Below, one piece after another: positions 1-64,000 of a stretch of DNA of 64,000 nt (the first letter of the stretch is position 1; every line of letters starts with the position of its first letter). Source of the stretch: an uncultured Gammaproteobacteria bacterium. Lineage in GTDB: Bacteria > Patescibacteriota > Microgenomatia > UBA8517. The stretch lies in assembly GCA_964395115.1 (NCBI GenBank), contig CAYMZX010000006.1, forward strand, positions 26,041-90,040, read 5' to 3'. A program made the position numbers and the translations under genes. The notes below the pieces were generated by a model. The model was not told the DNA's origin. It did no database searches and worked only from the letters and a program-made list of their open reading frames with translations.

Positions 1-1647
1 GCCGATGCCATTGAACATGCCTCCAGCGAAATAAAGGACCTGTGGGATGATGGCAAGCTCAAAGAGGTACCGGGAATTGGAGAGTCAATATCCTCGCACT
101 TAGACGAACTTTTCAGAACAGGAAAATCGCGGCATTTTGAAGAGGTGATGAAAGGTTTACCAAAGGAAATGTTTAGACTGATGGAGATACCGGGTATTGG
201 GGCAAAAACAGCCTTTAAGCTGGTTACGAAACTAGGGATAAAAAACATTTCTGATTTGGAAAAAGCGGCAAAAGAAGGAAAAATTGCCTTATTGGAAGGA
301 TTTGGTGAACAATCGCAGAGGGATATTTTAAAATCTATTGAAGAAAGTAGGCAGCGGGCTAAAAGACATTTACTTCCTTACGCACAAACGATCGCCACCC
401 AGATAATCGCTTGGCTGTCAAAAAGTAAATTTGTAGAAAGAGCCGATCCTTTAGGAAGCCTTCGACGCCAAGCAGCGACGGTGGGTGATATTGACATTGC
501 AGTAGCCTCAAATTTCCCCCAAAAAGTAATCGAACATTTTATTCACTATCCTAGAAAAACAAGAATTTTAGAAAAGGGCGACCGAACGGCTTCTATTATT
601 CTGTCCGGGGACGTTCAAGTTGATCTAATGGTTCAAGTGCCAGAGGGTTATGGAGCTCTATTGCAGCATTTTACAGGTTCTAAACATCACAATATTGCTT
701 TGCGAGAATATGCACAAAAGCATGGACTAAGTTTGTCCGAATATGGAATTAAAGAAAATGGCATCTTGCAGAAGTTTTCCAACGAAGAAAGTTTTTATCA
801 AAAACTTAAGATGGAATGGATACCGCCGGAGTTAAGAGAAGATACAGGGGAAATCGAGGCAGCCCTCAAACACAATTTACCGAAACTAGTCGAAGAGAAA
901 GAAATCAAAGGGGATTTACAAATTCATTCCAGCTATGACATCGAAACGAGCCATGACATCGGTCAATCCTCAATGGAAGAAATAATTTTTGAAGCCGACA
1001 AACGAAGGTATGAATATATTGCCTTTACCGAACATAACCCCAGTAAAACAGGGCATACCGAGGAGCAAATATTAGATATTCTCAAACGGAAAAAAGAAAC
1101 AGTTGATGAATTAAATTACTCGATTGTGAAAAGGCAATGTAAAAGTATAAATAAAGTGTTCAATAGCCTTGAAATTGATATCTCGCCTGATGGACGACTG
1201 GCGATACCAGAAAAAGGTCTTGAATTATTAGATTTCGCCCTTGTTTCCATTCACTCTAGTTTTAGGCAAAATCGTGATCAAATGACGCAGCGTATCCTTT
1301 CCGCACTAAGTTATCCAAAAGTAAAAATACTTGCCCACCCCACCGCCCGAAAAATAAACGAGCGCGAAGGGGTTGAAATAAACTGGCCAGAGATTTTCCA
1401 ATGTTGTAGGAAAAATAATATATTTTTAGAAATTAATGCCGATCCATCAAGACTAGATCTGCCAGATCTTATTGTTCGCGAAGCAGTTAAGGAAGGAGTG
1501 ACCTTATCATTAGGTACGGATGCTCATCACAAAGATGGACTAAAAAATATGAAATATGGGTTAGCGGTGGCGAGACGGGGGTGGGCGACCAAAAAAGATA
1601 TTTTAAATACAAGAAGTTTGACTGAAATAGAAAAAATGCTACATTAA
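1..1647 (+). CDS. DNA polymerase X family protein (PolX, HhH + pol-beta NTase + PHP domains). The 5' end is truncated by the window edge.
   Basis: Frame 1 is open from nt 1 with no stop before the listed Met. HhH motif GIGxK, NTase motif GDIDI and a C-terminal PHP phosphoesterase are present. Confidence 0.8.
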   Translation, partial: ADAIEHASSEIKDLWDDGKLKEVPGIGESISSHLDELFRTGKSRHFEEVMKGLPKEMFRLMEIPGIGAKTAFKLVTKLGIKNISDLEKAAKEGKIALLEGFGEQSQRDILKSIEESRQRAKRHLLPYAQTIATQIIAWLSKSKFVERADPLGSLRRQAATVGDIDIAVASNFPQKVIEHFIHYPRKTRILEKGDRTASIILSGDVQVDLMVQVPEGYGALLQHFTGSKHHNIALREYAQKHGLSLSEYGIKENGILQKFSNEESFYQKLKMEWIPPELREDTGEIEAALKHNLPKLVEEKEIKGDLQIHSSYDIETSHDIGQSSMEEIIFEADKRRYEYIAFTEHNPSKTGHTEEQILDILKRKKETVDELNYSIVKRQCKSINKVFNSLEIDISPDGRLAIPEKGLELLDFALVSIHSSFRQNRDQMTQRILSALSYPKVKILAHPTARKINEREGVEINWPEIFQCCRKNNIFLEINADPSRLDLPDLIVREAVKEGVTLSLGTDAHHKDGLKNMKYGLAVARRGWATKKDILNTRSLTEIEKMLH

Positions 1648-1668
1648 TGACTGAAAGGAGGTGAAAAT

Positions 1669-2259
1669 ATGCAATTTATAATATTAATTATTATTTTAGG
1701 GGCACTAATGATTTGGGTAATAGTAACCTATAACTTTTATGTTTCCAGCAAAGCAAGAATTAAGGCCTCTATTCAAGAGATTGGAAACCAGCTTAAGAGA
1801 CAGGCTGAACTGATTCCTAATTTAGTCGAATCTACCAAAGGGTATTTGACTCACGAAAAAGAAATTTTTGCCAAACTAAGTGAGGCTAGAAAAGCGATTG
1901 TTTCGGCAATTAAATCGGGGGCTGTACAGGAGATGTCAGATGCGGGAGCCAAACTAGCAGCAGTTTTACCGTCAATAAAAGTGGCGGTTGAAGATAACCC
2001 GGAAATTAAAGGATCCGAGATAGTATCCAAATTGATGGATGAACTTAGAGACACATCTGATAAAGTAATGTATTCCCGCCGGCTTGTCATCGATCTAACG
2101 GCGGATTACAATGTGCGACGTGTTAGTTTTCCATCGAATATCGTGGCAAAAATATTCCGATTTGAAGAACTGCCGGGAATTATTACTGCTCAAGAAGGAG
2201 AGCATCTTACCGTTTCGGAGGAAGAGTCAAAACCACAAAAAATAAAATTATATAAATAA
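1669..2259 (+). CDS. lemA: LemA family membrane protein
   Basis: N-terminal TM helix plus LemA-like conserved core. It lies directly upstream of htpX, the usual LemA-HtpX pair. Confidence 0.75.
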   Translation: MQFIILIIILGALMIWVIVTYNFYVSSKARIKASIQEIGNQLKRQAELIPNLVESTKGYLTHEKEIFAKLSEARKAIVSAIKSGAVQEMSDAGAKLAAVLPSIKVAVEDNPEIKGSEIVSKLMDELRDTSDKVMYSRRLVIDLTADYNVRRVSFPSNIVAKIFRFEELPGIITAQEGEHLTVSEEESKPQKIKLYK

Positions 2260-3185
2260 TGCTTAACGTTTACGAAGCTACACAGAAGAATAAGCTTAAA
2301 AGTAGTCTTATTGTGGCTGGGTTTATATGTTTCGTTTCCGTGGCGATCTACGTCTTATTAGAGGCTTTTAATTACTATTTGGGATACGAAGCTGGTCCTT
2401 TGGGCCTTTTCGGTCTGGCCCTTGTGATTTCCGGTTTTATGGCTTATCTTGCCTATTATTTCAGTGACCAGATTGTTCTTTCTATTTCAAGCGCTCGACC
2501 AGCGGACCGAAAGAAAGATTTCCTTTTTTACACCGTGGTCGAAAATTTGGCCATAGGGACTGGTCTTCCAAAACCCCGTCTCTTCGTCATTGATGATTCT
2601 GCTCCAAATGCATTTGCCGCCGGCCGTGATCCCGAACACGCCGTCATTTGCGTCACCAGAGGGCTATTAGACAAGTTGTCCCGTACCGAGTTAGAAGGAG
2701 TAATCGCTCACGAGTTTAGTCATATTAGAAACTATGACGCTAGACTGGCAACATTGGTGGCAGTAATGGTTGGGATTGTTGCTCTTCTTGGAGACTGGTT
2801 TTTAAGAAGTGCTTGGGGGGGAACTTCGCGAAGCAATGAAAAGGATAGAGGCGAACGGTTAATAGTTATTTTCGGGCTTGTTTTCGCCATTCTTTCTCCA
2901 CTAATCGCTCGGCTTATTCAGCTGGCCATTTCTCGCCGTCGCGAATTTCTTGCCGATATAGGAAGCGTAGAAATGACAAGACAACCTCAAGCTCTTATTT
3001 CCGCTCTGGAGAAGATTTCCAAAGATATGAACCCTCTCGAATCCGCAAACAAAGCAACCGCTCACTTGTACATAGTTAACCCATTTAAAGAAAAAGGCCA
3101 TGGGGTAGTTAACTGGTTTTCCGGCCTTTTTAACACCCATCCCCCAATTACTGAACGTATTAAAGTTCTTAAACAAATGATGTAA
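2259..3185 (+). CDS. htpX: Zinc metalloprotease HtpX (peptidase M48)
   Basis: HEFSH (HExxH) motif, multiple TM helices, and a start overlapping the lemA stop. Confidence 0.85.
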   Translation: MLNVYEATQKNKLKSSLIVAGFICFVSVAIYVLLEAFNYYLGYEAGPLGLFGLALVISGFMAYLAYYFSDQIVLSISSARPADRKKDFLFYTVVENLAIGTGLPKPRLFVIDDSAPNAFAAGRDPEHAVICVTRGLLDKLSRTELEGVIAHEFSHIRNYDARLATLVAVMVGIVALLGDWFLRSAWGGTSRSNEKDRGERLIVIFGLVFAILSPLIARLIQLAISRRREFLADIGSVEMTRQPQALISALEKISKDMNPLESANKATAHLYIVNPFKEKGHGVVNWFSGLFNTHPPITERIKVLKQMM

Positions 3186-3195
3186 GATTAGGACG

Positions 3196-3510
3196 ATGGG
3201 AAAGTTAGCGGGGATAGAAATTCAATATCTTGGCAGATTAGCTAACCTTCATCTTTCGTCAGCTGAAAAGAAAATATTGGGCCACCAACTTTCGGAGGTC
3301 TTGGCTTTCGTTGGAAAACTGGCAAAAATTAACACCCGAAATATTGAACCAACAAGTCAGACAACTGGTCTTAGTAATCGGCTGAGAAATGATATAAAGA
3401 AGGCAGATTATACGCTAACAACAGAGGAGGCATTATCTGGAACGAACAAAGTTTATAATAATTTCTTTGTTGTCCGCTCTATATTAAGCAAAAGGTCTCA
3501 TAACAAATAA
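3196..3510 (+). CDS. gatC: Asp/Glu-tRNA(Asn/Gln) amidotransferase subunit C
   Basis: ~100 aa with a GatC-like conserved core, sitting upstream of gatA. Confidence 0.7.
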   Translation: MGKLAGIEIQYLGRLANLHLSSAEKKILGHQLSEVLAFVGKLAKINTRNIEPTSQTTGLSNRLRNDIKKADYTLTTEEALSGTNKVYNNFFVVRSILSKRSHNK

Positions 3511-4919
3511 TGAAAACGGCGCCCCTGACTATAAAGGAAACACAAGATGGTCTATTAAAAGGTCGCTTTTCAGCCGTCGATTTAGTAAATTTTTATTTAA
3601 CGCGAATCCAGAAGTTCGACAAAAAGATAAATGCCTACTTAACTGTTTCCGAGGAGATAGCTTTTAAACAAGCAAAAAATGTCGATAAACAAATTGAAAA
3701 TTTCAGAGAGAAAGCCATTGAGGAAAAGCCTCTGTTGGGAGTAGTCGTTAGCCATAAGGATTTATTTTTAACTAAAGGGGTAAGAACAACCGCAGGTTCC
3801 AAGGTTCTTGAGAGTTACATACCCCCATATTCAGCTACAGTTGTTCAGAAGCTGGAAAAAGCTGGTTGCATAATGCTTGGAAAATTAAATTGTGACGCTT
3901 GGGCTCACGGATCCTCTGGGGAAAATTCCGATTTTGGACCGACAAAAAATCCATGGAACCCAAAATATGTACCCGGAGGATCTTCGAGTGGATCCGGAGC
4001 GTCTATGGCGGCGAACTTTACTTTAATAGCAACCGGTACTGATACTTGCGGCTCTGTTCGATTGCCAGCCAATTATTGCGGCCTGTACGGTCTAAAGCCG
4101 ACCTATGGTACTGTTTCAAGATATGGGGTTGTAGCAATGGCGTCGTCTCTAGATTCAATTGGACACTATGGACGATGCGTTGACGACATCCGAAAAGTTT
4201 TCAATGTTACAAAGGGGGAGGATGGGAGAGATTCAACGGTGATAGATGGCGATTACATCAATATTTCCCCGAGACCCAAATTGGGAATTCCCAAGGAATT
4301 TTTTAAAAGCGGTCTGGATGAGGAAGTAGAAAAAACAGTTATGGAAGCAGTAAAAGTTTTTAAAAAAATAGGCTTCGAAATTAAAGAGGTTTCGCTTCCA
4401 AAAAGCGACTACGCGATTGCTGTTTACTACATCATCCAGCCGGCGGAGGTTTCATCTAATTTAGGACGATACGACGGAATAAGGTATGGCAATGGACGTG
4501 ATAATTTTGGCCCTGAGGCCCGGCGAAGGATAATGCTTGGAACCTATGTACTTTCGGCAGGATATTACGATGCATATTATCTCAAAGCGATGAAAGTTCG
4601 ATCTTTGATAATCAAAGAAGTATCAAAAGTTTTTGAAGCAGTAGATGCTCTGATCGCACCAGTGGCGCCAACGCCCCCTTTTGCTTTGGGGGAAAAAATT
4701 AATGACCCTCTTCAAATGTATTTGACTGACATTTTTGCGGCGACGGCGAATCTTTCGGGAATAGCGAGTTTAGCCGTGCCATTCAAATTTTCTTCAAAAG
4801 GGCTTCCTCTCGGTTTCCAACTAATGGGCCCAAGGTTTTCCGAGTATTCTTTATTTGAAATGGCAAGCGCCTTTGAAAAAGAAACTGGGTACACGCCAAG
4901 AGTAGTTGAAAATATTTAA
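3510..4919 (+). CDS. gatA: Glu-tRNA(Gln) amidotransferase subunit A (amidase)
   Basis: Amidase signature GGSSGGSGA with the catalytic Ser-cisSer-Lys context. Confidence 0.9.
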   Translation: MKTAPLTIKETQDGLLKGRFSAVDLVNFYLTRIQKFDKKINAYLTVSEEIAFKQAKNVDKQIENFREKAIEEKPLLGVVVSHKDLFLTKGVRTTAGSKVLESYIPPYSATVVQKLEKAGCIMLGKLNCDAWAHGSSGENSDFGPTKNPWNPKYVPGGSSSGSGASMAANFTLIATGTDTCGSVRLPANYCGLYGLKPTYGTVSRYGVVAMASSLDSIGHYGRCVDDIRKVFNVTKGEDGRDSTVIDGDYINISPRPKLGIPKEFFKSGLDEEVEKTVMEAVKVFKKIGFEIKEVSLPKSDYAIAVYYIIQPAEVSSNLGRYDGIRYGNGRDNFGPEARRRIMLGTYVLSAGYYDAYYLKAMKVRSLIIKEVSKVFEAVDALIAPVAPTPPFALGEKINDPLQMYLTDIFAATANLSGIASLAVPFKFSSKGLPLGFQLMGPRFSEYSLFEMASAFEKETGYTPRVVENI

Positions 4920-4922
4920 ACT

Positions 4923-6194
4923 ATGCTACTGGAATATAAGTCTTTAATTAGAAATACAAATTTTTTGTGTGTCTGGGCATCACAACTTCTTTCCCAGTTA
5001 ACGATAAATATTATGAACTTTTTATTGTTAGTTAGACTTTTCGCCATTACCGGTTCGGCGATAGCCACATCTCTGCTATGGGTGGCTTATGCACTTCCGG
5101 CAATACTAATTGGTCCGTTTGCCGCCGCCACCGTAGACTTAATTGACAGACGAAAAATGCTAATGGTTACCAATCTGCTGCAGGCATCGGTCGTATTAAG
5201 TTACGCCCTTGTTCACGAAACAAAGTTTTTTCTTCTTTATGGAGTAGCGTTTTGCTACTCGTTTCTAAACCAGTTTTATCTGCCAGCCGAATCAGCAACA
5301 TTGCCTTCTGTTGTAGAAAAAAATTTTTTACCGTATGCGAACGGACTATTTTTTATTACCCAGCAAGGAGCCTTGATAATTGGATTCGGGATAGCCGGAA
5401 TTCTTAACCAATTTTTTGGTTATTCGAATTCCCTTTTTCTAGCCGCGGCACTACTTTTTTTGGCGTTTATCGCGGTGAGCTTTTTACCGCCGCTGAAAAT
5501 TGAAAGGGAATTACCCCATACCTATCAGGAGGCGGTAGAACATTTCTTTACCACTATTGTCCAAGGGTATCAATTTATCAAAGAAAATAAGGTAGTTTTA
5601 GCGCCCTTTTTGCTATTGCTCGCTTTACAAGTTGTTTTGGCGATGGTCGCGGTAAATATTCCCATTTTGGCTACCGAACTTTTTCAAATCAGCCCGAATT
5701 CTGCCGGAGTCCTCATAATTGTCCCCGCCGGAATAGGGGCTATTGCTGGGGCGATATTTATACCAAGAATATTACGAGGAGAAGTTAGAAAAAAAACGAT
5801 TATCGATTACGGACTGATGGCGCTAGGTTTTCTTCTTTTGGGCCTCGGCTTTTTAGTTCCTGAGTTAAATGAACCCCTACGAATGATCGTCGGCTTTATT
5901 TTAATAATTTTTACTGGTTTGGCGTTTGTTTCCCTACTTATTCCGGCGCAAACATTTCTTCAAGAAAAAACCCCCGGTGGCCTAAGGGGGCGTGTTTTTG
6001 GAAACTTTTGGTTTCTAACGACAATTGCTACTTTGATGCCGGTGATTTTTTCGGGTGCCCTAACCGAATTGTTGGGCATACACTCTTTGCTGCTTCTATT
6101 ATCAGGACTTTCGTTATCTGCTCTGGTTGTTTCTAAAAGACAAGGGCAAAGATTTATAGAAAAAGTGGAGGAGATTGAAACAAAGCAGATATGA
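4923..6194 (+). CDS. MFS transporter inserted between gatA and gatB
   Basis: About 12 predicted TM helices and an MFS-like N-terminal loop (DLIDRRK). Confidence 0.7.
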
Positions 6195-7516
6195 GTGATC
6201 TTATACCTACTATTGGCTTAGAAGTTCATATTGAACTGGCGACAAAAACGAAAATGTTTTGTCCCTGCTCCGCCGACCACTTCGCTAAACCCCCAAACAG
6301 CCAAACATGCCCCATTTGTCTCGGATTACCCGGGGCTCTTCCTTTCGCTAATAGAACGGCGGTAATCTCAACTATCAGATTAGGACTGGCGTTTAATTGC
6401 CGAATTAACAAACTAGCCAAGTTTGATCGAAAACACTATTTTTACCCAGATTTGCCAAAATCTTATCAAATTAGCCAGTATGATCTACCTCTTTGTGAGT
6501 CAGGTTTTTGGGAAATTGATGGTAAAAAGATAAGAATTCGGAGAATACATCTGGAAGAAGACACCGGAAAACTTGTTCACCAAGTTGTCGAGGGGAAAAG
6601 GGTTACCTTAATTGATTTTAACCGTAGCGGAGTTCCATTGGTAGAACTTGTAACCGAACCGGATTTTGTGGATGTTTCCCAAGTGGCGACTTTTTTGAAA
6701 GAAATTCAGCTAACGGTCAGATATTTAGGGATATCGCAGGCCGATATGGAGAAGGGGTCAATGAGATTAGAAGCAAATGTCTCGCTTCACGAGCCCGAAA
6801 AAGGACTGGCTCCCTATAAAGTAGAGTTAAAGAATATAAATTCCTTTAGATTTTTAGAAAAAGCAATTAGAAGTGAAATTAAGAGGCAAGAAACAATAAT
6901 CAACAAAGGTGGAAAAGTAATTCAGGAAACAAGAGGGTACAACGAAATTTCGGGAGAAACTTTTTCTCAAAGGAGAAAGGAAGAGGTCCAAGATTACCGA
7001 TATTTTCCCGAGCCCGATATTCCGCCCTTAACTATTACAGATGAGGAGATTGAAAAATATAGAGCAACTATTCCGGAGCTACCTGAGCAGAAAAGAAAAC
7101 GGCTTAAGAAGGAATACGGAATCCAATCCCAGTATATAGAACTTCTGGTGGAAAATCTCCAACGGCTAGCTTATTTTGAAGAGGCAACGAAATTGGGAAA
7201 AAGATATGGTTTTTTACCGGAAACGATTGCTGACCTAATGTTAAATAAAGGACTTGATGTCGACTTTCCTGAACCAGCCGGTTTAATTAAGAAAATGGTC
7301 GAACTTTCACGCAGAGAGTTTGCACCACTAAAAGAGGTAAAAAGGGCGGTTGAAGCAGTCATAGAAGAAAACCCCAAACCGGTTCAGGACTATCGTTCTG
7401 GAAAATCAAAAGTTATCGATTACCTAATTGGAATGGTTCAAGCAAGATTAAAAAGCAGTGGAGACCCAAAAGTAATTGCTCAAGAGGTTTTGCTAAAATT
7501 ACAGAATAAAAAATAA
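6191..7516 (+). CDS. gatB: Asp/Glu-tRNA amidotransferase subunit B
   Basis: N-terminal GatB motif IGLEVHIEL...CPCS plus a C-terminal GatB/YqeY domain. Confidence 0.9.
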
Positions 7517-7519
7517 GGC

Positions 7520-10500
7520 ATGGGAAAGAAATTCTATCATCTTCACGTACATACTGAATATTCTTTATTAGACGGCCTTTCTAAAATTAGCGCCTTAATA
7601 AGCCACATTAAAGAACAGGAGATGGATACTGTTGCCATCACCGACCACGGGGCTATGTATGGAGTGATTGAATTTTACAAAAAATGCATAAAAGAAGGCA
7701 TAAAGCCAATAATTGGGATGGAAGGTTATATTACCAATATAAACCATCGACAAAGACCGGAAAGGACGAAGGTTCAGAATTATCATCTTCTGTTACTAGC
7801 AAAAGACAAAGAAGGCTATCAAAATTTAATGAAGTTAACTTCAATAGCTCATTTGGAGGGCTATTACTACCGGCCTAGATTCGACCGAGATACCCTAGCC
7901 AAATATTCTAAGGGTTTAATTTGTACTTCGGCCTGCTTTCTTGGGGAGTTACCCCAGTGGCTTATTTCGGGTGATATTTCGGAAGCAAAAAAAATAGCCG
8001 CTTGGTATCAACAGGTTTTCGGTAAGGACTATTACCTAGAAGTGCAAAGACATCATTACGATAGTTTTATTCCCAAATCTGCAAACCCAGAACTAAAGAG
8101 AGAGCTTAAACTAATGGCGGAAAATGAGAAGGTAGCTATCAATGGAATAATAAAAATAAGTCGCGAATTGGGAATACCAATTGTTGCTACTAATGATGCT
8201 CATTATGTAAAAAAGGAAGATGCGATGGCGCAGGATTCTCTGGTGTGTATCGCTACAGGTAAAAACGTCAACGACATAAACCGCTTAAGGTTCATCGATT
8301 CTCCAACTTTCTATCTTAAGAGTAGCCAAGAAATGGGTCAACTTTTCCAAGACTTACCGGAGGCCATAAGTAACACAGTTGATATTGCAAAGAAATGTGA
8401 TGTGCACTTGACATTGGATAAGTGGTTTTTTCCGAAATACGAACTAACTAAAGGGGAAACCCCCGAAGAAGAGATCGAAATTGAAGCAAAACTTGGCCTT
8501 AAAAAAAAGTTTTCCAAACCGAGCAAGGAAATAAAAAAAAGGCTAAAATACGAATTAGATATTATAAAGACAAAGGGCTATTCAACATATTTTTTAATAA
8601 TTTCCGACGTTGCGAAATGGGCAGTAAAACAAGGAATAATTACGAACACGAGGGGAAGTGCCGCCGGCTCGCTAGTTTCCTATTTACTTGAAATTGTCAA
8701 TATTAACCCATTAGATTACGATTTGCCATTCGAAAGATTTTTAACTCCTTGGAGACCGTCACCACCGGATATTGACTTTGATATTGCGGATGACCGTCGG
8801 GAAGAAGTAATAAATTATATTGGCGAGAAGTACGGGCATAACAGAGTGGCTCAAATCTGTACTTTCGGGAGAATGCTGGCTCGAGCAGCGGTCAGAGACA
8901 CTGCACGAGTTCTGGGTTATCCGTATTCCATCGGCGATAGAATAGCAAAACTTATACCGTTTGGGTCTCAGGGATTTCCTATGAGTATCGCTAAAGCAAT
9001 GCAGATATCTCCCGATTTAAGAAACTTGTACGAGACAGACAGTGATTGCAAAAAAATTATTGACCTTGCCCAGCAAATTGAGGGAAATGCAAGACATATT
9101 TCCGTTCACGCCGCTGGTTTAGTCATTGCACCAGACGAAATTACGGAATATACCCCCGTTCAACTTGATCCGGAAGGAAAAAAGATAATTACTCAATATG
9201 ATATGGATGCCCTTGATCCGAATGTCTCACCTGGAGAAGCTGTCGGGCTATTAAAGTTTGATTTGTTAGGACTAAGAAATCTTTCAATTTTAGGGTCCGC
9301 TATTAAGATTGTAAAAGAAATAACCGGCAAGGAAATAAATATAAGGGAGATTCCTCTTAACGACAAAAAAACCTTTGAGATGTTATCGCGCGGTGATACT
9401 ATGGGTGTTTTTCAGCTATCAGGAAGCGGAATGACCCGATACTTGAAAGAACTTAAGCCGTCAAGGATCGAGGATTTAATGGCTATGGTTGCCTTATATC
9501 GACCTGGGCCAATGGCACAAATACCCGAATATATTGAACGGAAAAATAACCCTGCAAAAATTAAATATTTTGATCCCCGAATGAGAAGTTACTTAGCCAA
9601 ATCTTATGGACTATTAGTATATCAAGATGACGTTTTTGCAACCGCAATCAAAATTGCCGGTTACACTTGGGAAGAGGCGGACAAGTTTAGAAAGGCGGTT
9701 GGCAAAAAAATTCCTGCGGAAATGGAAAGACAAAGGCAAAAGTTTATTGATGGGGCCGTTAAGAACGGTATGGGTAGAGAGAAAGCTGAAGAGTTGTTCA
9801 AACTAATTGAGCCTTTTTCAGGCTATGGATTTAATAAGGCACATGCGGCATCGTATGGAATGTTAGCCTATCAAACGGCCTATATGAAGGCTAACTACCC
9901 AGTTGAATATATGACAGCCCTTTTGACTGCAGAATCGGGAGATACGGAAAAGATTTCGGCGGCGATTGGCGAATGTCGCCGAATGGGTTTGCAGATACTC
10001 CCTCCCGATATTAACGAAAGCGATGTTGGATTTAAAATAGTTTTTAAGAAAGGGTCATTAAATGACCGCGCAATCCGTTTTGGGTTTTCAGCGATAAAAA
10101 ATGTGGGCGACGCGGCAATAGAAGCAATTTTGGTTGCCAGGAAGAAAGGAAAATTTACCTCTTTTGCTGATTTTATCGCCCGCGTTGATCCGAGAAGAGT
10201 GAATAAAAAAGTATTAGAAAGTCTCATAAAAGTGGGCGCTCTTTCTGCTTTTGGGTCTCGAGCAGCCCTGTTATATTCGATTGATGACGTCAAAAATAAA
10301 GTGGGCCGTCCAAAAGCGGGGCCGGGACAACAAGACTTATTTGGATCAGATAAACAAATTGAAAAACCTACTAAAATAGAGGCGATAGTCCGCAACGATG
10401 TAAGCGAATTTTGCGACGAGGAGTTGCAGACACTTGAACGGCAATTGCTAGGATTTTCGTTATCAGCCAGGCCGCTGGGCGATATTATAGCCCCGATTGC

Positions 10501-11017
10501 TCATGAAGCAACCCATAAAATATACGAAATTTCACCCCACGAAAACATCGGCGAGTACGTAAGAATTGCGGCGGTAATTACCAACATTAGAATTGTAGTG
10601 ACAAAAACGTCAGGTTCTGAAATGGCTTTTGTAAGAGCTGAGGATGATACCGGAAGCGTAAATTTAGTTGTTTTTCCTAGACTTTTCCGCGAAACCAAAT
10701 CCTACTGGGTGGATTACAAGCCACTTTTAATCACAGGAAAAGTTGACGCCAAAGAGGACACCCCGACTATAATTGTGGAGGCCATAAAAACTCCCGAGGA
10801 AATAGAAAATAAGGAGAAAAATGTATATATCAAGATCCCGGAAAGTGTTTCAAAACAAAATTTACTAAAATTAAAGTCATTACTGTTGGAAAATCCGGGT
10901 GAAGCATCAGTTTCTCTGGTTTTTAATGGTAATAATAATGAAATAAAGTTGCCTTTCAAAATAACCTGGAACGATTCACTGGCCAGAAAAATATCAAAAA
11001 TCCTTGAAGGTGAATGA
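7520..11017 (+). CDS. dnaE: DNA polymerase III alpha subunit
   Basis: PHP domain HLHVHTEYSLLDG and the 1165-aa DnaE architecture. Confidence 0.9.
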   Translation: MGKKFYHLHVHTEYSLLDGLSKISALISHIKEQEMDTVAITDHGAMYGVIEFYKKCIKEGIKPIIGMEGYITNINHRQRPERTKVQNYHLLLLAKDKEGYQNLMKLTSIAHLEGYYYRPRFDRDTLAKYSKGLICTSACFLGELPQWLISGDISEAKKIAAWYQQVFGKDYYLEVQRHHYDSFIPKSANPELKRELKLMAENEKVAINGIIKISRELGIPIVATNDAHYVKKEDAMAQDSLVCIATGKNVNDINRLRFIDSPTFYLKSSQEMGQLFQDLPEAISNTVDIAKKCDVHLTLDKWFFPKYELTKGETPEEEIEIEAKLGLKKKFSKPSKEIKKRLKYELDIIKTKGYSTYFLIISDVAKWAVKQGIITNTRGSAAGSLVSYLLEIVNINPLDYDLPFERFLTPWRPSPPDIDFDIADDRREEVINYIGEKYGHNRVAQICTFGRMLARAAVRDTARVLGYPYSIGDRIAKLIPFGSQGFPMSIAKAMQISPDLRNLYETDSDCKKIIDLAQQIEGNARHISVHAAGLVIAPDEITEYTPVQLDPEGKKIITQYDMDALDPNVSPGEAVGLLKFDLLGLRNLSILGSAIKIVKEITGKEINIREIPLNDKKTFEMLSRGDTMGVFQLSGSGMTRYLKELKPSRIEDLMAMVALYRPGPMAQIPEYIERKNNPAKIKYFDPRMRSYLAKSYGLLVYQDDVFATAIKIAGYTWEEADKFRKAVGKKIPAEMERQRQKFIDGAVKNGMGREKAEELFKLIEPFSGYGFNKAHAASYGMLAYQTAYMKANYPVEYMTALLTAESGDTEKISAAIGECRRMGLQILPPDINESDVGFKIVFKKGSLNDRAIRFGFSAIKNVGDAAIEAILVARKKGKFTSFADFIARVDPRRVNKKVLESLIKVGALSAFGSRAALLYSIDDVKNKVGRPKAGPGQQDLFGSDKQIEKPTKIEAIVRNDVSEFCDEELQTLERQLLGFSLSARPLGDIIAPIAHEATHKIYEISPHENIGEYVRIAAVITNIRIVVTKTSGSEMAFVRAEDDTGSVNLVVFPRLFRETKSYWVDYKPLLITGKVDAKEDTPTIIVEAIKTPEEIENKEKNVYIKIPESVSKQNLLKLKSLLLENPGEASVSLVFNGNNNEIKLPFKITWNDSLARKISKILEGE

Positions 11018-11041
11018 ACATAAGTAGTAGAATACTGGTCT

Positions 11042-11401
11042 ATGGGGTTAAAAATAATACATAAAGATACCGAGATTGGTGTCGGAGATACGATACGAGT
11101 TTTTCAAAAAATAAAAGAGGAGGGTAAAGACCGCGCCCAAAGCTTTGAAGGAATTCTCATCTCAATAAAAAATAAGGAAGAAGGAAAAACAATTACCGTC
11201 AGAAGAATTGGGGAAGGCAAAATCGGGATTGAAAGAATTTTCCCCCTGAAATCCCCCTTTCTTGAGAAAATTGAGGTTGTAAGAAAAGGAACAAGTGGAG
11301 TAAGACATGCAAAGCTATATTTCATTAGGAAAAAGTCTCCAAGGCAAGTGGCCGAAATTTACACGCGAACGGAAAACTCAAGAAAACTTTCTAAGCCTTA
11401 A
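11042..11401 (+). CDS. rplS: 50S ribosomal protein L19
   Basis: 119 aa with the L19 family core. Confidence 0.8.
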   Translation: MGLKIIHKDTEIGVGDTIRVFQKIKEEGKDRAQSFEGILISIKNKEEGKTITVRRIGEGKIGIERIFPLKSPFLEKIEVVRKGTSGVRHAKLYFIRKKSPRQVAEIYTRTENSRKLSKP

Positions 11402-11446
11402 AAAAGATGAAATCCAAAAAAAGATTAAAACCTTCGGTTTCGGCAG

Positions 11447-12070
11447 ATGCTTAGGATTGAAAAGCTTGTACTTGGACCACTTTATACAAATACCTATATT
11501 GTGTACGAGCAGGAATCGAAAAAAGCTATTATTATTGATCCAGCCGACAGTGGTGAGTTTATCAACAGCCAAATACTTGATAAGCGACTTCAGCCGCTTG
11601 CTATCATCTCTACCCATGGCCATTTTGACCACGTTGGTGCGGTATTGGAGGTAAAACTAGCTTTTAATCTGCCCTTCCTGGCAAATGAGAAGGATAATTT
11701 TCTCATAAGACAGGCCCTGGATTCCAGTTTATTCTTTAGCAAAAATAATATCTTTAAACTACCTCTTCCGGATAAAAACCTGAAAAATAGGGATAGAATC
11801 AGAATTGGGAGCAGTTATCTAGAAGTACTCGAAACTCCAGGCCATACCCCCGGGAGTATCAGTCTCATTTCCCCCAAAATCGCCTTTGTTGGTGACTTGA
11901 TGTTTTCTGGTGGGACTTTTGGACGAGACGATTTTAGCTATTCAGATAAAAAACTGCTTGGACTGTCTGTAAGAAAAATTGAATGTCTTCCTCGGGGAAC
12001 AACTATCTATCCGGGTCACGGGGAAGTATTTAAGTTGCGGAGTAGTTCCAATAAAAATAGGTATTGTTGA
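11447..12070 (+). CDS. MBL-fold metallo-hydrolase (glyoxalase II-like)
   Basis: HGHFDH metal-binding motif and downstream His/Asp ligands. Confidence 0.7.
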   Translation: MLRIEKLVLGPLYTNTYIVYEQESKKAIIIDPADSGEFINSQILDKRLQPLAIISTHGHFDHVGAVLEVKLAFNLPFLANEKDNFLIRQALDSSLFFSKNNIFKLPLPDKNLKNRDRIRIGSSYLEVLETPGHTPGSISLISPKIAFVGDLMFSGGTFGRDDFSYSDKKLLGLSVRKIECLPRGTTIYPGHGEVFKLRSSSNKNRYC

Positions 12071-12099
12071 TTGCTTAAAAAAGGAATAATCTTAAATCA

Positions 12100-12723
12100 A
12101 TGGATAAACTAAAAATAAATGTTTGGAGTTTTCTGCAAAAATCTTTCAGGAAAAGATCAACTAAGATTTCTTTACTAATCCTAGCTTTAGTTGTCGCTTT
12201 TGTTTGGGGGAAATCGCTCCTTTTAGTTGCCTTAGTTAACGGGAAACCTATTACACGTTATCAGGTTATTAGAGAGTTAGAAAAACAAGGAGGAAGTCAA
12301 ATTCTGGACACGATTATCGAGAGAAGTCTTATTTTTCAGCAAGCCCGAAAAGAAGGGGTTGAGATTGAGGAAAAAACAATAAAAGCCCAAATAGAAGAAA
12401 TCGAGAAGACTCTAAGGGCGCAAGATATAACCCTCGAGGATGCTCTTGAGGCTAGAGGCCAGACAAGATCTGATTTGGTTACTCAAATCAGAATTAAAAA
12501 AACGGTTGAAAAATTATTAGCCGACAAAATTAATGTCACCGATGAGGAGGTTTCAAATTATTACAAAGAAAACGACGATTATTTTCAGGGGAAGAAATTT
12601 GATGAAGTAAAGGAGGATATCAGAGCACAGCTTTACCAACAGGAATTGAATGATGAATATCAAAATTGGATGAAAGAATTAAAAGAAAAAGCTAAGATAT
12701 ATTATCTAAAAAAATACATTTGA
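12100..12723 (+). CDS. SurA N-terminal-like chaperone domain protein (no PPIase domain seen)
   Basis: N-terminal TM anchor and a coiled, charged SurA_N-like region. Weak call. Confidence 0.35.
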   Translation: MDKLKINVWSFLQKSFRKRSTKISLLILALVVAFVWGKSLLLVALVNGKPITRYQVIRELEKQGGSQILDTIIERSLIFQQARKEGVEIEEKTIKAQIEEIEKTLRAQDITLEDALEARGQTRSDLVTQIRIKKTVEKLLADKINVTDEEVSNYYKENDDYFQGKKFDEVKEDIRAQLYQQELNDEYQNWMKELKEKAKIYYLKKYI

Positions 12724-12766
12724 AAGACATTTGGAAGGGCGCAATTCTAGATTGGAGGTGAAGTAA

Positions 12767-12997
12767 ATGAACGGGCGATTGCTTTATGGTTCGATATCAA
12801 ACTTTCCTGGCATCCTTTTGTTAATCCTCATCGCCTGGTCGATATTTTGGAAGGGTATTGCTCTTTGGAGATCGGCAAGGAATAGTCAAACCTATTGGTA
12901 TATTGTCATGCTATTATTAAGTACCGGTGGTTTATTAGAAATTATTTACCTGGCTTTTTTCCAAAAAAAGAAAGTGGGGAATAAAAACCGGTCTTAA
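12767..12997 (+). CDS. Small two-TM membrane protein (DUF5652-like, common in CPR)
   Basis: Two hydrophobic helices with a WKGIALWRSARNSQ motif between them. Confidence 0.4.
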   Translation: MNGRLLYGSISNFPGILLLILIAWSIFWKGIALWRSARNSQTYWYIVMLLLSTGGLLEIIYLAFFQKKKVGNKNRS

Positions 12998-13035
12998 AAC
13001 TTCAGGAATAAGTTGATTGAGTATATAATTATTTT

Positions 13036-13533
13036 ATGCTGATTCTTGGAATCGACCCCGGAACGGCCACCACCGGGTTTGGATTAATAGAATTTTCTCA
13101 AAAATCATTAGCCGTCGTTGATTTCGGCCTCATCGAAACTGATAAAAATGGCGAACCGGGTCAAAGACTAGAAAGTATCTACCGAGAAGTCACTAATCTT
13201 TTAGAAAAGTTTTCCCCGGATATTATGGCAGTGGAAAGGTTATTTTTCGCAAACAACGCAAAAACGGCCATGAGCGTGGGGCAAGCGCAAGGAGTAATGA
13301 TATTTGCTGCCGCCCGGTGTAAAATTGATGTTGTAGAGTACGCCCCCGGTACGATTAAAAAAATAATTGCCGGGGATGGACGGGCCGACAAGAAAATGAT
13401 CCAAAAAGCACTTAGGCAGATTCTAGGTCCGAGAATAAAAAGTAAAAAGAAGGCGAAAACACACTTTGATAATGCTGCCGACGCCTTGGCGGTTGCCTTG
13501 TGTCACGCGATCAAAGTAAAAGGAGGTGAATAA
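13036..13533 (+). CDS. ruvC: Holliday junction resolvase RuvC
   Basis: ILGIDPGTATTGFGLIE N-terminus (catalytic Asp) and RNase H-like fold length. Confidence 0.85.
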   Translation: MLILGIDPGTATTGFGLIEFSQKSLAVVDFGLIETDKNGEPGQRLESIYREVTNLLEKFSPDIMAVERLFFANNAKTAMSVGQAQGVMIFAAARCKIDVVEYAPGTIKKIIAGDGRADKKMIQKALRQILGPRIKSKKKAKTHFDNAADALAVALCHAIKVKGGE

Positions 13534-13807
13534 AATGGCTGATGTGAATAATAAAGTTTCGCTGAAAATTGGAAAGGTGACCCATTATTATGACAAGATT
13601 GGTGTTGCCGTGGTTGAATTGGACGGAGACTTAAGTCTGGGAGACAGAATCAAATTTACCCGTGGTGGGGAAGATATTTTTGAAGAAACTGTGGAATCGA
13701 TGCAAGTTGAGCATAAACAAATACAGTCTGCCAAGAAAGGGGATGTAATCGGACTGAAGGTGAACCAGGAAGTCAAAGAGGGTGCGGAAGTATACAAAAT
13801 CTCCTAA
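13526..13807 (+). CDS. Hypothetical small protein, possibly a beta-barrel
   Basis: Only an ORF with good coding periodicity. No recognisable motif. Confidence 0.3.
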   Translation: MNKMADVNNKVSLKIGKVTHYYDKIGVAVVELDGDLSLGDRIKFTRGGEDIFEETVESMQVEHKQIQSAKKGDVIGLKVNQEVKEGAEVYKIS

Positions 13808-14195
13808 AAAAGTGGCGATTGAGTGGATCAAAGCAGCCGACATCAAAAAGCGGTTGAATCAATTAATTGACAGGTTAGAACTTAAATGGGTTCAAAAAGG
13901 GAGAATATTTTGTTACCGAAGCTACCGATCAAGTAGCCGGGCCTACGCGAGGATTTGGGGATTCTCCAGACTTTGGCAAATGGCGCTAAACGAAAAACCG
14001 GCCTATATAATTGAAGTTTTGGCTGAAAAGTTTGATGGCCTTTCTGATTTTGAAAAAGATAAGGTCTTACTCCATGAATTGTCTCATATTCCCAAAAATT
14101 TCTCGGGAAGTCTAGTGCCGCATTTCAAGAGAGGGAAGCGTTCTTTTGACAAGAGGACTAAAATTCTCATTGAAAAGTATTCTAAAGAACGATGA
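13782..14195 (+). CDS. Putative HExxH metallopeptidase-like protein
   Basis: HELSH motif in a ~130-aa basic protein. The start codon is uncertain. Confidence 0.4.
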   Translation: MRKYTKSPKKVAIEWIKAADIKKRLNQLIDRLELKWVQKGRIFCYRSYRSSSRAYARIWGFSRLWQMALNEKPAYIIEVLAEKFDGLSDFEKDKVLLHELSHIPKNFSGSLVPHFKRGKRSFDKRTKILIEKYSKER

Positions 14196-14863
14196 ATGTC
14201 ATTGTTATCCACGGAGATTTTGTTAGCCAATCAACTAAACGGTTATTAAAGTTTATAGAGCTAGGAAAAAAACAAAACCGGGAAATCATCAGAATTGAGG
14301 GAGGCACGTCATTCTCAGAAAACCTTTTAAAAGAAGGCCTATTCCAAAAAGAGCGCCTTGTTGTATTAGAAAAACCCATGCAGCTTCGTAAATCTGATTT
14401 TGACTGGTTGAACAAAAACCATACAAAAATTTACGGCTCGCTAATAATTTATTATCCTGGGAAACTTCCGAAAGAGTTTATAACACGTCTACCTCGACAA
14501 AAGAAAATAGAAGAATTTAAATTGCCCGCAAGTGTTTTTAACTTTCTAGACTCTCTATACCCGGGAAATGCACGCCAGTCATTAAAAATTTTACATAACC
14601 TTTTATCGTCCGAGTCGATAGAATTTATCATGGCTTTGACGGCTCGTCACCTGAGAGATTTGTATCTAGCCAAAATCTCACCATCCAGGCTCCAATATGA
14701 ATCGTGGAGAATCAGTAAATTGAAAAAACAAGCCTCTTTTTTCAGTGAGCAGTTAATAAAAAAAATAATAAAAGAGCTGTCAGAAATTGATGCCGAGGCA
14801 AAGAGATCAGATGTGAATATTGCTGACAGCCTTGACCTATTAATTACCACCCAGCTAGAATAA
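14192..14863 (+). CDS. holA: DNA polymerase III delta subunit (short form)
   Basis: ARQSLKILHNLL...ALTARHLRDL region typical of HolA domain III. Confidence 0.6.
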   Translation: MNVIVIHGDFVSQSTKRLLKFIELGKKQNREIIRIEGGTSFSENLLKEGLFQKERLVVLEKPMQLRKSDFDWLNKNHTKIYGSLIIYYPGKLPKEFITRLPRQKKIEEFKLPASVFNFLDSLYPGNARQSLKILHNLLSSESIEFIMALTARHLRDLYLAKISPSRLQYESWRISKLKKQASFFSEQLIKKIIKELSEIDAEAKRSDVNIADSLDLLITTQLE

Positions 14864-14867
14864 ACTA

Positions 14868-16223
14868 ATGAAGATTGACCCAACAATTTTTAAGGCGTAC
14901 GACATCCGTGGAATTTACCCGAAGAACATTAATGAAGAAATTGCCTATAAAATTGCCCAAGGATATGCAAACTACTGCCGTCCAAAAGGAAAAGTGCTTG
15001 TCGGTAGAGATGTGCGAATCCATTCGCAAAAGCTTCAAGAAGCGGTTATAAATGGCCTTTCTGACGCGGGGGTAAATGTCTGTGACGTTGGGCTTATAAC
15101 CACCGATATGTATTATTTTGGTGTTGGTTTTTACAATTTTTCTGGTGGTATCCAAGTAACCGCTTCGCACAATCCTCCCGAATGGAATGGTTTTAAAATG
15201 GTAAGAGAAAACGTTGCCCCCATTACTCAAGAAACTGGCATTAATCAGATTAAAAGATTCGTCGAAACAAATAAAAAAATTAGGCGGAAAATGGGGCAGG
15301 TCGAAAAAAAAGACCTAACCGATGATTATCTCCTTTATGTGTTGAAATGGCTAGAAGGAGTTAAAATATCTCCCCTAAAAGTTGTAATCAATCCTAATTT
15401 TGGGTATGCCGGGATAATATTTGAAAAACTTGTACATAAGGGAAAACTTCCTATCGAACTTATTAAATTAAATTGCGAACCCGACGGAACCTTTCCTAAA
15501 GGCCGCCCCGACCCTTTTGTACCGGAAAACAGACCTGAATTTGTTCAATTGGTAAAAAAATCCAATTCGGATCTAGGGATTGCTTGGGATGCCGATGCCG
15601 ATAGGGTATTTTTTTGTACAGAGGGGGGTGTTTTTGTAGAGCCTTACTATATAAATACCCTTTTTATTAAAATAATGTTGAAAAAATATCCGAAGCAAAA
15701 AATTATTTATGATCCTCGTTATACATGGGCGCTGCGTGATTCAATTTTAGAAAATGGAGGAATACCAGTTGTCTGTCGGGTAGGGCATTCGTTCATAAAA
15801 GAAAAAATGAGGTCGGAAAATGCCGTTTTTGCCGGGGAATCGAGCGGTCACACATATTATCGGGATTTTTGGTACGCAGATTCAGGTATGATTCCCGTAA
15901 TGCAAATTTTGAGGATACTAAGTTTAACGAAAAAAAAACTTTCTGATTTAATTTTTCCGATAATGAAAAAATATCATATTTCAGGGGAAATAAATAGCGA
16001 GGTAAGAGACAAGGAAAAGGTGATCAAAAATCTATCAGAACTGTATACCGATGGGAAGCAAGATCAATTAGACGGATTAACGGTTGAGTATGAAAATTTC
16101 AGATTTAACGTGAGACCGTCGAATACGGAGCCCCTTCTAAGATTAAATATCGAGGGAAAATCTAAAGAAATAGTTAATCGCAAGAAGGAAGAGATTTTAT
16201 CTGTCATTAGGAACTTCTCATAA
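14868..16223 (+). CDS. Phosphomannomutase/phosphoglucomutase
   Basis: TASHNP phosphoserine motif plus Mg-binding and sugar-binding loops. Confidence 0.85.
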   Translation: MKIDPTIFKAYDIRGIYPKNINEEIAYKIAQGYANYCRPKGKVLVGRDVRIHSQKLQEAVINGLSDAGVNVCDVGLITTDMYYFGVGFYNFSGGIQVTASHNPPEWNGFKMVRENVAPITQETGINQIKRFVETNKKIRRKMGQVEKKDLTDDYLLYVLKWLEGVKISPLKVVINPNFGYAGIIFEKLVHKGKLPIELIKLNCEPDGTFPKGRPDPFVPENRPEFVQLVKKSNSDLGIAWDADADRVFFCTEGGVFVEPYYINTLFIKIMLKKYPKQKIIYDPRYTWALRDSILENGGIPVVCRVGHSFIKEKMRSENAVFAGESSGHTYYRDFWYADSGMIPVMQILRILSLTKKKLSDLIFPIMKKYHISGEINSEVRDKEKVIKNLSELYTDGKQDQLDGLTVEYENFRFNVRPSNTEPLLRLNIEGKSKEIVNRKKEEILSVIRNFS

Positions 16224-17297
16224 ATGTTCAACCTCGATTCATTTGAAGAAATTAAAAAATTAGACACTTTAGACATTTTACAGTCAATAAAATTCCTACC
16301 TAAGCAGATAGCCCAGGCCTGGTACGAGGTACAAAATAATGAAGTTCCCAAAAAATGCTATTTAGCAAAAAACGTTGTCATTTCCGGAATGGGTGGCTCC
16401 GCCCTCGGCGGCAGGGTGGCCGACTCTCTGCTGATTGATCGTTTCCGAACACCAATCGAAATTGTCACAGATTACCAACTGCCGAATTATGTTAACGAAA
16501 ATACACTGGTTATAGTATCTTCATATTCAGGAAATACTGCCGAGACAATATCATCGGCTAAGGAGGCGTTAAACCGAGGGGCAGTTATATATTGTATAGC
16601 TACTGGCGGTGAGTTGGGAGAATTGATGAGGAAAAATAATTTGCCTGGTTATTTGTTTAATCCAAAAGAAAATCCATCGAACCAGCCACGAGCAGGTTTA
16701 GGCTACTCGATTGCCTCGATACTTGCTGTTTTGGCAAAGTGCAAGTTCATAAATATCTTAGATTCAGAAGTAGAAGAAGCAATTAAAACCTCGGAAGAGT
16801 TTATTAGGGATTTTGATGTTGATGTCAGAGAAGATAATAATTTGGCGAAAAAGATTGCCAGAAAATTAAAAGGGAAAATACCAAATATCGTATCTAGCCA
16901 GCACTTGATTGGTATTTGTCACGCTTTTAAGAATCTGCTAAACGAGAACGCAAAAACCTTTGCTTACTTATTCGATCTTCCAGAACTTAACCACCACTTG
17001 ATGGAGGGTTTGAGAAATCCGGCGGTTGTAAGGCCATTTCTCCATTTTTTGTTTATTTATTCGGAACTCTATTCAAAGGAGGTAGCTCGGCGATATCCAA
17101 TTACCTATGAAGTTATTACCCAAAACGATGTTTCCTACGATATATACAAACCCAGAAGTCAGAAGAAACTAGATCAAATTTTTGAAATTTTGATTTTAGG
17201 ATTCTTTGTAAGTTTTTACTTGGCGATGCTAAATGACTGTGATCCGGGGAAAATACCCTGGGTGAACTATTTTAAGAAAAGACTTTCCAAAATCTAG
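16224..17297 (+). CDS. Bifunctional phosphoglucose/phosphomannose isomerase (SIS, archaeal type)
   Basis: Tandem SIS domains with GMGGSALGG. Confidence 0.7.
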   Translation: MFNLDSFEEIKKLDTLDILQSIKFLPKQIAQAWYEVQNNEVPKKCYLAKNVVISGMGGSALGGRVADSLLIDRFRTPIEIVTDYQLPNYVNENTLVIVSSYSGNTAETISSAKEALNRGAVIYCIATGGELGELMRKNNLPGYLFNPKENPSNQPRAGLGYSIASILAVLAKCKFINILDSEVEEAIKTSEEFIRDFDVDVREDNNLAKKIARKLKGKIPNIVSSQHLIGICHAFKNLLNENAKTFAYLFDLPELNHHLMEGLRNPAVVRPFLHFLFIYSELYSKEVARRYPITYEVITQNDVSYDIYKPRSQKKLDQIFEILILGFFVSFYLAMLNDCDPGKIPWVNYFKKRLSKI

Positions 17298-17326
17298 ACA
17301 ATAACCTACAATAAAATAATAAATCA

Positions 17327-19591
17327 ATGTCTGCCCATAAATTCGTAGTCTTTTTTAAGGATATTGACAAAGATGATATTTCCTCGGTTGGTGGCAAGGG
17401 TGCAAATCTCGGAGAAATGTACAGGATGGGTTTTCCCGTTCCCAATGGATTTGCGGTCACCGTAGAAGCTTACGATTTCTTTCTTGCTGAAAATCAGTTC
17501 AAAAAAATAATAGCCGATATTCTCAAAGCGACCAACATCCACAACCCAGACGAGCTTTTATTGGTTTCCCGAAAAATACAAAAATTAATTTCCAACGGAA
17601 AAATTCCTACGGAGGTTGCACAAGAAGTTATAAAAGCTTACAAAAAATTATCGAAATTTTTAAAATTGGCCAGAGTCGCTGCGAGGTCGTCAGCGACGGC
17701 CGAAGATCTCCCGACAGCTTCTTTTGCCGGCCAACAGGCATCCTTTCTAAATATTAAAGGAGAAGCAAATCTTTTAAATTCAGTCAGAAATTGTTGGGCA
17801 TCTCTCTTTACTCCAAGAGCTATTTTTTACCGTGAAGAAAATAAAATACCTCACGATAAGGTCAAAATATCCGTAATTGTTCAAAAAATGGTTCAATCTG
17901 ATGTCTCCGGCGTTGCCTTTAGCATTGATCCAGTAAGCAATGAAAAAGATAAAATTGTCATCGAGGCGGTTTGGGGGTTAGGAGAAATGATTGTACAGGG
18001 TACCGTGATTCCAGACCGATATGTTGTCCAAAAAGAAACATATAACATTCTCTCGAGAGAAATATCAGAGCAGACAATACAATTAAAAATGACCGGTGAT
18101 ACCACCCGGCAAGTGACTGTTCCAATGAAAAGTCGGCAAAAACAAAAATTAGAAGATGACGAGATTATTTACTTGGCTAAGATTGCAGATAGATTGCAAA
18201 AACACTATTACTTCCCTCAAGATTTAGAGTGGGCGAAAGAGGGACCAAAAATTTTTGTTGTCCAAACCAGACCGGTAACCACATTTAAAAAAGTAGAACG
18301 AAAGGAAGGAGAGGGGCAGGAGCTAGCGGTGGCCCAGGCCCCTATTTTAGAAGGGACGCCGGCCTCCCCCGGCTTCGCTACCGGACCAGTTAAGGTCCTA
18401 AAAAGTGCTAAGGAAATTTCCAAGATAAGAAAAGGCGATATCCTTGTGGCTCCAATGACTTCTCCGGATTTTGTTCCGGCAATGAAAAAGGCGCTGGCAA
18501 TAGTTACAGACGAAGGCGGGGCTACTTCTCATGCAGCAATTGTTTCGAGAGAATTAGGAATTCCCTGCGTGGTCGGGACCAAAATCGCCACAAAGACCTT
18601 GATTGAAGGAATGCATGTTAGCGTAGATGGTAGCGAAGGACAAATATTTCTGGCAACAGAAATTATCGAGCGAAAATCTGAAACTAGTATCGAAGATGTT
18701 GAAATCAAAATAAAAACTGCTACGAAGGTATATGTCAACTTAGGAGAACCGCAAAGGGCGAAAGAGATCGCGGGCATGAATGTCGATGGTGTCGGACTTC
18801 TTAGAGCCGAATTTATGATTGCAAATATCGGTTTGCATCCTAAGGAGGCAATTAAAACTAAAAAACAGAATCATTTTATAAACAAGCTGGCGGATGATAT
18901 AACAACTTTTTGTAAAGCCTTTAAACCACGGCCGGTTATTTATCGCGCTACCGACTTTAAAACCAACGAGTATCGTCAGTTGATTGGGGGCAAATATTGG
19001 GAACCACAAGAGCCTAATCCGATGCTAGGATTTAGAGGAGCCTATCGGTATATCACTAATCCGGAGGTTTTTACTTTAGAATTGAAAGCGATTAAACAGG
19101 TGAGAGAGAAGTACAAGAATCTTTGGCTTATGATTCCGTTCGTCCGGTCGCCATCCGAATTGACAAAAGTAAGGCGCCTTGTTGCGGCTGAGGGCCTTTT
19201 TGAGGAAACCACGTTTAAATTCTGGATGATGGTAGAACTTCCGGTCAACGTAATTCTTATTGAAGATTTTATCAAGGTCGGTATCGATGGGGTATCAATA
19301 GGTTCCAACGATTTGACAATGTTGATTGAAGGAACCGACCGTGATAATGTCGAAGTCTCTCAAGCGTATGATGAACGTTCACCGGCAGTCAAATGGGCGA
19401 TTAGAAAAGTAATAAAAGCATGCAGTAAATATGGAATTTCCTCCTCAATTTGCGGCCAGGCTCCATCAACTTACGAGGATCTCGTTAACTATTTAGTAAG
19501 ATTGGGAATAACAAGCATCTCTGTAAATCCCGATGCCATTAACAGGGTAAGAAATGTTATATTAGAAGCAGAGAAGAAATTAGCCTTATGA
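17327..19591 (+). CDS. ppsA: Phosphoenolpyruvate synthase / PEP-utilising enzyme
   Basis: ATP-grasp N-terminus, phospho-His domain GGATSHAAIVSRELGIPCVVG, and a C-terminal PEP-utilising TIM barrel. Confidence 0.8.
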   Translation: MSAHKFVVFFKDIDKDDISSVGGKGANLGEMYRMGFPVPNGFAVTVEAYDFFLAENQFKKIIADILKATNIHNPDELLLVSRKIQKLISNGKIPTEVAQEVIKAYKKLSKFLKLARVAARSSATAEDLPTASFAGQQASFLNIKGEANLLNSVRNCWASLFTPRAIFYREENKIPHDKVKISVIVQKMVQSDVSGVAFSIDPVSNEKDKIVIEAVWGLGEMIVQGTVIPDRYVVQKETYNILSREISEQTIQLKMTGDTTRQVTVPMKSRQKQKLEDDEIIYLAKIADRLQKHYYFPQDLEWAKEGPKIFVVQTRPVTTFKKVERKEGEGQELAVAQAPILEGTPASPGFATGPVKVLKSAKEISKIRKGDILVAPMTSPDFVPAMKKALAIVTDEGGATSHAAIVSRELGIPCVVGTKIATKTLIEGMHVSVDGSEGQIFLATEIIERKSETSIEDVEIKIKTATKVYVNLGEPQRAKEIAGMNVDGVGLLRAEFMIANIGLHPKEAIKTKKQNHFINKLADDITTFCKAFKPRPVIYRATDFKTNEYRQLIGGKYWEPQEPNPMLGFRGAYRYITNPEVFTLELKAIKQVREKYKNLWLMIPFVRSPSELTKVRRLVAAEGLFEETTFKFWMMVELPVNVILIEDFIKVGIDGVSIGSNDLTMLIEGTDRDNVEVSQAYDERSPAVKWAIRKVIKACSKYGISSSICGQAPSTYEDLVNYLVRLGITSISVNPDAINRVRNVILEAEKKLAL

Positions 19592-20859
19592 GTAAAATTA
19601 GTCGGATCGGAGCCAGGGAAATTCTTGATTCGAGGGGAATTCCAACCGTTGAGGCTTGGTGTGTCTTGGACAGCGGTCACGTAACTATCGCTTCATGTCC
19701 AGCGGGTATTTCCACCGGCACTCATGAGGCATTGGAAATAAGGGATAAAGATAACCCGAGATACTTGGGAAAAGGAGTTTTGAAGGCGGTTACCAATGTA
19801 AACACGATTTTTGGCCCAGCAATTATAGGGATGGATCCGATCGACCAATTCAGTATCGACGAAAAGCTCAAAGAAATAGACGGTACTGAAAATAAATCAA
19901 AATACGGTGCTAACGCTATACTGGCCGTTTCGATTGCAGTTTGCAAGGCCGGTGCAATCGCACAAAGTCAAAGCCAGTATTTTTGGATAAATTTCCTATG
20001 TCAAAGAGCCGGATTAAAAATACCACTGCGAATGCCGATACCTCTTTTTAATATGATAAATGGTGGTCTTCACGGGGCGGGAAACTTGGATTTTCAAGAA
20101 TTCCATGTTATACCAGCGTCGAGCAAAACGTGGTCGCAATCGATTCAAATGGGGGTCGAAATTTATTTGACAATCGGCGATTCGTTATCTCGACGAGGAG
20201 CTATTCATTCAGTCGGAAATGAGGGCGGCTATGCTCCTAACTTATTTACCAACGCCGATGCCTTAGAGGTAATTGTGGAATCGATAAAACAAACGCCGTA
20301 TTCGATGGGAAGAGATGTTTTTTTAGGTTTGGATGTAGCCGCCAATTCGTTTTCCAAAGACGGCCAGTACGTGATCAGAGATAAATCTTCACCTCTAGAT
20401 GGAAACCAGATGCTTGAATATTACAAATCCTTGAACGAACAGTATAACCTGGCGATATTAGAAGATCCTTTTTCGGAAGATGCGTGGGAAGACTGGAAGA
20501 AACTTACCGCCGCTTTTGGACACGAAGTCACAGTGGTTGGCGACGATCTACTAGCCACAAATCCCAGGAGGGTAGAAAGGGCCATTTCGGAAAAGGCGTG
20601 TAATTCGATTTTGGTTAAACCAAACCAAATAGGAACAGTTACGGAAACTATTCAAGTTATAAAAATGGCGAGAGAAGCAGGATGGAAAATAGTGGTTTCT
20701 CACCGTTCCGGAGAAACAAACGATACCTTCATTGCCGACTTTGCGGTAGGTACAGGGGCTGAATATTGCAAATTTGGGGCACCGTCAAGGGGCGAACGGG
20801 TAGCAAAATACAACCGCTTATCCGCTATCGAAAACGAACTCCTGCAATATCGAAAATAA
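19588..20859 (+). CDS. eno: Enolase
   Basis: SRGIPTVE N-terminus and the enolase C-terminal barrel. Confidence 0.9.
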   Translation: MSKISRIGAREILDSRGIPTVEAWCVLDSGHVTIASCPAGISTGTHEALEIRDKDNPRYLGKGVLKAVTNVNTIFGPAIIGMDPIDQFSIDEKLKEIDGTENKSKYGANAILAVSIAVCKAGAIAQSQSQYFWINFLCQRAGLKIPLRMPIPLFNMINGGLHGAGNLDFQEFHVIPASSKTWSQSIQMGVEIYLTIGDSLSRRGAIHSVGNEGGYAPNLFTNADALEVIVESIKQTPYSMGRDVFLGLDVAANSFSKDGQYVIRDKSSPLDGNQMLEYYKSLNEQYNLAILEDPFSEDAWEDWKKLTAAFGHEVTVVGDDLLATNPRRVERAISEKACNSILVKPNQIGTVTETIQVIKMAREAGWKIVVSHRSGETNDTFIADFAVGTGAEYCKFGAPSRGERVAKYNRLSAIENELLQYRK

Positions 20860-20861
20860 CG

Positions 20862-22523
20862 ATGGATACACATTCCTCCTTTGTTTGTCTAGCTGTTCTT
20901 GACGGTTGGGGGTTAGCTCCTCCGGGACCTGGAAATGCTGTCGAACTAGCGAATACCATCAACATGGATAGATTCTGGGCTTCGTTTCCTCATACGCAAC
21001 TACACGCCGCTGGTGATGCCGTTGGTCTTCCTAAAGGAGAAGCAGGGAACACTGAAACCGGTCACCTAAATCTTGGTGCCGGGAGAATTGTTTATCAGGA
21101 TTTAGCGAGAATAAACATGGCAATTGCGGATGGGTCTTTTTTTACCAACAGGATTCTTTTAGGAGCCTTTGAACATGCTAAAAATAATAACTCCAGCCTC
21201 CATCTGTTGGGGCTCATGGGAGCGGGCGGCGTTCACTCCAACCTCGAACACTTATTCGCTCTTATCCGAATGGCCGCTCTGAAAAACTTTAAAAAGCTAT
21301 TTCTGCATTTATTTACCGACGGAAGAGACTCCCCCCCTACGGCTGCCAAAACGTATCTGGCAAGAATAAGAGAGGTAATACAAAGAGAGAGGATTGGCAC
21401 AATCGCTTCAATAATGGGAAGGTACTGGGCAATGGATAGAGACTTAAGATGGGATAGAACTGCAAAAGCTTATTTTGCACTGACAAAAGGAGAGGGACAC
21501 TTAGTAAAAACTCCCGAAGAAGCAATCGACTTCTCTTACTCTCAAGGTAAAACTGACGAATTTATTGAACCGGCGATTATTTCATCGGCGCAGGGAATAC
21601 CAATAACGACCATAAAAGACAATGACGCCGTTATTTTTTTTAATTTTAGGGTAGACAGGCCAAGACAGCTTTCAAGAGCTTTTGTTTTAGAAGATTTTTC
21701 GAAGGCAAATTTAGACTTTGCTTATGATCCTTATCTAGTTAAATACACCAAAAAACACCTTATCGAAAGAGCCGTTCCGGCCAGCCCATTTATGCGAGGA
21801 CAAAAGCTGAAAAATCTTTATTTTGTTACTATGACCGAATACGAAAAGGCTCTAGTGGAAAATGGTGCCGTAGTCGCTTTTCCGCCAGAGCTGATAGAAA
21901 TGCCACTTGGTCGAGTTCTGATGGACGCTGGTAAAAAACAGTTGCGAATGGCAGAGTCGGAAAAGGAAAGATTTGTCACCTTTTATTTCAACGGCCAGCA
22001 GGAATTACCTTTCGAGGGCGAGGAACGATATATTGTTCCGTCTCCTAAGGTCCCTACTTATGACCTAAAACCGGAAATGTCCGCTAGAGAATTGACAGAA
22101 GCCCTATTGGGCAGACTTAGAGAAAACAGCCATACCTACGATTTCATATTGGTAAATTATGCGAACCCGGATATGGTTGGTCACACTGGAAGCATAGGGG
22201 CGGCAGTTAAAGCTTGCGAGGTTGTAGATGAATGTGTTGGCAAACTTGCGAATTTCGTTCTGGCTTACGGAGGAACACTTTTAATAACCGCGGATCATGG
22301 AAATGCCGAAGAAATGATTGATGCACACACCGGGGCGATTGAAACAGAACATAGTACAAACATGGTACCATTTATAGCGGTTTCGAGAGAGCTAATGAAT
22401 ATCTCTCAAAACTTACAAGCCGGTATTCTTGCCGATGTGGCGCCAACAGTACTTTCTTTATTCGGGATTCCCATTCCTTCGACGATGACTGGACATAACT
22501 TGCTGGAGGGAATAGAAATGTAA
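20862..22523 (+). CDS. gpmI: 2,3-bisphosphoglycerate-independent phosphoglycerate mutase
   Basis: iPGM metalloenzyme motifs. The internal ATG at 20862 was chosen because the longer ORF overlaps eno. Confidence 0.85.
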   Translation: MDTHSSFVCLAVLDGWGLAPPGPGNAVELANTINMDRFWASFPHTQLHAAGDAVGLPKGEAGNTETGHLNLGAGRIVYQDLARINMAIADGSFFTNRILLGAFEHAKNNNSSLHLLGLMGAGGVHSNLEHLFALIRMAALKNFKKLFLHLFTDGRDSPPTAAKTYLARIREVIQRERIGTIASIMGRYWAMDRDLRWDRTAKAYFALTKGEGHLVKTPEEAIDFSYSQGKTDEFIEPAIISSAQGIPITTIKDNDAVIFFNFRVDRPRQLSRAFVLEDFSKANLDFAYDPYLVKYTKKHLIERAVPASPFMRGQKLKNLYFVTMTEYEKALVENGAVVAFPPELIEMPLGRVLMDAGKKQLRMAESEKERFVTFYFNGQQELPFEGEERYIVPSPKVPTYDLKPEMSARELTEALLGRLRENSHTYDFILVNYANPDMVGHTGSIGAAVKACEVVDECVGKLANFVLAYGGTLLITADHGNAEEMIDAHTGAIETEHSTNMVPFIAVSRELMNISQNLQAGILADVAPTVLSLFGIPIPSTMTGHNLLEGIEM

Positions 22524-22537
22524 AATTATATTTTTGT

Positions 22538-23164
22538 ATGGAAAAACTTACATCGCTTTTTGTTGAACATTTAACGCTACTAATTAGTCAGTATGGAGAA
22601 TGGGCTGTATTCTTGCTTATGACTGCGGAATCGGCTTTGATTCCTATCCCTTCGGAAATAACCATGCCTTTCGCTGGCTTTCTGGCTGGAAGGGGAGTAT
22701 TGAATTTCTGGATTATAGTTACAATTGGGGCCGTTGGCAATGTACTTGGTTCGGTTTTGGCCTATTGGTTGGGATATGCCAAAGGCGAGATCTGGATTCG
22801 GTTAGCCATTAGAAAATGGGGAAAGTGGCTTTTAATCAGAGAATCGGAGTTGGATGTAGGAATGGGGTGGTTACAGAAATATGGTCATGTCGTCGCCTTT
22901 ATTTCCAGACTTCTTCCAGTCGTTAGAACTTTTGTTTCATTACCCGCAGGAATTGCCAAAATTAATCTTTTAAAATTTTCTATTTTAACTTTCGTTGGTT
23001 CTTTCCTCTGGTCTTCAGCACTGGCTTATTTAGGACTTAAATTAGGTCAGAACTGGCTGGCAATAGAGCCTTACTTTAGAAAATTTCAGTTTCTAATTGT
23101 TGGTCTGGGAATCACGGCTGTTATTTTCTATATCTATTCCCACATAAAAAAGAGGGGCGAGTAG
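22538..23164 (+). CDS. DedA/SNARE-associated family membrane protein
   Basis: DedA core with the conserved E and R loop, and TM helices. Confidence 0.8.
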   Translation: MEKLTSLFVEHLTLLISQYGEWAVFLLMTAESALIPIPSEITMPFAGFLAGRGVLNFWIIVTIGAVGNVLGSVLAYWLGYAKGEIWIRLAIRKWGKWLLIRESELDVGMGWLQKYGHVVAFISRLLPVVRTFVSLPAGIAKINLLKFSILTFVGSFLWSSALAYLGLKLGQNWLAIEPYFRKFQFLIVGLGITAVIFYIYSHIKKRGE

Positions 23165-23190
23165 TCCTTCTTCCTTGACAATTATTCGGT

Positions 23191-23814
23191 TTAATTTCTT
23201 CCGTATCGTCGAATCAGTCCTACAACTCTACCTTGGATTCTAACGTTTTTGACAAAAATAGGGCTCATTTTGGCATTGGCAGGCTCTAACCTTATGCGGG
23301 TCGCTTCTCTAAAAATCCTTTTTAAAGTCGCCATCCCATTATCAAGAAGCGCAACAACAATTTCGCCGTCCGAGGCGTCTTCCGTTTGTTCCACTACCAC
23401 GTAATCCCCATCTCTTATTTGTTCTTCGATCATACTCTCACCTCGAACCTGGAGCACATAAACACGTTTTTTCCCGGAGACAAACGCGGATGGAATTACC
23501 ATGGTCGCGTTTGGATCGGTATACGGTTCTATTGGTGTTCCTGCGGCAATAAAACCTAATATAGGGACTTCCATTTCCGAATAAAAAAACTTAATTTCAG
23601 ACTGACTGAGTTCTATAGCTCTAGTTTTCCCTGCCTTTCTCTTTAAAAGTCTTTTATTTTCCAAGGCGGTCAAGTGCTCATGTACGGTTGCCAAGGAAGA
23701 AACCCCAATCGCCTCGGCAATTTGCTTCAGGGTTGGAGCCGTACCATGGGCTTGTATATGCTGTTTTATAAAGTCTAAAATCTGTTTCTGTCTTTTATAT
23801 AATACTGGTGCCAT
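23191..23814 (-). CDS. lexA: LexA repressor (S24 peptidase)
   Basis: N-terminal wHTH, an AG cleavage site, and the Ser/Lys dyad context in the C-terminal S24 domain. The internal Met was chosen as the start. Confidence 0.8.
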   Translation of the reverse strand: MAPVLYKRQKQILDFIKQHIQAHGTAPTLKQIAEAIGVSSLATVHEHLTALENKRLLKRKAGKTRAIELSQSEIKFFYSEMEVPILGFIAAGTPIEPYTDPNATMVIPSAFVSGKKRVYVLQVRGESMIEEQIRDGDYVVVEQTEDASDGEIVVALLDNGMATLKRIFREATRIRLEPANAKMSPIFVKNVRIQGRVVGLIRRYGRN

Positions 23815-23929
23815 TAAATACAAAATACAAATAAAACCCGAAAGTGTCAAGACCTAAATCTATATTCTATATACCTACTGTATTTTTTCCATACTGCCAT
23901 CGCTGAATTTTATTGTTAAACTACTATTA

Positions 23930-25789
23930 ATGAAGAAGCTTTTTGTAGTACTGTGCGTATTTATTCTCTTTTTGTTTTTACCGAAAAATGCGTTTTCGGT
24001 TGACAATTTTTATTCTAATGTCATCGTGGATTACGAGGTTCAAGAATCAGGTATTACGTTAGTTACGCATAGGGTTGCAGTCCAAAATTTAATCTCCGAG
24101 ATTTATGCTACCTCATATACCCTTACTCTAGATAATATCAATCCTCAAAAATTAAACGTTTACGAAGGATCTAATCGATCATCATTTTCAGTTAAAAAGG
24201 AGGGGGAAAGAACCTCAATAATTGTTCAGTTTCAAAACCCAGTTGTTGGTAAAGGAAAATCGAAGGAGTTTAGCATAGTTTATGAGGTCGAGAATTTAGC
24301 TGTCAGGACGGGGGAGGTTTGGGAAATTTCAATACCACGTCTTTCCCCAAATGAAAGTTCTCAAAATTATCAAGTTCGGCTTTCGGTACCACGCTCTTTT
24401 GGTACTGAAGCATATATTTACCCATCCCCACAGGAAGTTTTTCGTTCCGACTCAAGCATACAGTACACCTTTGATAGATCATCGATAAGTAAAAATAGCA
24501 TCGTCGCCGCTTTCGGATCATTCCAAATTTTTTCTTTTGTCTTAAATTATCATTTAGAAAACCCCTTACCCAAAATCGTTACAACCGAAATAGCCTTGCC
24601 GCCTGATACCCATCTCCAGCGGGTTTATTACCACTTCCTTAATCCTAAACCGAACAACGTCTATTTGGATCCTGACGGAAACTGGTTGGCTGTATATATA
24701 TTGAGGCCTAGAGAAAGAGTTGATATTGAAGCTCGCGGAACCGTTCAAATTTTTTCCGGACCTAGAACATTCCTAACTCCTAGCCCGGATACTCTCCAAG
24801 CCAATCTGCAGCCAACAAAATACTGGCAGTCAGATAACGAAAAGATTCAGTCACTGGCGAAAAAATTAGTCAAACCTAGAAACATTTATGATTTCGTCTG
24901 GCAAAATCTATCCTACAACTATTCCCGAGTTAAACCGAATGTCGAAAGGCTCGGAGCCGAAAAAGCACTAGAAGAGCCGCAAAATGCGATCTGTATGGAA
25001 TTTACCGATCTTTTTATAGCTCTTGCTCGGGCAGCCGGCACCCCGGCACGAGAAATAAATGGTTTTGCCTACACCGAAAATCCTAATATACAACCACTTA
25101 GTCTAGTGGCTGATGTTCTTCATTCGTGGCCAGAATATTGGGATTCCGAGAAGAAGGTCTGGGTAGCAATCGATCCTACCTGGGCATCCACGACAAAAGG
25201 GGTAGATTTTTTCTCAAAGCTGGATTTACGACACTTTACTTTTGTAATTCATGGTCGGGACGACCAGAAACCTTTTCCTCCCGGATCGTATAAGTTGGGT
25301 CCGAATCCCCAAAAAGATGTCTTTGTAAGCTTTGGTTCCCTTCCTGAAGAAAGAATTAGCTATCCGATAATCGAAGTCCACAGTATTAAAAGATTTCCAT
25401 TTACAAGCCCCAAGTATAAAGTAAGGATCACCAACCCGGGTCCGGTTGCTCTGTATAATTTACCAACTTCTATCTTTTTTGATGACAAAACCCAAAAAAT
25501 AGATAATCTTGAAGCCCTTCTACCATTTGCAAGTGTCGAAAATGTTATTTCTATCCCCTATAGTTTTCTGGGTAGCAAAACACCAGAAAAAATAACCGTT
25601 ATTGCCGGAGACAGGCAATTTCAAATGCTCACCGAAAAAAACCAAATTATAAACGAGTGGCTGATTGTCGTTTCTGTGGTCGTTTTCACTCTTCTTTTAT
25701 TCGCTTTGTTTAAGCTTAAAGGTGTAAATTTAAAGATTTGGTTACAAAAATTCATTAAAGCTGTTAGAAAACAAAAAGAAATCGATTAA
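23930..25789 (+). CDS. Secreted transglutaminase-like cysteine protease domain protein with a C-terminal TM anchor
   Basis: Signal peptide, transglutaminase core CMEFTDLFIALARAAGTPAR, and a C-terminal hydrophobic helix. Confidence 0.6.
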   Translation: MKKLFVVLCVFILFLFLPKNAFSVDNFYSNVIVDYEVQESGITLVTHRVAVQNLISEIYATSYTLTLDNINPQKLNVYEGSNRSSFSVKKEGERTSIIVQFQNPVVGKGKSKEFSIVYEVENLAVRTGEVWEISIPRLSPNESSQNYQVRLSVPRSFGTEAYIYPSPQEVFRSDSSIQYTFDRSSISKNSIVAAFGSFQIFSFVLNYHLENPLPKIVTTEIALPPDTHLQRVYYHFLNPKPNNVYLDPDGNWLAVYILRPRERVDIEARGTVQIFSGPRTFLTPSPDTLQANLQPTKYWQSDNEKIQSLAKKLVKPRNIYDFVWQNLSYNYSRVKPNVERLGAEKALEEPQNAICMEFTDLFIALARAAGTPAREINGFAYTENPNIQPLSLVADVLHSWPEYWDSEKKVWVAIDPTWASTTKGVDFFSKLDLRHFTFVIHGRDDQKPFPPGSYKLGPNPQKDVFVSFGSLPEERISYPIIEVHSIKRFPFTSPKYKVRITNPGPVALYNLPTSIFFDDKTQKIDNLEALLPFASVENVISIPYSFLGSKTPEKITVIAGDRQFQMLTEKNQIINEWLIVVSVVVFTLLLFALFKLKGVNLKIWLQKFIKAVRKQKEID

Positions 25790-25846
25790 ACAATTAGACT
25801 TTAAAATATATCTCGCTGCTTGATTTGACAATTTATACTCCTAACT

Positions 25847-26263
25847 GTGATACTGAAACTAATGAAAGCAATCCTGAGACAGTACGTGTTTGAAACAGTC
25901 ACCCTATATATATCTTCCCAGGTAGCCTCGGGTATGGTTTTTGAAAAAGGAACAGCAACCATATTAATGGCTGGAATTGGATTAACAATCGCAACGCTCA
26001 TTGTTAGACCACTTGTCAATATTCTCATTCTCCCTTTAAATTTAATAACCTTCGGTCTCTTTAAATGGGTTTCTTCCGCGGTTGCTCTTTATTTGGTTAC
26101 TCTTATCGTTCCGGGGTTCAAAATAACCTTATTTTTTTTCGAGGGGTTTTCTAGCAAATGGATAGATATACCATCCTTTCAATTAGAAGGTGTTTTGGCC
26201 TATATTGCCTATTCTTTTTTGATATCCTTCATTGCTTCCTTATTACATTGGCTTGTCAAGTAG
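25847..26263 (+). CDS. Membrane protein of the PF04020 (holin-4_2-like) family
   Basis: Four TM helices with the RPLVNILILPLNLITFGLF...LIVPGF pattern. Confidence 0.5.
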   Translation: MILKLMKAILRQYVFETVTLYISSQVASGMVFEKGTATILMAGIGLTIATLIVRPLVNILILPLNLITFGLFKWVSSAVALYLVTLIVPGFKITLFFFEGFSSKWIDIPSFQLEGVLAYIAYSFLISFIASLLHWLVK

Positions 26264-26295
26264 CTTTTCGCTATAATTAGAGCATTAATCGAACC

Positions 26296-26508
26296 GTGGC
26301 TACCACTTTATTGATTTTACAGATAATCGTATCCATTCTTCTAATTAGTTTGATATTGGTCCAAAGCAAAGGTACAGGCTTTGGACGCGTTTGGGGATCT
26401 TCTAATGTAAGTTTCGCCCGAAGGGGTCTAGAAAAATTAGTTTTTCGGGCAACATTTATCCTTTCGGGTATTTTTTTAATAATATCCTTGCTGCAAATCC
26501 TTGTTTAA
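26296..26508 (+). CDS. secG: Preprotein translocase subunit SecG
   Basis: 70 aa, two TM helices and an LVQSKGTGFG motif. Confidence 0.7.
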   Translation: MATTLLILQIIVSILLISLILVQSKGTGFGRVWGSSNVSFARRGLEKLVFRATFILSGIFLIISLLQILV

Positions 26509-27831
26509 ATGCGCACTATCCGATATTTGTTCCGATTAATTTTTACCTTTTTGGCAAGGTTTAAAGGAGTTATTTTGATCGGAGTTATTTTAGGCGTAAT
26601 TATCTTTATCTTTGTCCACCTTTTTGGAAAAACATGGTTCTTTCGAAAAACAGAAAAAATTGGAATTGTTGGGAAATACCACTTAGACAACCTTCCTATC
26701 GGCATAACTACATTAATAGCCAACGGGCTAGCAAAGATAAATAGCGATGGTTCGGTCGAGCCGGATTTAGCCAAATCTTGGGAGACGGCCGACAATGGAA
26801 AAACGTGGATATTTACCCTAAAAGATCATTTGCGATGGCAAGACGGGAAAAGACTGACAAGCTTGGATATCAACTATCAATTTTCAGACGCTGAGATAGA
26901 AAAACCCGATGAAAATACTATAATTTTCAAACTCCAGAGCCCTTTCGCTCCCTTTCCTGCCGTTGTTTCTAAACCAATTTTTAAAAAGGGTTTGCTTGGG
27001 ACCGGCGAGTGGAAGGTGGATAAAGCTAGTACGTTGGGCGGATTTGTCCAGAAAATTGTATTGATAAACGGCCAAGGAAATAAGAAAATATTCAAATTCT
27101 ACCCTACCGAGGAAAGAGCTAAATTAGGGTTTAAACTAGGAGAAATCGACATACTCGCCGAAATTTTTAATCCCACACCTTTTACTTCATGGAAAACAGT
27201 AGATGTTGAAGCAAATATTCAGAAGCGCCGGATTGTGGCAATATTTTTAAATACCCAAGATAAATTACTTGCCGAAAAAAGCTTCAGGCAGGCATTGGCA
27301 TACGGCATCAACAAAGAAAAGTTTGAAGGTCCAAGAGCCATAAGTTGTATTTCGCCCGATTCGTGGGCATATAACCCTCAGGTTAAACCATATAACTATG
27401 ACGAAAATAAGGCCAAAAAATTATTATCTGAGCTCCCCGACGAATTAAAGGAAAACCCTACTTTAGTATTGGATACAACCTCCGTTCTCTTGCCAATTGC
27501 CGAGGCAGTAGTTAAAGATTGGCAGGCGATCGGCATAAATGCTTCAATTAAAGTAAATTCGGCAATTCCAGCGGACTATCGGGCATTGTTAGTAATAGTG
27601 GAAATTCCGCAAGATCCAGACCAGTATTCGCTTTGGCATTCTACCCAGATCGCCTCAAATATATCCAAGTATTCTAATCCAAGAATAGATAAATTACTAG
27701 AAGAAGGTCGGTCGCAGTTAAATATTGAAGAAAGAAGAAAGATTTACCTAGACTTCCAAAGGTTTCTTCTTGAAGACTCGCCAGCAATTTTTCTTTACCA
27801 CCCACCCCTTTACACTATTAGGAGAAAATAA
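26509..27831 (+). CDS. ABC transporter substrate-binding protein, family 5-like (short)
   Basis: N-terminal TM/signal anchor and SBP_bac_5-like N-terminal segments. Confidence 0.6.
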   Translation: MRTIRYLFRLIFTFLARFKGVILIGVILGVIIFIFVHLFGKTWFFRKTEKIGIVGKYHLDNLPIGITTLIANGLAKINSDGSVEPDLAKSWETADNGKTWIFTLKDHLRWQDGKRLTSLDINYQFSDAEIEKPDENTIIFKLQSPFAPFPAVVSKPIFKKGLLGTGEWKVDKASTLGGFVQKIVLINGQGNKKIFKFYPTEERAKLGFKLGEIDILAEIFNPTPFTSWKTVDVEANIQKRRIVAIFLNTQDKLLAEKSFRQALAYGINKEKFEGPRAISCISPDSWAYNPQVKPYNYDENKAKKLLSELPDELKENPTLVLDTTSVLLPIAEAVVKDWQAIGINASIKVNSAIPADYRALLVIVEIPQDPDQYSLWHSTQIASNISKYSNPRIDKLLEEGRSQLNIEERRKIYLDFQRFLLEDSPAIFLYHPPLYTIRRK

Positions 27832-27884
27832 ATCGTGTAAAGACAGAAAAAGGCAGATTAAACTTAGGGCCACCCGAGGCATCG

Positions 27885-27959
27885 GGGTGGCTGACGCGAT
27901 TCGAACGCGCAACCTCAAGGTCCACAACCTCGCGCTCTAGCCATTGAGCTACAGCCACC
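27885..27959 (-). tRNA. tRNA-His (GTG) with an encoded G-1; no CCA
   Basis: Cloverleaf parsed by hand: G-1 pairs with C73, U8, anticodon loop TTGTGGA, T-loop TTCGAAT. Confidence 0.8.
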
Positions 27960-28060
27960 AAATTGAGGATGCTAAATAATATTATAGCAAAACCTAATTA
28001 AAAAAATTAGAAAATCGCTTCCCGGGCGAGGATTTAATTTAACAACCTTTCCAGGGGGGA

Positions 28061-28561
28061 TTATTGAAGCTTCGATTTGGGGTTTACCCAAAGCATCCAT
28101 CCATCAACCCATGTTCGACCATGAACATCCAGAGTGTCGTACCAGCGTTTATTAAATTCATTTTTACCTATCTGCCAAATTCCTTTACGTGACGTAGAAG
28201 GATCAACAAGGGTTAACACTTTAGCCTTTTTGTCGTAATCGCCGACTATCGAATAATGTCCGCAAGGTTCGTCTTCATCTAAGTCATCGGTCCAGTTTAC
28301 AATAACAATATTTCCTTTATTTAAATGATGTTCAATGTCGGCAAAAATGGCATTTATTTTGTAGTTTACGATCTTGAAAAATTTACTTAGGTAGGACAGC
28401 ATGATTTGCTGATTGGTACCCCACCAATCTTTGTAAATCGCCCTGGCTATTTCCTTCTGAGTTTTTTTTATCCCCACGGCAAGGAGAACCATTTGAACCA
28501 CCGCCGGTCCGCACCAGCCGGGTTTTTCCTGAAAACGGTGATATTTATTCCATGAAATCAT
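28061..28561 (-). CDS. Papain-like cysteine peptidase (C39_2/BtrH-like)
   Basis: GWCGPAVVQM catalytic Cys context and a downstream CGHYSIV His. Confidence 0.55.
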   Translation of the reverse strand: MISWNKYHRFQEKPGWCGPAVVQMVLLAVGIKKTQKEIARAIYKDWWGTNQQIMLSYLSKFFKIVNYKINAIFADIEHHLNKGNIVIVNWTDDLDEDEPCGHYSIVGDYDKKAKVLTLVDPSTSRKGIWQIGKNEFNKRWYDTLDVHGRTWVDGWMLWVNPKSKLQ

Positions 28562-28563
28562 AA

Positions 28564-28634
28564 GAGCGGGGTACGGGAGTCGAACCCGTCTTCTCAGCTT
28601 GGAAAGCTGATGTTGAACCGCTCAACTAACCCCG
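28564..28634 (-). tRNA. tRNA-Gly (TCC)
   Basis: Hand-folded cloverleaf: acceptor GCGGGGT/ACCCCGC, anticodon loop TTTCCAA. Confidence 0.8.
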
Positions 28635-28642
28635 CTAATGGT

Positions 28643-28719
28643 TTGGTCGGGGAGGGCGGACTCGAACCGCCGACCTCACGCTCCCAAAGCGCGCACTCTA
28701 ACCAACTGAGCTACTCCCC
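28643..28719 (-). tRNA. tRNA-Pro (TGG), CCA encoded
   Basis: Acceptor CGGGGAG/CTCCCCG, anticodon loop TTTGGGA, T-loop TTCGAGT. Confidence 0.85.
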
Positions 28720-28736
28720 GTTAATTTCCCGCGATT

Positions 28737-28822
28737 GTGCCGGGAGGGAGACTCGAACTCCCACGCTACATTCGTAGCAACAGATTTTAAGTCTGTCCTG
28801 TCTACCGTTCCAGCATCCCGGC
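28737..28822 (-). tRNA. tRNA-Leu (TAA), type II long variable arm
   Basis: Acceptor GCCGGGA/TCCCGGC, anticodon loop CTTAAAA, long variable stem-loop. Confidence 0.8.
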
Positions 28823-28917
28823 CCACCTGCAAGTGATATTTTACTATATAATTGACATTTCTTCAGCTTTTCTCTAGTCTAAAATTAATAGCGTTTAGGA
28901 GGGGAGGTGATATAAAG

Positions 28918-29304
28918 GTGAGAAAGCCGGTGGCTTTATTAATTTTCTGGATGTTAAACTGCATAATTCTTTACGTCGCCTCTGTTATTTTCCCGCAAAG
29001 TTATGAATTGGGTACCTATCGAATTAGCGAGTTATCGTCAGCGATCTTTGCTGGTTTTTCCTGGACGGCCCTTGTGTGGATAGGCAAGCAAATATTAAAG
29101 CGGTTTGGAGTGAAGCTAGCCAAGGAAAAAGAACGAGTAGTCTATTATTATATTCCCGCCAACTTCATTGCTCTGTGGCTAATATCTAGATTCAGCTACT
29201 TTTTCGGATTCGGAATTGTTAGTTTCTGGTGGGCCCTATTGCTTGGAGTTGCGGCCGCTTTTTTGCAGTTTGGTGTCTGGAGGCTAGTAAAAAAAGGTAA
29301 ATAG
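28918..29304 (+). CDS. Hypothetical 4-TM membrane protein (GTG start after a GGAGGTGA RBS; a longer alternative starts at 28852)
   Basis: ORF plus hydrophobic helices. There is no RBS before the upstream ATG. Confidence 0.4.
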   Translation: MRKPVALLIFWMLNCIILYVASVIFPQSYELGTYRISELSSAIFAGFSWTALVWIGKQILKRFGVKLAKEKERVVYYYIPANFIALWLISRFSYFFGFGIVSFWWALLLGVAAAFLQFGVWRLVKKGK

Positions 29305-29309
29305 ATCAA

Positions 29310-29384
29310 TGGCGCCCCTGGAAGGAATCGAACCCTCACCTCATGGTCCGAAGCCATGCGCTCTATCCGTTAAGCCACAGGGGC
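29310..29384 (-). tRNA. tRNA-Arg (TCG), CCA encoded
   Basis: Acceptor GCCCCTG/CAGGGGC, anticodon loop CTTCGGA. Confidence 0.85.
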
Positions 29385-29419
29385 ATTAAATTATTTTCGC
29401 TATAATTATACCTCATAAA

Positions 29420-30493
29420 ATGAGTTTTACCCAAACAGTCAACGCCCTCGAAGAAGAAATACGAAAAACTCCTTACAATAAGGCAACGGAACATCATATT
29501 GGCAAACTCCGAGCGAGATTAGCCCGAATTAAAGAAAAACAACTGGAAAAAGAAAATAGGTCGGTGGGGGGCGGAACTGGATTTGCCGTCAAAAAACAAG
29601 GCGATGCCACTGTTGTTTTAATCGGACCTCCTTCGGTCGGAAAATCAACTCTTTTAAACCGTCTGACTAATGCTAAATCAAAAGTGGCACCATATATTTT
29701 TTCTACCGTCTCGGTTATACCGGGAATGCTTCTTTACCGAAATGCCCATATCCAGATTTTGGATCTTCCTGGTCTGATTGAGGGAGCCCGTCAGGGTAAA
29801 GGATTGGGGAAAGAGGTTATTTCGGTAGCCCGCGTTGCTGACCTACTTGTTATTATGTCTGAAATTGGAAAGGAGGACTCGAGTAAGACTATTTTGAACG
29901 AATTAGAGAAAGCCGGCATTCGTATAAACAAGGAAAGACCTAAGATTAAAATTCAAAAAAAAATTTCCGGAGGAATAGTCATCTGTTCCAATACCAAACA
30001 ATTATTATCCAAGGAGACAATTAGAGATGTTGTTTCGGAATTTGGAATTAAAAATGCTACAGTAACACTGGAGGAAAATATTACATTAGATCAATTACTG
30101 GACTGTCTCTCTCAAAGCACGGTTTATTTGCCTGCGATTTTTGTTGTCAACAAAGCCGATAAGATAAAAAAACGAACCCAACTTACTTATGATGATATTC
30201 TATATATTAGTGCAAAAGACGGCTCTGGTCTCGAACAGTTAAAAGAAAAAATTTGGGAAAAATTAAAACTAGTGGAATTATATTTGATCAAGCCCGGCGA
30301 ACCCATGGGAAGACATACACCAATTATTATGAAAAAAGGCGAAACTCTTTACGATATAACCTTGAAAATAGGGTCTGAATTTGCTAGGAGTAAAAAGCTA
30401 GCTAAAATCTGGGGCGGTTCTGCTAGTTTTCCTGGGCAGTCGGTACCTTTAACAAGGGTAGTTGAACAAGATCTGATGGTTATGTTTATATGA
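29420..30493 (+). CDS. DRG/Rbg1-like OBG-family GTPase with a C-terminal TGS domain
   Basis: DRG-type N-terminus (NKATEHHIGKLRARLARIK), G1 GPPSVGKST, G3 DLPGL, G4 NKAD, and a TGS-like C-terminus. Confidence 0.75.
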   Translation: MSFTQTVNALEEEIRKTPYNKATEHHIGKLRARLARIKEKQLEKENRSVGGGTGFAVKKQGDATVVLIGPPSVGKSTLLNRLTNAKSKVAPYIFSTVSVIPGMLLYRNAHIQILDLPGLIEGARQGKGLGKEVISVARVADLLVIMSEIGKEDSSKTILNELEKAGIRINKERPKIKIQKKISGGIVICSNTKQLLSKETIRDVVSEFGIKNATVTLEENITLDQLLDCLSQSTVYLPAIFVVNKADKIKKRTQLTYDDILYISAKDGSGLEQLKEKIWEKLKLVELYLIKPGEPMGRHTPIIMKKGETLYDITLKIGSEFARSKKLAKIWGGSASFPGQSVPLTRVVEQDLMVMFI

Positions 30494-30504
30494 AGCAGTG
30501 TTTT

Positions 30505-30513
30505 TGATATAAT
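30505..30513 (+). promoter_or_regulatory. Extended -10 element TGaTATAAT about 12 nt upstream of the tRNA array
   Basis: Sequence TGATATAAT at 30505-30513; the first tRNA starts at 30525. Confidence 0.35.
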
Positions 30514-30524
30514 CTACACGTACT

Positions 30525-30608
30525 GCAGACGTGGCGGAATGGTAGACGCGTACGGTTCAGGGCCGTATGAGGTTTACCCTCGTAGAGGTTCAAATCCTCT
30601 CGTCTGCA
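30525..30608 (+). tRNA. tRNA-Leu (CAG), type II
   Basis: Acceptor GCAGACG/CGTCTGC+A, anticodon stem TACGG/CCGTA with loop TTCAGGG, T-loop TTCAAAT. Confidence 0.85.
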
Positions 30609-30609
30609 C

Positions 30610-30685
30610 TCGCAGCTCGTGAGAGATCGGATTTGAAAGTGCCAAGTAAGGAAAACGCTTTGCACACAAATCCTCTCGTCTGCAC
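30610..30685 (+). repeat. 57-nt insert (30610-30666) followed by an exact 19-nt direct repeat (30667-30685) of the tRNA-Leu(CAG) 3' end (30591-30609)
   Basis: Direct string identity caaatcctctcgtctgcac at both positions. Confidence 0.85.
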
Positions 30686-30692
30686 CCGACAA

Positions 30693-30775
30693 GCACTCGT
30701 GGCGGAATTGGCATACGCGATAGCTTGAGGAGCTATGCCCGTAAGGGCGTGGGAGTTCGAGTCTCCCCGAGTGCA
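30693..30775 (+). tRNA. tRNA-Leu (GAG), type II
   Basis: Acceptor GCACTCG/CGAGTGC+A, anticodon stem ATAGC/GCTAT with loop TTGAGGA. Confidence 0.85.
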
Positions 30776-30776
30776 C

Positions 30777-30858
30777 TCACATACGTTCGTGCTCACGTGG
30801 ATGCTCGATAGTGCCAAGTAAGGTAAGAGGCTTTGCACACGAGTCTCCCCGAGTGCAC
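30777..30858 (+). repeat. 63-nt insert (30777-30839), related to the previous insert, followed by an exact 19-nt direct repeat (30840-30858) of the tRNA-Leu(GAG) 3' end (30758-30776)
   Basis: Identity cgagtctccccgagtgcac at both positions. The inserts share ctc.ca..cg.tcgtg at the start and agtgccaagtaagg.aa...gctttgcacac at the end. Confidence 0.85.
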
Positions 30859-30868
30859 AAAAACAGTT

Positions 30869-30942
30869 GGTCGCTTAGCTCAGCCGGTTAGAGCGTGCGG
30901 TTTACATCCGCAAGGTCGCAGGTTCGATTCCTGCAGCGACCA
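30869..30942 (+). tRNA. tRNA-Val (TAC)
   Basis: Acceptor GGTCGCT/AGCGACC, anticodon loop TTTACAT. Confidence 0.85.
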
Positions 30943-30947
30943 CAAAT

Positions 30948-31020
30948 GCTGGGATAGCCAAGGTGGTCACGGCGGGCGCCTGAAGAGCGTCAGATGTGTG
31001 TTCGACTCACACTCCCAGCA
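30948..31020 (+). tRNA. tRNA-Phe (GAA)
   Basis: Acceptor GCTGGGA/TCCCAGC, anticodon loop CTGAAGA, T-loop TTCGACT. Confidence 0.75.
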
Positions 31021-31025
31021 CCTAA

Positions 31026-31097
31026 GCGGGCGTAGTTTACCGGCAAAACGCTTCCTTGCCAAGGAAGAGAAAGTGGGTTCAATTCCCATCGCCCGCT
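31026..31097 (+). tRNA. tRNA-Gly (GCC)
   Basis: Acceptor GCGGGCG/CGCCCGC, anticodon loop TTGCCAA. Confidence 0.85.
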
Positions 31098-31101
31098 CTG
31101 C

Positions 31102-31175
31102 GCCCCCGTAGCTCAATTGGACAGAGCATATCGGTTCTAACGATGCGGTTGAGCGTTCGAGTCGCTCCGGGGGCA
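31102..31175 (+). tRNA. tRNA-Arg (TCT)
   Basis: Acceptor GCCCCCG/CGGGGGC, anticodon loop GTTCTAA, T-loop TTCGAGT. Confidence 0.8.
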
Positions 31176-31179
31176 CTTG

Positions 31180-31226
31180 GGGCCTGTAGCTTAACGGTAG
31201 AGCGATTAACTCTTTAGATTGAAAAT
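31180..31226 (+). pseudogene. Truncated tRNA-like 5' fragment (acceptor + D-arm + anticodon-loop-like CTCTTTA), homologous to the 5' half of the following tRNA-Lys. No 3' half.
   Basis: GGGCCTGTAGCTTAACGGTAGAGCG aligns with GGGCCGCTAGCTCAACGGTAGAGCG. No T-arm or 3' acceptor strand was found downstream. Confidence 0.45.
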
Positions 31227-31317
31227 GGGCCGCTAGCTCAACGGTAGAGCGGCGCCCTCTTAAGGCGACGGTTCCGAGTTCGAATCTCGGGCGGCTCACA
31301 GAAGCCCATTTTCAATC
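31217..31317 (+). repeat. 14-bp perfect inverted repeat GATTGAAAATGGGC / GCCCATTTTCAATC (31217-31230 and 31304-31317) bracketing tRNA-Lys(CTT)
   Basis: Exact reverse complement. The last 4 nt of the left arm are the first 4 nt of the tRNA. Confidence 0.8.
31227..31298 (+). tRNA. tRNA-Lys (CTT). The anticodon stem has one G.A mismatch.
   Basis: Acceptor GGGCCGC/GCGGCTC (one GU pair), D-arm GCTC/GAGC, anticodon loop CTCTTAA, T-arm CCGAG-TTCGAAT-CTCGG. Confidence 0.6.
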
Positions 31318-31410
31318 GCACGCTTCAGCGGGTAGGAAGCGGTTGTTAGTCTCTCCAAATTCTTGACTTCGCTTCCTTTGATGTGGCATGCTATTGAAGG
31401 ATCGGTATAA

Positions 31411-32049
31411 ATGGACTTGCCTTCACATATTATTGAAGAAGGGGCATTTTCTTTTTGGAAAAATTTATTGATGGTATTTATTTTTTTTACCATCACCCCC
31501 ATCGTAATCGGGACTAGTCTATTTGCACTTGTTTTACTTAATGATTCCCCGAAAGCAGAGTCGGATTCTGCAAGTATGCAGTTAAATGTTTATTCGAAAT
31601 CCGGAGTTAGAATATTTGCCTCATTGCCAACGTCTGTTCCTTCCATTGGCGATAAAATAGAGTCGGCCGATGCCCGAGCTGAACTTATCAGACAATACTT
31701 AGCTGACTTCAACTCCCCGCTAGAACCTTATGCTTATTTAATAGTCGCCGCCGCAGATAAATACAAACTGGATTTTCGCTTAACTACCGCTATCGCGCAA
31801 AAAGAATCTAATCTCTGCAAAGTTATTCCCCCAGGGAGTTTTAATTGCTGGGGATGGGGAATTCATAGCCAGGGAACTTTGGGTTTTGATTCTTTCGAAG
31901 AAGGAATTGAAGTAGTTTCGCGAGGGTTACGGGAAGAATATTTAAATAAAGGATATCTAACGATCGAGGAAATAATGTCTAAATATACTCCCTTGTCCAA
32001 GGGCTCCTGGGCTTCGGGAGTTACAAAATTCATGAACGATATACAATAA
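31411..32049 (+). CDS. Membrane-anchored putative peptidoglycan hydrolase (glucosaminidase/lysozyme-like); paralog of 32926-33501
   Basis: N-terminal TM helix. Shares the motifs SPLEPYAY..AAD.YKLD.RL..AI..ES and NCWGWG with its paralog, with weak resemblance to the FlgJ-type glucosaminidase domain. The start codon is uncertain. Confidence 0.4.
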   Translation: MDLPSHIIEEGAFSFWKNLLMVFIFFTITPIVIGTSLFALVLLNDSPKAESDSASMQLNVYSKSGVRIFASLPTSVPSIGDKIESADARAELIRQYLADFNSPLEPYAYLIVAAADKYKLDFRLTTAIAQKESNLCKVIPPGSFNCWGWGIHSQGTLGFDSFEEGIEVVSRGLREEYLNKGYLTIEEIMSKYTPLSKGSWASGVTKFMNDIQ

Positions 32050-32092
32050 ATTTTGCCTTCTTATGGACTTAATGATATCCTGATCAGACTTA

Positions 32093-32875
32093 ATGAGTGC
32101 ACACTATGATACATATGATTACCCGACTTACTGGGAAGGTCGCGATTATGAACACCGGTCAGAAATTATCGCCATAAAATCCTTCTTGGATCGCATACCC
32201 AAGACAGATCGACTACTCGAAATTGGGGCCGGCTATGGCAGATTAATACCTGTTTATATCTATCGGGCCAAAAGAGTGATAATTACTGACCCCTCGGCAA
32301 AACTTTTGTGTCTGGCTAGAAGGAAGTTCGCAGGTCAGAAAAAAATAAAAATAATTCAGTCCACCGCTGAAAATTTGGGCAAAAAAATTTCGTCGAAATC
32401 CGTAGATTTAATAATAGTCGTCAGGGTTTTGCACCATATTCAAAATCTCGATCATTTCTTTCGCCTGGTCTATAAATTGCTGAAACCAGGCGGTTACCTT
32501 ATTTTAGAATTTCCAAACAAGGTTCATCTTAAGGCTACTATCAGAGAATTCGCAAGTGGTAATTTTACATATCCGCTGGAAATTTTTACGAAGAATTTTG
32601 CTGAAAAAAAACGGAAGAAAAAGTTTATTCCTTTCCAAAATTTTCACCCGGACTTGATAAGACATAAATTAAAAGAATCCTCTTTTATAATTATGGAAGG
32701 ACGTTCTGTTTCTAATATAAGAATTCCCATAATTAAGAAGATCATTCCTGTTGATTTCCTTTTGTTTTTGGAAAAATATCTCCAAAAACCTCTTTATTTC
32801 ATTGGATTTGGGCCATCGATTTTTTTACTGGCCAGAAAAAGAGGAAATAATTCTAAAGTCTTGACAACCCTATAA
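32093..32875 (+). CDS. Class I SAM-dependent methyltransferase
   Basis: Motif I LLEIGAGYGRL, plus post-I acidic and motif II/III spacing. Confidence 0.7.
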   Translation: MSAHYDTYDYPTYWEGRDYEHRSEIIAIKSFLDRIPKTDRLLEIGAGYGRLIPVYIYRAKRVIITDPSAKLLCLARRKFAGQKKIKIIQSTAENLGKKISSKSVDLIIVVRVLHHIQNLDHFFRLVYKLLKPGGYLILEFPNKVHLKATIREFASGNFTYPLEIFTKNFAEKKRKKKFIPFQNFHPDLIRHKLKESSFIIMEGRSVSNIRIPIIKKIIPVDFLLFLEKYLQKPLYFIGFGPSIFLLARKRGNNSKVLTTL

Positions 32876-32925
32876 CTTTGTGCTATAGTATCGCCAGATC
32901 CTAAGGCAAGCAAGCTTTTAGCTTC

Positions 32926-33501
32926 GTGAGCGTTAGGATTTTTTCTTGGGGGTCGCCTAACGGCGACCCTCTTTTTTGTCCGTCTATGAAAAACCTGTTA
33001 CTTGCTTTTATATTTGGATTACTTTTTTTTAGGTTCGCCAGTCCTGTTCTGGCTGAGCCGATAGTCGCCGAATCCTCGGCTATTACCCAAAAAAACACAA
33101 TCCCGAAGGATATACGGGTTAAAATTCTTCAGACTTTTTTAAGAAAACAAAATTCTCCATTAGCCGAATACGCTTATGAATTCATTCTAGTGGCAGATCG
33201 CTACAAACTTGATTGGAGATTAGTACCGGCAATTTCAGGAGTTGAGTCAACGTTCGGGAAAAAAATCCCGGCTAACTCATATAATGCCTATGGTTGGGCA
33301 AATGGCAACTATAGTTTCCAATCGTGGAAGGATTCTATAGAAATCGTTTCCAGGAAACTTAAAAATAACTACATTAACAAAGGCGCCGGTTCGATTGCAA
33401 AAATTGGTAAAATATATGCGCCACCGAGTCACACATGGGTAAAAAAGGTAAAATATTTTATGAGAAAAATAGAACCAATTCCTGTTGAGTTTACCATCTA
33501 A
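32926..33501 (+). CDS. Secreted putative peptidoglycan hydrolase (glucosaminidase-like), paralog of 31411-32049
   Basis: Signal peptide. Shares SPLAEYAY...ADRYKLDWRL..AISGVEST and NAYGWANG with its paralog. Confidence 0.4.
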   Translation: MSVRIFSWGSPNGDPLFCPSMKNLLLAFIFGLLFFRFASPVLAEPIVAESSAITQKNTIPKDIRVKILQTFLRKQNSPLAEYAYEFILVADRYKLDWRLVPAISGVESTFGKKIPANSYNAYGWANGNYSFQSWKDSIEIVSRKLKNNYINKGAGSIAKIGKIYAPPSHTWVKKVKYFMRKIEPIPVEFTI

Positions 33502-33522
33502 GTGGTAAAATAAGAGTTAACT

Positions 33523-33608
33523 GCCGAGGTGGCGAAATGGTAGACGCGCATGGTTTAGGACCATGTCCACATTAAATGTGGGTGGGGGTTCGAATCCCTT
33601 CCTCGGCA
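33523..33608 (+). tRNA. tRNA-Leu (TAG), type II
   Basis: Acceptor GCCGAGG/CCTCGGC+A, anticodon stem CATGG/CCATG with loop TTTAGGA, T-loop TTCGAAT. Confidence 0.85.
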
Positions 33609-33778
33609 CACGAAAGTATCAGATGGGTATGCGCGAGCCGCGAATGGACGCGCGACGAGCGCATCGTGCGGTGGATTCGGGCAAAATTCAATCCGTTTAT
33701 TCTGCAGTAAGAAGTTCGAGCCGACCTTTTTTGCGATGACTGAAAGTTCATCGCAATTATTTTTTCTGCGCACAATTT
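33609..33778 (+). repeat. 170-bp repeat, copy 1, starting immediately after the tRNA-Leu(TAG) discriminator base
   Basis: Near-identical to 38105-38274 (reverse complement). Its first ~100 nt also occur at 36655-36755. Confidence 0.85.
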
Positions 33779-34370
33779 AACTGGCTTCGCCAGCTTTAGC
33801 CCGCTTTGCGGGCACTTCTTCCTCCCCAAGCTTTGATACTATATCACACTTGTATGCATCCTCATCCAAAATCGGATCCCAGAGATGATCCTTATCAGGA
33901 ACAATATGGATATGGAAATGATCCGGCCTTACTGTTCCAGAAACTGGATCAAAGCGATCAGCTCTAAATCTCCAAAAATGAACGATCTTTTTAACATCGG
34001 AGCCATCTGCTCGCTTTAGTTTTGCGTCAAGCATTTTTCGCTTAACATGAGAAAGAACATCAAGAAGCTCGGCATTTTCTTTATAGGTTTGCTCATCAAA
34101 TTCAACAAAGTGCCTTTTTGAAATGACCATAGTATGCCACCACCAATACGGGGCAAGATTAGCTATCCAAACACAATGCTGAAACTCCTTCAGTACAATT
34201 TGATATTTATTCCAATGACAAAAGGTGCAGACGTCCTTTGGGATGCTCGGAATAAAAACCTTATCATACTCCTCACGGCTGAGAAGCCTTGTAGGAGGAG
34301 TTTCTACTTTCTCCAACTTTTTTGGGTTGTCTTTTTGCATAATTAACCATATTTTAGCACGAAGTGCCAA
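33777..34370 (-). CDS. HIT-family nucleotide hydrolase/transferase with an N-terminal CxxC (GalT/Ap4A-phosphorylase-like branch)
   Basis: Histidine triad DHFHIHIVP and an upstream CTFCHW. Paralog of 35973-36443. The start may be the internal MQKDNP. Confidence 0.65.
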   Translation of the reverse strand: MALRAKIWLIMQKDNPKKLEKVETPPTRLLSREEYDKVFIPSIPKDVCTFCHWNKYQIVLKEFQHCVWIANLAPYWWWHTMVISKRHFVEFDEQTYKENAELLDVLSHVKRKMLDAKLKRADGSDVKKIVHFWRFRADRFDPVSGTVRPDHFHIHIVPDKDHLWDPILDEDAYKCDIVSKLGEEEVPAKRAKAGEAS

Positions 34371-34377
34371 GCTTCGC

Positions 34378-34954
34378 TTACAACTCGACCTCTATTACTT
34401 GCAAATTATCCCATTTTAATTTTCTTAGCACATCAAAAATTAGTTGAGGGTACTCTGTCCAGGGAACATCCGCAACTTTCAAAAGAAAATGCCTAAAAAA
34501 GGTGCCATGCCCAACAATAGCGATCTTTTGATATTTCTTTGTTTTTTTCTCCTTGAGCAAAAATTGATAAAGCCTTTCAACTCTATTAGCAACAGAAGCA
34601 AAAGACTCTCCCCCCTTTAGGCTCCCAATATATATTCATCTTGTCTTTTTTGTGTTTGACTTCCCAAAAATCCGTTGCAAATTTCCTTGGCTTGCCGATG
34701 ATTTCTTTTGGAGTCCCATATTCTTTTATGAAATTAAGAATCTTGTAATTTTCTTTTCCGAAAATTAAATCTGCAGTCTCTTTAGCCCTCTGCATGGGAG
34801 AACAAAAAACAAAGTCTACTTCTCCAATCTTATTCTTGACTTGTTCCACTTTATCTAAAGTTTCAGAGTCTATAACAATCGGAGTTACATGTCTTTGAGT
34901 TAGCAGATCTTCCGCATCTCTTGTTCTTGCGTGCCTGATGAGATAGATTTTCAT
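34378..34954 (-). pseudogene. Histidine phosphatase (phosphoglycerate-mutase family) gene split by a frameshift in a C7/G7 homopolymer (34610-34616)
   Basis: The N-terminal ORF (LIRHARTRD, catalytic RHG) and the C-terminal ORF (IVGHGTFFRHFL) are in different frames. A 1-nt shift in the G7 run gives the continuous ...EPKGGESFASVANRVERLYQFL... Confidence 0.7.
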
Positions 34955-35352
34955 TAGCCAGTTTGTCCTAATCTTGGCCTCCTACCGGTACTGCCTAGAT
35001 AACTAAAATCTCTGTAAAACCTTCGCAAACTGCCTCCTTCGTCTCTTATCCCCGGTCTTACATTTCTTAGTAACTCTGCTACCTCCGGTTTTCGGGCATA
35101 CTCGACAACTTCCTCCCAATTTACTGGGGTACTGATTAGTGGGTACTGAGGATTTACCCCATCTACAAAAATTACAGAAATTTGTTCTCCCAAGCGTCTT
35201 GCCAAAGCACATCTATGTAATCCATCCACTATTGCCGGTACACCATCGCTTATTTCGATAACTGGTGGTGCAACAGTATATTTTAAGTTATAGTAAATGT
35301 GGTCGAGTTTAAAAATATCAACACCATCCTCGCTTAATATATCTTCACGCAT
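34954..35352 (-). CDS. ParB/sulfiredoxin-fold (ParB-like nuclease domain) protein
   Basis: IVDGLHRCALARRLG resembles the ParB N-terminal DGxHR...LG motif. 132 aa; its stop is adjacent to the start of the next gene. Confidence 0.45.
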   Translation of the reverse strand: MREDILSEDGVDIFKLDHIYYNLKYTVAPPVIEISDGVPAIVDGLHRCALARRLGEQISVIFVDGVNPQYPLISTPVNWEEVVEYARKPEVAELLRNVRPGIRDEGGSLRRFYRDFSYLGSTGRRPRLGQTG

Positions 35353-35560
35353 CGAGGCTACAAATTGAAGGTTACTTGTTAGAACATATTTCGCGATTGG
35401 ATATAAATCGTTTGGGTCAAATGTTCTTATTGATATCTCTGCGCTTCTGTAAAGCGAACCCTGCCATCTAAGGTTCTAGTGTCACGAACAGCCTCTAATA
35501 GTTGTAACTTTGGCTCGGTTTCTAGTTCGAATATCGCTTCATTCATTCTTTCTATATTGG

Positions 35561-35923
35561 TTATAAGAAGTATTTAGAGATATCAGTCCAGTTAGTAAAT
35601 CTCAGAGCCCTATCATCAATGTAAACCAAAGCATTGGGCTTTACGGCTGTTATATCGTGATAATGCTTATTTAGTTCGAATCCATTTTCCGATAGCCATT
35701 TAGTCATTTTATTTTTCTCAAGGTTTGTATCCTCATTCACCTCTGGGTTTAGTCGGATTGTAAAGATTACTACCTTATAACCTTTCTCAACCATTCTTTC
35801 CATTTGATCCCTAGCTCCTTTCATCGGAGGATCATAAATGGAACCGTCCTGCCAACCTTTGCTGTATCGATGGATCACACCATCAAAATCAATACAAATA
35901 GCTTTTTGCTTCATGATAGTCAA
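35561..35923 (-). CDS. Small HAD-superfamily phosphatase (5' nucleotidase / PNK 3'-phosphatase-like)
   Basis: Motif I ICIDFDGVI (DxDG), motif III K, and a C-terminal YIDDR acidic motif. Confidence 0.45.
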   Translation of the reverse strand: MTIMKQKAICIDFDGVIHRYSKGWQDGSIYDPPMKGARDQMERMVEKGYKVVIFTIRLNPEVNEDTNLEKNKMTKWLSENGFELNKHYHDITAVKPNALVYIDDRALRFTNWTDISKYFL

Positions 35924-35972
35924 AGTATATCAAAAACTTGTAAAAATTGACAACAAACGAACGCGGTTGGTT

Positions 35973-36443
35973 TTATTGGAGCAAACCCAATATCTTCTTT
36001 TTAAGCTCATTAGGAGACATGCGAACTGTATGGATGTTGGCAATAAAACCCGCAAAGCCGTTTATCGGTTGGTGGTGAACTCTGGGGATTATTTGCCAGT
36101 GAAGATGTTTCACAGATGAACCAGATTCTGGGCCAACATTGAAGCCGATGTTAAAGGATTTTGTGTCAAAGATTTTTAAAAGAATTGTTTTTGTCTGTTC
36201 AGTCAGTCCCTGAAGTTCTCCCCACTCGTTTTTGTTAAGATCTGATGTATCTTCAGCGTGGCGTTTTAATACCAACATCAAGTTCCCATCGAAAATGGGG
36301 TATTGATTGACAAAAATCATCCAGCTTTTCCCTTCCAGAGGTTTGATATTTTGTTTCTCGATTATTTGTCTGTCACAAAAGGGGCAATTTTTATTGTGGT
36401 AGTTGTGATTGTATTTTAATCTGTATGGATTATAAACTTTCAT
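35973..36443 (-). CDS. HIT-family protein with an N-terminal CxxC (HxHxQ variant)
   Basis: CPFCDR and KHLHWQIIPR. Paralogous to 33777-34370. Confidence 0.7.
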   Translation of the reverse strand: MKVYNPYRLKYNHNYHNKNCPFCDRQIIEKQNIKPLEGKSWMIFVNQYPIFDGNLMLVLKRHAEDTSDLNKNEWGELQGLTEQTKTILLKIFDTKSFNIGFNVGPESGSSVKHLHWQIIPRVHHQPINGFAGFIANIHTVRMSPNELKKKILGLLQ

Positions 36444-36537
36444 AGCGTCAATTCAATAATGCTTAAGAATATCATAATTTGCTATACTGAAAACATATTT
36501 AAAATTTTTGCCTTTTTATTTCTGCCTAGAGGTGGTG

Positions 36538-36755
36538 TTCGAGCCGACTTTTTTTGCGATGCCATCAGGACGAGCTAGAAATGGTGCGGCTGTCTGTAGC
36601 GGGCGGCAGCCGCTCCGCTTTGAAATACGTTCGAATTTGAACATATACAGAGCACACGAAAGTATCAGATGGGTATGCGCGAGCCGCGACAGGCCGCGCG
36701 GCGAGCGCATCGTGCGGTGGATTCGGGCAAAATTCAATCCGTTTATCTGAATAAG
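36538..36755 (+). repeat. Permuted copy 2 of the 170-bp repeat: distal segment (36538-36563), ~90 nt unique with palindromes, then proximal 100-nt segment (36655-36755)
   Basis: String matches to copy 1: gttcgagccgac(c)tttttgcgatg and cacgaaagtatcag...caatccgtttat. Confidence 0.75.
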
Positions 36756-36786
36756 AAAAACTAAAAACGCAAAAATTTTAAACACC

Positions 36787-38313
36787 ATGAAATATATAGC
36801 TTACTGTAGAAAATCAACAGATGAGAAGGAAAAACAAATTCTTTCCATTGATCAGCAAATTTATGAATTAAAGCAGTTTGCGCAAAAAGAGAATTTAGAG
36901 ATAGTTGAGTTTTTGACAGAAGCGCAAACTGCTAAGATTCCAGGCAGAAAAGTATTTTCAAACCTGGTGAAGCTGTTAGAAAATGGATATGCTGACGGAA
37001 TTGTTGCGTGGCATCCAGATAGACTAGCAAGAAATTCAATAGATGGTGGTAAAATTATTTATTTGCTAGATGAAGGAAAATTACAGTCCCTGAAATTTCC
37101 TACTTTCTGGTTTGAAAATACTCCACAGGGGAAATTTATGCTTAATATTGCCTTTGGCCAAGCGAAATACTATGTTGATAATTTAAGCGAAAATGTCAAA
37201 AGAGGTTTGCATTTTAAAGCCAGACAAGGTGAGTGGCCTGGCATGGCTCCATTTGGTTATTTCAACGACAAAAATACCCGTTCCATCAAAATTATGCCTG
37301 AACAAGCTAAACTAGTAGAAACAGTTTTTAATAAATTTGCTGACAACGAATTTTCTTCCTTGAGAGAAATCAGAGACTATTTGTTCAGGCACAGTGTAAA
37401 AAGAAAGGACGACAGGCCACTTCACTACAATCAAATTCGTGATATGTTGACGCGTAATCTGTATTACGGAGTTTTTACTTATGCAGGAGAAACTTACGAG
37501 GGTAAACATGAGCCAATAATCTCCAAGAAATTATTTGACCAAGTTCAAGAAGTCATAGCTAGTAAATACAACTCTAAGCCCCAAAAACACGAATTTGATT
37601 TTACTGGTTTTATTAAATGCAAAAATTGCGATTCTTTTATCACTGCAGAACGCCACAAAAAATATTACAAAAAGACTGACAGACACGCAGAATACACTTA
37701 TTACCGTTGTGTCAAAAAGAAAGGGTTTTGTGATCAGCCATATGTCAGAGAGAAAGAGGTTGAATCGCAATTAAGGGAACTTGTGGACAGCGTTGCGCTG
37801 TCTGAGGCGTGGGCTAGGAAAATGTTTGAACTACTTGAAAAAGACGAAATCAGAGAGAAAGGAAAAATCAAGATTGGGCTTGTCCGTCTCACAACTTCCC
37901 TTGAAGTGGTTGAGAAGAAGCTAGACAAACTTCTTGAGTCTTATTTAGAAGAAATTGTTGATACCGAAAGTTATCAAGTCAAAAAGGATCAACTGCTTCA
38001 ACAAAAAATAATTCTCAAAGAGAAAATTGAGGAGATTAAGACCAAAGGAAGTGTTTGGCTCGAACCTATGAGGGAATTTATAAATATGGCCGCTGATGCG
38101 GCCAAAATTGTGCGCAGAAAAAATAATTGCGATGAACTTTCAGTCATCGCAAAAAAGGTCGGCTCGAACTTCTTACTGCAGAATAAACGGATTGAATTTT
38201 GCCCGAATCCACCGCACGATGCGCTCGCCGCGCGGCCTGTCGCGGCTCGCGCATACCCATCTGATACTTTCGTGTGCCGCCAGAGAGATTCGAACTCTCG
38301 ATTTTCTGGTTGA
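36787..38313 (+). CDS. Large serine recombinase (resolvase/invertase catalytic domain + recombinase domain + zinc ribbon); the C-terminal ~70 aa are encoded by repeat copy 3
   Basis: N-terminal YCRKSTDEKEKQ..SIDQQ (catalytic Ser context), DRLARN, and a Cys-rich CKNCDS...YYRCVKKKGFC zinc ribbon. The ORF has no stop until 38313, inside tRNA-Glu. Confidence 0.85.
   Translation: MKYIAYCRKSTDEKEKQILSIDQQIYELKQFAQKENLEIVEFLTEAQTAKIPGRKVFSNLVKLLENGYADGIVAWHPDRLARNSIDGGKIIYLLDEGKLQSLKFPTFWFENTPQGKFMLNIAFGQAKYYVDNLSENVKRGLHFKARQGEWPGMAPFGYFNDKNTRSIKIMPEQAKLVETVFNKFADNEFSSLREIRDYLFRHSVKRKDDRPLHYNQIRDMLTRNLYYGVFTYAGETYEGKHEPIISKKLFDQVQEVIASKYNSKPQKHEFDFTGFIKCKNCDSFITAERHKKYYKKTDRHAEYTYYRCVKKKGFCDQPYVREKEVESQLRELVDSVALSEAWARKMFELLEKDEIREKGKIKIGLVRLTTSLEVVEKKLDKLLESYLEEIVDTESYQVKKDQLLQQKIILKEKIEEIKTKGSVWLEPMREFINMAADAAKIVRRKNNCDELSVIAKKVGSNFLLQNKRIEFCPNPPHDALAARPVAARAYPSDTFVCRQRDSNSRFSG
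38105..38274 (-). repeat. 170-bp repeat, copy 3 (inverted relative to copies 1 and 2), starting immediately after the tRNA-Glu discriminator base
   Basis: Reverse complement of copy 1 with a few substitutions. Its GC hairpin is identical to that of copy 2. Confidence 0.85.
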
Positions 38314-38348
38314 GAACCAGACGTCCTGGGCCACTAGACGATGGCGGC
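38275..38348 (-). tRNA. tRNA-Glu (CTC)
   Basis: Acceptor GCCGCCA/TGGCGGC+A, D-arm GTCTAGTGGCCCAGGAC, anticodon loop TTCTCAA, T-loop TTCGAAT. Confidence 0.85.
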
Positions 38349-38385
38349 TAAAAACACAGTTTCCGGGTATATTCTACCTTAATAC

Positions 38386-40878
38386 TTAAACCGTGGCAAT
38401 TAGAGGCTGGGGGGAAACTGCGCGATCAGCTTTGATCTTTGGAGGCCAAGTCGTCAAAGCAGTCTTCAGAACCGTCTCAACATTATCGACAAAGATAAAG
38501 TTTATACCCTCTTGAACCTTCTTTGGAATATCTTCCATATCTTTTTTATTATCCTTCGGCATCACGATAGTCTTAAGACCTGCCCTGTGGCCAGCTACAA
38601 CTTTCTCTTTAACCCCACCTATTTCAAGCACCCTACCTCGCAGGGTAATTTCTCCGGTCATACCTACATCCTTTTTAACTGCGACACCTGTCAGGGCTGA
38701 TACAAGTGCGGTTGTTATGGCGATACCGGCCGAAGGCCCATCTTTGGGAACAGCGCCTTCTGGTACATGAATGTGAACATCAATTTTTTGAGAAAAATTC
38801 TCTTTTAATCCCAAAGCTCTCCAGTGGGATTTTGCCCATGTAAAGGCCGCCATGGCTGATTCTTTCATCACATCACCCAGTTGTCCTGTTAAGGTTAGTT
38901 TACCTTTACCCGGCATAAGAGATACCTCAATAAAAAGAATCTCTCCCCCAGCCGCCGTCACTGCCAAACCGGTAGCCATCCCAACCTCGTCTTTTTTCTC
39001 AGCCAATTGAGAAGTATATCTATAAGGGCCAAGGAATTTCCTAACATCTACAGAACCTAAATTTTTGGGATATTTTTTCTTTTCGGCAACTTGACGGGCA
39101 ATTTTTCTACAAATAGTTGCCAAATTCCTTTCTAAGTCCCTAACCCCAGCCTCTTTGGTGTAACGCCTGATTATCTCTAGGAAAATAGATTCTGATACTT
39201 TAATTTTTTTATCCTCGAGACTGTGAAGTCTTAATTGTTTTGGCCAAAGATATTTTTTGGCAATATGATACTTTTCATCTTCAATATAGCCTGCAAATTT
39301 AATTATTTCCATACGGTCAAGAAGAGGAGCAGGTATGGTATCAGTCACATTTCCTGTACAAATAAACATAACTTCACTTAAATCAAAAGGAACCTCTAGA
39401 TAGTGATCTGAAAACTCTCTATTTTGTTCTGGATCCAGGGCTTCCAATAAAGCCGAAGACGGATCTCCCCTAAAATCAACCCCGATTTTATCAATCTCAT
39501 CAAGCATAAATACGGGGTTTTTGCTCCCTGCATTTTTGATTCCCTGGATAATTCTGCCCGGAAGAGCTCCCACATAAGTTCTTCGGTGTCCTCTTATTTC
39601 TGCCTCATCTCGAATCCCACCAAGAGACACTCTGACAAACTTTCTTCCCAAGGCCCTGGCAATTGATTTTCCAATTGAAGTCTTACCCACACCGGGCGGA
39701 CCTATAAAGCACAAAATTGTAGGATGATGCTCTCCGTTTTCACCAACTTTTCCTTTCTTGTGATTTCTTTGAGTCTCTTTTTTCAACTTCATCACTGCCA
39801 AAAACTCCAAAATTCTTTCTTTGACTTTGTCCAAACCATAATGATCCTCATCTAAAGTCTTTTCGGCCCGTTTAATCGAGGCGTTATCGGATGTAACCTT
39901 GCTCCAAGGCATATCACAAAGCCAATCTAAATAATTTCGGATATAACCACCTTCAGGGTTGTTGATCGAGAGTTGCTGGAGTCTTTTGAGTTCCTTTTGT
40001 GCTTTCTCACGAATCTCTTTTGGCATTTTTGCTTTTTTAATTTTCTGTTTATATTCATTTATTTCATCTGTCATAATACCCGATTCATCCTCACCCAACT
40101 CTTCCTCTATCGTGCGTTTCTTTTCTCGAAGCATAGCCTTGCGCATCTGATCTTCAAAGCGTTTGTGGGTTTTAATCGATATAGTTCTTTCTATATCCAA
40201 AATATTAACCTCCCGTCCCAAAAGCTCAAGCACTCTCTCAGTTCTTCTCAAGACAGAAATGGTCTCAAGTAGTTTTTGTTTTTCGGAAGTCTTTACATCA
40301 AGAAGTGATGCTATCGAATCCACTATCTCAATGGGATCTGCCTCCCCTGAAAGGATGCGCATCAAAGTCGTTATCTCCACAGCTTTTCCCAAATTTACCG
40401 ATTTTTTGAAAAGCTCAATAAGTTGTTTAGAAAGGGCTATAAGCTTATCACTTTTGGTTTCTTCTTCGGCAATTTCTTCAACCTTTGCCATAAGATAAGG
40501 CTTATCTGTTACCCACTCTACAACCCTAATTCTTATTTGTCCCCTAACCATAGCATTAATCTCCTCCCCCGAAGACATCATCTGAGTAATTGTTGCCAAA
40601 GTCCCAATTTTATAAAGATCATCAAATACTGGGTTAGACAGCCGCGGATCCTTTTGGGTAAGAATTCCAATCACTCTGTCTTTCTCAAAAGCTGTGTTAA
40701 CTGCCGCCACCGACTTTGGCCTTCCAAAGGAAAGAATTGAGTCTGTATGTGGAAAAACTACAGAACCCCGAATCGCAACAATTGGAATTGTCCGAAATAT
40801 TTTATTATTTTCTTGTATTTTTGTATCCTGCATGGCCTTGATTCTTAGCAGTCTAGCAATAAGAGTGCTATATGTCAA
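38386..40878 (-). CDS. lon: ATP-dependent protease Lon (La)
   Basis: LON N-domain, Walker A GPPGVGKTS, and a proteolytic domain with KDGPSAG catalytic Ser. Confidence 0.9.
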   Translation of the reverse strand: MTYSTLIARLLRIKAMQDTKIQENNKIFRTIPIVAIRGSVVFPHTDSILSFGRPKSVAAVNTAFEKDRVIGILTQKDPRLSNPVFDDLYKIGTLATITQMMSSGEEINAMVRGQIRIRVVEWVTDKPYLMAKVEEIAEEETKSDKLIALSKQLIELFKKSVNLGKAVEITTLMRILSGEADPIEIVDSIASLLDVKTSEKQKLLETISVLRRTERVLELLGREVNILDIERTISIKTHKRFEDQMRKAMLREKKRTIEEELGEDESGIMTDEINEYKQKIKKAKMPKEIREKAQKELKRLQQLSINNPEGGYIRNYLDWLCDMPWSKVTSDNASIKRAEKTLDEDHYGLDKVKERILEFLAVMKLKKETQRNHKKGKVGENGEHHPTILCFIGPPGVGKTSIGKSIARALGRKFVRVSLGGIRDEAEIRGHRRTYVGALPGRIIQGIKNAGSKNPVFMLDEIDKIGVDFRGDPSSALLEALDPEQNREFSDHYLEVPFDLSEVMFICTGNVTDTIPAPLLDRMEIIKFAGYIEDEKYHIAKKYLWPKQLRLHSLEDKKIKVSESIFLEIIRRYTKEAGVRDLERNLATICRKIARQVAEKKKYPKNLGSVDVRKFLGPYRYTSQLAEKKDEVGMATGLAVTAAGGEILFIEVSLMPGKGKLTLTGQLGDVMKESAMAAFTWAKSHWRALGLKENFSQKIDVHIHVPEGAVPKDGPSAGIAITTALVSALTGVAVKKDVGMTGEITLRGRVLEIGGVKEKVVAGHRAGLKTIVMPKDNKKDMEDIPKKVQEGINFIFVDNVETVLKTALTTWPPKIKADRAVSPQPLIATV

Positions 40879-41399
40879 CTGGGAAAATGCATTTCCTTAA
40901 AAAAGACCGCTATTAAAAAGCCCACTAAACCTCCTAAAAAAATATCCAAAGGATAGTGAACATTTGCAATGATTCTTCCTACACCAATGATAAGAGCAGT
41001 AATTATTAAAAAACTCCCCAATTTTTTTTGATAGAAAATAACTGTTGTGGCAAGTGCAAAGGCGACGGCTGAGTGTAAAGAAGGAAAACTAGCAGGGGTA
41101 AAATATCCTGCTTTGGGAGTTAGGGCAGAAAAATAAAACGGTCTTGGAAGACCATAAAGTTCCTTAAGAACAATTATAATTGCCGCAGCGAAAAAAGTTG
41201 CCAAGAAAACATGCATTGCTTCCTTTTTATTCTTTTCTATAAACCAAAGATATACAAGAACTGATAAAAAAAGAACAAAAACTCCATAAGTATTTAAAAA
41301 CGCCAAAAGTGAAAAGTCAATCATGGATGACAACTTTACTTCCGGGATTATCGGCAGAGGCATAAACAATTGGTTTACCATCAAGCACCAAGGGTCCAA
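40875..41399 (-). CDS. PAP2-family phosphatase (undecaprenyl-PP/lipid phosphatase-like)
   Basis: KxxxxxxRP, SFPSLHS and SRxxxxxHxxxD-like motifs, with TM helices. Confidence 0.7.
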   Translation of the reverse strand: MDPWCLMVNQLFMPLPIIPEVKLSSMIDFSLLAFLNTYGVFVLFLSVLVYLWFIEKNKKEAMHVFLATFFAAAIIIVLKELYGLPRPFYFSALTPKAGYFTPASFPSLHSAVAFALATTVIFYQKKLGSFLIITALIIGVGRIIANVHYPLDIFLGGLVGFLIAVFFKEMHFPS

Positions 41400-41979
41400 G
41401 CCAATAAAAAAGTTCCTCAGCTTTTTGTGTCGGCAAATTCACACAGCCGTGGCTTCTTGGATTTCCAAAATCATTGTGCCAATAAGTTCCATGCAATCCA
41501 TAACCTCTCCATTTGGGAATCTCGTTATTATCAAAATACATTACATAAGGAACGTTGGGTAAATTGTAATAATATCTGCCCTGCCCCCCTTCCATTCGAG
41601 CATAACGAAGTTTGACCCAAATCCAAAATTCGCCTTTGGGGGTTGGATACCATCTAAGTCCCGTTGATACCGGAGTCTCCAAAAAAAGATTATCCCCGTC
41701 CCAAGCCGTAAGCCGCTGATCGGAAAGATCAATCTCAACCCAACGATTCCTAGCCGAGTTAGTGCCTAAAACTTTTTGATTAGCCTTAGAATCAGCAGTA
41801 ATTTCAGGTGGTAAGGAAACCCTTTTACCTTCAAAAATTCCTGCCACTTCTGCTTTAAAAAGACCAGAAAAATCACTTGTGCTGCAGGCAGGTGGCGGAG
41901 AGAATTTACGAGCTGAGGCAATAAGCACTCCAAATCCCAAAAGAACTATTATTGGCACCAAAAAAATAAACCTTCCCAT
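41317..41979 (-). CDS. L,D-transpeptidase (YkuD domain), membrane anchored
   Basis: SHGCVNLP catalytic motif. Paralog of 50976-51641. Confidence 0.75.
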   Translation of the reverse strand: MGRFIFLVPIIVLLGFGVLIASARKFSPPPACSTSDFSGLFKAEVAGIFEGKRVSLPPEITADSKANQKVLGTNSARNRWVEIDLSDQRLTAWDGDNLFLETPVSTGLRWYPTPKGEFWIWVKLRYARMEGGQGRYYYNLPNVPYVMYFDNNEIPKWRGYGLHGTYWHNDFGNPRSHGCVNLPTQKAEELFYWLGPLVLDGKPIVYASADNPGSKVVIHD

Positions 41980-42040
41980 CTAAAAAATCCTATCACACTC
42001 ATTGTTTGCCAAACAATGAGTGCGCTATACTTAAATTAAG

Positions 42041-42400
42041 GTGAGTAAGAAAAATCCAGTTTCCACAAGTTTTAAGTTTGCGCTTGAAGGATTAAAATTG
42101 GCATTTCTAAGCGAACCTAACTTTAGGGTACATACCTTGTTTGCTATTACAGTCCTGATTCTTGCACTTATTTTGGGGTTTAATTTAGCAGAGTGGACTA
42201 TCCTTCTTTTTACAATCTCTTTTGTTATTGTTATGGAACTTTTTAATACAGCAGTGGAAGCCATTGTTGATTTAGTAAGCCCTGAAATAAAACCAAAAGC
42301 AAAAATTGCCAAAGACGTTGCAGCAGCAGCCGTACTCATCTCAGCCATGGTTGCCGTGATTATCGGGTTTGTCCTTTTTATTCCAAAAATTTTCTCCTAA
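42041..42400 (+). CDS. dgkA: Diacylglycerol kinase (prokaryotic DgkA family)
   Basis: 119 aa, three TM helices, and the conserved N-terminal amphipathic segment and E/N residues. Confidence 0.7.
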   Translation: MSKKNPVSTSFKFALEGLKLAFLSEPNFRVHTLFAITVLILALILGFNLAEWTILLFTISFVIVMELFNTAVEAIVDLVSPEIKPKAKIAKDVAAAAVLISAMVAVIIGFVLFIPKIFS

Positions 42401-43134
42401 GCAAGAAGTGCGATAATTCCGATAACTAAACAATAGAAAGAAAAATATTTAAACTTTTCTTGGGTCAAAAGTTTAATAACCAAATAAATCGCTAAATATC
42501 CAACAAAAAATGAGGTGATAAAGCCAAGAAAGTATAAAGAAAAATTTATACTGTCATTAAAACCATTCCTAAAAAACTCCAGCGCATTTGCTCCAATGAT
42601 AGCCGGGACTGAAAGTAAAAATGAAAATTCAGCCGCAGTTTTTTTATCAATTCCCCTTTTAACACCTGCAAAAATAGTCGATCCTGACCGGGAAATACCC
42701 GGAACAATGGCTATAGCCTGAAAAAGACCAACAAAAAAGGAATCTGCTAAAGAAATGTTTTTTTTGTTACTTGCAGTTTGGTTTGTAATATAATTAAAGC
42801 AAGCTGTAATAAAAAACGCCAAGCCAACAGCGGCAGTTTTTTCAAAAAGATTTTCAAAAAAAGACTGAAATAAAAATCCGATAACAAACGCAGGTATATT
42901 TCCAATAATTATCAGGATTAGACACTTTTTTGTTAGTCTTACTAGCTTTTTTCTAAAATAGATTAATATAGCAAGCATGGTACCGGCATGAAGAAAAACT
43001 TCGAATAAAATTCCCGGCTCTTTAAAAGAAGGTAAAACCTTACCAATCAAAACCAAATGCCCCGAGGAGGAAACCGGTAAAAATTCGGTTAGACCTTGAA
43101 CAATTCCTAAAACAATACTTTCAAATATCCCCAT
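42397..43134 (-). CDS. uppP: Undecaprenyl-diphosphatase
   Basis: N-terminus GxxQGLTEFLPVSSSGH and the BacA fold length. Confidence 0.85.
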   Translation of the reverse strand: MGIFESIVLGIVQGLTEFLPVSSSGHLVLIGKVLPSFKEPGILFEVFLHAGTMLAILIYFRKKLVRLTKKCLILIIIGNIPAFVIGFLFQSFFENLFEKTAAVGLAFFITACFNYITNQTASNKKNISLADSFFVGLFQAIAIVPGISRSGSTIFAGVKRGIDKKTAAEFSFLLSVPAIIGANALEFFRNGFNDSINFSLYFLGFITSFFVGYLAIYLVIKLLTQEKFKYFSFYCLVIGIIALLA

Positions 43135-43795
43135 CTTTTTTAATCAAAGCTTTTAAATCAGTAAGGCTCACCGCCTCTGAAAGATTATAGTCACCAATTT
43201 TAGTTCTTCTTAGCTCTTTTAAGTATGCCCCACAACCCAGTTTTCTGCCAATATCCCGAGCCAAAGCTCTAATATAAGTTCCGCTACTCACAAGACACGA
43301 AATACGCAACACAGGATACGAGTAACTAAGTAGTTTAATAGAATAAATAACCACCTTCCTCGGTTGAAGTACGACTTTCTTCCCCTCTCTTGCCAGTTTA
43401 TAGGCTTTCTTACCTTTTATCTTAATTGCCGAGTACAACGGCGGCACCTGCTCTTGAACCCCAAGAAAAAAATTTAATACTTTGATAATTTGAATTTTTG
43501 AGATTTGGGAATTGATTGAAAATTGAGAATTGAAAATTGCTAATTTACGACCCTCTGAGTCGTCGGTGTCTCTTTCTTCCCCCAGCACTATCTCCGCCTC
43601 ATATTCCTTTTTATTTTTTGCAATCTGTCCCAACTTCTTGGTGCTTTCCCTGCCAACTCCAACTATTAATAGTCCTGTTGCGTTGGGATCCAAAGTTCCT
43701 CCATGCCCCACCCGTTTTTCGCCAGTGATTCTTCTCACCTCATCCACCACATCGTGGCTGGTCATCCCCTTTGGTTTGTCTATAAGAATTAACAT
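43121..43795 (-). CDS. truB: tRNA pseudouridine(55) synthase
   Basis: KPKGMTSHDVV...GHGGTLDPNATGLL catalytic Asp motif. Confidence 0.85.
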   Translation of the reverse strand: MLILIDKPKGMTSHDVVDEVRRITGEKRVGHGGTLDPNATGLLIVGVGRESTKKLGQIAKNKKEYEAEIVLGEERDTDDSEGRKLAIFNSQFSINSQISKIQIIKVLNFFLGVQEQVPPLYSAIKIKGKKAYKLAREGKKVVLQPRKVVIYSIKLLSYSYPVLRISCLVSSGTYIRALARDIGRKLGCGAYLKELRRTKIGDYNLSEAVSLTDLKALIKKDGDI

Positions 43796-43811
43796 TAAAC
43801 CTTATTGTAGG

Positions 43812-44429
43812 CTATTGAAGGGATTTCTTGAAGTTTTCCTCAACTTGTGGCCAGTTCACCACATTCCAAAACGCCTCAACATACTCATTCCTTCTATTTT
43901 GGTACTTTAAATAATACGCATGTTCCCATACATCCAGTCCCAAAATCGGTATTTCAGAATTTGATAGAGGAGTGTCTTGATTGGGTAAACTTTTGACTTC
44001 TAACTTTGAATTTTTAACTACCAACCACGCCCATCCACTGCCAAAATGCCCAACTGCAACACTTGTGAATTTTTCTTTAAAACTGTCAAAACTGCCAAAT
44101 GCAGAATCTAAAGCTTCCTTTAGTTGACCGGGGATTTTATCCTTTACTACTTGACCGGAAGGAGCCATCATCTTCCAAAAAATACTGTGATTATAATGCC
44201 CCCCTCCATGATTTCTAACAGCCATTCTTATTTCCTCTGGAATTTTATTCAAATCCTTAAGTATTTCATCAATTGGTTTCTGCAGAAGATAAGACTTTCC
44301 CTCCAAGGCAGCATTCAACTTATCAACATAGGCCTGATGATGTTTAGTATGATGAATCCTCATCGTCTCCTCATCAATATAAGGCTCTAAAGCATTGTAA
44401 GGATATGAAAGCTTGGGTAGTTCGAACAT
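43812..44429 (-). CDS. Superoxide dismutase (Fe/Mn family)
   Basis: [10 protein letters not shown] and a C-terminal DVWEHAYY metal-ligand motif. Confidence 0.9.
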
Positions 44430-44505
44430 AATAAGATTACTTTACAGGGTGAAAACGGATTGTCAATAAGTTTTTCCGTCAAAAGCACAAGATTTGATAT
44501 AATAA

Positions 44506-44580
44506 GTAGCCTTATTGCCCGGTGGTGTAATGGTAGCACGCCACGCTCTGGACGTGGAAACTGGGGTTCGAGTCCCTGCC
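44506..44580 (+). tRNA. tRNA-Gln (CTG), U1-A72, CCA encoded
   Basis: Acceptor TGCCCGG/CCGGGCA, anticodon stem CCACG/CGTGG with loop CTCTGGA, T-loop TTCGAGT, then GCCA. Confidence 0.8.
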
Positions 44581-44608
44581 GGGCAGCCAGTAAGAATCGG
44601 AAGACCGC

Positions 44609-44657
44609 GAAGAGGTAGCGCTTGCCGCTCGCGCCTGAGCGGCAAGCGCGTCAAATC
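44609..44657 (+). terminator. Perfect 13-bp GC-rich hairpin (GCGCTTGCCGCTC / GAGCGGCAAGCGC) followed 12 nt later by TTTTT. A terminator-like element downstream of tRNA-Gln.
   Basis: Direct inspection. The U-run is not immediately adjacent to the stem. Confidence 0.4.
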
Positions 44658-44680
44658 CGCTTTTTAACACACCCCAGGGG
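44657..44680 (+). repeat. 24-nt direct repeat, left copy (22/24 identical to 47459-47482)
   Basis: aacacaccccaggggtgggtagta versus aacacaccccaggagtgggtaata. Confidence 0.7.
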
Positions 44681-44782
44681 TGGGTAGTAGCAAACCTACC
44701 CATGTTTGGCAAAGATAATGAATATTGTAGAAAAACATTCTTTACAAAAATTATCAAAAGTCCTGCTGAATTGATTGAGGGG

Positions 44783-45202
44783 TTAAAATAGAGTGAACGC
44801 CTTTTTTATGACTTCTCGCGTTTCTTTGCTTAGATTGTAACTATCCAAATCCCTCTTTGTGACCCAGGCAAAATTTTGGTGTTCGGGACTTAATCTAACT
44901 TTGGGTCTCCCAAGACGTTTGCATAAAAAGGATATCTGGGTTGCGTCCCTAATTTCATCATCTTTTTCAACTCTAAATTCAAAAACATCAACGGGAACAA
45001 GTGGTTTAACATCAATCCCCACTTCTTCTTTTACCTCGCGGATGAGTGCTTTTTTGGAAGTTTCAAAATGCTCGCGCTTTCCACTTGGAATTTCCCAAAG
45101 ATTTGGGAAAACATCTTCATCAGCGCTTCTTTGAATTATAAGTATTTTTCCCCGATACTCAATTATTCCGGCAACAACTATTTTTTGGACAACCTTTTTC
45201 AT
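44783..45202 (-). CDS. NUDIX hydrolase
   Basis: Nudix box GKREHFETSKKALIREVKEEVGI. The internal Met (MKKVVQKIVVAG) was chosen as the start. Confidence 0.7.
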   Translation of the reverse strand: MKKVVQKIVVAGIIEYRGKILIIQRSADEDVFPNLWEIPSGKREHFETSKKALIREVKEEVGIDVKPLVPVDVFEFRVEKDDEIRDATQISFLCKRLGRPKVRLSPEHQNFAWVTKRDLDSYNLSKETREVIKKAFTLF

Positions 45203-45240
45203 GTTCAGATTATACCCAATAATTTGATACAATACCAAAA

Positions 45241-45879
45241 ATGAAACTCTATCTAGTTCGCCACGGTGTAACCGTAGAATACGAGAACCAAAAATCTCAA
45301 AAGCCCGAAAGTCCCCTATCAAAAGAAGGTATAAAACAGGCAAAACTTTTGGCTCAAAGGATCAAAAGAAATGGTCTTAAATTTGACGTGGTATTTGCAA
45401 GCCCGTTTGAAAGAGCCAAAAAAACTGCAGAAATAATCTGCAAAGAACTAAATTTTCCTTTTGAAGAAACGGAACTACTTCAAGAAAGACTAAAGCCTGC
45501 CTTTATTGTGGGTCTGGGACCTGGAGACAGCCTTTATGACAAATATTTTGAAGAATTAAAAAAACACTGGAATGACATTGATTGGAAGTATAACAACGAG
45601 GGAGAATCAATAGCCGATGTCCTCGCCCGTGCGCAAAATTTTGAGAAGCATCTTTTCGAAAGACATTTGAATCAGGATATTTTGGTCGTCTCTCATGGAA
45701 TTTTTGGCAGATGTTTTATAGCCAATTGTATCTTGGGCGGAAATTCTAACAAGGATGTCTTTATGAACTTATTTCATGCCATAAAAATTGAAAACACCGG
45801 CTTTAGCTTTTTAGAATACGATGAAGATGATAATAGATGGAAAATCCATTTTCTCAATGACCACAGCCACCTGATGTAA
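45241..45879 (+). CDS. Histidine phosphatase (phosphoglycerate-mutase superfamily)
   Basis: LVRHGVT (RHG), FASPFERAKKTA, and a C-terminal VVSHG. Confidence 0.75.
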   Translation: MKLYLVRHGVTVEYENQKSQKPESPLSKEGIKQAKLLAQRIKRNGLKFDVVFASPFERAKKTAEIICKELNFPFEETELLQERLKPAFIVGLGPGDSLYDKYFEELKKHWNDIDWKYNNEGESIADVLARAQNFEKHLFERHLNQDILVVSHGIFGRCFIANCILGGNSNKDVFMNLFHAIKIENTGFSFLEYDEDDNRWKIHFLNDHSHLM

Positions 45880-45897
45880 AATAAAAAATTAAATAAG

Positions 45898-46419
45898 ATG
45901 AAATCTTCTGAGGTAATCAGTATTTACAAAATGCTAAAAGACAATGAAATTGATGTTTGGCTGGACGGCGGCTGGGGAGTCGATGCCCTTTTGGGTCATC
46001 AAACCCGTGAGCACAAAGATATTGATATCGTAATTCAACAAAAAGATGTATTAAAACTAAGGAAAATACTAGAAGAGGAAGGACTCAAGGAAGTAAAAAG
46101 AGTCGATACAAGTGATTGGAATTTCGTTTTGGGGAAAGCTAATCTTCTACTTGATGTCCACGTAGTAACTTTTGACGAGAAAGGAAACGGTATTTATGGG
46201 CCAAGAAAAAGGGGCATTTTCTATCCTGCATATTCTTTTAAAAGAACAGGAAAGATTGAAGGTTTTCCGGTCAAATGTTTGACTGCAGATTACCAAGTGG
46301 AATCTCACAGAGGATATGAAATTGACGAAAATGACATCAATGATGTTTTTGCTTTGTGTAAGAAATTTGGTATCGCGCTTCCAAAAGAGTACATCAAATA
46401 CAAAACCGGAAAAAAGTAG
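45898..46419 (+). CDS. Nucleotidyltransferase of the ANT(2'')/aminoglycoside-2''-adenylyltransferase-like family
   Basis: WLDGGWGVDALLGHQTREHKDIDI pol-beta-type NTase motif (G-G...D.D), ~173 aa. Confidence 0.5.
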   Translation: MKSSEVISIYKMLKDNEIDVWLDGGWGVDALLGHQTREHKDIDIVIQQKDVLKLRKILEEEGLKEVKRVDTSDWNFVLGKANLLLDVHVVTFDEKGNGIYGPRKRGIFYPAYSFKRTGKIEGFPVKCLTADYQVESHRGYEIDENDINDVFALCKKFGIALPKEYIKYKTGKK

Positions 46420-46471
46420 CTATAAGATTCACACTGTAAATTTATTACTTTAACTGATATAAGCTTTTAGA

Positions 46472-46975
46472 ATGGGAGATTTTAGTAAATATACAGATTA
46501 TAAAACCGTGCTTTCGGTGAATGCTCTTATTTGGTGTAAGGATAAAATCCTGATGCTAAAAAGAGCCGATACTAAAAAGGTCGATCCGGGGTTATATGCT
46601 GGTATTGGTGGAAAAGTAGAACCTCATGAGAGTTTTTATGACGCTTTAATTAGAGAAATTAAAGAGGAAACTGGACTTAATAAATTTGAGATTATAAGAC
46701 CTTACTCTATAACCCAACATCCATATCCTCCAACAGATTCGGAGTGGGTAAATGTCTACTTTATTATACATATTACCAAACAGGTAAAAATAGAGCCAAC
46801 AGAAGACGGAACTTTTCACTGGATTGACCCAAAAGACGTCGATAAATTACCGATGCCTACAGATTTAAAAGAGTATATTAAGATTCTTTCAGAAAACCCC
46901 AAAGCGTTTATTTTTGGTTTTTTTGACCATGACAAAGAGGGAAAACTGATAAGTAAAACAATTAAGGTTATATAA
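46472..46975 (+). CDS. NUDIX hydrolase
   Basis: Nudix box GIGGKVEPHESFYDALIREIKEETGL. Confidence 0.75.
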   Translation: MGDFSKYTDYKTVLSVNALIWCKDKILMLKRADTKKVDPGLYAGIGGKVEPHESFYDALIREIKEETGLNKFEIIRPYSITQHPYPPTDSEWVNVYFIIHITKQVKIEPTEDGTFHWIDPKDVDKLPMPTDLKEYIKILSENPKAFIFGFFDHDKEGKLISKTIKVI

Positions 46976-47097
46976 AAAAAATTTTTTTTGTTTTGGGAAT
47001 TTATCAGTTAATTATCTTGTACTCATAATATTGTTCTTGAGATAAGGTTTCTTACAACCGGTCTTATCAGGGAGTTCTTATCCTCTATAATTGAGGT

Positions 47098-47460
47098 ATG
47101 ACAAAACAAATTCTTGTCATTGGCGGAGGAACATCTTTTGTGTCTCATAAAAGTTATTTGGATTTCCTAAAAACAAGAAAGCTTACTTTGGATAATTTAA
47201 AAGTATCATTCTGATTGGTCACTCTCTTGGGGGAATATTTCTTGCAAAATATCTATCTGAAAATATTTTTCCCAAAAAGTTAAAGGCAACGATACTAGTT
47301 GCGGCACCCTACACCTCGAATAAAGATCTTGTGGATTTTAAGTTTAAAGAAGTATAAGAAAAGACTGCCTTTTGCCAAGACATTAACTTTTGAAGATCGT
47401 GGTCACTTTAACAAAGAATCATTCCCTGAAATTATCAAATTAATTAAGTCCATCAAATAA
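47098..47460 (+). pseudogene. Degraded alpha/beta-hydrolase (serine esterase) gene in three short frames
   Basis: MTKQILVIGGGTSF..., then after a stop GHSLGG (nucleophile elbow GxSxG), then FEDRGHF (catalytic His region). The middle of the protein is missing. Confidence 0.5.
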
Positions 47461-47482
47461 CACACCCCAGGAGTGGGTAATA
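47459..47482 (+). repeat. 24-nt direct repeat, right copy
   Basis: Matches 44657-44680 with 2 mismatches. Confidence 0.7.
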
Positions 47483-47527
47483 AACGAAAAACAAAGTATT
47501 TATAAATCACTTTAAGAATAAATTTAT

Positions 47528-48049
47528 TTAAGGAGTGTAGCGGAAGGATTGGACTATCTTCTCAAGATCATCATAAAGTTCTTTTGAGTCGGTGGAAAAA
47601 ACATATACCCAATCATCAACATAAATATAAAAAAGCTTAGCATAAATCTTACCCCTCAATTCCACTCGCGAGATAGCCGGAAAGCTATTTATTTTTAAGT
47701 CTCTCATCTCCGAAATATCTTTTATTTCATTTTTCTCATCAAAATTTATAAGAAAATGTTTCAAATCTCCATCCCCACTTGCATCATTCCTACCAAAATC
47801 AATAGTACCACCCTTTCCATGAAACTCTATATAGGATAATCCTTCTTTTACTTCAAATTCATGGGGCAAGTTAACAATAAAATCAAAGTTTTTTGATTGA
47901 AAAGTTTTCAACTGGGATTTTGTTGGAGTAGGGCTTTGAAACGACGAAGTTTCTTTATTATTCTTTTGAAAACCAGATAAATAAATAACCACGACAAAGA
48001 CAGCGACTAAACCAAGGATTAATACTAACAATAACTTTTTATTTTTCAT
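47528..48049 (-). CDS. Hypothetical membrane-anchored/secreted protein
   Basis: N-terminal TM/signal. Its stop adjoins the start of the downstream M23 gene. Confidence 0.3.
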   Translation of the reverse strand: MKNKKLLLVLILGLVAVFVVVIYLSGFQKNNKETSSFQSPTPTKSQLKTFQSKNFDFIVNLPHEFEVKEGLSYIEFHGKGGTIDFGRNDASGDGDLKHFLINFDEKNEIKDISEMRDLKINSFPAISRVELRGKIYAKLFYIYVDDWVYVFSTDSKELYDDLEKIVQSFRYTP

Positions 48050-50811
48050 TCGTATCCAAATTCCAGATTAGCATTATTTGTCCTTACATACAATAAAACC
48101 AACCCTTGTTTGGCTTCCTTTTGTATCTTCTCGCCTTTATCTTTTTTGTAGATTCTGCTTTCATCGTTTTTGGCGTTGTAGATTATTGAAAGAAGTGTTT
48201 CTCCTTTATCATACCAGCTTTGAATTACCTCATTAAATTCTCCCGACTTTCTATCTAAACTAAAACCCGCAAAGTAAAAATTTCTATCAAATGCAAAGAC
48301 CTCACCATCGTTATACCTTATTGTTTCTATTGAGTAAGTATCAAGTTTTTCGAATTTTCTAAATCTTCCTTCAAGTTCTAGTGTGTTTCCTGATTTATCC
48401 TTAATTATTATCTTATCTAACTTAGAAGCATCTACCTTATCTTCAAAATTTACTTCAGTTTCATTTTCGTCAATACCAACCACCACCACATCTTTTTGGT
48501 TAGGACTAAATTCTATCTTAGCTTCGGGAGGAGTTTTATCTATGTGAAAGGTGATAGTTTTAATCTCTTCAATATTTTCAGCATTATCAACTGAATAAAA
48601 CTCAACTTTGTGTTCCCCCTCGCTAGAAATAATGAAAGGCTCGGTATACTCTTTAAAGTAAGTATCATCAATATTTACACCGGTGTAATAAACTCCTAAG
48701 CCGTCCTCATTATCCTGCGGATCAAGAGTTATTTTTACATCGGATCTAAACCAGTTTTCTTCCCCCTCATCTCCTTCCAATATTATCTGGGTCTGGGGAG
48801 GAATTGTATCTATCTTCTCACCTGCCAAAATAAAGTAGCTGGTGTGATTTAGGCTTGCTGTTGCTAGTTTATTCCCAAAATCAACGCTTGTTTCTTCTTT
48901 TTGCCAGTTTATACCGTCCTCACTTGAATAAATAGAAATCGAACTCAAAAGATATTTGGAAATATCAAAATTGCTAAAATCAACGCTCAAAATAAAGTTT
49001 TGAAAAAAGCTGGTAATAGGGTTTCCTGTTGAATCAATTAACTTTAGTAAAAGTACAGGTCCTATTGATTCCAAAAAATCTGAAATTCTGACAATAGGTG
49101 AATAATTCATACTCACGGTAAGTGGTTCTTCTGAAAAGCCTTGGGGAAAATCAACCTGGAAATTCTCAAGCCTAAAATAACCTGCGTTTGAAGTAAGTTT
49201 TTCCGATAAATTAGGAATGGGCTTTGTCCAAAGATAATAACTTTTGTTTCCTGTTCTTTGTACCCCTTTGTATTCAAAAGAGTAGTCTGGCCAGGGATCC
49301 ACCTCTTGACTTTGCCAGCCAAATGGATCTGTCATACCATCCGGTCTATTATCGTCAAAATCTCCATCTCCATCCTTATCCTGAATAACCGAGAAATGAA
49401 TATGCGGAGCGCTTGATTTCCCGGTTGAACCAACCCTGCCAATCATTTCCCCCTGATTTACAAATCTTGAGGTCGCAAAACTTTGCGAAACCGGGTCATT
49501 ATCCTGAAGATGGTAGTATCTTGTTTGATATCCATTTTGGTGGTCAATAACAATTACATTTCCACAGGCAGAAGAACCACAAGCGGCATTATTTTTACCG
49601 GCGGGGTAAAAAGTCGCAATTCCAGAAGCTGCGGCTAAAACAGGATCACCTTCAAATACTTTTGCTTTCTTAAGCCAATCATAACCATCATGACCAGAAT
49701 AACTTATTGTTAAATCTCGAAATCTTCCTTCATAATTTGTAACAGAATTTTTAGCCTCTTCTGGTTCCCTCAATACACTTCCCACATCGGAAAATGGATA
49801 CTCATGGTCAAAATACGAGCCAATTGCCAGAGCAGCCTGAGAAAAAGTCAGGCCCTTTCCCTTATAATCCCAAGGTAAATCTAAAAACGGGGCAGGAGGA
49901 GAATCTCCACTTTCTTTACAAGCCAGAGAGAATAAATTCAGAAAATATTTTTCTTTTTCCGGCGAATAATCTGTATAAAGATAAAGAGGTTCTCCAGAAA
50001 CTGAAAGATAACCCTGTCCAAATCTACCTTCAGCAAGAATAGTCCTATTGTTATTTCCACTATTTTCAGAGAGTGTAAAGGCTCCCTCTGAACCCAATGA
50101 CAGACCAATAAAACAAAGCTCATCAAAACCAGTAGCAACACTTTTTAAGCTTGATGTGTTTATGGGGTTGAATACAAAGTGATCCAAAGGTCCAACTCTC
50201 CCAAAAGGACCATTTGTAATATTTGTCTCAATAGGATTAGATGTCGTACCGCAGAGATAAAAATCTATTACCTCTCCCTCTGGGAAACCATCGGCTATAC
50301 CCAATACTTCAAAAAGCTTGTTGTAATACCAGCCATCGTATCCCTGATAACCTGATCTTAAAGAGTCGGAATATCCACCTGAAGATATATAAACGACTCC
50401 ACCAGCTCGAATAAAATTTGCCAGTTCCCACGCCTCATTGTTTGTTAGTTCAGAATCAGTCAAACCCGCAAAAAACACATCTGCCGTTCTTTTTCCTGCC
50501 TGTACTAAACTTCCGGGTACTATTTGATCAACAAAGGGTTTAAACTCAATTGGGCAGCTAACAGTTCCATTTGGGCCAAATTTATTAACGTCCAGTAAAG
50601 ATTGTCTAAGGTGTTCGTTTGGGTCATTCTCAAAATAGTAGTTTGGTGAAAAACCAACAAGCGGAGCCGGATTTCTCGGAGAAGAAAAACCAGACACTTT
50701 AATTGTATCTACTGCTTTAGCTTCGGACTCTGGAAGAATAAAAAAAATTAAAAATGGAGAAAGCAAAATTATTAAAAATTTAAATAGAAATTTTTTTATT
50801 ATCATCTTCAC
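48046..50811 (-). CDS. Large secreted multidomain protein with a peptidase M23 (LytM) domain and a C-terminal Ig-like/chitobiase-type domain
   Basis: Signal peptide, and M23 motifs YHLQ...GSTGKSSAPHIHFSV (HxH). Confidence 0.7.
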   Translation of the reverse strand: MKMIIKKFLFKFLIILLSPFLIFFILPESEAKAVDTIKVSGFSSPRNPAPLVGFSPNYYFENDPNEHLRQSLLDVNKFGPNGTVSCPIEFKPFVDQIVPGSLVQAGKRTADVFFAGLTDSELTNNEAWELANFIRAGGVVYISSGGYSDSLRSGYQGYDGWYYNKLFEVLGIADGFPEGEVIDFYLCGTTSNPIETNITNGPFGRVGPLDHFVFNPINTSSLKSVATGFDELCFIGLSLGSEGAFTLSENSGNNNRTILAEGRFGQGYLSVSGEPLYLYTDYSPEKEKYFLNLFSLACKESGDSPPAPFLDLPWDYKGKGLTFSQAALAIGSYFDHEYPFSDVGSVLREPEEAKNSVTNYEGRFRDLTISYSGHDGYDWLKKAKVFEGDPVLAAASGIATFYPAGKNNAACGSSACGNVIVIDHQNGYQTRYYHLQDNDPVSQSFATSRFVNQGEMIGRVGSTGKSSAPHIHFSVIQDKDGDGDFDDNRPDGMTDPFGWQSQEVDPWPDYSFEYKGVQRTGNKSYYLWTKPIPNLSEKLTSNAGYFRLENFQVDFPQGFSEEPLTVSMNYSPIVRISDFLESIGPVLLLKLIDSTGNPITSFFQNFILSVDFSNFDISKYLLSSISIYSSEDGINWQKEETSVDFGNKLATASLNHTSYFILAGEKIDTIPPQTQIILEGDEGEENWFRSDVKITLDPQDNEDGLGVYYTGVNIDDTYFKEYTEPFIISSEGEHKVEFYSVDNAENIEEIKTITFHIDKTPPEAKIEFSPNQKDVVVVGIDENETEVNFEDKVDASKLDKIIIKDKSGNTLELEGRFRKFEKLDTYSIETIRYNDGEVFAFDRNFYFAGFSLDRKSGEFNEVIQSWYDKGETLLSIIYNAKNDESRIYKKDKGEKIQKEAKQGLVLLYVRTNNANLEFGYE

Positions 50812-50975
50812 ATAATTTATTTTTAATAAGGACTACATATTTTTAGAATATTTGAGAAATTTTAAAATTTGCAAGAGGTAAAATTAACAAGAAGTAAAAC
50901 TCCAAACCAAGTCAAGTACCTTCCTATCGAATTTTATACTTCACCTTCAGCCACAGTTATGAGAACATATTTAAT

Positions 50976-51641
50976 ATGAGGCTTTTTACATTAGCTTTTG
51001 TACTTTTTCTGGTTTCTTTTGGCCTCGGCTTGGTAATCTTTTCCAAAAATCCAAGCTGTGCCAACACAATTTCCTGTAAAGAAAATCCCAGAGTTAAAAT
51101 CGAAAACAACACAATAGGTATATTCATGGGACGAGAAGTCCCAGTCCCAACAATCGACACGCTAGCCGATACCGCAACACCCAATATCTTGGGGGTCGAT
51201 GCCGCCGAAGGAGAAAAGCATATTTATGTTGACCTTGCCACCCAAACTCTCTATGCCTACCAAGGAAATACCCTTGTTATGAAAACTCCTATCTCCTCGG
51301 GCAGATGGGGTAGAACCCCAGTTGGAAACTTTAATATCTGGATAAAACTTCGCGCCACACGCATGTCCGGGGGAAGTGGAGCTGATTACTACAATCTCCC
51401 CAATGTCCCATGGGTAATGTACTTTTACCGTGATTTTGGTTTGCATGGAGCCTATTGGCATAATAATTTCGGCTACACCATGAGCCACGGATGTGTAAAT
51501 ATGCGTCCTATCGATGCCCGAGATTTATTCGCATGGGCAGATGGACCCGAGAAAGGGAAAAAAGGAACACCCGTTTCAATTTGTGATAGCTTCATTGAAC
51601 CAAATACTTGTATTCAGAAAAACCCCGTAAAAATAAAATGA
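50976..51641 (+). CDS. L,D-transpeptidase (YkuD), paralog of 41317-41979
   Basis: SHGCVNMRP, plus the shared WIKLRATRMSGG...YYNLPNVPWVMYF block. Confidence 0.75.
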   Translation: MRLFTLAFVLFLVSFGLGLVIFSKNPSCANTISCKENPRVKIENNTIGIFMGREVPVPTIDTLADTATPNILGVDAAEGEKHIYVDLATQTLYAYQGNTLVMKTPISSGRWGRTPVGNFNIWIKLRATRMSGGSGADYYNLPNVPWVMYFYRDFGLHGAYWHNNFGYTMSHGCVNMRPIDARDLFAWADGPEKGKKGTPVSICDSFIEPNTCIQKNPVKIK

Positions 51642-52255
51642 AAATACAAAATCTCATCATAATTTTGGCTTTTTTGGCTTTAGTCGTTGCCGGTCTAACC
51701 GCTAGCTACATGGTTGTAAAAAACATAGAGGGCCAAGAAACCCAATCTTCAGCTACACCACACGTTACCCAAGTTCAAAGCATTCCCCCCAATATTGAAA
51801 CATCCTCCCAAATATCCCCCGATGGAACAAAATTGCTTTCAATGCAAATAACCCTCAATGCCAATAAGACCAAAACCATAGAATTTACAACAACAGATGA
51901 GGACAACTCAAATCGCAAAAAAATTTATACAGCATTTGCAAAAGAAAATGAAACCTATACTCTTCCCTTCAATGCATGGTCACCAGACAATAAATACGTC
52001 TTTATCTTCAAAAACGGTCAAGAAGCTTTGGTTTTCATGGCAGACGGCGAACCTATTCTTGAAGACAAATTATATCTTGATATCCCAAAGATATTTGCAG
52101 AAAAAATCAAAGAATATTTTTATAAAGAAACGACCGGTTGGGCATCTAATAACTTACTGATAGTCAACACAGTCAAGCAAGACAGTTCTAAAGGACCATC
52201 TTTCTGGTTCGAAGTCCCCTCAAAAGCCATAATCCAATTATCGTCGCAATTTTAA
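51608..52255 (+). CDS. Hypothetical secreted protein
   Basis: N-terminal TM/signal. No motif. Confidence 0.3.
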   Translation: MYSEKPRKNKMKIQNLIIILAFLALVVAGLTASYMVVKNIEGQETQSSATPHVTQVQSIPPNIETSSQISPDGTKLLSMQITLNANKTKTIEFTTTDEDNSNRKKIYTAFAKENETYTLPFNAWSPDNKYVFIFKNGQEALVFMADGEPILEDKLYLDIPKIFAEKIKEYFYKETTGWASNNLLIVNTVKQDSSKGPSFWFEVPSKAIIQLSSQF

Positions 52256-52347
52256 ATCAGTTTGCGGTAAATTTGGTACGTTTTTAAAACCAAATTCAAC
52301 TATTAAATGATACGGTTATGAATAAGGATTTGAGAAACTTAAACTAT

Positions 52348-53250
52348 TCAAATCTCAATATTCAGAAATTTTCTCACAATAAAACCAATTCCAAAAGTTA
52401 AAGCAGAAACACCCAAACTAATGCTTGCCATTTCTAAAAAGCGCCTTTTAAACGGCAGATCTTGCGCTACTGAAATATAGAAAGTAAAAAGAAGAATAAT
52501 AAAAATTGCAATTGCAAGTGTCAAACCCAAAGCAAGATAGACGTTAGCCGAAAGATAAAAAGGAATTACAAGAAAAAGAACAGTTACAATATACATTCCT
52601 GCTGTGTACAAAGATGCTTTTAACGGATTTTTACTTTGCATTTCAGCCTTGGTTGATAAATATTCAGAAGCCCCCATAGAAAGCGATGCGGCAATACCGG
52701 TTATAAGACCAATGACAGCGATAAGACGGGCGTTTTGCAAGGCCAAAGTTAAACCAGCTAGAGCGCCTGTCAATTCCACCAAGGCGTCATTAACTCCCAA
52801 AACCATAGAACCCACATATTTTAGCTTTTCCTCGTCCAAAAGCCCCAAAAGTCTTTTTTCGTGTTCATCCTCTTCTTTTTTAATTTTTTCTGCCTCGGGA
52901 ATTTCTTTTGAGATTTCCTGATAATTCACCTGAGCTGCCTCTTCACCCTTTTCCATAAGTTTTACTGAAAACGTAAAACCTAAAAGTCTTGCAACCAAGG
53001 AATGGAAAAAAACCTTAAAAGGTCTGGGTTTTATATCCTCTTTTGTGAAGTTTTGCCAAAACAAAGCGTGTCTTTTCTCATCCGCTGCAATATGCTTTAG
53101 TACTTCTTTATTCTTTTTTTCTTTTGTTCTTTCGGCAAGTTTGGAATAAACAAAATACTCAGTAATTTCTGTTTCTTGGGCCCGTTTAAGCTGTTCCATT
53201 ATTCGCCGGCCCAACTTTATTCTGTGCCTTCTTCTTAATCTTTCTCTCAT
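52348..53250 (-). CDS. Ferritin-like (rubrerythrin/ER-type) domain fused to a VIT1/CCC1 iron transporter domain (MbfA-like)
   Basis: N-terminal EExxH-type diiron motifs (ADEKRHA, EDEHEKR), and a C-terminal VIT family region with TM helices. Confidence 0.6.
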   Translation of the reverse strand: MRERLRRRHRIKLGRRIMEQLKRAQETEITEYFVYSKLAERTKEKKNKEVLKHIAADEKRHALFWQNFTKEDIKPRPFKVFFHSLVARLLGFTFSVKLMEKGEEAAQVNYQEISKEIPEAEKIKKEEDEHEKRLLGLLDEEKLKYVGSMVLGVNDALVELTGALAGLTLALQNARLIAVIGLITGIAASLSMGASEYLSTKAEMQSKNPLKASLYTAGMYIVTVLFLVIPFYLSANVYLALGLTLAIAIFIILLFTFYISVAQDLPFKRRFLEMASISLGVSALTFGIGFIVRKFLNIEI

Positions 53251-53280
53251 TTGAGTTAATTTACTACTTTTTTATACTAT

Positions 53281-54087
53281 TTACCCAAACTTTTCAGTAA
53301 TTAATTTGTAAATCCTGTGACCCCTTGGAGAGGTTTCTAAAAAACTTTTATCTATTTTCTTTTTTGAGATAATTTTCCTTGCCTCATTTTTAGTCACTTT
53401 TTTTGAATGAACTAAATTCTCGTACTTTATGATTCCTTCCATTAATGAATTTTTAACTAGTTGGCTCTCGTGCTGATACATATACTGCCTTAAAAATAAT
53501 TCTAAATCTTTGGTCTCTAAAGGGTTGGGAAGTTTAACCAAATCAATTACAACTGAGTTTGATTTTGGTATCGGATAAAATTTTTCCTTTGGGATATGCA
53601 TTTTGATTTTTGCTTTAAAAAATGAACTAAAAACCCCATGTTCTTCAATCTTTCTGATAAATTTAAGTGGGACCAAAAGAATTACCTTTTGGTAGTCTAA
53701 AAAGGTGAGATTATGAAGAAACTGTTCAATAAATGAGTAAGGAGGATTTGAAATAATCTTATTATATTCTCTTTTTTGTCTGAACTTACCGTGAAGCTGA
53801 ATATACTTCCAAGCGTTTTCCCAGTGAATTTCAACATTTTTCGGAAGTCTTTGTAAAAAAGGCCTAAATCTTTTGTCTATTTCAAAGGCAATAACCCTAC
53901 CAGCCTTTTTGGCAATCTCAGCTGTCAAACCTCCAGCTCCTGCTCCTATTTCCAAAACCACATCATTTTGGTTTAAATTCGCAAAGCCGACAACCCTTCT
54001 AATAATTTTTTCATCCGTCAAAAAAAATTGATCCCTGAAAGCATCTTGCACGATTTTATACTTTGCCAGCTCTTTCTGAATATCCAT
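53281..54087 (-). CDS. rRNA adenine N6-dimethyltransferase family (KsgA/RsmA or Erm-like)
   Basis: Motif I VLEIGAGAGGLT and the NPPY catalytic motif (ISNPPYS). The internal Met was chosen as the start. Confidence 0.7.
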   Translation of the reverse strand: MDIQKELAKYKIVQDAFRDQFFLTDEKIIRRVVGFANLNQNDVVLEIGAGAGGLTAEIAKKAGRVIAFEIDKRFRPFLQRLPKNVEIHWENAWKYIQLHGKFRQKREYNKIISNPPYSFIEQFLHNLTFLDYQKVILLVPLKFIRKIEEHGVFSSFFKAKIKMHIPKEKFYPIPKSNSVVIDLVKLPNPLETKDLELFLRQYMYQHESQLVKNSLMEGIIKYENLVHSKKVTKNEARKIISKKKIDKSFLETSPRGHRIYKLITEKFG

Positions 54088-54188
54088 ATTCGTATTATAA
54101 TTGAAAATGCGAAGAAAAGATTCCAATAATTTGGACAAAATATCAACAATCCTATTATTATTGTAGGGATGATGGATAATAAAATAAT

Positions 54189-54713
54189 ATGAAAGAAAGG
54201 CCTTACCAAGAGCAAATCTATCAAAGCAATTTAAAAAGGGCAAGAAAGGAAGCAGTCGCTTCGCTGATACTTGGATTTGGTATTTTGGTAGGAGAAACAA
54301 TTCAGGGTATTAACCCATCTGACTACAAAGCCTTCGCAGAAAACCTCTCAAATCTAGCCAGTCAATTGGGAATTACACTAGACCCTTATTTTTTTAGGAA
54401 TCAATTATCTGGATTTTTTACGGCTCCTTTCTATCCATGTGCTGCTTCAGCTGTAATACATATTTCATCAATTTATAAACCTTGGGAAGATAAAAAACCT
54501 CTGGAAAGAAACCCAAGAAAAATACTAATACCGGCTTTTGCCTTAACATTAACACTTTTTGAAGCTGCTCAGGCAGCTACCCAAAATACGTCACTTGATA
54601 TCCATGACCTTGCAGCTTACGCGGGAGGCATAATCACTCTTTTAGTAGGTGAAAGAATTTGGGACTTTTATCGAAATTTTAATAAGCAACTAGGTGGCGA
54701 AGATTTAGGTTAA
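54189..54713 (+). CDS. Hypothetical protein
   Basis: ORF only. Confidence 0.25.
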   Translation: MKERPYQEQIYQSNLKRARKEAVASLILGFGILVGETIQGINPSDYKAFAENLSNLASQLGITLDPYFFRNQLSGFFTAPFYPCAASAVIHISSIYKPWEDKKPLERNPRKILIPAFALTLTLFEAAQAATQNTSLDIHDLAAYAGGIITLLVGERIWDFYRNFNKQLGGEDLG

Positions 54714-54831
54714 CCCATATTATTTAGTTTCTCCAGAATAATCTTTTCTGTTTTGCAAATAGCCAAAATTACACACACTAAGAATAAATATTCAAAAATG
54801 AGAAATATGTTACACTGGTAAAAAAATTAAT

Positions 54832-57255
54832 ATGTATGAACAAGGACTATCAGAATCCCAAGCACGAAAACTTTTACTCAAATACGGACTAAATATCCTA
54901 CCTGAAAAGCCCCCGCCCGGAAATTTTGCCACCTTCATCTCCCAATTCAAAAATCCTCTTGTTTATGTCTTGGTTGTAGCTGGAACCATCACTACCATTC
55001 TTGGACACTTTCCTGACACCATTCTTATTTTTTTGGCGGTCATAGTCAACTCAATTTTAGGATTTGTTCAAGAAAAGAAAGCAAATACTGCCCTTTATTC
55101 CTTAAAGAAATTTATTTCCCAGAAAACAGAGGTTATAAGAAATGGAAAACGCAAGAAAATTGACGTTTCCAAGGTCGTCCCCGGCGATATTATCATCCTT
55201 TCCCAGGGATCAAAAGTGCCTGCCGACGGCCAACTTACTTTTGCCAATAGAATCTGTTTTGATGAAGCAATTATCAGTGGTGAAAGTGTTCCGGCTACCA
55301 AAAGAGAGAACGAACCTGTTTTTATGGGAACAACAGTTGTATCAGGACAAGGTGTTATGAAAGTAATTACCACTGGTAAAAATACAAAAGTAGGAAGGAT
55401 TGCCCTAACTATCCAAGAAACTAAAGAGGATACACCACTCAAACGGCAACTCTCCAATTTTAGTAAAAAACTGGTTTATATCATCTTAGTCTTGACATTT
55501 TTTGTTTTTATAATTGGTTTAGCACGGGGAGAGAAAGTAGTAGATATTTTTAAAATCTCTATTGCCCTTTCAGTTTCGAGCATCCCCGAAGGCCTTATTG
55601 TTTCTATGACAGCGGTTTTGGCAATCGGCATGCAAAGAATTCTCAAAAGAAAAGGGTTGGTCCGAAAGCTGGTTTCAGCTGAAACACTAGGAGGAGTAAC
55701 CACCATTTGCCTTGATAAAACCGGAACCTTAACTGAGGGAAAAATGAAAGTCACCAACTTCTCAGGAAATCAAAATGAGTTGGCACAACAAATTACTTTG
55801 GCAAACGATTTAGACGATCCACTGGTTATCGCCGGATTTGAATGGGGTCGGGCAATTATCAAGGATTCTATCCAAAAACACCTTCGGCTCGATAGCATCC
55901 CCTTCTCCCCAAAAGAGCGCTTTTTCGCAAGCCTGCATAAGTGGGATAATAATAAAAATATAATCTTTGTCAACGGAGCTCCCGATATCCTTTTGAAATG
56001 GTGTGATATAAGCCATGCTGAAGCCGTAAAAATTCAAAAAGATATCAAAAACTCAACTTCACAAGGAGAAAGAGTAATAGGATTGGCAAAAAAGGCAGTT
56101 TCAAAAGACAAAACTAGATTGACTCTAAATGACGCAAAGAAAAATTTAACTTGGGTTGGTATGCTTTCTTTTTCAGATCCAGTTAGACACGGGGTCAAAG
56201 ATGCTCTTGATAAAGCCCATAAAGCAGGAATAAAACTTATGGTTATAACCGGTGATTATCCACAAACCGCTAGACATGTTCTAAACCAACTTGGAATCTT
56301 TGTAAAACCTCAAGAAATTATGCTTGGGGACAGTCTTGAAAAATATTCAGAAGAAGAAATTTCCAAAAAAATAAGAAAGATTAAACTCTTTGCAAGAACT
56401 ACTCCTGAACAAAAGTCAAAAATAGTCAAAGCCCTCAAGAAAAATAATGAAATTGTAGCGATGATGGGGGATGGGGTTAACGACGCTTCTGCTCTTCATG
56501 AATCTGATATTGGTATTGTAGTAGCGGAGGCCAGCGACGTCGCCCGCGAGACCGCAGACTTGGTTCTTTTGGATTCCAATTTCTCAACAGTTGTTGCTGC
56601 AATTGAAGAAGGCAGGGGAATTTTTGATAATATCAGAAAAATTATTCTTTATCTTATGAGTGATGCTTTCGGGGAAATTGTGGTGGTAATCGGAGGAATT
56701 TTTATGGGACTACCACTGCCAATAACCGCTGTCCAGATACTTTGGATTAATTTAGTTTCAGATGGATTTCCATTTCTCGCCTTGACAGTTGATCCTAAAA
56801 GAAAAGATATTATGCAAACCAAACCTCGCTCTCCGAAGGAAAAGTTAGTCAATAATTGGATGATAAGCCTGATTGGAATTGTAAGTCTTGTTTCTGGAAT
56901 ATTCGCTCTTTTATTTTTTATTTGGGTATATTCCCATACTCAAAATACAATCCTTGCCCGTTCAATTGCCTTCATAACTTTGGGTTTCAACTCCCTAATT
57001 TATGTATTTTCAATAAGAACACTTCTTTCACCCTTCTGGCTTACTAATCACCTTGAAAACAAATGGCTTATAGCAGGGGTGATGGCGGGTTTTGGATTAC
57101 AAATTCTTCCTTTCACTCACCCAATTCTACGGTCATTTTTCAATATCACCACACCCTCAATTATCTATTGGATTGGGGCACTTTTTCTAGCAATAGCTTT
57201 GTTTTTTATAGTCGAAGCCTTCAAACTTGTTTACAGATTCAGGTTGATTAAATAA
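54832..57255 (+). CDS. P-type cation-transporting ATPase (type II, Ca2+/Mg2+-like)
   Basis: DKTGTLT phosphorylation motif, TGES, GDGVNDASAL, and 8-10 TM helices. Confidence 0.85.
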   Translation: MYEQGLSESQARKLLLKYGLNILPEKPPPGNFATFISQFKNPLVYVLVVAGTITTILGHFPDTILIFLAVIVNSILGFVQEKKANTALYSLKKFISQKTEVIRNGKRKKIDVSKVVPGDIIILSQGSKVPADGQLTFANRICFDEAIISGESVPATKRENEPVFMGTTVVSGQGVMKVITTGKNTKVGRIALTIQETKEDTPLKRQLSNFSKKLVYIILVLTFFVFIIGLARGEKVVDIFKISIALSVSSIPEGLIVSMTAVLAIGMQRILKRKGLVRKLVSAETLGGVTTICLDKTGTLTEGKMKVTNFSGNQNELAQQITLANDLDDPLVIAGFEWGRAIIKDSIQKHLRLDSIPFSPKERFFASLHKWDNNKNIIFVNGAPDILLKWCDISHAEAVKIQKDIKNSTSQGERVIGLAKKAVSKDKTRLTLNDAKKNLTWVGMLSFSDPVRHGVKDALDKAHKAGIKLMVITGDYPQTARHVLNQLGIFVKPQEIMLGDSLEKYSEEEISKKIRKIKLFARTTPEQKSKIVKALKKNNEIVAMMGDGVNDASALHESDIGIVVAEASDVARETADLVLLDSNFSTVVAAIEEGRGIFDNIRKIILYLMSDAFGEIVVVIGGIFMGLPLPITAVQILWINLVSDGFPFLALTVDPKRKDIMQTKPRSPKEKLVNNWMISLIGIVSLVSGIFALLFFIWVYSHTQNTILARSIAFITLGFNSLIYVFSIRTLLSPFWLTNHLENKWLIAGVMAGFGLQILPFTHPILRSFFNITTPSIIYWIGALFLAIALFFIVEAFKLVYRFRLIK

Positions 57256-57318
57256 TTAAATTCTTGTGTTTGTTTCCTTAAAGACTTAACTTGAAGTATG
57301 ATATGATAGTTTGAAAAC

Positions 57319-58092
57319 ATGCAAGACTTTTTTTTACTGCTTATTTACTCTTTTATAGGAAGTGTAGCGGGATTAATTGGCGGCGTTATCTTGCTGATTC
57401 GGGCAGACTGGGCCAAGAAACTTGCTTCAGTGGCTATTCCTTTGGCAGCAGGTGTTCTTCTTTCTCTTTCATTTCTTGATCTATTACCAGAAGCCTATGA
57501 GGAGGCGGGGAGAGTTGCTTTCAGTATAATTTTGATAGTTTTTGTTGTACTTTTTTTGATAGAAAGATTTTTACTTTATCTTCATCACCACCAAGAGTAT
57601 GGTGAAAAACATACGGGCCATGGGCATACCATTGGTGAGGAAGTGGTTCCCTTGGTTATTTTTGGCGACACAATTCATAATTTTTTGGACGGAGTGGTTA
57701 TTGGCACAAGCTTCCTGGTCAACCCGGGCCTCGCCATGCTTGTTGCTTTCTCAACTTTTTTGCATGAAACCCCTCATGAAATTGCTGACTTTGGAATCTT
57801 ACTAGCTAAGGGTTGGAGTAGAAAAAAAACCTTTATAGCAAATTTTCTCTCCTCGCTAACAACTTTCCCGGGGGCGATTCTTACTTTCTACTTTGCAGAG
57901 CAAATTGAAAATGGAGTCGGTATACTTCTAGCTCTTGCAGCCGGATTTTTCCTTTACGTTGCAACCACCGATTTCTTGCCAGAGGCAACCCACGCACCCA
58001 AAAAATATTTGGGTAATCAAGCCGTCTTTTTGATTCTTGGTATTCTGGCAATTGTTGCCATGCACACCCTTTTTCCAGAGATTGGGCACTAA
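57319..58092 (+). CDS. ZIP family metal (zinc) transporter
   Basis: HNFLDGV and HETPHEIADFGIL motifs, and TM helices. Confidence 0.8.
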   Translation: MQDFFLLLIYSFIGSVAGLIGGVILLIRADWAKKLASVAIPLAAGVLLSLSFLDLLPEAYEEAGRVAFSIILIVFVVLFLIERFLLYLHHHQEYGEKHTGHGHTIGEEVVPLVIFGDTIHNFLDGVVIGTSFLVNPGLAMLVAFSTFLHETPHEIADFGILLAKGWSRKKTFIANFLSSLTTFPGAILTFYFAEQIENGVGILLALAAGFFLYVATTDFLPEATHAPKKYLGNQAVFLILGILAIVAMHTLFPEIGH

Positions 58093-58198
58093 ATGACATC
58101 AAATGATCACAATAAAAATTACTTAGATATTGAGAAAGTTAAAAAAATCTCTTCACTTCGCACAGTTTTAGCTTCGGGATAGTGTTTTTTGGACAGCT

Positions 58199-58447
58199 TC
58201 ACAGACCCATCTTCAACCTTTTGTACTCATCAAGAACTTTTTCAGCCCAGTAAGAATTTTTAAAAACATCGCTTTTCACTATTTTATTTATATTTAAACT
58301 CAACTTTTTTCCCAACTTTTTTTGCGATTTCAAAAGAAATAGTATCCCCATTTTTTTTGAATTTTTGGCTAGATAATAAGACGCACGATAAAGGTCGGCA
58401 AGACAATCAGACAAAGGATCAAATTTATTTAGTGCCATAACCAACAA
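58199..58447 (-). CDS. Hypothetical protein
   Basis: ORF, overlapping the upstream gene by 23 nt (operon-like). Confidence 0.25.
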   Translation of the reverse strand: MLVMALNKFDPLSDCLADLYRASYYLAKNSKKMGILFLLKSQKKLGKKLSLNINKIVKSDVFKNSYWAEKVLDEYKRLKMGL

Positions 58448-58766
58448 AATATTTCTTTATAATAGCATGAAATTTCTTGCGGATTTTTGGACTCAAAATT
58501 TCCATACTGTCGTTACCAAGGCGAGGTCGAATATTAAGAACAGCCATTGTGTCAACTTGGTTATCAATCAAATTAACTCCGCCACCCCAAATATCATCCC
58601 CTCTGCTTCCTTTTTCAAGTAAAATCTGTTCGGCATCTGCATGTAACTTACCCCCAGCAACAACCCATTTTTTTTCGACATCAATCGTCAATTTGATGTA
58701 ATCACCATATTTTCTGCGCAATCTTGATATATCCTCTTTAGTAAGTTTTTTATCTATAAAATCCAC
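58425..58766 (-). CDS. Hypothetical protein (possibly a DUF5674-like CPR family)
   Basis: ORF with a conserved-looking IWGGGVNLIDNQVD segment. Recalled from memory, unverified. Confidence 0.3.
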   Translation of the reverse strand: MDFIDKKLTKEDISRLRRKYGDYIKLTIDVEKKWVVAGGKLHADAEQILLEKGSRGDDIWGGGVNLIDNQVDTMAVLNIRPRLGNDSMEILSPKIRKKFHAIIKKYFVGYGTK

Positions 58767-58827
58767 ACCCAGATTTTACCACAATTTTTAAAGAAGCTAA
58801 TCCAAAGAATCGATAACAAATTACAAG

Positions 58828-59166
58828 TTACCGATATGATTTTCTGCCTCTTGGTTGTCTGTAATCTCTTCGCTGGTTTCCGCCTCTGTAAGAACTAAAA
58901 AAACCGCTATCTCTTGCCTGAAGCGGACGAGCTTGGCTAACCACAACAGCTCTTTCGTCTAACTTTTTGCCATTTAATTTTGCAATGGCTTCTTGAGCTT
59001 CCTTTTCTGATCCCATTTCCACAAAACCAAAACCCTTTGACTTTCCACTAAACTTATCTACTATAATTTTCACAGAAACAATATTCCCAATCTCTGAGAA
59101 AAAGTTTCTTAGCGAATCCTCAGTGGTACTCCAAGAAAGTCCCCCAACAAATAATTTTGTTGCCAT
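58828..59166 (-). CDS. RRM-type RNA-binding protein with a Gly/Arg-rich tail
   Basis: RNP2 LFVGGL and RNP1 KGFGFVEM. Confidence 0.8.
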   Translation of the reverse strand: MATKLFVGGLSWSTTEDSLRNFFSEIGNIVSVKIIVDKFSGKSKGFGFVEMGSEKEAQEAIAKLNGKKLDERAVVVSQARPLQARDSGFFSSYRGGNQRRDYRQPRGRKSYR

Positions 59167-59252
59167 ATTTTATTCACCTCCAATCTTCGTTGATAATCCG
59201 TACTCTCTGTTTCTATCTCTTAGCTTACAACTTCCATTAAGTTTAATTACCC

Positions 59253-59612
59253 TTACTCTGATTGCGGCACTTCTGGTTCTCTTATCTCAACTTCTTCAGT
59301 TTTGGGACTTTGAGGCTCAGTTTCCTCTTGTACCGCAGGTACTGGCGAAGTGGCAGGAACCGCAGGCTGCTCTCGAGCATCACTGACATTAACCGGTCTT
59401 CCTTCTAATTCTTTTTTGTTTAGCTTTGTTTTGGCTTCTTCAGCTTCGGCGTCTGTAGACATTTCAACAAAACCAAAACCCTTAGACCTATCTGAATATT
59501 TGTCCCTAACCACCCTGGCTGAAACTACCTTACCAACTTGTCCAAAGAAATTTGCTAGCGATTCATCGGTCACTGACCACGCTAAATTACCAACAAAAAG
59601 TTTTTTGGCCAT
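59253..59612 (-). CDS. RRM-type RNA-binding protein (paralog) with an acidic/Pro-rich tail
   Basis: RNP2 LFVGNL and RNP1 KGFGFVEM. Confidence 0.8.
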   Translation of the reverse strand: MAKKLFVGNLAWSVTDESLANFFGQVGKVVSARVVRDKYSDRSKGFGFVEMSTDAEAEEAKTKLNKKELEGRPVNVSDAREQPAVPATSPVPAVQEETEPQSPKTEEVEIREPEVPQSE

Positions 59613-59973
59613 TTATTTTTGAAGCACCCCCTTTCTCATCAATTTCTTGAAGCAAACAGTCGAGAAGGACTTCGCATACCGAAGAAAATTTTCCCTTCAC
59701 GTATCTACTTCAATAAAATGATTGTATCACAAATATTTAAATTTTATAAGACAAAATAACTTTACGGGTATGATACAATAAGTTATATACAAGGATTTGA
59801 CAACTGATAAGCTCATTAATATCTTTTTGGAAAAAGGTGGTCGTATTAATGAGTATTATCTTAATAATCTGAAAAGTAGGCCAGTTTTAGTTTATTTGAA
59901 AGGCTGGTTCCGCGGTCAGAATATCCGCGACGCAGTGCTTCGTGCACTTGATGGCCGTTAAAAATTACCCTTA

Positions 59974-61050
59974 ATGGCAAGGTTAACTTACCAAGAACTT
60001 ATTGATAAACACATCAAAATTCTCAAAAGTCTGAAAACCAAGTCAGGACTTTTTATCGCCTCAAAAAGGGGAGTCCCAACCGGTTATGATAAAAGCTGGC
60101 TTAGAGATAATTTTTACGAAACAATTGCTTTTGAAATTATCGGGGATTGGAAGACAGTTGAGAAAACATATCGTGCAATATTGAAAATTTTCTTAAAACA
60201 CGAGCATAAAATTGACGAGGCAATTGTCGAGAAGCCCAAAAACACCTACCAATATATTCACGCAAGATTTCATCCTGAAACTTTTGATGAATTCTGGGAA
60301 GAATGGGGTAATAAGCAAAATGACGCGGTGGGGTGCATTCTCTTCCGCCTGGGTGAACTTGAAATTAACCAAAAGCGCTCTATTTTAAAAACAGAAGACC
60401 ACTTCAGGATTGTCAATAAGCTGGTTAAATATCTAGCCTCTATTGAATATTGGCAGGATAAAGACTCTGGCATGTGGGAGGAAGATGAAGAACTTCATGC
60501 TTCCTCAGTTGGAGCGTGTGTGGCTGGTTTAAAGTCAATTGCCCGCGTTCCAAGAATTGAAGTTCCTTTGTGGCTAATTAGAAAAGGAGAAAAGACTCTT
60601 AATGAACTTTTACCCAGAGAATCACAAAAGAAATTTGTTGATTTGGCACTTTTGTCTTTAATTTGGCCATATGATATTGTAAGCGACAAGATGCGTGAGC
60701 AAATTTTGGAAAATGTTGAGTATCATCTTCTTAAAGAAAGGGGGGTTATTCGTTACAAGGGTGATAAATACTACAACAAAAACCCCGACGGAGTAAGTGA
60801 AGAAGCAGAGTGGACTTTTGGTCTTTCCTGGCTTGCAATTATTTACCAGAAACTGGGCAGAGATGACAAAGCTCAAGAGCTTATCAAAAACCTTATAGCA
60901 GATGATACTCAAGCTGGCATGCCCGAGCTTTATTTTAGTAACTCTCCTGAATACAACGAAAATACTCCCCTTGGCTGGGCAGAGTCACTTTTTATTGTTG
61001 CTCTTTGGGAAATGAACGAAAGAATAGAAAAAAAGACTACGCAGAAGTAG
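59974..61050 (+). CDS. Glycoside hydrolase family 15-like (glucoamylase/glucodextranase-type (alpha/alpha)6 barrel)
   Basis: GYDKSWLRDN, WEEDEELHASSVGACVAGL and GMPELY segments typical of GH15. Confidence 0.6.
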   Translation: MARLTYQELIDKHIKILKSLKTKSGLFIASKRGVPTGYDKSWLRDNFYETIAFEIIGDWKTVEKTYRAILKIFLKHEHKIDEAIVEKPKNTYQYIHARFHPETFDEFWEEWGNKQNDAVGCILFRLGELEINQKRSILKTEDHFRIVNKLVKYLASIEYWQDKDSGMWEEDEELHASSVGACVAGLKSIARVPRIEVPLWLIRKGEKTLNELLPRESQKKFVDLALLSLIWPYDIVSDKMREQILENVEYHLLKERGVIRYKGDKYYNKNPDGVSEEAEWTFGLSWLAIIYQKLGRDDKAQELIKNLIADDTQAGMPELYFSNSPEYNENTPLGWAESLFIVALWEMNERIEKKTTQK

Positions 61051-61076
61051 TAAAAATCTATTGTTATAATCCTACC

Positions 61077-61283
61077 ATGGAGAGATTATGTTTTAATTGT
61101 TGGTTTCATGGACTCAAAGAATGTGATTTTGCAAAAATTGCACAAGAGATAGCCGACAATCCAAATCTATCTCCTCAAGAAAAACATCAACGAATATCTG
61201 ATGCAAGGTCTAACGCAAGAGAAAAAGGATGCCCTCGTATTAACGAAGTAGATCCATACTATGAAGGTAGAGAAAATCTTTGA
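61077..61283 (+). CDS. Small Cys-rich hypothetical protein
   Basis: ORF starting at an internal ATG after the GH15 stop. CFNCWFHGLKEC. Weak. Confidence 0.25.
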   Translation: MERLCFNCWFHGLKECDFAKIAQEIADNPNLSPQEKHQRISDARSNAREKGCPRINEVDPYYEGRENL

Positions 61284-61696
61284 AACAAAGCCAAAAAAAC
61301 TCTATCAGAAAACTTATTCGATTACTATATTGTCATTGGCTGAGCCAGTGGGGATTTTTGGAAAATATTTACAAACATAAAAAGGTATTTTACCAAGAAC
61401 CTGCTATAATTTCCTCAGTGACTAAAAAATACTGGTCGGCAAAGGTAACTAAAACTTCAATTGCCCTAGATTTGGAAGAAGGGGTTTTTACTTGGGATGA
61501 TCCCAAAAAAATAGCCCAATCTCTAAAACACTCGGCTGAGGTTAGCACTAGGAAAAAAGCCAAAACCCCTTACCAATCTGCCATGAGCATGCTTAATTTC
61601 TACATCAACCGCGCTGGTAAAAACTTACCTCCTGACAGGAGAAAAATTTTGGAGAGGGCAAAAGTTGAATTAAGAATTCTTTGCGGTAAAAAATAA
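61280..61696 (+). CDS. DUF3175-like protein
   Basis: Segment LDLEEGVFTWDDPKKIAQSLKHSAE...SAMSMLNFYINRAGKNL resembles DUF3175, recalled from memory. The start codon is uncertain. Confidence 0.35.
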   Translation: MKQSQKNSIRKLIRLLYCHWLSQWGFLENIYKHKKVFYQEPAIISSVTKKYWSAKVTKTSIALDLEEGVFTWDDPKKIAQSLKHSAEVSTRKKAKTPYQSAMSMLNFYINRAGKNLPPDRRKILERAKVELRILCGKK

Positions 61697-61697
61697 G

Positions 61698-62159
61698 CTA
61701 GTCAATTTCTTCAACCCTCAATTTAGTACTTTTTTCACCCGATGGATATTCAACTGTCTCTCCAATTCTTTTTCCAACCAGACTTGCTCCCAGTGGCGAA
61801 GTTGGAGTAATAATTTGTATTCCCGCCAAAAGAACTTGATTTTTTGCAAGAAAATATTCGTACTTTACACCTGCTTCATCCGCAAGAACAACATGGCAAG
61901 GAACAGTTATCACTTCTGGATTAACTGAATCAAGACAAACCCGGACTTCAGAAAGTAATCCCTCAAGCGCCATAAGTCTTTGTTTATTTAAGTCCGCTTG
62001 TGTCTCTGCGAAATACCTATCTCCACTTGCAGACGGTGAAGCAAATGCCGCCTGACTAGAAATTTTAAAATCCTGGTCAGAAGTTGCCGCAAATTTTTTG
62101 GCCATAGCAAGCTCTTTCTCAATAAGCTCTTTCAATCTTTCAATCTTTTCCCTCGCCAT
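61698..62159 (-). CDS. greA: Transcription elongation factor GreA-like
   Basis: N-terminal coiled-coil and a C-terminal FKBP-like domain with conserved acidic tip residues. Confidence 0.7.
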   Translation of the reverse strand: MAREKIERLKELIEKELAMAKKFAATSDQDFKISSQAAFASPSASGDRYFAETQADLNKQRLMALEGLLSEVRVCLDSVNPEVITVPCHVVLADEAGVKYEYFLAKNQVLLAGIQIITPTSPLGASLVGKRIGETVEYPSGEKSTKLRVEEID

Positions 62160-62180
62160 AAAACTAATTATACTTTTAAT

Positions 62181-62717
62181 ATGAAAAAATTGCCTCTTAT
62201 CAATTTTTCAAAGCCCCAGAAAAATTTGGGAGGAGCTACAGCCGTTATATTTAACAAGGCAAAAAACAAAATTCTTTTGGCCAAAAGAAGAGATTTGCCT
62301 GTCTGGGTAACCCCGGGTGGAATGATAGAAGATGGCGAATTACCCGAACAAGCTGTTCTAAGAGAAGTTTTTGAGGAAACTGGTGTTAAAGCTAAAATAG
62401 TCAGGAAGGTCGCAGAATATTTCAAAAAAAATTCTCAGAAAAAAATTTATCTTTTTGAATGCAAGATAATATCAGGTAAACCTTCTCCCCAACTTGAATC
62501 AAAAGAGGTCAGATTTTGGGATTATAAAAAATTACCAGAATTAATCGACCCAAGGGTCCACATTTATCTAAGAGATAGCTTACTGGCCAAAAAGACTTTA
62601 ATAAAAAGGAATCTTCCGAGTATAAAAAGTTTTCTGGATAAAAAATTTATAATAAAACACCCCTTTATTGCTTTTCGCTATAAACTCATGAAGCTTGGCA
62701 TTCACATAAATATTTAA
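62181..62717 (+). CDS. NUDIX hydrolase
   Basis: Nudix box GGMIEDGELPEQAVLREVFEETGV. Confidence 0.7.
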   Translation: MKKLPLINFSKPQKNLGGATAVIFNKAKNKILLAKRRDLPVWVTPGGMIEDGELPEQAVLREVFEETGVKAKIVRKVAEYFKKNSQKKIYLFECKIISGKPSPQLESKEVRFWDYKKLPELIDPRVHIYLRDSLLAKKTLIKRNLPSIKSFLDKKFIIKHPFIAFRYKLMKLGIHINI

Positions 62718-62718
62718 A

Positions 62719-63771
62719 TTATTTAAGATTTTCTTGAATATATTTATGGATGCCCTCCCATTTATCCACCCCATCTTTTGGTAAAAGAATAAATTGTCCA
62801 TCCGAGCTTCTGGACTCTATTAAAACATCCTCTGTTGTCAAATAAATCGAATTAAGAGAAACATTGGGGATTTGCTCATAAGTTTTTGCCAACTCAATAA
62901 GAGAGCTAATATCCAAATCGGTCTGAACATATTCAGCAATTTTATTGACAAGAGGAATAATTCTGGGAACTGTCTCAAAAGACAAAATTTTATTTTTGAT
63001 CCCTTTTAGAACAGCGTGTTGTCTTATCATCCTACCAAAGTCACCCCCATTTACCTCCGAGTGGCGAGAACGAACAAATTTCAAGGCAGTATCGGGCTTC
63101 ATTAAAGTCTTGCCTTTGTCAAAGTGGACAGTTTCATAGCGGCACTTAAATTGCTGCTCAAGTTTATAACCTGACAGTGTTTTTGTAAGCTGGGCTATCT
63201 CCTCACCCGTTTTGCCACAAGAATCATTTTCGCGCCCGGCAATGGGATAAAACTCATCACTAAATTCAAATGGCACATCAACTTCAACTCCTCCCAAAAT
63301 GTCTATAACGTGCTTAAAGCCTCCAAAATTTGCCGCAATAAAATAATCAACTGGCAAATTAGTAATTTTTGAAATTGTTTTTTTGGCCAAATCCCCTCCA
63401 CCTTTTGCAAAAGCCCAGTTAACTTTGTAGTGGTGGTTTCCGGTTTCCTCATCAGGCAATTCTACCCATAGATCTCTTGGGATTGAAATAAGATTAACTT
63501 TCTTTTCCTTTTCATTAATTTGTGCCAAGATAATGCTGTCGCTTAAAAGCCCTCCCGAGTGCCCCTCACCCCCATAGCCAATTAGCAAAATACTTTTAGG
63601 ACCGCCTGGAATTGGAGTGGGGGTTGGAAAAAGCCTTTGTTCCGGCAATGGATTTGCCTTATTTTCAGTGTGTATTTTTTTATAAGTAAAAATACTGTAA
63701 GAAAGTGCCAAAGATAAGACAAATATAAAAATGTAAAAACCCACCAATAAGGCAAGCCACTTTCTTCCCAT
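62719..63771 (-). CDS. LytR-CpsA-Psr (LCP) family cell-envelope phosphotransferase
   Basis: N-terminal TM, plus GYGGEGHSGGLLSDSIILAQIN...ISIPRDLWV motifs. Confidence 0.8.
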   Translation of the reverse strand: MGRKWLALLVGFYIFIFVLSLALSYSIFTYKKIHTENKANPLPEQRLFPTPTPIPGGPKSILLIGYGGEGHSGGLLSDSIILAQINEKEKKVNLISIPRDLWVELPDEETGNHHYKVNWAFAKGGGDLAKKTISKITNLPVDYFIAANFGGFKHVIDILGGVEVDVPFEFSDEFYPIAGRENDSCGKTGEEIAQLTKTLSGYKLEQQFKCRYETVHFDKGKTLMKPDTALKFVRSRHSEVNGGDFGRMIRQHAVLKGIKNKILSFETVPRIIPLVNKIAEYVQTDLDISSLIELAKTYEQIPNVSLNSIYLTTEDVLIESRSSDGQFILLPKDGVDKWEGIHKYIQENLK

Positions 63772-63790
63772 ACTTCATTGTAGAACAAAT

Positions 63791-64000
63791 TTACTTCAAG
63801 GAATAACCAAGATCTTTGAGTGTGGCTTTGATTTTATTTTCAGAAATATTTTTGGGGTCAAACTCCACTTTTGCCTGACCTTTGGCATAGCTGGTTTTGG
63901 AAGAAATTACTCCATCTAAATTCTCAAGTGCTCCATCAATATTCATAGAACAGCTAATACAATGCATACCTTTCACCTTCAGAACTAAAACTTTACCCTT
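63791..64000 (-). CDS. Heavy-metal-associated (HMA) domain protein. Partial: the frame stays open to the window edge, so it could be the C-terminal piece of a larger protein or a CopZ-like chaperone.
   Basis: GMHCISC metal-binding motif. No stop upstream in frame before nt 64000. Confidence 0.55.
   Translation of the reverse strand, partial: KGKVLVLKVKGMHCISCSMNIDGALENLDGVISSKTSYAKGQAKVEFDPKNISENKIKATLKDLGYSLK

What the first reader, a model, noticed from the sequence alone, without database searches (positions are those of the whole stretch)
33777..36443. Five-gene operon of HIT/His-phosphatase/ParB-like/HAD/HIT enzymes: candidate nucleic-acid end-healing or nucleotide-signal-degrading module
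All five genes are co-directional with short or overlapping junctions. The two HIT proteins are paralogs with N-terminal CxxC motifs (GalT/Ap4A-phosphorylase-like branch). The HAD protein is a minimal DxDG phosphatase like PNK-type 3'-phosphatases or 5' nucleotidases. The ParB/Srx-fold protein has the DGxHR..LG signature of ParB-like nuclease/CTPase N-domains. HIT enzymes remove nucleotidyl groups from nucleotide-linked substrates (e.g. Ap4A, adenylylated nucleic-acid 5' ends), and HAD and His-phosphatases remove terminal phosphates. Mobile-element context next to tRNA genes suggests several roles. One is tRNA or nucleic-acid end repair against anticodon-nuclease-type defenses. Another is hydrolysis of nucleotide second messengers, as anti-defense or a defense effector. 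A third is nucleotide salvage cargo.
Basis: inference. Interest (0 to 1): 0.65.

Follow-up and report, generated by a model that had tools for sequence, protein, structure and literature searches.

The report
Mobile kinase–phosphatase–HIT nucleotide module, decaying here
The five genes are real and travel on phages and a recombinase island of tiny uncultivated bacteria, but the conserved unit is only three enzymes (a small phosphatase, a ParB-fold enzyme that most likely works as a kinase, and a nucleotide-cleaving HIT enzyme), and two of the five genes are broken in this genome.

Summary
Five co-directional genes (HIT-A, minimal HAD, ParB/Srx-fold protein, histidine phosphatase, HIT-B) lie at 33777-36443 on the minus strand, beside a large serine recombinase and tRNA genes. 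In this window the ParB-fold gene has a 1-nt deletion and a lost start codon, and the His-phosphatase has a frameshift.

Across about 25 related loci the conserved core is HAD + ParB-CE (Pfam PF24392, 'conflict effector' ParB) + HIT-B. It is found mostly on viral contigs. HIT-A and the His-phosphatase are add-ons in Woesebacteria-like genomes.

In six viral loci the ParB-CE slot, between the same HAD and HIT-B families, holds an unrelated protein-kinase-fold protein. This suggests ParB-CE acts as a kinase here, as do the ParB-fold serine kinases SerK and SbnI.

Glycosyltransferases are the most recurrent neighbours, twice embedded in the module. No ligase, RtcB, P-loop PNK or 2H family ranked among the recurrent neighbour families.

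Best reading, at moderate confidence: a mobile phosphatase–kinase–nucleotidyl (HIT) cassette that activates or salvages a sugar-like compound, analogous to MupP–AmgK–MurU or GmhB–HldE. The rivals are a nucleotide-degrading conflict cascade and end-healing. It is a new variant of a known kind.

The parts
35973..36443 (-). HIT-A: single-domain HIT protein, 156 aa, with a CxxC motif and an HLHWQ (HxHxQ) motif. It resembles Ap4A phosphorylase / ATP adenylyltransferase. It is an accessory gene, found only in the cellular Woesebacteria-type versions of the module.
   Evidence: Pfam HIT 5.5e-10; NF052622 3e-15, far below cutoff; 3ano Rv2613c 9.5e-11.
35561..35914 (-). Minimal capless HAD phosphatase, 117 aa. 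Visible motifs are CIDFDGV, VVIFT, KPN and YIDDR. This is core gene 1.
   Evidence: BT0820 family 2.3e-6, HAD-IIIA 4.5e-4, GmhB 0.0096, all below cutoffs; phrog_1238 1.7e-19; present in nearly all related loci; 30-42% homologs in cultured phages.
34954..35564 (-). ParB-CE (ParB/Srx-fold) gene, about 203 aa when intact. This is core gene 2. It is disrupted here by a 1-nt deletion at about 35456 and a start-codon change, ATG to ATA, at 35562.
   Evidence: (PF24392, 42 bits against a cutoff of 23).
34378..34954 (-). Histidine phosphatase (branch 1), 191 aa when intact. It is an accessory gene. It is frameshifted here at the G6 run 34610-34615.
   Evidence: (His_Phos_1 1.1e-16 on the reconstructed ORF).
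33777..34340 (-). HIT-B: divergent HIT protein with CTFC and HFHIHIVP (HxHxH) motifs. This is core gene 3 and the constant partner of ParB-CE or the kinase-fold protein.
36787..38313 (+). Large serine recombinase (Resolvase + Recombinase + Zn_ribbon_recom), divergent from the operon. Its last roughly 70 codons lie in repeat copy C and run into the antisense strand of tRNA-Glu.
33588..33778 (.). Repeat copy A: a remnant of the recombinase 3' end plus the 95-nt GC-rich element, abutting the 3' end of tRNA-Leu(tag). It is inverted relative to copy C (191 nt, 95%) and direct relative to copy B.
36652..36746 (.). Repeat copy B: the 95-nt element between HIT-A and the recombinase start. It is 100% complementary to copy C. 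Homology to the recombinase-free relative L004 stops at its edge (36656).
38105..38295 (.). Repeat copy C, at the recombinase 3' end and abutting the 3' end of tRNA-Glu(ctc). It contains an imperfect dyad (ATGCGC-TC-GCCGCG / CGCGGC-TC-GCGCAT around an 8-nt spacer), which is a candidate recombination site.
33523..33609 (+). tRNA-Leu(tag), flanking the island.
38274..38348 (-). tRNA-Glu(ctc), flanking the island.

Best explanation
The region is a mobile three-enzyme cassette. It consists of a minimal HAD phosphatase, a ParB/Srx-fold 'ParB-CE' protein acting as an ATP-dependent kinase, and a divergent HIT enzyme that handles an NMP-linked phosphate. In Woesebacteria-type genomes it is extended by an Ap4A-phosphorylase-like HIT (HIT-A) and a histidine phosphatase, and it is carried next to a large serine recombinase at tRNA genes.

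The enzyme logic (remove a phosphate, add a phosphate elsewhere, attach or exchange a nucleotidyl group) matches known salvage and activation routes: MupP–AmgK–MurU for UDP-MurNAc, and kinase–GmhB–nucleotidyltransferase for NDP-heptose. I therefore propose that the cassette converts a sugar-like compound into, or recycles it from, a nucleotide-activated form used by the glycosyltransferases that repeatedly sit next to it.

What is shown: gene content, the folds, the conserved 3-gene core, its presence on viral contigs, the mutually exclusive ParB-CE / kinase-fold swap, glycosyltransferases as the most recurrent neighbour family, and the gene lesions in this window.

What is inferred: that ParB-CE is a kinase, the order of the steps, the nature of the substrate, and the direction of the HIT step.

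In this particular genome the cassette is probably inactive or decaying.
For: - Core conservation. HAD–ParB-CE–HIT-B occur in the same order and are tightly linked across about 17 non-redundant loci.
- Slot swap. In L024, L030, L033, L036, L037 and L038/39 the slot between the same HAD and HIT-B families holds an unrelated ~255-aa protein (hhalign against ParB-CE: probability 0.2%). This protein carries the motifs AIRK, DAKPANW and ID-FPP, and its profile's best PDB hits are the protein kinases TTK and Nek2 (E=0.004, with the catalytic loop and Mg-binding Asp aligned). ParB-CE and this protein never co-occur.
- Kinase precedent in the fold. ParB/Srx-fold small-molecule kinases are among the fold matches (SerK 5x0j, SbnI 5ujd). 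SbnI is the best, though non-significant, sequence match of the ParB-CE profile, through the (I/V)DGxHR motif.
- Coupling to the HAD. A ParB-CE–HAD fusion with the same CIDFD(G/D)V motif exists (P0108).
- Glycosyltransferase neighbours. GT families top both independent neighbour censuses. A GT2 is embedded in the operon in L025. A PIG-L-like (judged by eye), GT1, radical-SAM-like (by eye) and GT2 block is inserted in L016. Co-directional GT, methyltransferase and NDP-sugar epimerase/dehydratase clusters follow the module in L024, L026 and L032. Three GT2 genes abut it in L008.
- HAD affinities. The weak full-length matches of the HAD are to sugar-phosphate and capsule phosphatases (GmhB, EcbF/BcbF, BT0820).
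Against: - No enzyme was assayed and the substrate is unknown.
- Glycosyltransferases are near the module in only about 6-7 of 25 loci, and I did not measure the background GT frequency in these genomes.
- HIT-B keeps the hydrolase-type HxHxH motif rather than the HxHxQ motif typical of GalT- and Apa-type transferases.
- The kinase-fold protein looks more like Ser/Thr protein kinases than like APH- or AmgK-type sugar kinases. Its only Pfam signals are weak: DUF6206 and APH.
- As I recall, the authors who defined the ParB-CE family predicted it to be a nucleotide-degrading immune effector. Distant members are fused to HD, HD-CE and NUDIX, which fits nucleotide degradation at least as well.
- The window's own copy has two disrupted genes, so nothing can be concluded about activity in this organism.
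Confidence: 0.38

Rival explanations
1. Nucleotide-targeting conflict cascade. ParB-CE hydrolyses or otherwise consumes NTPs, and HIT-B with the HAD and His-phosphatase carry the products down to NMP and nucleoside. Phages or islands would use this to deplete a nucleotide pool or destroy a nucleotide-derived immune signal, as defence or counter-defence.
For: - Pfam places the protein in Parb-CE, where CE means 'conflict effector' (meaning of CE from PMC12871103).
- Distant members are fused to HD, HD-CE and NUDIX phosphohydrolases.
- A two-enzyme HAD + Calcineurin-CE dNTP-depleting cascade has been shown experimentally for a sister effector family (PMC12871103).
- The module sits on phages and on a recombinase island.
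- An MBL protein with an Apyc1-like Pfam hit neighbours the module in L004, and an Acb2/Tad1-hairpin protein lies near one viral copy.
Against: - Replacement of ParB-CE by a protein-kinase-fold protein in the same slot is hard to reconcile with a pure NTP-degrading role.
- No sensor or regulatory domain and no known defence gene is linked in the loci inspected. PADLOC gave only a weak HIT-A hit.
- HIT enzymes cannot open cyclic phosphodiester signals.
- Constitutive NTP destruction would harm a replicating phage.
Confidence: 0.25
2. Nucleic-acid end-healing. The kinase (ParB-CE or the kinase-fold protein) phosphorylates 5'-OH ends, the HAD removes 3'-phosphates as in T4 or mammalian PNKP, and HIT-B acts like aprataxin on adenylylated 5' ends. 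The purpose would be to repair tRNA or DNA cut by host nucleases.
For: - The kinase + HAD phosphatase + HIT set mirrors PNKP plus aprataxin (from general knowledge).
- The HAD hits phrog_415 'polynucleotide kinase' (1e-5) and HAD_SAK_2 (0.056).
- Its homologs in cultured phages (32-42% identity in the examples cited) are annotated 'polynucleotide kinase'.
- In phages the module lies among replication and recombination genes: SSB, ERF, DnaB, YopX.
- A Band-7 gene lies near one copy.
Against: - No RNA or DNA ligase, RtcB, P-loop kinase, 2H or Hen1 family ranked among the recurrent families of about 230 neighbouring ORFs.
- HIT-B's nearest structures are Hint, Zn-HIT and Ap4A phosphorylase. Aprataxin and DcpS are absent from the 50 listed matches, and HIT-B has no zinc-finger extension.
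- To my knowledge, no polynucleotide kinase with a ParB fold or a protein-kinase fold is known.
- This idea does not explain the GT and methyltransferase neighbours.
Confidence: 0.1
3. Protein-modification switch for host takeover. A Ser/Thr-type kinase (or a ParB/Srx-type phosphotransferase, as sulfiredoxin acts on a protein) would modify a host or phage protein. The capless HAD would act as the protein phosphatase and the HIT as a de-nucleotidylase.
For: - The kinase-fold protein's best matches are Ser/Thr protein kinases with a D-x-K-P-x-N loop.
- Capless HADs and sulfiredoxin act on proteins (general knowledge; Srx is among the fold hits).
Against: - The kinase match is marginal (E=0.004) and the C-lobe is atypical.
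- No target or regulatory partner is evident.
- The fusions of ParB-CE to NUDIX and HD point to small nucleotide substrates.
Confidence: 0.07

Closest known systems
ParB-CE ('conflict effector' ParB) family, Pfam PF24392; defined, as I recall, by Nicastro, Burroughs, Iyer & Aravind, NAR 2023 (paper not held in the library)
   Same: The window protein, once reconstructed, and all its homologs score above the Pfam threshold. They share the PP(I/V)VE…DGxHR core with the HD-, NUDIX- and HAD-fused members.
   Different: This is a separate stand-alone subfamily of about 200 aa. About 46 cluster representatives score below E=1e-30, out of 854. It has a conserved YRDFSxLGSxGRRPRxGQ tail. It is always paired with a specific HAD and HIT-B, occurs mainly on viral contigs, has no sensor or immune context, and is interchangeable with a kinase-fold protein.
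ParB/Srx-fold small-molecule kinases SerK (PDB 5x0j) and SbnI (PDB 5ujd/5uje), and sulfiredoxin
   Same: The same fold (Foldseek probability 0.9-0.99) and the same (I/V)DGxHR nucleotide-binding motif. The proposed reaction type, ATP-dependent phosphotransfer, is also the same.
   Different: The similarity is very low (TM about 0.3, sequence E=0.12). ParB-CE has extra N-terminal and C-terminal elements. No activity has been tested.
Salvage and activation pathways built from a HAD phosphatase, a kinase and a nucleotidyltransferase: MupP–AmgK–MurU (UDP-MurNAc recycling) and kinase–GmhB–nucleotidyltransferase (NDP-heptose). This comparison rests on general knowledge.
   Same: The same three reaction types sit in one operon. 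The kinase can have a protein-kinase-like fold. Glycosyltransferases are the downstream users.
   Different: The nucleotidyl step would be done by a single-domain HIT rather than a Rossmann-type NTP_transferase. The HAD is a 117-aa capless form. None of the three proteins is an ortholog of the known pathway enzymes.
PUA–Calcineurin-CE–HAD dNTP-depleting defence system (PMC12871103)
   Same: A 'CE'-class nucleotide enzyme works together with a small HAD phosphatase.
   Different: The effector fold is different. There is no PUA sensor. The module here is borne by phages and has an added HIT.
T4 / mammalian PNKP plus aprataxin (end-healing)
   Same: The same combination of kinase, HAD-type phosphatase and HIT. 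The HAD shows weak similarity to PNK-type phosphatases.
   Different: There is no P-loop kinase and no ligase partner. HIT-B is not aprataxin-like.

Membership tests
Pfam Parb-CE (PF24392) | Scores above the family gathering threshold | tested here: met
   42.1 bits against a cutoff of 23 for the reconstructed window protein. The precomputed PF24392 hit is present on nearly all homologs.
Pfam Parb-CE (PF24392) | ParB/Srx fold with a DGxHR-type nucleotide-binding motif | tested here: met
   AF2 model with pLDDT 87. Foldseek hits to ParB N-domain, Noc, Srx, SerK and SbnI. D114, G115, H117 and R118 are invariant.
Pfam Parb-CE (PF24392) | Effector position in an immune system, linked to a sensor or regulatory module (as I recall the 2023 definition) | tested here: not met
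   No sensor or known defence gene appears in about 25 loci. PADLOC gave nothing for this protein.
Pfam Parb-CE (PF24392) | Nucleotide-degrading activity | not testable with these tools
   This needs an enzyme assay.
HIT superfamily | Pfam HIT above threshold and a histidine-triad motif | tested here: met
   HIT-A scores 40.2 bits and has HLHWQ. HIT-B scores 26.3 bits and has HFHIHIV. The cutoff is 21.5. The HIT-B fold is confirmed.
Ap4A phosphorylase / ATP adenylyltransferase (NF052622; Rv2613c) | Equivalog-level score | tested here: not met
   HIT-A scores 56 bits against a cutoff of 290, and HIT-B 23.5 bits. HIT-A is only related to Rv2613c (9.5e-11).
GalT proper | Two-domain protein of about 350 aa that matches the galT models | tested here: not met
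   Both are single-domain proteins of 156 and 187 aa. The galT_1 match has E=0.12.
HAD superfamily (capless, IIIA-like) | The four HAD motifs and family-model scores | tested here: inconclusive
   The motifs DFDG, T, K and DD are visible in the sequence. Pfam and NCBIfam scores are all below their cutoffs. The match to phage family phrog_1238 is clear (1.7e-19).
PNKP-type end-healing enzyme | A P-loop polynucleotide kinase fused or adjacent, and a ligase in the system | tested here: not met
   Neither is found in the window. Neither ranks among the recurrent families of the neighbour censuses.
Histidine phosphatase superfamily, branch 1 | Pfam His_Phos_1 above threshold, with an RHx motif and a second catalytic His | tested here: met
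   61.6 bits against a cutoff of 21.7 on the reconstructed ORF. The IRHART and GHGTF motifs are present. The reading frame is broken in this window.
Large serine recombinase | Resolvase + Recombinase + Zn_ribbon_recom domains | tested here: met
Protein-kinase-like fold (for the protein that replaces ParB-CE in related loci) | VAIK-type Lys, a D-x-K-P-x-N catalytic loop and a DFG-type Asp | tested here: inconclusive
   The motifs are conserved. They align to TTK kinase at E=0.004. There is no significant Pfam hit, and no structure prediction was available.

The most novel reading that the evidence does not exclude
A previously undescribed phage-borne activation pathway. In it a ParB/Srx-fold protein serves as a small-molecule (sugar-type) kinase that is functionally interchangeable with a protein-kinase-fold enzyme. 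A single-domain HIT enzyme, rather than a Rossmann nucleotidyltransferase, would make the nucleotide-activated product that feeds phage or CPR glycosyltransferases.
Probability: 0.2. Interest if true: 0.75.

Novelty: new variant of a known kind. Interest (0 to 1): 0.52.

Why it matters
ParB-CE proteins are currently only a computational prediction of nucleotide-degrading immune effectors. The finding that one subfamily occupies a fixed three-gene cassette, and can be swapped for a kinase-fold protein, gives a concrete and testable hypothesis for what the ParB fold does outside DNA segregation.

It would also add a metabolic or glycosylation-related auxiliary module to the little-known phages of CPR bacteria, whose hosts lack many biosynthetic routes.

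The recombinase with inverted copies of its own 3' end abutting tRNA genes is a separate small lead on how such islands move. For this particular genome the practical message is more modest: the cassette is probably a decaying remnant.

Tried and rejected
- **Structured RNA in the repeat.** An Rfam scan of 27-45 kb found only tRNAs and sub-threshold noise. Folding both strands gave z about 0. Rejected.
- **Homologs in cultured phages or plasmids.** tblastn of ParB-CE and HIT-B against INPHARED phages and PLSDB plasmids found nothing. Only the HAD has homologs, and their contexts were uninformative.
- **Pattern-based locus searches.** The narrower alignment gave few loci.
- **Literature.** The defining ParB-CE paper (PMC10681802) is not held. 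Several searches were uninformative.
- **The two HITs as recent paralogs.** Rejected.
- **The kinase-slot protein as a divergent ParB-CE.** Rejected (hhalign probability 0.2%).
- **DNA-hypermodification precursor pathway.** I considered this because of the GT, methyltransferase and Mom neighbours. I did not pursue it, because no thymidylate-synthase-like hydroxymethylase, dUTPase or deaminase family ranked among the recurrent neighbour families.
- **Promoter and terminator scan.** It gave no more sites than chance.


Full report
**1. What is in the window**

On the minus strand between 36443 and 33777 lie five co-directional ORFs with gaps of 58, 15, -1 and 37 nt.

| Gene | Coordinates | Main evidence |
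|---|---|---|
| HIT-A | 36443..35973 | Pfam HIT 5.5e-10; motif HLHWQ |
| HAD-like, 117 aa | 35914..35561 | CIDFDGV…YIDDR; phrog_1238 1.7e-19; only sub-threshold Pfam/NCBIfam hits (BT0820, HAD-IIIA, GmhB, EcbF/BcbF) |
| ParB/Srx-fold protein | 35564..34954 | Pfam Parb-CE (PF24392), 42 bits against a cutoff of 23 |
| Histidine phosphatase | 34954..34378 | His_Phos_1 1.1e-16 |
| HIT-B | 34340..33777 | Pfam HIT 1.2e-5; motif HFHIHIVP |

A large serine recombinase (36787..38313, plus strand) is divergent from the operon. tRNA-Leu(tag) and tRNA-Glu(ctc) flank the whole unit.

**2. Two of the five genes are broken here**

Full-length ParB-CE homologs are about 203 aa. In the window the gene is split between two frames. 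A metagenomic contig, L004, is 99.4% identical over 2.25 kb. Against it the only indel is a missing C at about 35456, and the ParB-CE start ATG is ATA at 35562.

The His-phosphatase is split at a G6 run (34610-34615). L004 shares this lesion, while relatives at 77-79% nucleotide identity have an intact 191-aa gene. Unless these are assembly errors, the cassette is decaying in this lineage.

**3. The two HIT proteins differ**

They share only 23% identity (E=0.11).
- HIT-A has the HxHxQ motif. Its closest solved relatives are the Ap4A phosphorylases Rv2613c and 6af2, followed by Fhit. It is far below the NCBIfam equivalog cutoff.
- HIT-B belongs to a well-conserved, divergent family with CxFC, WxWIANxAPYWxWHTM and FWRxRxxRxDxxSGxxRPxHFHxHxxPDKDHLWD motifs. 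Its AF2 model (pLDDT 87) matches Zn-HIT 3o0m, Rv2613c and Hint1 best. Neither aprataxin nor DcpS appears among the 50 listed matches, and a GalT-like protein appears only at rank 49.

**4. The conserved unit is three genes, and it is largely viral**

I scanned them with profiles built from the window proteins. This gave about 25 non-redundant loci.
- HAD–ParB-CE–HIT-B, in that order and tightly packed, is the recurrent core.
- It occurs on viral contigs that carry portal, capsid, terminase, SSB, ERF, DnaB-like, YopX and HNH genes. Examples are IMGVR_UViG_3300033073_001254 and loci L025, L026 and L034.
- It also occurs in cellular contigs (L008, L009/10, L018-20).
- HIT-A is found only in the Woesebacteria-type cellular versions.
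- The His-phosphatase is an occasional extra, or a substitute for the HAD (L027, L032).
- The complete five-gene set plus recombinase is found in a complete Candidatus Woesebacteria genome, CP055307.1. There it is 76% identical over 4.6 kb, corresponding to window 33758-38295, but sits at a different chromosomal site next to other tRNAs. The same set occurs in L016.
- No ParB-CE or HIT-B homolog exists in cultured-phage or plasmid collections.

**5. What ParB-CE is**

The AF2 model (pLDDT 87) has a ParB/Srx core. Its matches to solved structures are weak and include ParB and Noc CTPase domains, sulfiredoxin, and the serine kinases SerK and SbnI. Viral structure matches are generic ParB/Srx proteins.

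A profile search found 854 cluster representatives. About 46 of them form the close stand-alone subfamily. More distant members are fused to HD or HD-CE, to NUDIX, and in one case to a HAD with the same CIDFD(G/D)V motif.

'CE' stands for 'conflict effector' (PMC12871103). From memory of the abstract of Nicastro et al., NAR 2023, which is not held in the library, special versions of ParB were predicted there to be nucleotide-degrading immune effectors.

**6. The key new observation**

In six independent viral or phage-like loci (L024, L030, L033, L036, L037, L038/39), the gene between the same HAD and HIT-B families is not ParB-CE. Instead it is an unrelated ~255-aa protein (hhalign probability 0.2%).

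This protein has conserved AIRK, DAKPANW and ID-(F/Y)PP motifs. The best PDB matches of its profile are protein kinases (TTK at E=0.004, Nek2, GRK5), with the catalytic loop and the metal-binding Asp aligned. Pfam gives only weak DUF6206 and APH signals.

ParB-CE and this protein never co-occur. Such a slot swap is the classic signature of non-orthologous displacement. I therefore infer that ParB-CE in this cassette performs an ATP-dependent phosphotransfer, as SerK, SbnI and sulfiredoxin do, rather than simply destroying NTPs. This is an inference and has not been demonstrated.

**7. Context clues to the pathway**

I ran two independent censuses of neighbouring ORFs: 141 ORFs from 18 loci and 86 ORFs from 6 viral loci. 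Both put glycosyltransferase families first, followed by methyltransferases.
- A GT2 is embedded in the operon in L025.
- A block of four genes is inserted between the His-phosphatase and HIT-B in L016. GT1 and GT2 were identified by profile. The PIG-L-like and radical-SAM-like genes I judged by eye from their sequences.
- Co-directional GT, methyltransferase and NDP-sugar epimerase/dehydratase clusters follow the module in L024, L026 and L032.
- Three GT2 genes abut it in L008.
- No ligase, RtcB, P-loop polynucleotide kinase or 2H family ranked among the most recurrent neighbour families.

The GT link is present in only about a quarter of loci, and I did not measure a background rate. It is suggestive, not proven.

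**8. Most likely mechanism**

A phosphatase, a kinase and a nucleotidyl-handling HIT enzyme in one mobile operon follow the logic of salvage and activation routes such as MupP–AmgK–MurU and kinase–GmhB–nucleotidyltransferase (general knowledge). I therefore favour, at about 0.38, a cassette that converts a sugar-like compound to or from a nucleotide-activated form for glycosyltransferases. This would be useful to phages of metabolically poor CPR hosts and to the hosts themselves.

The main rival, at about 0.25, is the nucleotide-degrading conflict cascade implied by the family name and the HD and NUDIX fusions. End-healing, at about 0.10, lacks a ligase and an aprataxin-like HIT. A protein-modification role, at about 0.07, rests only on the kinase-fold resemblance. 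The remainder is unassigned.

**9. Mobility**

The recombinase gene is bracketed by a 95-nt GC-rich element in inverted orientation: copy B at 36652-36746 and copy C at 38183-38277, which are 100% complementary. A third copy, A (33606-33700, 96%), lies beyond HIT-B, so copies A and B form direct repeats around the operon.
- Copies A and C are part of a 191-nt inverted repeat that includes the recombinase 3' end. Both abut tRNA 3' ends.
- The same bracket around the recombinase exists in CP055307.1 and L016.
- Homology to the recombinase-free relative L004 stops exactly at the edge of copy B.
- The element contains an imperfect dyad, 12 of 14 positions around an 8-nt spacer, and shows no RNA-structure signal. 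It may be the recombination site, but I did not test this.

**10. Verdict**

The favoured functional readings of the first stage are not supported. The module is a new variant built around a recently named but uncharacterised ParB family, with a testable kinase hypothesis. In this window it is probably non-functional.

Noticed in passing
window 36652-36746, 38183-38277, 33606-33700 (wider repeats 33588-33778 and 38105-38295): The large serine recombinase gene is bracketed by perfect 95-nt inverted repeats derived from its own 3' end. A third copy makes direct repeats around the five-gene operon. Copies A and C abut tRNA 3' ends. The same bracket occurs in CP055307.1 and L016. This suggests inversion or excision by the recombinase, or tRNA-end targeting.
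   Followed up: partly
L024:6231-7004, L030:266-1075, L033:1173-1898, L036:6240-7001, L037:6300-7016, L038:6213-6998: An uncharacterised family of ~255-aa protein-kinase-fold proteins (DAKPANW motif; weak Pfam DUF6206 hit) replaces ParB-CE between the HAD and HIT-B genes on viral contigs.
   Followed up: partly
window 38274-38313: The recombinase ORF reads about 40 nt into the antisense strand of tRNA-Glu(ctc). Its last residues are therefore probably junction-encoded rather than functional.
   Followed up: no
window 27884-31299: A dense cluster of 12 tRNA genes lies on both strands just upstream of the island, with further tRNAs at 33523, 38274 and 44516.
   Followed up: no
window 42269-42495 (+): A weak partial tmRNA match (17.7 bits against a gathering score of 47; E=0.0012). 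ARAGORN did not call a tmRNA there.
   Followed up: no
window 31411-32049 and 32926-33501 (+): Two paralogous small proteins share a motif (…YKLD(F/W)RL…ESxxGK/CK…). They flank a SAM-methyltransferase-like ORF (32093-32875). They look like cell-wall hydrolase-type proteins, but I did not scan them.
   Followed up: no
L016:4768-8710: A 4-kb block is inserted between the His-phosphatase and HIT-B of an otherwise syntenic island. It contains a GT1-like and a GT2 gene (by profile) and PIG-L/LmbE-like and radical-SAM-like genes (judged by eye).
   Followed up: partly
L004:689-1459: In the 99%-identical relative that lacks the recombinase, the operon is preceded by a metallo-beta-lactamase-fold gene with a Pfam Anti-Pycsar Apyc1 hit.
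   Followed up: no
one of the viral loci L032-L038 (not localised): A protein with an Acb2/Tad1 hairpin domain (an anti-defence sponge family) and a Mom-family DNA-modification protein occur within 7 kb of the module in the viral set.
   Followed up: no
P0108 (344 aa; from the profile search): A natural ParB-CE–HAD fusion. Its ParB motif is altered (DGQNR instead of DGxHR), while its HAD keeps the CIDFDDV motif.
   Followed up: partly
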